Source of the DNA: Strigamia acuminata
Taxonomy: Eukaryota
DNA: 64,000 nt
Reading direction: 5' to 3'
Assembly (NCBI GenBank): GCA_949358305.1
Contig: OX442314.1
Coordinates: 11,966,001 to 12,030,000 of the forward strand
In this document: in pieces, positions 1-64,000 of the stretch
How the letters are laid out: the number at the start of each line of letters is the position of its first letter
How positions within the stretch are numbered: position 1 is the first letter of the stretch
Position numbers and translations under genes: made by a program
The notes under the pieces: generated by a model
Seen by the model: only the letters and a program-made list of their open reading frames with translations
Told to the model about the DNA's origin: nothing
Databases searched by the model: none

Positions 1-1891
1 AAACCTAGTCCACTTGAAACTCGCATCAAGAAAAAAATTATCAATCAAATGCATTTGGCAATTCAAAAAAAAAATGCAATTGCAGATTCACAGAGAGAGA
101 TATTGCAGCTAAAAGAAAAACCTGTCTTGCAACACCTATTCTATTTAATTCTTATATTTATTTCTGTCCTACTAGCATTCTATGTTAGCACAGAGAGAAT
201 ATCATTTTATCTGACTGAACCAACAAGATTTGTAGTAATTATTCAAGAAAATAACACACTTTATTTGCCTAATGTAATTGCATGTATGGATGGATCCCTG
301 ATGATTCACTACAGGAGAAAATACGCCAAAAATATAGGCACGAATGAATGCAAGATCAATTTTATCAATTTAATGAATATGCCACTCCAAGGAAAAAATA
401 TATCAATAGAGAATGTATGGAGACTTCAAACTCCTGTAGTGGACACTGCTAATATGGAAATAGCTAAGAAAGTAAGTTTTAGATCAAATCATTTTCTAGT
501 TAAGATGGCTGGTTATTCAAAATTAAACAGTACAAAACAGCATTGAAAGATCATTTGGCTGACAAGTGAGTTATTGAGCATTACTCAAACCATGTATAAT
601 TTAAAATGAAGTAACAGGTCGTCTACATCAGGGTTTCTTAAACTTTTCCACTCTTTACCACTTTTTCAACCTGATGCACCCCTGTTGCATTTCCGATTCA
701 TTGTATTGAAATTTTGTAATAACGAAAGTTCGTTACATAGAAATAATTCATAATAGGAAAAGTAACGGGATTTCACCTAAAAACTTCATGTTTGTAAATG
801 TTTTTCAGATAACTAGCATAAAAACTAATGTATCTTGGCATAAAAAACCTATGCACACTGGAACATGCTTCGAATCTGATATCGGTACTGTAGTTTCAAA
901 TTTAGTCAACTATCTAAAATTAAATGGTCATAATTTTTCTCAGCTCCAGTGAAATATGCCGGGACTGCCGCAGTAATATTTTTCGGTTTTTTGCCAAACA
1001 GAGATAAAACCTGCAAGACAGACATGTACGAAGTAATGTATCAATTTTGTAAATAAAATACGCTAAATGACGTATATAATCATCCATTTCTGTACATATG
1101 CCAGCAAAAATTGTTGTAAACAATTAATTTCTACTTTTAGATATACTTGAAACAAGGTGAAGGAAAATTACCATCAATTCTCAGAAGTAGAAGAAATATT
1201 AAACAAAACACATTCACCGTGCTTACATTCAAAATGCTAAACGCAAGTGCCTAAATAATTAGAAATTAAAAATAAAATATTAATAAATTATTTTAATTCA
1301 GAACATTCGATTGAACTTGCATTCGCAACCTTGCCTCGACCCCGACAAATACAAAAGATGTCAGGATGATTGTTACCGCAAAAAGATATATAATATCATC
1401 CCGTGCAAGTGCGTTATAAAAAGAATTGAAAAGACTCTGGTTTTTCTTTGTATACTTGCAAATGCAACATAGTTAAATATTTGTTACAATGTGCTTCATA
1501 CATTTCCATATTTTATATTTTTAGGTTACCATTTTTGGACAACATAAACAAGGATAACTGTACCAATGCAAAAGATGCCCTAACCTCAATGGCATTGTTC
1601 ATGAACAGTTCCTTCAAAATTGATTTAATGAAAGATTGTGGGTGTCACCAACCTTGTGAAGAATCAGTGTTCGACACCTTTGTCTACTTTCAACATCCTG
1701 AATCATGGTCACTCAGAGTTCTCGCCATAATTCCAATGAATAATATAATAGAAGAGATTACGCAAATATTATCCTATAATGGAGTTGCACTGTGCTGCGA
1801 TATTGGAAATTGTTTTGCACTAATGCTCGGTCTTTCTATTCTTGCAATTCCAGAACTCTTGCAGAAGTTTTTTTTCCAATACTTAAATTGA
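1..1891 (+). CDS. Divergent DEG/ENaC (amiloride-sensitive-type) channel subunit. Exons <1-471, 809-884, 944-1032, 1141-1242, 1302-1408, 1525-1891. The 5' end may lie upstream of the window.
   Basis: Spliced frame stays open. It contains TM1 (LFYLILIFISVLLAFYV), a post-TM1 LPNVIAC motif (FPxxTxC-like), HTGTCFE, a Cys-rich thumb (CQDDC...PCKLPF...CGCHQPCEE) and TM2 DIGNCFALMLGLSILAIPE with GxS. Confidence 0.85.
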
Positions 1892-1998
1892 ATAAAAAAT
1901 ACTAACCCATTCATATTCCCATCTTAGCATTACAAAGCCACATGAAATTAAAATCAAATAATACCGACCACCTGCCACAAAAGAAATGGGCATTATAC

Positions 1999-2295
1999 AT
2001 TGGGCCAATATTGGACCTGTATCAGGTATCTTGGGTGTCTGCTGGCCAATATAACCAACCTTAAATCAATATTGATACAATAAAATTGGCCAATATTGTG
2101 AATCCAATATTGAACCAATGTTGGCTAAAGATTGGCAAGCCAATATTGGGTTTCCAAGCCTGAGCCAATCTTGGCCTAATATTGGTAGGTGATATTGGTC
2201 CAATATTAACTAACCATTTGTTAGCCAATATTGGCAGAATCGGGAATCCAATATTGGCTAGCCATGCCTGAACCAATATTGGTTTGATATTGGTA
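1999..2295. repeat. Cluster of palindromic CCAATATTGG-like motifs, probably a subterminal remnant of a DNA transposon
   Basis: Many CCAATATTGG/CCAATAT variants in both orientations. Confidence 0.6.
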
Positions 2296-3218
2296 GATAA
2301 TATAAGGTGCGTTTCATAAATAAGCCACCCGCAAAAATTAGCTTCCCAGAAAAACGATTAAAACAATCACAAAACTGTTTGTTGCACGTGAATATTCATC
2401 AAATTTTACACCTTTTACTCATTTCAAAACAATTCTGAACACAAATAACTGCTTTCACCCTACTTTCTATTGTGGCACCATTTATTCCTGAAATTGTATT
2501 TTATTGTACTATTGTCAAAAATATAATCCTACTCCCTTTTCTAAGTTGTACATGTATACATCCGTTGTCCGTGCCCAATATGTATTACACAATACATGTA
2601 CACCCGTAAACAAAAAAAAACTTCCCTTCAGTTTAACTGTTATAAGTTGATCTATCTGGTGGCATAAAAATCCATGGAGATTCAATGACAGCAATCTTGA
2701 CCCAGTCTTTTTCCTTGCCCTAACTGGGCAAATAAAGAAATCATTAAATCTAAATTGAATTTGCCATCTGGCAGATAAACTTAAAACAGATAAACTGAAG
2801 GAAGTTTTTTTGTCCACAGGTGCGCACAAATTTCTTAATATGCCCCAAGTTTCCCAACTATGTATTTTTCATACGGTATCTGAGAAAATGATCAGACCAC
2901 AATTAAATACATTTAGCAATACCACGAGTATAATGTTCCAGTATGAAAAATTTGGCCAGTATCTATTCATTTGTCCTTTAAATGTCTAAATAAAAACATT
3001 AAAAAAATACTCATTTATTCGTATTAAATTGTTCATATTTATTCATTGCGACCAACTTGAATCTTAAATTAATTCATTCATTAGTGATCAAAAAACAATG
3101 GCGCAAAACTACACAGCAATATTCACAATATTACAGTATTTTCATCATCGTCACTTAGAAAAGAAAAAACATAGTTAATACAGTATACTATATAAAAGGA
3201 CATCCGATGGCTACTTAC

Positions 3219-4771
3219 CGTACTAAACCACTTGAATGGTGGATACCAAACCAGGAAATTCTTGGGACAACGTGAAGTTTTGAACGGAGGACAATTTCTT
3301 AATTTGAGTTTTTTATCAAAACATAGTGTAACTCCGTGTATAAAGTAACGCTTGCTTGTCTATATTATACAAGAATTAAAATATGCGGTAATTATAATAT
3401 TTTCCAATTTTTCGTACAAACCTTACCAACTTTCACTTACCTGCAAGTATAGGCACTCCATTAGCGGTCGAACTTTTAGAACTTTTTTAATGGCATATTC
3501 AATGCTACTTACCTGTTGTTCAACATTAATTTTAATAAAAACAATAACTTGTATATAAATTGTGTATTTTAAATTCAATTTACAAACAATGCGAATTCCA
3601 AATCGGGTTCTATTCCAGAGACTTTGAGAATACTGTTTTTAAAACATAAAAAAAAACGGTTTTGTTTTTAAAAAAATAGACTCAAAAAATAAATACGGTA
3701 GGTGCATTCAAAATTTGTGATAACTGAAACCAATATAATCAAACCTACAACATAGAACTATGTAAGCAGTTACTACACGTAACGTTTTTTTGTAATGGGG
3801 AGAAATATCACCAAAATCATACTTAACTATATGAATTTGCGTGAGATTATTTCTTTTAGATGTCTTTTATGCGAGTTCTACAAGTAAATGCAATAAAAAT
3901 CCATTCACTTCAACCAATAAACACATCATGGCCCACTTGTTTTGAATGCACCTGTTGTTTTTGTTACGCACTTGATCATGTTATATTGTTTTATCCATGC
4001 GATACCCTGCTGAAAATATTGCACCTGTGTTTCTAGATTGGGAAGAGTTGCGGCACAAGTGCCATATTTTCTCCATTCGCGAGCCCTAATTAATAATTCT
4101 GCTGTAGATTTGTTTATTTTTTTGGGTATAATCAAACTACCATAAAGTATGTTCCCGTGTTGAGACATCAACATTCGGCCAGTATTTGTTCAAGTCTGCT
4201 TTTATTGTCTAAATAAGAATAAAAATGTTCATTTTAATTCGTCTCTCATTAAAATGTTGCAACCAACTTGAAACCGAGTAATGTCGAATCGACTGTCACT
4301 ACAAAAGGTGGGACCTGGACGTCCCACTAATGAAGGCCTTTAAACAAAGAAAGATTGGTTTATTAAATAGTTGTTTTCAAAAAAAATAATTTTTGCATTG
4401 ATTACCGTATGCCTTGAACTATCCAACTATCAACATTAACATTAATATAGCACTGGTTTCGCTTGGTCACAAGCTAATCGATGAAAAAACAGTTTAAATT
4501 AAATTCCAGCATTGCAAAGATAAAAATAAACTTTACCAGCCAATGGAGACAAGCTACTGGTGGCCATGACTGAGTAAATGTTAAAAATTCCCAAGAATTA
4601 GATACGCTTGTTTTGTGTATTTCTGATCTGAGAAATGAAATTTCTATTATAACACAATAAATGGTGCAATAACTAGAGTAAAACTTACTGATTTGCAATA
4701 CAAATACTTCCATCAACGTAGCCAGAAAGAAAAAAGCAGAGAATAACCAAAATTATAATACATTTGGCCAT
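3219..4771 (-). CDS. Secreted RNase T2-family protein, copy 1. At least 9 exons; 3' end uncertain. CAS I WIVQGIR, CAS II LWAREWRKYGTC.
   Basis: Signal peptide MAKCIIILVILCFFLSGYVDG, then WEFLTFTQSWPPVAC, YWPNV, EWRKYGTCAATLPNLETQVQYF and LCFDKKLKLRNC. GT-AG splice phases are consistent. Confidence 0.9.
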
Positions 4772-6023
4772 GCTAACGAAATGCTGGGGCTGGGCTGTGG
4801 ATTATTGCTAGAATGTCACAATCAGCTTATTTCAAGCTGATTGTGACATTCTAGAACACCCTTTTTCATTGGTAATTAAATAAAGTATAAGTGAAGCAAA
4901 TGAAATAAAGCATATGCTTCTCTCTATCCAAAACAAAATTCGTATACTCCAAACCGATACAACGTTTTCCAAACTCCTATTGGTTGAGCCGTCTCGCTAG
5001 TGTAGTGGTACAAAAAAGTAGCCCATTACACCAGAATTGTAATCTAACTAGGCAAAACAACCAATAAAAAACTAAACCTTTGTTTACCTGCCAAAAGAAA
5101 CCAACAAGCTAAGCTATGCTAACATTGTTTGATTGATTTAGTTGGAAAAGCAGATTTAGCACATTAATAAACATTTTATTACCAATTAAATAAAATCCAT
5201 CATTCTAATCAATTTTTACACCGAAATTCATTAAAAATAAACATAACTACTTTTCCGCGTAGTAGAGCACAGTCCACAGATAGGCGTAATCCAGCTCAAC
5301 CAATAGGAGTTTGGACAATACAAGGCCACCTGATGCCGAAATGTTTCTACAATCATGGTTTTTTTTTTTATTCGAATTCTTGATTATAATTTATCAAAAT
5401 AAATTGTAATCATTCTTGTTTGGTTGTGTTTATTTTTGTGGAATACATAACTTTTGATTTTTTTATTCAGAAAATTACACCAAGGAAAGAGTACACATAA
5501 TTTAAAAAAATTAACTGTATAAACATATGGAAATGTAGTAGAAAATGTATAAAATGATCGTGTCGGTGCCCAATATGTATTACACAATACATGTACATGG
5601 ACATAAATTTCTTAATATGCCCCAAGTTCCCCAACTGTGTCTTTTTCATTCGGTATCTGGGAAAATGATCAGACCACAATTAAATATATTTAGCAATACC
5701 ACGAGTAAATACATTTAGCAATACCAAGTGTTCGGTTTATCGGCATGAAAAATTTGGCCAGTATCTATTCATCTTTCCTTTAAATGTCTAAATAGAAATA
5801 TTTAAAAAAAAATACTCATTTATTCGTATTGAAGTGTTCATATTTATTCACTGCGACCAACTTGAATCTTAAATTAATTCATTCATTAGTGATCAAAAAA
5901 CAATGGCGCAAAACTACACAGCAATATTCACAATATTACAGTATTTTCATCATCGTCACTTAGAAAAGAAAACACACAGTTAATACAGTATACTATATAA
6001 AAGGACATCCGATGGCTACTTAC

Positions 6024-7495
6024 CGAACTAAACCATTTGAGTGGTGGATACCAAATCAAGATATTCCTAGGACAACGTGAAGTTTTGAGCGGAGGACAAT
6101 TTCTTAATTTGAGTTCTCTATCAAAACATAGTTTAACTTGGTGTATATAGAAACTTTTACTTGTCTATATTATACAGGAATTAAAATATGCGGCAATTAT
6201 AATACTTTCCAATTTTTCGTACAAACCTTACCAACTTTCACTTACCTGCAAGTACAGGCACTCAATTCGCGGACGAACATTTAGAACTTTTTTAATGCCT
6301 TCTTCAATGCTACTTGCCTGTTGTTCAACATTAATTTTAATAAAAACAATAACTTGTATATTAATTGTGTATTTTAAATTTAATTTACAAACAATGCGAG
6401 TTCCATATTGGGTTCTATTCCAGCGATTTTGAGAATACTGTTTTTAAAAAACAAAAAAACGGTTTTTCTAAAAAAAAATGACTCAAAAAATTAATACGGT
6501 AGGTGCATTCAAAGTTTTTGAAAACTTAATGGGGAGAAATAGCACAAAAATTATACTTAACTATAATTGTGCGTGAGATTATTTCTTTTTGATGTCTGTT
6601 ATGCAATAAAAATCCATTCATTTTCAACCAATAAACAAATCATGGCCCACTAGTTTTGAATGCACCTGTTGTTTTTGTTACGCACTTGATCATGTTATAT
6701 TGTTTTATCCATGCGATACCCTGCTGAAAATATTGCAACTGTGTTTCTAGATTGGGAAGAATTGCGGCACAAGTGCCATATTTTTCCCATTCGTGAGCCC
6801 TAATTAATAATTCTGCTGTAGATTTGTTTATTTTTTTTGGGTATAATCAAACTACGGTACCATAAATGTTGTTCCGGTACTGTGGCATCAACATTCGGCC
6901 AGTATTTGTTCATGTCTGCTTTTATTGTCTAAATAAGAATAAAAATGTTCATTTTCATTCGTCTCTCATTAAAATGTTGCAACCAACTTGAAACCGAGTA
7001 ATGTCGAATCGATTGTCACTACAAAAGGTGGGACCTTGATCTCCCACTAATGAAGGCCTTTAAAGAAAGAAAGATTGTTTTTTTAAATAGTTGTTTTCAA
7101 AAAAAATAATTTTTGTATTGATTACCGTATGCCATGAATTATCCAACTATCAACAAAAAGATTAATATCGCACCGTTTTTGGTTTTTCGCAATCTAATCG
7201 ATGAAAAATGTTTAAATTAAATTCCAGCATTGCAAAGATAAAAATAAACTTTACCTGCCAACGGAGACAAGCTATTGGTGGCCATGTCTGAGTAAATATT
7301 AAAAATTCCCAAAAATTAGGTAGGTAGTTTTTGTGTATTTCTGACCTGAGAAAAGAAATTTCCATAAAAACACAATAAATGGTGATATAACTAGCGTAAA
7401 ACTTACTGATTTACAATACTTATACTAGTATTTCCATCAACGAAGCCAGAAAGAAAAAAGCAGAGAATAACCAAAAATATAATACATTTGGCCAT
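6024..7495 (-). CDS. Secreted RNase T2-family protein, copy 2. CAS I WIIHGIR, CAS II LWAHEWEKYGTC.
   Basis: Near-identical duplicate of copy 1 with the same exon structure, a signal peptide and FTQTWPPIAC. Confidence 0.9.
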
Positions 7496-8771
7496 GCTAA
7501 CGAAATGCTGCGGCTGGGCTGTGGATTATTGCTAGAATGTCACAATCAGCGCATTTCAAGCTGATTGTGACATTCTAGCACACCCTTTTTCATTGGTAAT
7601 TAAATAAAGTATAAGTGAAGCAAATGAAATAAAGCATACGCCTCTCTATCCAAAAGAAAATTCATAGGAGTATTATCCAAATACAAGGCCACCTGATGTC
7701 GAAATATGTTTCTACAATCTTGGTTTTTATTTTATATAATTAACCAATTCTTGATTATAATTTATCAAAATAAATTGTAATCATTCTTGTTTGGTTGTGT
7801 TTATTTTTGTAAAATACATAACTTTTGATTTTTTTATTCGGAACATTACACAAGAAAAGAGTACACATAATTTAAAAAATTTTACTGTAACTTAAACATA
7901 TGGAAATATAGTATAAAATGTGTAGTTTTTTTAATATGTAATAAATTTATTTATTGTTTTAAATAATTTATTTTGGTTTTGAATTTATATACATTTCTTT
8001 AAAATAACAGTTCCGCATTACGCTTCCTGCAATGGCGGCGAGAATTCAACCACGAACACAATAAAGGTTTATTGTGTTCGTGATTCAACCATTCATGATT
8101 CAACTACCACCGACAAACGGTAATTTCTTATTGTGTGACTCTATTCTGCCCAAATCCGAAGAAATGGCAACTCCTAATCTAACTCTTAAGCCGTGTCCGA
8201 AGTTTCCTAGTGAAGAGTGAACATTAAATAATTTCTTCCACTAATCGAGTCGTTTTCATATCTGGGGAAAGAAAACTCACTCTAAACAAAACAACGATGT
8301 AAAACCGTTTCAAAATATTACCGTTTCACTACACTATTTTCGACCTAGTTACTAATAAAAAATAAAGATATTAATATATACAAAATGATCGCACCTAAAT
8401 TAAAACTATTTAGCTATACCGTATGTAAATGGGTCTTGATGTATCGACGTGAAACGTTTGTCCAGTATCTATTCATTTGTCCTTTCAAATGTGCCTATAA
8501 ATATAAAAATTTTATAAATGCTCCTTTATTAATAGTTATAGCGACCAACTTGAATCTGGTAGAGGAAATATTAAATTATTCCATTCATTAGTAAAGTTGT
8601 ATTCATGTCCTTAAGAAAAGAAATCAGAGTATAATCAATACAACAATGGAGCAAAACGATACAGCAAAACCTACTGTTTCCCCATCAGTAACCACTAAGA
8701 ATAAATAAAAGAAAAAAAAACAACATAAAAACACGCTGGAATACAAAATAAAAGGTACATCCGATTGTTAC

Positions 8772-11047
8772 TGATTTTCTTGTCCGCCTCTTCAAGTGGT
8801 AGATACCAAACCGAAAAATTCGAGGGACAACGTGAGATTTTTCCTGGAGGACAATCTTTCATTCTGAAGTCTTTATCGAAACATAGTTTAATTTTGTGTA
8901 TATAATGACACTTGTTTGCCTATAGAAATTTATGTGTGTACGGTAATTATAATATTTTCCGATTTTTCGAACGAATTTCGTCAACTTTCACTTACCACCA
9001 CGAACTTGCACTCTACTAGCGGTTGAACATGCAGAACTCTTCTAACGGCTAGTTCAATGTCACGTGCCTATGGTTTAACATTAATATATAAATAAAAAAT
9101 AACTTTATATACCTATTATCAGTGTTGTATCGAACGAGAACTAATAGTTCTAATAGAACGCGAACTAGTTCCCCGTTTTGAAAGAACGGGAAAAACGAAC
9201 GAAGTTCGTTTTTTTGACGCGAACTACGTTCTAGTTCAGTTCTAGTTCGTTCACCGGACGTTTTATGTCACAGCCAATCATTGACGATTTCTTTAAGCAT
9301 GGGGCTCGATTGGAGGAATTTATCCAACACACAAAATCGCGGTATTTTTTGAAATTTACGACTTTTTTCTCGATTTTCGAACACGTGGCGACGATCGCCG
9401 AATTTTCGTTTTCGGTTTTTCGTCGTTTCCGGGCCAACGAACGGTCCGTTTGTTGTGTTCTTGGCACCAAATTGTGCGCCAAGACTTCATCTACAAGGTT
9501 TTGTGGATACTTACAATCGTTTTCGGGCCGAAATTTGGACTTTTTCGTCCGTTCGCGATCGGCGCGATCTCGTAGAATCGGTAGACGTCGCCCTGACGTT
9601 TTCCTTCGAAGGCATGGATCTGCTGGTCGATTGTTGGATTGAAACGGGGCTAACACCCCTGAATCTTCTCGATGAATTGTGGAAACGACTGGGGAAAAAC
9701 AAGGAGAATGGAGACCCCACAGTTTACAGTATAAAATGGTGTAAATAAAAATTTGAATTCGCAAAAAAATATTTGTAAAATGAACTGAACTAGAACTGAA
9801 CTAGAACTGAACTAGAACTTAGTTCACTTGGAGTTTTGGGGGTGAACGGGAACTAGAACTAGTTCCCTAAATTGAAAACGGTGATGAACGCGAACTAGAA
9901 CTAGTTCGCGATTTAGTGAACGAGATACAACACTGCCTATTATAAGTTCAGTTTACAAGCACTCCGGAGTATAAACTGGGTTCTATTCCGTAGATTCTAA
10001 GAACACTGTTTTTAAGAAATAAATTTTTTTTAAAAAAACATTACAGAATAGATAGGTGCATTCAATGTTTATGAGAAAGTTTCTGAAAAAATGTTGAATA
10101 ATTGACCAAAATAAGAAAATAATGAAATGTTAAACGTTTTTGTTTGTTTTGTTTGTAGGTTTTCATCATTTTTTTCTTGATTTTTCTTTTGTTTTGAAGG
10201 CACCTATTTTTTTTGTTACGGACTTGCTCATGTTATATCGTTTTACCCATCGGAGACCCTGCTGAAAATATTGCAACTGAGTTTCCAGGGTGGGATGATT
10301 TGCGGAACAAGTGCCATACTTTTCCCATTCGTGAGCCCTAAATTAAAAATTCTGTTTTAGATTTGTTTATTTTTTCGATTTAAACAAACCACCATAAAAA
10401 ATGTTCCGGTTTTCCGGCGTGAATATTTGGCCAATATTGGTTCAAGTCTGCTCTGATTGACTACACGTAAATTAGAACAAAAATGCTCACTTTTGTTCAC
10501 CTATCATAAAATTTTTGAAACCAACTTGAATCTGATCCGTCTGGAATTTATCCTCACTGCAATAGGTAGGACCATGACCTCTCAATAACGTCGGCCTTTC
10601 AATTATTATTTATTTTTTAAGGAGAAAAAACAAAAGGTTTGTTAATTTTATTTACGGTAAATATATTTGTTAATTGTTTACCATATGCCATGAACTGTCC
10701 AACTATCAACAAAACGGTTAATATAGCACTGGTTTTTCACGTTCGCCATCTACTGAATGAAAAATCAGTTTAAATCAAAATCCAACATTTTGATGAGAAA
10801 AAAAATACTTTACCTGCCACTGAAGACAAGCTGTTGGTGGCCATGACTGAGTAAATATAAAAAAATCCCAATTTGGTGAAAAGTCTATGTTGCGTACTTC
10901 CGAACTGAGAAATGATAACTCCATTATAACACAATAATGGTGCAATAACTAGAGTAAAACGTACCGATTTTCAATATTAATACTCCCATCAACGTATCCG
11001 TAAATCAAAAAGCAGAGAATAACCAGAAATATAATACATTTGGCCAT
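8772..11047 (-). CDS. Secreted RNase T2-family protein, copy 3. CAS I WTVHGIW, CAS II LWAHEWEKYGTC. Has a hAT insertion in intron 7.
   Basis: MAKCIIFLVILCFLIYGYVDG, WDFFIFTQSWPPTAC, YWPNI and LCFDKDFRMKDC; all exons in frame. Confidence 0.9.
9120..9935. mobile_element. Non-autonomous hAT element (816 bp)
   Basis: TIR CAGTGTTGTATC/GATACAACACTG, 8-bp TSD CCTATTAT (9112-9119 and 9936-9943), subterminal GAACTAG repeats. Confidence 0.9.
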
Positions 11048-11709
11048 TGTAAAGAAAGGTTGGATGGGCTGTGGACTATTGCTAGAATGTCACAATCAGC
11101 TTGTTCCAAGCTGATTGTGACATTCTAGCACATCCTTATTGGGAATTCAATAAAACTAAAACATATGCCTCTCTCTCCTAAATAAAATTCATAAAATAAG
11201 AGCAGTTTATATTGAAAGTGCAAGGCCATCTGATGTCGAAATGTTTCTACTTGTTCGAATTCTGATTCCAACATATACAACCTTTGTAAATTATAATTAT
11301 TCTTGTAGGTTGTGTTTATTTTGAAGGATACTTAAGTTTGGATTTTTATTCAGAAAAACAATGTTTTTATTAACTCAATTGAAGAATACAGAACTCGACA
11401 TTACACGAGAAAAGCATATTTAAACCGTGTAGTAGTTTTTAAAGTGTAATAAATTGATTTATTGTTTTAAATCATTTATTTTTGCTTCTGAATTTTTTTT
11501 ATGTATATATTTCTTTAAAATAACAGTTCCGCATTTGTCTTCCTGCAATGGCGGCGCGCATTCAACTACAACCAACAAACGGTAATTTCTTATTGTGTGA
11601 CTCTTTTCCGCCCAAATCCGAAGAAACGGCAACTAACCTAAGCTATGCCCAAAGTTTCCCTAGTGAAACAGTGAACATTAAATAATTCCATCCACTAATC
11701 CACTATTCA

Positions 11710-13506
11710 TCATTTGTTGGGACTATTCAGCCGTTTTAGTCGACTCTTTAGCATTTTTTGTCGACTATTCAGCCGTTTTTGTCGACTATTCATCATGTCT
11801 GGGAAAAGAAAACTCACTCAAAACACAATAACAGTGCAAAACCGTTGCAAAACTTACATTTTCTCGACACTATTTTCGACCCTAATGGTAAATCTAAAAA
11901 AAGTTTTAAATATACAAATTATTCGGACGAAGAATATATTCATTTAGCCATTCGGACGATACTCACTGGTGTCAATTTTATCCAATCGGATTGGTGGATA
12001 CCAAACCAAGAGTTTAGTTGGACAATCTGCTGCTGGATCATGACGGTAATGTGGACAACTTTTCAAGCTGAGTGCTTTATCAAAACACAATAAAATTTTG
12101 AAGATGTAGAAAGTGTCGTTTGTCTGTTGAAAAATCGTAAAATATAATCAAATATTTTTCCAGTTCTTTCACTCACCTTCCAGTACTTGCACTCTAGTAG
12201 CGGTTTCACATTCAGGGCGTTCTGAATGGCAGTTTCGATGTCACTTGCCTGTCGTTTAAACGTATAAAAATTGTAATAAATAATAAAAAATTTAGAAATG
12301 TATATTTACAAACACTGGGGCTTCATAACTGGGTTCAATTCCAGAAGTTTTGAGAATACTGCTTTTTTAAAAGAGAGAAAAAAAAATTCTTTAAAAATTA
12401 ATGTCAAAAAAAAAAAATATTTTTCTGACACACAAACGCATGTTAAATCGTTTTAACCACGTGATACCCTGCATGAAATATAGGTATGGTGTGTTTAGCG
12501 CAGGAATAGTTGAAGCACAAGTGCCATATTTGTCCCACTCGTAAGCCCTGTAAAATAATTTGATTTTACATTTGTTTTATTTCCATTATGGATAAACAAA
12601 TACCATAAATAAAGATCCTGTGTTTCGAAAGGAACGTTTGGCCAGTATCTAGTCAATTGTCCTTTAATTGTCTTAATAAAAAATGAAAAAATACTCCATT
12701 AATATTAATATAAATAAATTTATTCATTGCAACCAACTTGAATCCGAGTGCTATCAAATCGATTAGAATCATTGCAGTAGAAAGGACCGACACCGGTGAG
12801 TTGCGAAGGCCTTAATATTTTTTAAGAAAAATTATTTATTTATTTATTGAGTAATCATCAGTGGTGTAGCAATCGAGAGTGCAGCACGTGTGGTTGACAG
12901 GGGAGTTTGTATGTGAGTATAACTTCGGCACAAGTAATTGATTATATAAAAGTTAAAAACAAGTATGTAATACTTCTGTGCAATTGGTCGATTTTTAAAA
13001 ACTTTTGTGAGAGTTTTTTGGGACACTAGGACGTTTGGTCACACTATGCACTTGGGCCTATTGACTTCTTGCTACGCCACTGGTAATCAGAGCTCGAAAT
13101 GGAAAATTTCACAAGTAAAAAAATTATCACGGTACATTTCGAGCCCTGTTAGTAATTACCATATTCCATTAACTATCCAACTGTTTATGATACGATTAGT
13201 ATTGCACTTGTGATGTGAACCGGCAATCTAATCAAAGAGAAGGGCAATCAAAACAACGTGCAAGAATTTCACATTAGCAATACTTTACCTGCCAGCTGAA
13301 ACAAGCTATTGGTGGCCATAGTTGAGAAAACACTAAATAATCCCATGATTTAGAAATGTTGAATTCATGCCTTGGAAAACAAATGACAATAAAAATAAAA
13401 ACGTTAGAAAAATTACTTGAAGTTTTAATTACTCAGTTGCAATGCTAACTGCTTCTTCAGCAAGAAAAAAGAAGACAATCACCATGAATAAAATGTATTT
13501 GGCCAT
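11710..13506 (-). CDS. Secreted RNase T2-family protein, copy 4 (most divergent). CAS I WIVNGIW, CAS II LWAYEWDKYGTC. Ends at 11944 if unspliced, or at 11710 with two extra exons.
   Basis: MAKYILFMVIVFFFLAEEAVS, WDYLVFSQLWPPIAC, YWPNV and LLCFDKALSLKSC; same intron positions as copies 1-3. Confidence 0.88.
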
Positions 13507-13834
13507 AGTCGTAAATAATGCTAGATTGTCACAATCAGCGGATTTGAAGCTGATTGTGACATTTTAGCAATTCATTTTGAATTGATAAAAGAAGTAAATA
13601 AAGCCTCCCCGGGAAGGGGAGGTCTATTTACTTCTGTCGTGTGCCCCATAACAAAAGACATGTGACCGGGGCAAGGGCAAAGTATAATTATACTTATACA
13701 AAACATTCGACTTTAATTTAAACTGAAAAAATATTATTAATATTAATTTTGTAATTTTTAAATTAGATTTGATTAATTTTTGGGCACGATCGGTTAATTT
13801 AAAATTTTGAATTTTTTCAAATTCGTTAAGATAG

Positions 13835-13945
13835 CAGTTCCGCAGTTGTTCTCCTGCATGGCGGTGCGCATTCAAACGTTTCCAAATATCAACAACCCGC
13901 AAACGGCAATTGTTTGACTATTTTCCGTCCAAATCCGAAGAAATT
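13835..13945. promoter_or_regulatory. Putative bidirectional promoter block between T2 copy 4 and HYLS1, with homologous copies at 8008-8172 and 11524-11633
   Basis: Shared CAGTTCCGCA...TCCTGCA(A)TGGCGG...AAACGG(T/C)AATT...CCAAATCCGAAGAAA at three sites, each upstream of a T2 gene. Confidence 0.5.
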
Positions 13946-14055
13946 CTAACTGAGCAGAGTTAGTCGAAGAAATGGCAATTTGCTATCCGATCGATTTATA
14001 CCAGTAAAACAATTAGGAGGACCAAAGAAATTGAAATTGACAATTTGGAGTAAGA

Positions 14056-15566
14056 ATGTCGGACGAAGAGGACGAAGTCAAGGTGGAAAGTGGAGCTAGT
14101 GGACATTTTTCGATGGAAGAAAGAGAACGAACTGAGTCCGCAGCTGAAGGAGACTTTGAAGGCCCGTTTACGGACGATGAAATTCGTGTGCAACTGGAAG
14201 GTTTGGGTTACACTAACATTCCAGATTACCAACTTAGACTATTCAAAGCAGGCAAATTACACACAACATGAGAAATAAATGCAAACAAATGATTAATTTT
14301 CATTTCCTTTTCGGAAAAAATAATTCCACAGATTTGGAGAAATTGATTTGGTTCGAACAGGATAAAAAGCGAAAGCCAAAAGGTAATTAAAATTAACTTT
14401 AGATTTAAAAAATTAGTAATTTTAATTTTAATTTGCTTTTAAACAGCCTCTGCCAACAAATCCGATGAAGTACGATGACGATTGGGCTGTGGGAGTGAAA
14501 TAATTTACCATTTTAAACGTTTTTTCTTGTAAATTATCGTAGGGAGGAAGGAAAAAGTCAACAAAAAAATCTTCTAAAGAGCCATTTTCATCATACAAAG
14601 CCGCGCCTCGAAAAAATTTGGGAACTCAGAGTGCCAGAGAAGATAAACACCGCCAGCAGGAGATCGATGATTGGCCGAGAGGCCGGACTCCTAGTCCACA
14701 CTCTACAGATTCTACCCGTTCAAGGAGTCCAAGATGGCATCGACGTAAAGTTGTTCGGTTTGTACAAAACAAAAAAAATCAATTTTATTTTTATTTTATT
14801 CAATTATTTAATTGTTTAGACACTTTCGAGGCGAGCCTATCATTTGTGAAGAAGCTACCGACACCGACACGGGTAAATGAGTGGAAATTGGCTTTAAATT
14901 TGGGTTGAAATTGTGTTTTTAGACATGACTCTCTTGAGCGATCGTGTGTCGTCTTTGCCACTGGATGATAGTGAGAGTGAACCTGCGTCTTCGCGCCGTC
15001 GAGAACTCACTTGGAGTAGAGATTGTCCTATCGTTAGTGCAGTTGTGTGTAAAAAACAAGCATCGCAAAGAGTAAGAATAAGAAAATAAGGAATTTAAAT
15101 TAGTTTTGTGGTTCGGGAATTTAATGGAATTTGTGTAGTCAAATGTAAGTTCAACGACAGCAAGGAAAAGAGCTCAAGCGAGTTTATATTACGACGAATT
15201 CATAAGATACCTGCCAAAATCATGTGAGAAAATATGAAAGTTGGTTGAAATTAGTAATAAATACATTTAAAACGTAGTTATGGATGACCCGCCGCACCGC
15301 CCACTGAAAAAGACAAGTCCCCACCAACGGTACGACATGTACAGACGAATGTGGAACAATTGTCGAATTCCTGGAGAGGCGTCTGATCAAGAATTACGTT
15401 GGTGTATTCGTGCACTGCTGTTGACTCGGAAGGTTCCGGAAGTGGAGGTTTATGTAAGAAGGTTTTGCTTAGTCTTATCGAGTTGGTTTTTTTTAAATTA
15501 ATTAATTTGTTTTAGGCATTGAAGCGAAAGGATGCAATTGAAAAGGCCAGAAACAGGCAGCGATGA
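14056..15566 (+). CDS. HYLS1: Hydrolethalus syndrome protein 1 homolog (centriole/cilia protein), multi-exon
   Basis: N-terminal FTDDEIRVQLEGLGYTNIPDYQLRLFKADLEKLI and C-terminal HYLS1 box KTSPHQRYDMYRRMWNNCRIPGEASDQELRWCIRALLL; stop TGA at 15564-15566. Confidence 0.8.
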
Positions 15567-15795
15567 ATTTTGTCTTGAAATTTGTTTGTGTGATTTGAAA
15601 TTTACAAGAAAAAAAAATACTATATGCCCTGTGTCATTTTTGCTTACTTTTGGTGAAAAAAAAGAAAGAAATAGAAAAATTTGTCTTGAAGTGAATTAAA
15701 TGTTTTATCACTTGTTTTATTTTATTTTTTTTTATTTTTTAATTTTTTTTTTGAATAAATGAACTACATTATCTAAAAAAAAAATATTCCGGTTT

Positions 15796-17653
15796 TTAAA
15801 TGTTAGGAGGTCTCGGCCGATGGTTGTAATCGAAAGGTTTCTGGAGTTCGCAAGTATCTAATCGATTTAAATGGAATAGAATTCGTTCTTCGATTTTCTC
15901 TACCGCTGCGAGTGTTAGAATCAACGTTTCGTGCTTCAATATGCTCCAAACGTTTAGCCCTAAACATAATTTAAGTGTTATATGGTGAAAAACGAAGATG
16001 AGTCAATAATTTTGTACCGTAAACGGGCATTAGGTTGAAATGCGGGAATTTGTCGGTCGCGAGGGATATATTACGAGGCATAAAATCGGTGCTGAAAAAT
16101 ATCGAAAATATTTAATAAAATTCAATAGAATTTACTAAAATCCAATAGAAATTCAATGAAATTCAATGAAATTCAATGAAATTCAATGAAATTCAATGAA
16201 ATTCAATGAAATTCAATGAAATTCAATGAAATTCAGTAAAATTCAATGAAATTCAGTAAAATTCAATAAAATTCAATGAAATTCAGTAAAATTCAATAAA
16301 ATATAGTGAAATTCAATAAAATTTTGTGAAATTCTATAAAATTTTGTGAAATTCAATAAAATTTTGTGAAATTCAATAAAATTTTGTGAAATTCAATAAA
16401 ATTCAGTAAAATTCAATATAATTCACTATAAATTCCAATAAAAATTCAATATAATCCACTAAATTCCAATAAAAAATCAATATAATTCACTAAATTCCAT
16501 TAAAATTCAATATAATTCACTAAAATTCAATATAATTCACTAAAATTCAATATAATTCACTAAAATTCAATATAATTCACTAAAATTCATAAAAATTCAG
16601 CATAATTCAATAAAATATTTCCTACTCGTCAATAAGCAACACTGAAGTGTTCCAACATCTCTCTGCAGCAAGGTTTTCTAAATACTATATTAAAAATCAA
16701 ATCAAAATCAAAATTAATTATATTTTTTCTTCCATTTTCCCATCATTTCCTTTACATTTTGCTCATCCGTTGGAATCTCTAACGAATTTACAACATGCAG
16801 ATCATCCTGCGCCATCTTACAAGACAGCGCAGAAATCAATCCCTGCAGTCGCGTGTAAAACGGCAACATGTAAAAATAAGGTTTCGGCCCACGCGGTCCA
16901 TGAGCGAGACCACCTCCGATCCACAAAGGCGATCGAATACTTCCGTGACGAGCTCTCCCGGTTCCTTTTTGCGGCCAAGGTTTGCGCCCACCACCCGGCA
17001 TCTCCGCTCTCGTCTGCATTCTTCGCCAATCCTTCAAATAAGCATCAAAGAATTTAATTTCAGCCCAACAAAAACATTATTTTCTTGTCTTTTTACCACA
17101 TGCCGGTACAGATGTTGCCAATTCATGTTTAGATAAAGTAAATCGATTCTAAAATGTAAAAAAACAAATATAATTTTTTTTTTTAAAATGTTTACAAATA
17201 TAAACAATACCTGGGGAAAGCACCCCATATTGTTGGATGCATGTCAACCATTCCTAGTTTTTTCTCTTCAATTGTGTCTAAATTAACGAGCCATGCATAT
17301 CGTCGCGGATTGAATTTGGGCGGCCGTTCCAACACGCGCGATGTGATATGTGACGCAGACGGCAAATCTTCTGCAATTACAATTTAGAAATCGTTTAAAT
17401 CAATAATAAAAAGGTAATTGTGGTCATTTCTTGTGTATTTACTGGATATTTCGGTTTCTGGTCGAGTTAATTCACTCGAAGTCAAGCCCGGTGTTGACGA
17501 AAAAATCTATTTTGATCAAATAATTATACAATTATTAAAAATTATTTTTTTAAAACAGCAATTTCAATGTGTTCTTACTCGTTTTGTTGTAATACTTTTG
17601 AAGCAAGCACCATCTGATTTATAAAATGCACATAATCGTTTTAAATTGTTCAT
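15796..17653 (-). CDS. MRPL4: Mitochondrial ribosomal protein L4 (uL4m), multi-exon
   Basis: [43 protein letters not shown]-terminal exons [29 protein letters not shown]. Confidence 0.93.
16120..16612. repeat. Intronic minisatellite: 10-bp ATTCAATGAA unit grading into a 20-bp TAAAATTCAATATAATTCAC unit
   Basis: Direct tandem repeats inside an MRPL4 intron. Confidence 0.95.
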
Positions 17654-18049
17654 TTTGATGACCAATGTGAGTACTCGAACAAACCGCCAGGTTCCGCTCT
17701 AACAAAGCCCACACAATTAACATCAAATAAAGAAAAGAAAAGGATTGTAAATAAATAAAAAAAATTGTTTAAATTAATTTTAAAATAAAAACCAAAATAT
17801 AGAGACAATTTAGTTTCCTATTTATTTAATTCAATTTTAAGTAAATAAAGGTGGCTATGCTTAAAATCACATGACTCGCTCAGCCCGACTCAGCTGTTAC
17901 ATATAGAAACTCATTTCTTTTGTGTTAGAAGAGCACAATCATTTCCTTTTTTTTCAACCCCGAAATCCGTGAGTAAAAATTAAACAACCTCCTAACCCGC
18001 TTAATTACATTCTTTATTTTAAACATTTGTAGGAATTGAGGTTCGCACC

Positions 18050-18241
18050 ATGTCTACCTCGAAAATAATTCACAAAGTTGTCATCATCCTCCTCATACTC
18101 AGCTGCTTAACTCCGGTGGTTTCTGCAAGCGGCATGGAAGCCGGTGACGTATTGGCCCTGATATTGGGCCTGTTCATCAGTGCCATGGGATTCTTCGCGT
18201 GTTTAGGCTGCTATGCCAGGAAACGGTCCGGAATGCAGTAA
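18050..18241 (+). CDS. SMIM30: Small integral membrane protein 30 (63 aa)
   Basis: Signal peptide followed by MEAGDVLALILGLFISAMGFFACLGCYARKRSG, matching the SMIM30 motif EAGDAIALLLG...CACLGVYARKR. A 5'UTR intron lies at ~17969-18032. Confidence 0.88.
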   Translation: MSTSKIIHKVVIILLILSCLTPVVSASGMEAGDVLALILGLFISAMGFFACLGCYARKRSGMQ

Positions 18242-18647
18242 ATCGAAATAATTGATATGCACGTCGTAAATTTCACCGACAAAAAACAACAAAATAACTC
18301 AATTTCGTGTTATTCCTTTCTGCATTTTAAATAGAAGAAGTTTAAAATGCCTTTTTCATTATATTTTTGTGAATTAAAACGTTGATAATGAGGCCAATTA
18401 ATTATTGTAACGTTTATTATATTTAAACATTTATTAAACGTCGAATTAATTTATAAAACATTTATGTAAAAGAGATCACGTTGGGAAAAACTTTTTTTTT
18501 TGCTAATTGTGCACGGGTGCGCAATTAGATTTATAAATTTAAACAAATTAAATTATACATCTTTTTCATATTTATAAATTTACACAACAACAAATTAATT
18601 TATACATTTTTTTCATAAATATGAATTTATACAACAAAAAGCTTGGA

Positions 18648-20234
18648 TCACGTGGTATGCATTTTACTGACGTCCTCGTATTTGATATGGGGAAGTTCTC
18701 GGCCATTAACGGGTCCCTGCAATTAAATTTAAATGATAAAATAATCAAATTTTAGAAATTTTGCAATTTTTAGCTTACGGAATCGATTTTAACCGCGCAG
18801 GAGAATTTTTCCGGGTGAATTTGGAGCAAAGTGGCGGTGAAACCTCGATAAGCGCCGTTGATGATTTTAACTTGTCTGCCCAGTGCGGGGATGACGGTTT
18901 CTAGGTGAATTTGGTCTAGTTTTAGTACGTCGCCGCTGTCTAGCATTTTAACTATGGCTTCGAAAGCACCGCGGACTTCTTGCACGACGCCTTTCTTTTT
19001 GAAGTATTTCTCGCCCAGTGTTTGCGTGATGATTTTCACGACGATTCCCTAAAGAAAAGAAAAGAAAAGACGATTGTAATGAGAATTTTGATAAGGGATG
19101 GGAAAATAATAACCTCGTGTAACCAATTTTGTTTTCGGTTGCGTTTTTCCTTCATTTCTTCCTGTTCTTCCATTATTTCATCCAGTGCGTTTCTCTTCCG
19201 TTTTTCACCGCGATCTTCTTTTTTCGCTTTTTTCTCTCTCGTTTCGGGAACGAGGAAAACGTCGTTTGAAAGTCTGTTATAAAAAAAAATAGAAAAAAAA
19301 ATAGAAAAATCAATCAAATTGAACAAAATTTAAACAATTTACATCGGCTTATCGGATTCTTTAAACTTTGGTGGCAAATTCAGCACAACTGCAAAACAAA
19401 AACGAAAAATTAATATAAAAATAAATTAGGATTTATTTAATATAATTCACTTTTTTCCTCTTCACTTTTTTGTAATTCCGTAAATTTCGGTTCGTTATCG
19501 TCTTCGTTCTTCCCTTTCCCCTTTTCTACCTAAAAACAAACAATTTATTACATCACTGCAAAAAAATCTCAACTTTTTCTCACTTGTTTATTGATAAAAT
19601 CTATCAATCTTTCCTCATCATCTTTATCTAATCTCTTCCTCTTTTCTTTATCTTCCTGTCTTTTAATCGTGTCGGGGTCTCTGTCTATGTACGTAATAAA
19701 CCAACCCTTTTCCGTTTGGTCCACCTTACATTTTCCTGTCTTGCCTAACCATTGAACAAATCCTGTGAGTGTCAACCAACGAGTGGCATTCATATGCAAA
19801 TGATTGCGATCCGCGATGTACTCTTGATACACCTGATTCGCGTGGACTCTTTTAGTGCCAAATCGGTGCTTTAAAAGCTGCAAAAAATCATCCGCAAATT
19901 CCCTAATAAAACAAAAAAAGATTTATAATTTTAATTTTAATTTTTTTAATTGTTTTTTTTAATACTTGGAAAAACTGTCTAAATATTTTCTCGGATTTTC
20001 TGCAAAAAGCAGTAGTTGTCTTTGATGTGATTCCGAAGTTGTGTGGCACTTAAAACCGTTCTAAAAAATGAAAAATTAATTGATAGTTTTGTGTGTGGCA
20101 TTTTCGGTTTGTTTACTTGCCTCATCTCTGCACTGTTTTTGGCACATTTGACAATACCATCGCAACTTTTGAAGTCCTTTCGCTTTCATGCGATTGGCAA
20201 TCGCCTTTGGTGTACCCCATTCGTGTTTCGGCAT
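18648..20234 (-). CDS. KIN: DNA/RNA-binding protein KIN17, multi-exon
   Basis: MPKHEWGTPKAIANRMKAKGLQKLRWYCQMCQKQCRDE|NGFKCH, then HMNATRWLTLTGFVQWLG and the KOW region LETVIPALGRQVKIINGAYRG. Confidence 0.96.
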
Positions 20235-20631
20235 ATTTCGGATGCAGGGGAATTGGAAATGATTTGTTTAGTAAAAGTAGGCTTCGGCATGTAGGTTTTG
20301 AAAAATAAACAAGACGTAAAGACGACGTAAACATGCGTCAACGTGTGCTGCCATCTAGTTTCGTTTTCGTCGTTAAAATTGCTTGTTCAACCCTGTTCAA
20401 CCGCATCATCTTTCTCTTGAACATTTTAAAAATTAAACCAAAATTAAATATAAAATTAATTTTAAACTAATATTAATCGTGATATATTATTAACACAATT
20501 TGTTTTTAATTTGTTTATCATTTTGACTGCGGGACTGAAGCTTATTTAGTTGTCAGCATGGTGGCGGCGTGTGTCTAGCGGTTTGTTTTTATTTGTTATT
20601 ATAAACCTCAGCCAAAGACCAGAAAACGACA

Positions 20632-52807
<32,176 letters not shown>

Positions 52808-53043
52808 GTAAGTGCTAATTTTTTTTCTCTATATTTTAAAAGAAATGAATTTTAATTAGTTCGTACTCGAATGACTAAATTTTTGAAATTCGAGTTTTAT
52901 AATAAGGGTGACAACCGGATTGAAGCGAAATGCGAGTTTTATTGGTTTTAACACAATTTGAAGAGCAAATTAAGAAGTTAATCATTTTAAAGAACTTAAT
53001 TCAAGTGGATTATCTACGGATAATTAAGATTTACTACATAATT

Positions 53044-53677
53044 TTAGACTTCTAAACTCTATGTTTAGAAAGTCTCATGAAACGGTCATGTCTGTCTGTC
53101 TGTCCGTCCGTCTGTCGTCAACGATTCCGCAAAAACTACCACAGCTAGAGCCAAACGTACAACGGCATTAAATTCAGCATACCTATATTAGTATCGTAAG
53201 GTATTTTCAGATTTCTCCGACCTCCGGTTGAATTAATAAACCGGTTTTAGTGCACTTTTAGCCGTCTATTCCATGAAAATTACGGAAATGACGTCATGAT
53301 GACGTCATTTCCGTAATTTTTATGGAATATACGGCTTAGACTTGGGACAGACGAACTTTCTGCGTGACCTCTACATCGCGCATTTGCGACGAGTTAAATC
53401 CCGGGAAACGAAAAATTATAAAAAGTAAAAAATGAAAAGAAAAAAAAAATTAAACACATGGTCATTTTCAGAGAAAATCTCTGGAAATTTCTATGTTATT
53501 TCTGAGGAAATTACAGATATTTCCCCAGAAATTCACTGGAGACATCTATAATTTCCATATAAATTCTTTAGAAAAAAAACTTGAAATTAAAAGATATTTC
53601 CAGAGAATTTCAATCGGGGACAGGGTTTAGAAGTCTAATATGTAATGCTTCCCTGCATTACAGATGTTTACTTGTTT
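53044..53677 (+). mobile_element. DINE-1/HINE-like non-autonomous Helentron element
   Basis: 5' subTIR TTAGACTTCTAAAC with a nearby inverted copy, (GTCT/GTCC)n microsatellite, 3' subTIR GTTTAGAAGTCTAA, terminal hairpin TGTAATGC..GCATTACA, T-rich flanks. Confidence 0.75.
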
Positions 53678-54568
53678 ATATTAATTAGGGACACACCAAA
53701 TACGGACTTCGGTCATTTTAATATTCAGTATTCGGTATTTGATGATTTTGATATTCGGTGTTTGGTGATTTTGGTATTCGATGCATCTCTAATATTAGTT
53801 AAAGCTTTTTTAGATTTATTTATTTATTTATTTATTTATTATTTCTATATTTTTGTATTTGTGCTTGAAATGGCGCGTAAAAGCTGGGTTCGAGTGCCCT
53901 GATCCATCTGGTATTGCCCACCAACATGATTGTGTAAAACTTGCTCGCCCAGCTGTAAAATCTATCGAGGTTTGGTTGTTTGGGGCATATAGATCGGCTC
54001 GAAATGCGTGATTGCTATCTGCTGCCTGCTGGCTGTTTTGAGCTGGGTTAAAATGAAATCTCGTTTGAATGCATCAATATGCAGTTTTTTCTTCCCCATC
54101 AGACCTAGAAACAACTTTTTAGCTTCAAACATTTTTACAACTTTTTTGAAAATCGAAAAAGGTTGCAGCGTTTGCCACAATGACGTCATGGCAAATCGCA
54201 AATTTTGTAATTGTGTTCTGTGTACTCTGGGGTTCTGGCGGCCTGCAAGTTTTATTTATTTTCTTTTTTATTTCTTTCCTGTGTTTGTTTTCGAATGCTG
54301 TGCAAGTTCCAAAAAGTAGTAAAAAGAGTTTTGTGTTTATGGCCACAAACCCAACCGTTTTTTCTCCGCTCGAAATCGGTAAATCTAATGTCGCTAAACT
54401 GTATCATGAACCGTTCAGTAGTTATTGGCAAATTAATTAGGAAATTCCCCAAAGGCAGGGATAAAACGTAAGCTGGTTATTCAATTTATGTTAGTCGATC
54501 GCAATCTTTTGAATTCATTCTCACTCTGTGCATTCAAAGTTTCTGTTTACAGTGAACTGCTTCTAGTT

Positions 54569-54884
54569 CTAAACTCTATTCCAAAAAGTATTACAAATAC
54601 TCCCATTGGTTGGGAGATTGACATTTTGTCTCTAGTTCAGTTGTGTCTTGAATATGATGCTGTTTTCAGATTCCAGTAGACTTGTGCGAAGATTTTTAAA
54701 GTGTCTTGTTTTGGGTTAAAATTTTGGTTTGGGAATTTTAATTCTAACATTTCTAGTGTAGTTTTACCTGCTGATTTCATTTCTGATGTTATTTTAATGA
54801 TTTGATTTAATGATTTGATAACCTGGTGTTATGAATCTCCCAACCAATGGGAGTATTTGTAATACTTTTTGGAATAGACTTTAG
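54569..54884. mobile_element. MITE with ~50-bp TIRs
   Basis: CTAAACTCTATTCCAAAAAGTATTACAAATACTCCCATTGGTTGGGAGATT and its reverse complement. Confidence 0.75.
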
Positions 54885-56051
54885 ACAGGGCACGGAGTAA
54901 TTTATATATATTGGGTGGCCCAAATAGTAATTAGGAACCCTCCGCGTATTGTTGGGCCGGTTTTATTTGGGCCACCCTGTATGTATGTATGTATACCCAT
55001 TACTTCATGAGACAGGGCATTTGTCAGGGAATAGAGGTAATGCAGTAAAGGTTTTTTCAATGACTTTTGTGTTTAATCAACAGATTGAACAAATTATTAA
55101 GTATATTACCATATATCTCCTGGTTGTAAACCAAGTACATTTAAAAAACTAAGTTTTTGGAAAAAGGCTTTTATAATGGTGCTTCAAATCGCCGCCAGAG
55201 TGCGCTAATACCACAGATTGTTTCGTGAGTGCCAAAAAACGTTTTAACAAAGAACTTTTTCTTAACAATATTAAAAAACAAAAATATGGGCATCAGACAG
55301 GAATTTTTAAATTCTTTTTTAGTACCGAAAACATTAAAATTCGTATCGGGCGAACATTTTGGCATCCATTAAAGGACACGGGTTCCGCCAGGTGGCGCTC
55401 TGGTTTGATTACATGTCGCAATAAATCAGCATTTTCTCCCTTTTATAACTGCTTTTAATATCAATTTTATCGTATTAATTGGAAAGTAAGCCAAAAACTG
55501 CACCAGAAAAGTCTAGTTTCCAATCTTATAATTACTTTTTTAATTTTTTTTTTTTTTACAAATTACAAAAACCGGAAGTTCAAACACACAAACATTCCAG
55601 TCAACTTAAATAAAAGTCTTTTAAAAGTCATGTTTTGGTCACGTATGTTTCGGAAATTATGGGCCAGTGCTTGGTCTAGCAGAAGTTTTTAGCATTACCA
55701 GATATTAGAAGGGTTTGGGTTCCAGTTTTGTCTAGTTCTCGGTATGCCCTGTCGCTGTGTAGCAGCATGATTTTGTATGGAAAATTAGTGTAAAACAAAA
55801 TAAATGTGATTAGTTATGCAAAAGGACATGTAAACCGAGCAGTAGATGCTGAAAAAAGACATGCGTCTTATCGTCTAAAAAAAACTTTTTTTTCAAAAGT
55901 TGACCGATAAATTTGGGGGTGCGTCTTGTGGTCCAATGGGTTTTATGGTCCGTAAAATACAGTAGTCTTAATAATAAATTACTAGGCAAAATATGCAACA
56001 AAATAATTCATTTAATTATTAATTTTTATTATTTAAATTATTTAAATTAAA

Positions 56052-59000
56052 TTAAACTCCATTAACTGCTGTTGGTTGTTCCTCATTGACAATCATCGCC
56101 TTATCCGCTTGAAATTGTTTGTATCTGTCATGTTTTTTCTTGTTGAAATAGATCCAACTATTAGCAAAATAAAAATAAAATTTATCTAGTTCCGTGTATA
56201 ATGAACATGTCTATAGTCTTGTTAACTCCAAGATGATCCTTTCTCCCATTGGCTGAGCCTCATTACTCCTAACTCTAGACCAGGGGTCGGCAAATAATTT
56301 TAAGTGGGGTCCGGATACTATTGAAAACCAAATAAACCCCCCAATAAACACACACAACCCAAAAAATACCAGGAAAAAAACAGGAAAAACACGAAAAAAT
56401 ACCGAAAAACCAAAGAAACCGAGGGAAAACGTCGCTAAAGCGTTACCGCGGTCCAAGTTTTGATCGCTGTCTGCCTATTGCCGACCGCTGCTCTAGACTG
56501 TATACTACCACCAGGAAAGGTAGTTTTTATTTTTATTTATTTTTCTGGTTATTATGATCATTTAAATTGATATAATTTAAATTGTATTTTATTATAAAAT
56601 GTTATTTTCATTTAGGAAATAAAGTTTTATGCAATTTTTAATTTAAAAATCATGTTTGTTCTGTTTATTGGTTGCTTTGTCAGGAAAGCAAACAATTTCC
56701 TAACAATAGGTAATCGATTACAACGTCTGTACATTGTAATGCAATTCTGGTGTTTGGGTCTATTTTCTTGGATCACTACACAAGTGAAATGGCTTGGCCA
56801 ATGGGAGAAAGGATCATCTTAGTGTTAACAAGAGTATAATTATGAAGTTCTTACATGAAAATTGCTATTGGAATTAGCACAAAACCGGCCGATAGCATAT
56901 ATACGGCGCCTCGGTAAATCTCTCTCGTAGCTTTGTATGTTTGTGAGTAAACGACAGATGACGCGATAGGTGAAAGTGCTTCACAAGAAGAAATAACTGC
57001 ATATAATTTACCTAAAACATTTATATGTCGGTAAATAACTAGAGAAAAAATTCCTCACAAAATATTTTTAAAGAACTCACCAGTTTCGTCCTTGGTCACT
57101 AATTTGGATGAGAAAGATCGAATTGTTGGCATCCCAATAAATTGGAAGAACGACACTGTTGCAGCTAATGAACAAAACCAATCCATAAACACCAATTAAC
57201 TTGAAAGACAATTCAAATGACTAAAACACCTACCTACGTATAACATCCAGCCCTTAAAACTTATGGCCGTTATGGCATTTTTAAGAAATATACCAGATAG
57301 GCCTATTATGCCTAACATCAAATCTGTCAATTTATATTTCTTAAAAAGTAATCTGAAGATAAGAACTGTGCCTGAAACAAATAAATAGTGTATTTTAAGT
57401 TTAATTATAATAAATATATTATAAATATATAATTATAATTATAAATACCGGTAGTATAGTTTAATTTAATAAATAGGACAGGGAATGATGTCATTTTTGT
57501 TTTAAAATTGAAGTTAAACACAAAATATTTTAATTTTTGAATTCGGCTAGTGGTAATTGGATTTGTCACGTTTTGTGCTAGGTGGCATACCAAAAACGTG
57601 TTTATACAAGGAAAAACAAGATCGTTTCTGGAAAACTAGGATATTGTACACATGCACAGATGTGCACAATCAAAGGAATCAGAAATGATCGACCGGAGGT
57701 GTAACTAGCCATGGCTAACGGTTAAACATGTTTTGTTGTTTAAATGTCTTGCGCATGCCCCCTATGACTGACATCGGCCACCATTTTCTCAGTTAGATCC
57801 AGACAAGCAGTAGCTGCATTCAAAAACTCTAAAACGTATGCAAAACTCGTTTCGTGTTTGTACGTGACGTCATTCCCATTGAATAACATGGGAATGTTAT
57901 TTAATGGGAATGACGTCTAGTGACAATATGCGTATCTTACCTACTCCTGTTACCAAGAGAGAATACGTGGAGTAATATCCCAATTTGACTTGATCCCAGC
58001 CAAACTGTGCTTGCACAAACAATAACTGCACTGTGTGTTCACCTGAAATTATATAAAACAAAGCTATAACCACATATTTCCTACAACAAACCCAATTTCT
58101 TACCCGTCAACGGAAATAACAAGATAAACATCGAAAATAGCATAAGGTGAATGTAAACCCGATCGTTGCCTTCCCGTTTTCCAGTGAAGATTTTTAAATT
58201 GTCCACCACATTTTGCACGTCAAACAAATCGCGAAGAACACCGCATTTCCTTCCATCGTTGACAGACACGACAGTTTCCGCCAAGAAAAATATCGAGTAG
58301 AATATAGACACACAAAAGAAAGTGACGCTGATCGCAAATCCGGGGATGTAACCCCACGCGGAATACATGACCGAACTGAGCGTCATACCGATCGGCAAAG
58401 AAACGAACATTGCGAAATCGGCGATGGCAATTCGTTTAGTTCGACCGCTGACAGTCGTTATGTCCGAAAGGTAACTGAAGCAACCCATCATCATGGAAAC
58501 CATTCCGCCGGTGAAGCCGATAAATGCCGAACCAATAAGTAGATATTCGGGACGTGTTTCTACGTAATACGCGGCGAGGGTGCTGCAGACGGAACTGCCC
58601 AGATAGCCGAAAATTGGGAAAATGATTGGGAATTTCCGGCTGTGTTTGTCGCTCCAGGAGCCGAGGAAACAAGAGTATACAATTGCGGGGATGGTCTCGA
58701 TTAGTCTTTTGTACATTGCAAAATCGGCGGAGTAGGATTGGATTTTGGCCGAGGCGTTGTGGTCGCCCGTGTAGTTTAGACAGAGCTCGTTGGTGTAATT
58801 GAAGGTCACGTGACAGATTTTGTCGATCACGAGTGCACTGAGAGGATTCATTTGCAGTGACATTGCGAGCATGGTAAAGAAGAGTGTGGGTTCGACTGTG
58901 ATTAATCGCTTGACAAATGCTCTGGGTTTCTCTTCCGGTTCCGGGAGTTCTTCGTCTTTATTTTGTGTGGGAGTTAAATTGTCTCTGGTTTTGTCGTTTT

Positions 59001-59091
59001 TTTTAGTTGTTGGTTCCGATTGGGTTGATTGTGAGTTGTTTTTATCTGATAGTTGGTCGTTTTCGACGAGATAGTCTTGCGACGACTGCAT
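56052..59091 (-). CDS. SLC46/PCFT-like major facilitator superfamily transporter. Exons 59091-58104, 58043-57941, 57372-57235, 57166-57081, 57011-56855, 56157-56052.
   Basis: ITVEPTLF, IDKICHVTFNYTNELC, LGSWSDKHSRK, FSYLSDIT, RSFSSKLVTKDETGKLYA; many hydrophobic helices; spliced frame open to TAA. Confidence 0.9.
56212..56837. mobile_element. TIR MITE in the SLC46 gene's last intron; related copies at ~48381-48771 and ~49965-50090
   Basis: TCTTGTTAAC...AAGATGATCCTTTCTCCCATTGGC and its reverse complement. Confidence 0.65.
56281..56490. mobile_element. hAT MITE nested in the previous element
   Basis: TIR CAGGGGTCGGCAA/TTGCCGACCGCTG with 8-bp TSD CTCTAGAC. Confidence 0.9.
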
Positions 59092-62000
59092 TCTGTAATC
59101 TGGTAAAACAAATACGAATGTTAGTTAAGATTTTTTTTATTTTTTTTTATTTTATTGTGATAAAGTTGAGTCGTTATCATCTGATTACTATTTTGTGTCG
59201 ATTTTATTAACGTTGTTTCTTTTTAATCAGTTTTTTAAAGGGGAACTGGCTATCGGGTCACATTCAAAATGTTCGTTTTTGTCGTAAAATCGAACGAAGT
59301 TTGCACGTTTCATTTGCCAATATGACATGCGCATGCGCAGATCATGTCACTAACCCTAAAGGAAAATGCGAAAGGAAGAAAAGTGACTTGATCACTACCT
59401 TTCGTAAAAGTATCTTTTGGATGACGTGTTTTACGTCACTTCCGGTGTCGAAAAGAAAGAAACGGAAAGATTTATTTTTCCTTTCGCAAATTGAACAAAC
59501 TTATTATTTAACGTACAGACTTGTAGATTATATCGGTTACTGTATTTGATATCGGCAGATTTTTTGTTAAAGACATTAAGTAACACCTTGCTTGAGTTTT
59601 TACAGTAACGACTGTGCAATTTTCATTGTTTATGGTATATAAGAATAATGGGTGTGAGAAAATATGTTGAGAAAAGGTTAAGAACCACTGAACTAAACGT
59701 TTCTAATGTTATATTTACCTTATGTGTGTTGGAAATATATTGTATATTATATATTATAATATCTAATTGAACAGTAAAATGCTTGAATATACGAGCATTT
59801 TCTCTGCTTCAGCCTCGTTGTGTTCTCGTTATTTATATTTAAAGGATTTCATGTGACTCGATACAGCCTGATGGAAATATCCAATTAAAAAGCTTATATA
59901 TATATATAAAAAAAATTGATATGTCAATGAGAAAGATAAAAACTCAAAGCGTGTGACAAAAGCTCGTTTAAAAACAGTTCCTACTTGGTTTTCTTCAACA
60001 ATTTTATTTTTATTTTATTAACACAAAATGTGTGTGATGGGGCGGGGCAAAGCAACTTCCTATTGTGATTCAAGTCTAATTTGTCAAAATAATTAGCGTA
60101 AAATTAATCGTAAAGAATAAAGGACAGTTAAATCTTTAAATTTACTGGGTTGTCTCCACCATTTATTTAAATGTCCCAACGACGCAGTTTTGGCACCCAT
60201 TTTTATGGCTTTGGGGGGCACACGTCATCCTCTTATCCAATTTTTTTTTCCTTTTTAGTGTCCCCAAACTGGCCTTTAAAATGATTTTTTGATGGCGTGA
60301 AAAATCGAAAAAGGTCACTTTTAGGGCACAAAATTTAAATTTATTTTGTGGATTTTGATCATCAACCAAAAAAATGTGGACAATAGACCATTGGAAAATT
60401 ATGACGTAATGCAGTTTGGCTTTGCCCACAATAAGAAAATTACAAATTAACAATGTTATAATGTTATTTTGCAATGGTTTTTCTCGTAGAGGGAGGACAA
60501 CTATTGTTACGATCACATTATTGTGTTACCTGACCTCATTTTTCCAAAGGTCTATTGTTCGGATTTTAAAATTCATTCCTACTCCGGACGTAAATTTAAA
60601 GACCACATAAAGAGGACTTAGAGTAACTCTAAAAGAATGAAATTCCTCCGTAGATTTTGGTGTTTTTATAATCATGAAATCATATTGAACTATGAATACA
60701 TCGTATTTCGCTTTCTGACTGCGGATTACATTCTGCACATGCTGAAACAATTGATGTTGCGTCTGGTCAATCAGATGGTTTCAATGAAACCTGGAATTGG
60801 ATCTAGTTCTAGAACTAGTTCCAGAATCCGAAAATGGCGGTCTGTTTGCATGTGGCAAAGTCTTGCCAACCAGACGTGAATCGACGAGAGTTGGAGTTGA
60901 TCATGATTGGTTGGCCGCATGACGTTTCCTTGCGTTGCGTTGCTTACTTCAACTTGGAGTTGAAACAAGAATTGCGTCAACGGCAAACATTTTTGGACGC
61001 AAGCAGCTTGCGTTGCATCTAGGCTTAATATTAGGCTTAATGCTGCTAAATGATGCCTGGAATTAGGAAATCATCTGCGCAGAATGGGATTTGCGCTATG
61101 AATTAGGCATCAAGATACCGGATGCAAACTGTAGTTTAGTTTTTGGATTTTAAAAGTAAATGACAATTAAAATTCCTTCATTTTCACCCAACCATGCTTT
61201 TACTTACTTTTTTTCATCTACAAACATTATAAAAAAAAAATTGCAAGTTCGACTCTCGATCTAACTTGTCTAGCAGCCATTTTGAATCTGTTTGTAACGA
61301 GTAAACAAGCAATCCCTCCCCTCTGCCGTTTTGGCTCACAGCTTGCTGTTTTTCAATGTCAATCAGTCTTTGCAAGCCATCTGGAATGGCATCAATTTGA
61401 ATCAATTACAAACATTTTTATTCCGCATTAAATGGAGCGGAAAAGAAACAAAAATGTGCATACACTTTTAACTAGTGGCGGAAAAGAAGTTGAGGTATGT
61501 TAGGCGTGTGTAAACTGCTCGGAACGTTCTAAGGCCAAGCTGGCGCGTTTGGCTCATAAAAACATCTCATTTTGAAGATGCAAGGAGGCTGAAGGAGTCG
61601 ACTTGACTCTGGGGAATTTCACCTGATAGACAAGCATAAATAGATAAAAGTTTGATCCTTCTTTTACTCGTGTGAGGGATTTCGGGCGAGGAGTTTAAGA
61701 GTTATAAAAAACAGAGAGAAGTGAGAAAAGCAAGCAAAGTAAAGGAGGGAGAAAAAAAAATATAGATGAAAGGTGTTGATCCATGTGCATATTTTATTAT
61801 GCGACAAGGGCAACTAAGTTTGAGCATGGACGCCATTCGGGACTAAAACTTGCTTTTCAAGACATTATCACCTCGCGTGGTGTGTTGGAAGACCCCCCTG
61901 CACCTGTTTTAAGGATCAATATCAGGCGCGCACAACCATTCCTTGGTAAGGGTAGTGGGGCTGCCACTAGTAAACATCCCCATCTTTATTCGTCTTACCT

Positions 62001-63538
62001 CGTTCGTCTGCCACCATCAACTAAGTTGGATCAATATTCTGCACACGGGTACATTTGTACCTGTTTTTTGTTTGTTTTTGGGGACTTTTTTGGGGTTTTT
62101 TTTTGTGGGGTGGTTAGGGTTTTGGAATATTTTAGGCAAAATTTGGGATTTTTTTTTTTGGGTTAAATAAAACGAAACGGTTTTAAAACGAGGTTTTTTT
62201 GTGTTGTTTGTTGTTATTTTTTTTTTGCATTAGGATTCGGACGAGTTGGTTCTATTTTTATGCATTTTTTACGCGGTTTATGGTGCATCCAAAGTCGATT
62301 TCCGTTATGTGCTCTTACGGGACACGCTAATGGAAGACCGGATTACCAAGTCACTCGTTTTAGTCTCCTGAAATATTGATGAAGTCGCAATGGTACTGTC
62401 GGTTGACTTGACGTGGTTTGTGCAGCAAAATGTTAAGTCTAGTCTTTCCCCATGAACCATCAAATAAAAGGAGATCGCATGAAATTTTGAAGAGTTTTAT
62501 ATATCTTTGACAAATTGAATTTTCAATTTTCCATTCCCATACCCCCTTGAAAAAAAATGTAATAAGAAATAATAATTATGATGTAACAAGAAACACTCTT
62601 ACCTAGGGTGGATTTATGCAACAGATTATTGTATAATACAGTCTGCGACAAAATGATGTCCACCCCATTTTTTCAAGGTTTCTCTGCACTGTGCACATGT
62701 AGAAAGCTGATCGAGTACCAAGCTAAAAAATATTATGAAATTAGTATAGAAATTGTTTTCTAAAATGCATTATTACAATAAAATTGCATATTTCTTGAAT
62801 TTAAGGGTCTGCGAGTTCAATTGACCCAAATGCCCACATGTACTGTATTAGTGAAGAAAGAGTGACGATATCACTTAAAGTCTGAGGGAGGTGTGTCTTT
62901 GTTGACAATTAAGCAAGAAGTGAAGTTTAGGAAGTAGTGTGGCCCAGTGATCATCTCTGATCACATGATTGACTAGCCATGTCAACTGTGATCAGTCGTG
63001 GGGCAGAAACTATTCGGACATAGATTGTTACTATTTCCCCATCCTACAAAATTGATCACTTTGGGGAATTAATTACAATAGCTACAAACCTCTATTGTTG
63101 GGAGTTTTGGCTGGTTTTTGCAAGTTTTTGGAGAATTTTGGATGGCTTTTGTAGATTTTGAGAGATTTTTGTGAAGATTTTAGAGGATTTTGTAGCTTTT
63201 GCTAGTCTGCGGTGTATTGCAACCAATTACAGGCAGTAAGTTGGAATTGAAATTGGCAAAAATTGAAGAAAAAAATCTAGAAACGAAAATTTTGGGCGAC
63301 AAAGTGATTGAACATCGTTGCGCCCCACCAAAAATCAGCTCGCGCCCCACAGTTTGAGAAATGCTGATCTAAAGTGTTTGGTTTCTCGGTGTTTCCACTT
63401 TGCGATCGCATTTGTATTTCAATTTCTCGCTTGAAATTTATTTATCTCCAACGAGGAATACACAGCCAATGAGATAACAAGACCAAGTGTGACCAGAAGC
63501 CAGAAAAAAAATAATCTTCTCCGGACCGGCGTAAATTT

Positions 63539-63975
63539 AAACAAGTAAATATCTGTAATGCATGGAAGCATTACATATTAGACTTCTAAACCCCTTCTAC
63601 ACTTTTCTGTATAGAAATACATCTGTCCGTCTGTCCCTAAATAAAATACCAAAATAAAAGAAAATAATGTCGAGTTTCCGGGTTCGAGAAATGCACAGAC
63701 GGGCGACAACACGTCGATGAGCTGACCATTGATGTATTATTATTATTATTCTGGTATTAGTCTGTAATAGACGGCTAAAAGTCTAGTAAAACCAGTTTTT
63801 TAGTTAAGCCGAAGGTCGGAAAAATACGAAAATACCTTAGGAACCTATTGTAGGTATGCAGAGTTCATTGCAGTTGCCCGTTTGGCTCTAGCTGCTATGG
63901 TTTTTGAGAAATTGATACGGACAGACGGACAGAGCCGTTTCATTAGACTTTCTAAACAGAGTTTAGAAGTGTAAA
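63539..63975 (-). mobile_element. DINE-1/HINE-like element, second copy (inverted); a partial 5' copy lies at ~38346-38450
   Basis: Same subTIRs, hairpin, (GACA/GACG)n microsatellite and CTAGAGCCAAACG core as 53044-53677. Confidence 0.72.
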
Positions 63976-64000
63976 AGTAAAGATTATCGCTTATGATTAT

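What the first reader, a model, noticed from the sequence alone, without database searches (positions are those of the whole stretch)
3219..13506. Tandem array of four intact, secreted but apparently catalytically dead RNase T2 paralogs
Seen in sequence: four 9-exon genes with signal peptides, open frames and conserved Cys. All have KYGTC instead of KHGTC in CAS II. Copy 1 also has CAS I H->Q (WIVQG) and first CAS II H->R. Copy 4 has H->N (WIVNG) and H->Y. Copies 2 and 3 keep those two His. Established: T2 RNases use the His of CAS I (WTIHGLW) and the His of KHGTC (His46 and His109 in RNase Rh) as general acid/base. Non-catalytic T2 proteins are known from plants, and the helminth T2 protein omega-1 is an immune effector. 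Inference: an expanded animal family of secreted pseudo-RNases kept for a non-enzymatic role such as RNA binding or sequestration, host/immune effector, or venom/glue/eggshell component. The different substitutions in copies 1 and 4 suggest repeated active-site decay with the ORFs preserved.
Basis: partly seen in the sequence, partly recalled or inferred. Interest (0 to 1): 0.88.

Follow-up and report, generated by a model that had tools for sequence, protein, structure and literature searches.

The report
Centipede dead-RNase array under positive selection
Four neighbouring copies of an RNase T2 gene, likely from a soil centipede, all lack the enzyme's key catalytic histidine yet keep open reading frames and change faster than neutral DNA, so they are likely working non-enzyme proteins, predicted to act in defence against microbes.

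Summary
Four minus-strand RNase T2 genes have nine GT-AG exons each and open frames. All carry Tyr where human RNASET2 has catalytic His118. The closest database protein is from the centipede Strigamia maritima (48%) and lacks a different catalytic His. The copies do not behave like pseudogenes. Of 38 family-conserved columns, 30 are invariant, and the only non-conservative losses are four active-site columns. An all-neutral codon model is rejected (p about 1e-8). Copies 1 and 2 differ by 73 amino-acid-changing substitutions against 32 expected from flanking DNA, with 10 synonymous against 9.5. The domains turned basic (pI 8.4-9.4; canonical sister 4.8). A conserved 20-bp palindrome precedes every start codon, and at least two more paralogs lie elsewhere in the genome. 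Tandem, active-site-decayed T2 paralogs are already described in Nasonia wasps, flatworms and plants, so this is a new variant of a known kind. There are no expression or activity data; the role (microbe binding most likely, reproduction or gland secretion as rivals) is inferred.

The parts
3219..4771 (-). Copy 1 T2 pseudo-RNase gene; exons 4771-4689, 4627-4537, 4473-4406, 4337-4268, 4208-4141, 4085-3972, 3632-3584, 3512-3441, 3359-3219; CAS I WIVQGIRP, CAS II AREWRKYGTC (Tyr codon 4066-4064)
6024..7495 (-). Copy 2 gene; exons 7495-7407, 7345-7255, 7193-7126, 7057-6988, 6928-6861, 6799-6686, 6437-6389, 6317-6246, 6164-6024; CAS I WIIHGIRP, CAS II AHEWEKYGTC (Tyr codon 6780-6778); open only with the exon-5 donor after 6861
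8772..11047 (-). Copy 3 gene; exons 11047-10965, 10904-10814, 10749-10682, 10595-10526, 10460-10393, 10337-10224, 10005-9957, 9067-8996, 8919-8772; CAS I WTVHGIWP intact, CAS II AHEWEKYGTC (Tyr codon 10318-10316)
8624..8694 (-). Candidate exon 10 of copy 3: 23 residues ending in a 15-residue hydrophobic stretch and a stop, like a GPI-anchor signal (label from recall; no predictor run)
   Evidence: mean hydropathy 2.8; not shown spliced
11967..13506 (-). Copy 4 gene; exons 13506-13433, 13370-13289, 13227-13160, 12810-12738, 12671-12604, 12547-12434, 12358-12310, 12248-12177, 12123-11967; CAS I WIVNGIWP, CAS II AYEWDKYGTC (Tyr codon 12528-12526)
11710..11893 (-). Candidate exons 10 (11893-11858) and 11 (11798-11710) of copy 4, in frame, giving a short Arg/Lys-rich repeated tail
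   Evidence: not shown spliced
4808..4854 (.). Conserved palindrome (arms about 20 bp) just 5' of the copy 1 start codon
7530..7580 (.). Same palindrome 5' of copy 2
11080..11130 (.). Same palindrome 5' of copy 3 (24-bp perfect arms)
13519..13569 (.). Same palindrome 5' of copy 4 (two unpaired changes)
2951..3063 (-). Relic of a copy-4-like gene (end of exon 4, intron 4, start of exon 5), 82% identical to 12637-12744
5753..5868 (-). Same relic behind copy 2 (76%)
8256..8534 (-). Same relic behind copy 3, followed by sequence like copy 4's 3' tail (75-76%)
9120..9935 (.). High-copy MITE-like insertion in intron 7 of copy 3 with terminal inverted ends and an 8-bp target duplication
   Evidence: sequence; summed contig depth in the thousands to tens of thousands against about 320 single-copy

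Best explanation
The array encodes four RNase T2-fold proteins that lack the catalytic histidine, are likely exported and enzymatically dead, and are predicted to work as cationic binders of microbes or foreign RNA in a host-microbe arms race. Shown: the substitutions, the preserved scaffold, the excess of amino-acid change and the shift to basic charge. Inferred: a His-to-Tyr change on the stem of the family removed the second catalytic His. Once cleavage was gone, the remaining active-site His and Trp decayed copy by copy, while the disulfide scaffold, CAS II Glu and Lys and the cleft walls stayed. Tandem duplication of a gene-plus-relic unit then supplied copies whose surfaces diversify. 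The fold would bind without cutting, through a positively charged surface, with copy 3 possibly tethered to the cell surface and the others soluble. I put 'functional pseudoenzymes under diversifying selection' at about 0.8 and the antimicrobial or immune target, given that, at about 0.5.
For: Tyr aligns with catalytic His118 of RNASET2 (catalytic residues His65, His113, Glu114, Lys117, His118 per PMC3458558 passages). Only 1 of 277 other T2 domains with a residue at that column has Tyr (282 domains, 5 gaps). Of 38 columns at least 85% conserved among those domains, 30 are invariant in all four copies, 4 change conservatively, and the 4 non-conservative changes are CAS I His, CAS I Trp and both CAS II His. 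Codon models on 246 codons: all-neutral rejected against M2a (2dL 40-46, p 2e-9 to 4e-8); M1a against M2a p 2e-4 to 4e-4, with 11-12% of sites at omega about 5. Copy 1/2 branches omega 2.6, p 0.003 against 1. Copy 1 against 2, calibrated on 1434 aligned non-coding bases: 73 nonsynonymous against 31.8 expected, 10 synonymous against 9.5, 0 stops against 3.2, 0 frameshifts against 8.4. Informative sites 33:3:3 give no sign of gene conversion. Domain pI 8.4-9.4 against a median of 6.06 in 222 homologous domains (18 of 222 at 8.5 or above) and 4.8 in the canonical sister P0007. Plant T2 proteins that lose the His also shift to basic pI (PMC5598434 passages). Leech T2 binds LPS and agglutinates bacteria, and plant T2s are said to act on pathogens independently of catalysis (PMC7767213 passages). 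The upstream palindrome arms are conserved far beyond intron divergence, which suggests a maintained regulatory element.
Against: No expression data and no activity assay. Nothing ties the proteins to microbes directly: positive selection, duplication and cationic charge fit reproductive or gland proteins as well. Only four sequences went into home-written codon models, and the gene-wide omega is about 0.9-1.0. Copy 2's open frame depends on a donor choice, so its zero-frameshift count is conditional. Gene relics in the array show that copies do die here. The leech precedent is a catalytically intact enzyme. CAS II Glu and Lys are kept in all four copies, and copy 3 differs from a canonical site only by the Tyr, so residual activity is possible.
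Confidence: 0.4

Rival explanations
1. Functional pseudo-RNases with a reproductive role (seminal fluid, spermatophore, egg coat or brood secretion) that diversify by sexual selection or conflict, like the mouse epididymal Rnase9-12 cluster in the unrelated RNase A family.
For: All the selection evidence fits equally. Four clustered RNase A paralogs that keep signal peptide and disulfides, lack the active-site motifs and affect fertility are described (PMC11383283 passages).
Against: No tissue data. The precedent comes from another protein family and from mammals.
Confidence: 0.2
2. Components of forcipule venom or of the defensive sternal-gland secretion of a geophilomorph centipede, recruited as non-enzymatic proteins.
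For: The host is likely a centipede. Geophilomorphs have defensive sternal glands (PMC11170834 passage). Tandem duplication, export and positive selection are typical of gland proteins (general knowledge). A role in host immunosuppression was proposed for the Nasonia tandem T2 paralogs (PMC4136927).
Against: The venom survey covering all five centipede orders, S. maritima included, has 0 occurrences of 'ribonuclease', 'RNase' or 'nuclease' in its main text. Its one held supplement, cut when stored, gave only a chance hit inside a sequence. A surface anchor on copy 3 would suit an ejected secretion poorly. I found no sternal-gland proteome in the listing.
Confidence: 0.13
3. Attenuated but still active RNases: Tyr, Glu, Lys and (in copies 2 and 3) two His support slow or substrate-specific cleavage.
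For: CAS II Glu and Lys are invariant in all four copies, and copy 3 keeps every other listed catalytic residue. Attenuated activity was proposed for the Nasonia paralogs.
Against: The Nasonia change is at the auxiliary CAS II His according to the figure legend; here the change is at the His listed as essential (PMC7909312 passage; PMC5598434). Copies 1 and 4 have no active-site His left.
Confidence: 0.12
4. Decaying duplicates: genes that recently lost function or evolve with little constraint, not yet broken by chance.
For: Gene-wide omega 0.87-0.99; relic fragments and a MITE insertion in the array; copy 2's ambiguous donor.
Against: All-neutral model rejected. About 26 stops are expected over the tree and 0 are seen; synonymous change matches non-coding change while nonsynonymous change is 2.3-fold higher. 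Losses target the active site only. A very recent loss of function in one copy cannot be excluded.
Confidence: 0.1

Closest known systems
Nasonia vitripennis tandem RNase T2 paralogs Nvi2-Nvi7 (PMC4136927; passages and section 3 part 4 of 7 read, figure 10 seen as legend only)
   Same: Arthropod, lineage-specific tandem array of diverged T2 genes, all sharing a His-to-Tyr change in CAS II, with a pseudogene in the array.
   Different: By the text and legend the wasp change hits the auxiliary CAS II His and is expected to attenuate activity. Here Tyr replaces the catalytic CAS II His in all copies, and more residues decay. Nasonia keeps a canonical gene elsewhere; here that is unknown. The passages read report no selection test ('positive selection' 0 occurrences).
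Strigamia maritima T1IQR3 (UniRef; P0002)
   Same: Closest protein found, 47-49% identical to the four models; sister to them in both trees (99/93, 85/87); basic domain (pI 8.1); damaged active site.
   Different: Keeps KHGTC and instead has Arg for the CAS I His. Its model looks mis-spliced next to that motif and is unverified.
Contarinia nasturtii LOC116337197, domain 1 (P0162)
   Same: Carries the same two changes as copy 2 (HGLRP and HEWLKYGTC); it falls among insect sequences in the tree, so the changes are convergent.
   Different: One domain of a two-domain insect protein whose second domain is canonical; neutral pI (7.0).
Plant non-catalytic T2/S-like proteins such as CalsepRRP and the Poaceae class I clade (PMC5598434, passages)
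   Same: Intact secreted T2 fold, loss of catalytic His, shift to basic pI.
   Different: Plant lineages of independent origin; CalsepRRP is a storage protein and, in the PDB sequence, has Lys at the CAS I His and keeps KHGTC.
Schistosoma and planarian inactive T2 paralogs; omega-1 (PMC4136927, passages)
   Same: Multi-copy animal T2 genes with active-site loss.
   Different: The complete losses named there are at CAS I, and omega-1 needs its RNase activity, so it is not a pseudoenzyme precedent.
Canonical arthropod RNase Oy/X25 housekeeping T2
   Same: Fold-defining columns and disulfide Cys; copy 3's candidate hydrophobic tail resembles the hydrophobic C-ends of several homologs.
   Different: Mostly single-copy in insects, acidic (median pI 6.06) and with His at the catalytic column (276 of 277).

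Membership tests
RNase T2 family (PF00445), by descent and fold | Profile match above the curated cut-off | tested here: met
   Exon 6 of each of the 4 copies scores 29.9-39.6 bits, cut-off 26 (14 fragments scanned, 4 above cut-off, the other exons too short or divergent alone)
RNase T2 family (PF00445), by descent and fold | CAS I and CAS II motifs in order, conserved Cys and core residues | tested here: met
   30 of 38 conserved columns invariant, 8 Cys kept
RNase T2 family (PF00445), by descent and fold | alpha+beta T2 three-dimensional fold | not tested
   No structure was predicted: the spliced proteins are not in the databases; the fold is inferred from sequence
RNase T2 family (PF00445), by descent and fold | Entry into the secretory pathway | tested here: inconclusive
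   Hydrophobic N-terminus in 4 of 4; no predictor or protein data
Catalytically active T2 RNases | Catalytic His in CAS II (His109 of RNase Rh, His118 human) | tested here: not met
   Tyr in 4 of 4
Catalytically active T2 RNases | Catalytic His in CAS I (His46, His65 human) | tested here: inconclusive
   Met in copies 2 and 3, not met in copies 1 (Q) and 4 (N)
Catalytically active T2 RNases | CAS II Glu and Lys | tested here: met
   4 of 4
Catalytically active T2 RNases | Measured RNA cleavage | not testable with these tools
   Needs recombinant protein
Non-catalytic T2 paralogs (Nasonia, flatworm, plant S-like type) | Duplicated, open reading frame, active-site loss, selection on the scaffold | tested here: met
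Non-catalytic T2 paralogs (Nasonia, flatworm, plant S-like type) | Expressed | not testable with these tools
   No RNA holder listed
Non-catalytic T2 paralogs (Nasonia, flatworm, plant S-like type) | A canonical housekeeping T2 retained elsewhere in the genome | tested here: inconclusive
   No whole genome held.
Centipede venom protein families (PMC6878950) | Found in venom proteome | not testable with these tools
   No RNase term in the main text or in the cut supplement; this species' venom was not examined

The most novel reading that the evidence does not exclude
Geophilomorph centipedes have turned RNase T2 into a fast-evolving family of non-catalytic recognition proteins, killing it by different routes in different lineages (CAS II Tyr here, CAS I Arg in Strigamia maritima), and may keep no active T2 at all, although the enzyme is reported as conserved in every protostome genome examined. 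The His-to-Tyr plus Trp-to-Arg pair, reached independently in a gall midge domain, would be a recurrent route from RNA cutter to RNA or surface binder, and the conserved 5' palindrome its family-specific control element.
Probability: 0.1. Interest if true: 0.8.

Novelty: new variant of a known kind. Interest (0 to 1): 0.5.

Why it matters
T2 RNases have reported activities that do not need catalysis, but these are mostly studied in active enzymes. Here a natural animal series separates the two: one shared loss of the catalytic His, graded further decay over four copies, a kept scaffold and measurable positive selection. Copy 3, with a single active-site change, and copy 1, with four, make it directly testable what selection keeps in a T2 fold without cleavage. 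My ten literature searches found no report of such a family in myriapods. The biology is probably lineage-specific, which limits general interest.

Tried and rejected
Whole-genome search for a canonical T2: no genome held. RNA evidence: no RNA holder listed; this says nothing for or against expression. Word-based protein search with the four exon-6 read-throughs: 0 of 74 candidates scored. Search with P0002 alone returned only itself among 570 candidates, so that search is insensitive. Exact pattern for W-x-x-E-W-x-K-Y-G-T-C in metagenome contigs: 0 matches; intron-split genes would be missed. Related-locus scan with P0007 gave 17 loci, of which only its own contig was close. Alignments A3, A4 and A7 misplaced exon fragments and were not used; A5 was sound but not used. 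Rfam scan of 2500-14200: 3 matches at E 0.16-0.89, all on the palindromes and far below gathering scores, so a miRNA reading is not supported; the arms show no compensatory change, so RNA structure against DNA site is undecided. Reading the relic fragments as functional last exons was rejected, because the copy 2 version stops early and they resemble copy 4's exon 5. An AU test did not reject a tree that groups the S. maritima protein with copies 1-3 (p 0.116), so a single origin of the Tyr is the best tree, not proven. Three look-ups of earlier scan findings returned nothing. Structure and complex prediction and the protein atlas were not used.
Full report
Observation. Reading 1-16000 and translating the minus strand shows four T2 RNase genes in an AT-rich window with short introns. 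Splice models give nine exons per copy, 8 of 8 introns GT-AG in each, identical phases, 252-254 codons and no internal stop. Two donor choices matter. Copy 4 uses the donor after 12434, homologous to copy 1's. Copy 2 is open only with the donor after 6861; the next GT, 5 nt on, shifts the frame. Exon 6 of each copy passes the Pfam PF00445 cut-off. Copy 3's HEWEKYGTC aligns without gaps to HEWEKHGTC of human RNASET2, whose catalytic site is His65, His113, Glu114, Lys117 and His118 (PMC3458558, passages), so the Tyr sits at His118. All four use codon TAT. Copy 1 reads QGIRP / REWRKY, copy 2 HGIRP / HEWEKY, copy 3 HGIWP / HEWEKY and copy 4 NGIWP / YEWDKY. A tblastn of the models against the window found no further T2 gene, only short relics.

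Surroundings. The neighbours are ordinary animal genes: a DEG/ENaC exon, HYLS1, mitochondrial-type L4, KIN17, RPB7 and an MFS transporter (10 of 18 fragments matched a family). Behind each of copies 1-3 lies a relic most like copy 4's exon 4-5 junction, so the unit that duplicated was a gene plus a decayed neighbour: birth and death. Copy 3 has a candidate tenth exon with a hydrophobic end, the matching region in copies 1 and 2 would start with a stop, and copy 4 has candidate exons for a basic tail; none is shown spliced. A palindrome with 20-bp arms lies 13-37 nt before each start codon. Its arms differ at 0-2 of 40 positions between copies while the 9-nt loop differs at 2-5; for five of six pairs this is far below intron divergence (P 1e-5 to 2e-4; the close pair 1/2 gives 0.10). 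As RNA it folds with z -6 to -10. The core 13-mer occurs exactly 8 times in the window, all in these palindromes, plus one 2-mismatch match elsewhere, and Rfam gives nothing near a gathering score.

Other copies. No genome is held and no RNA holder is listed. Contigs of runs X1 and X2 cover the array. They also include roughly single-copy contigs that match T2 exons but differ from all four window copies: an in-frame exon 4 variant (tables 5 and 5c, translated by eye) and two long contigs over exons 5-6 with different indels (records 3 and 6). So at least two, probably three or more, paralogs lie elsewhere.

Relatives. A profile of exons 2, 4 and 6 found 251 proteins among 1.84 billion representatives, of which 150 were returned. 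A second search gave 957, of which 120 were returned. The best match to every model is P0002, Strigamia maritima T1IQR3 (47-49%), then the unnamed P0007 (40-44%). In a 30-row tree the four copies form a clade (99/96), sister to T1IQR3 (99/93), then P0007 (100/97), near a millipede protein. With active-site columns masked the order holds at lower support (93/93 and 85/87), and an AU test does not reject placing T1IQR3 with copies 1-3 (p 0.116). The host is therefore likely a geophilomorph centipede, by inference. T1IQR3 keeps KHGTC but has Arg at the CAS I His; P0007 is canonical. Among 282 domains from the 268 fetched proteins, the catalytic CAS II column is His in 276, Tyr in 1 and a gap in 5, although the first profile was built from Tyr-bearing rows. 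The one Tyr is in domain 1 of a Contarinia nasturtii protein and comes with the same Trp-to-Arg change as copy 2. Both changes are single transitions, so convergence may reflect mutation ease as much as function.

Gene or pseudogene. Pairwise dN/dS is 2.14 for copies 1/2 (bootstrap 1.15-4.6), 0.94-1.13 against copy 3 and 0.67-0.69 against copy 4. The gene-wide value near 1 hides heterogeneity. In home-written codon models on 246 gap-free codons, an all-neutral model is rejected and a positively selected class (11-12% of sites, omega about 5) improves on the nearly neutral model under two parameterisations (p 2e-4 and 4e-4). The copy 1/2 branches have omega 2.6 (p 0.003), the rest 0.78, and informative sites show no conversion. 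An independent calibration on 1434 non-coding bases (79 differences, 19 gaps) predicts 31.8 nonsynonymous, 9.5 synonymous, 3.2 nonsense and 8.4 frameshift changes between copies 1 and 2; observed are 73, 10, 0 and 0, the last conditional on copy 2's donor. Of 38 family-conserved columns, 30 are invariant in all copies and the four non-conservative losses are all active-site residues. The domains are basic (pI 8.4-9.4) against 4.8 for P0007 and a median of 6.06 over 222 domains. Limits: four sequences, my own implementation, no polymorphism data.

Mechanism. Shown: loss of the catalytic His, a kept scaffold, diversifying change and a charge shift. Inferred from established T2 chemistry (PMC7909312 passage; PMC5598434 passages): little or no cleavage. 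Inferred further: the proteins are exported and bind a target that itself evolves. I favour microbial surfaces or foreign RNA, because cationic charge, rapid duplication and positive selection fit immune effectors and a leech T2 binds LPS and clumps bacteria (PMC7767213, passages). Reproduction (PMC11383283, passages) and gland secretion remain open. The venom survey that includes S. maritima mentions no RNase (PMC6878950: main-text search; one supplement, cut when stored, so unseen parts may bear on this). PMC11170834 (one passage) only establishes that geophilomorphs have defensive sternal glands.

Comparison and novelty. PMC4136927 (passages and section 3 part 4 of 7) already describes lineage-specific T2 duplications with active-site loss in protostomes, including six tandem Nasonia genes that share a CAS II His-to-Tyr change. 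By its figure legend that change is at the auxiliary His; I did not see the figure itself. The family belongs to RNase T2 by descent, fails the test for active T2 RNases, and works like the known non-catalytic T2 paralogs. What differs here is the catalytic-His substitution fixed across the array, the graded further decay, the measured positive selection, the myriapod host and the 5' palindrome. Searches for centipede plus T2 RNase gave 0 papers and 1 unrelated paper (listing only); searches listed no report of this family. The library lacks most subscription journals.

Verdict. A real, functional-looking pseudoenzyme array and a new variant of a known kind. Interest 0.5.

Noticed in passing
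window 4808-4854, 7530-7580, 11080-11130, 13519-13569: Family-specific palindrome with 20-bp arms just before each start codon; arms conserved, loop variable, no compensatory changes, no Rfam family, not high-copy. It could be a DNA binding site, a 5' UTR hairpin or a small-RNA precursor; unexplained.
   Followed up: partly
P0162 (Contarinia nasturtii LOC116337197), residues 12-273: First domain of a two-domain T2 carries the same CAS II His-to-Tyr and CAS I Trp-to-Arg pair as copy 2; the second domain is canonical.
   Followed up: partly
P0002 (S. maritima T1IQR3) and P0161 (Adelges cooleyi) domain 2: Both have Arg for the CAS I His; P0161 domain 2 also has Asp for the first CAS II His. T1IQR3 was the only S. 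maritima T2 among the named hits shown (120 of 957, 10 look-ups).
   Followed up: partly
window 9120-9935: High-copy MITE-like insertion with an 8-bp target duplication in intron 7 of copy 3 (hAT-like by recall).
   Followed up: partly
window about 12860-13090: Insertion in intron 3 of copy 4 (349 nt against 68-86 in the other copies) with short inverted ends seen by eye.
   Followed up: no
window 4943-5318: Very high-copy repeat between copies 1 and 2 (summed depth up to 320,000 against about 320), with inverted arms at 4965-4989 and 5294-5318 and related copies near 39500-39800.
   Followed up: no
window 1430-1891 (+) and short exons upstream: 3' part of a DEG/ENaC (amiloride-sensitive channel) gene, Pfam ASC, facing the array tail to tail.
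   Followed up: no
window 30830-31189 (-) and 33334-33624 (+): Fragments of a RIO kinase and a DEAD-box helicase that look broken (degenerate motifs, early stop); possibly pseudogenes or transposon-carried pieces.
   Followed up: no
window 16097-16619, 24343-24896, 28138-28580, 35015-35917: Minisatellite arrays; several long palindromic elements also occur at about 30080-30584, 31735-32011 and 36740-37012.
   Followed up: no
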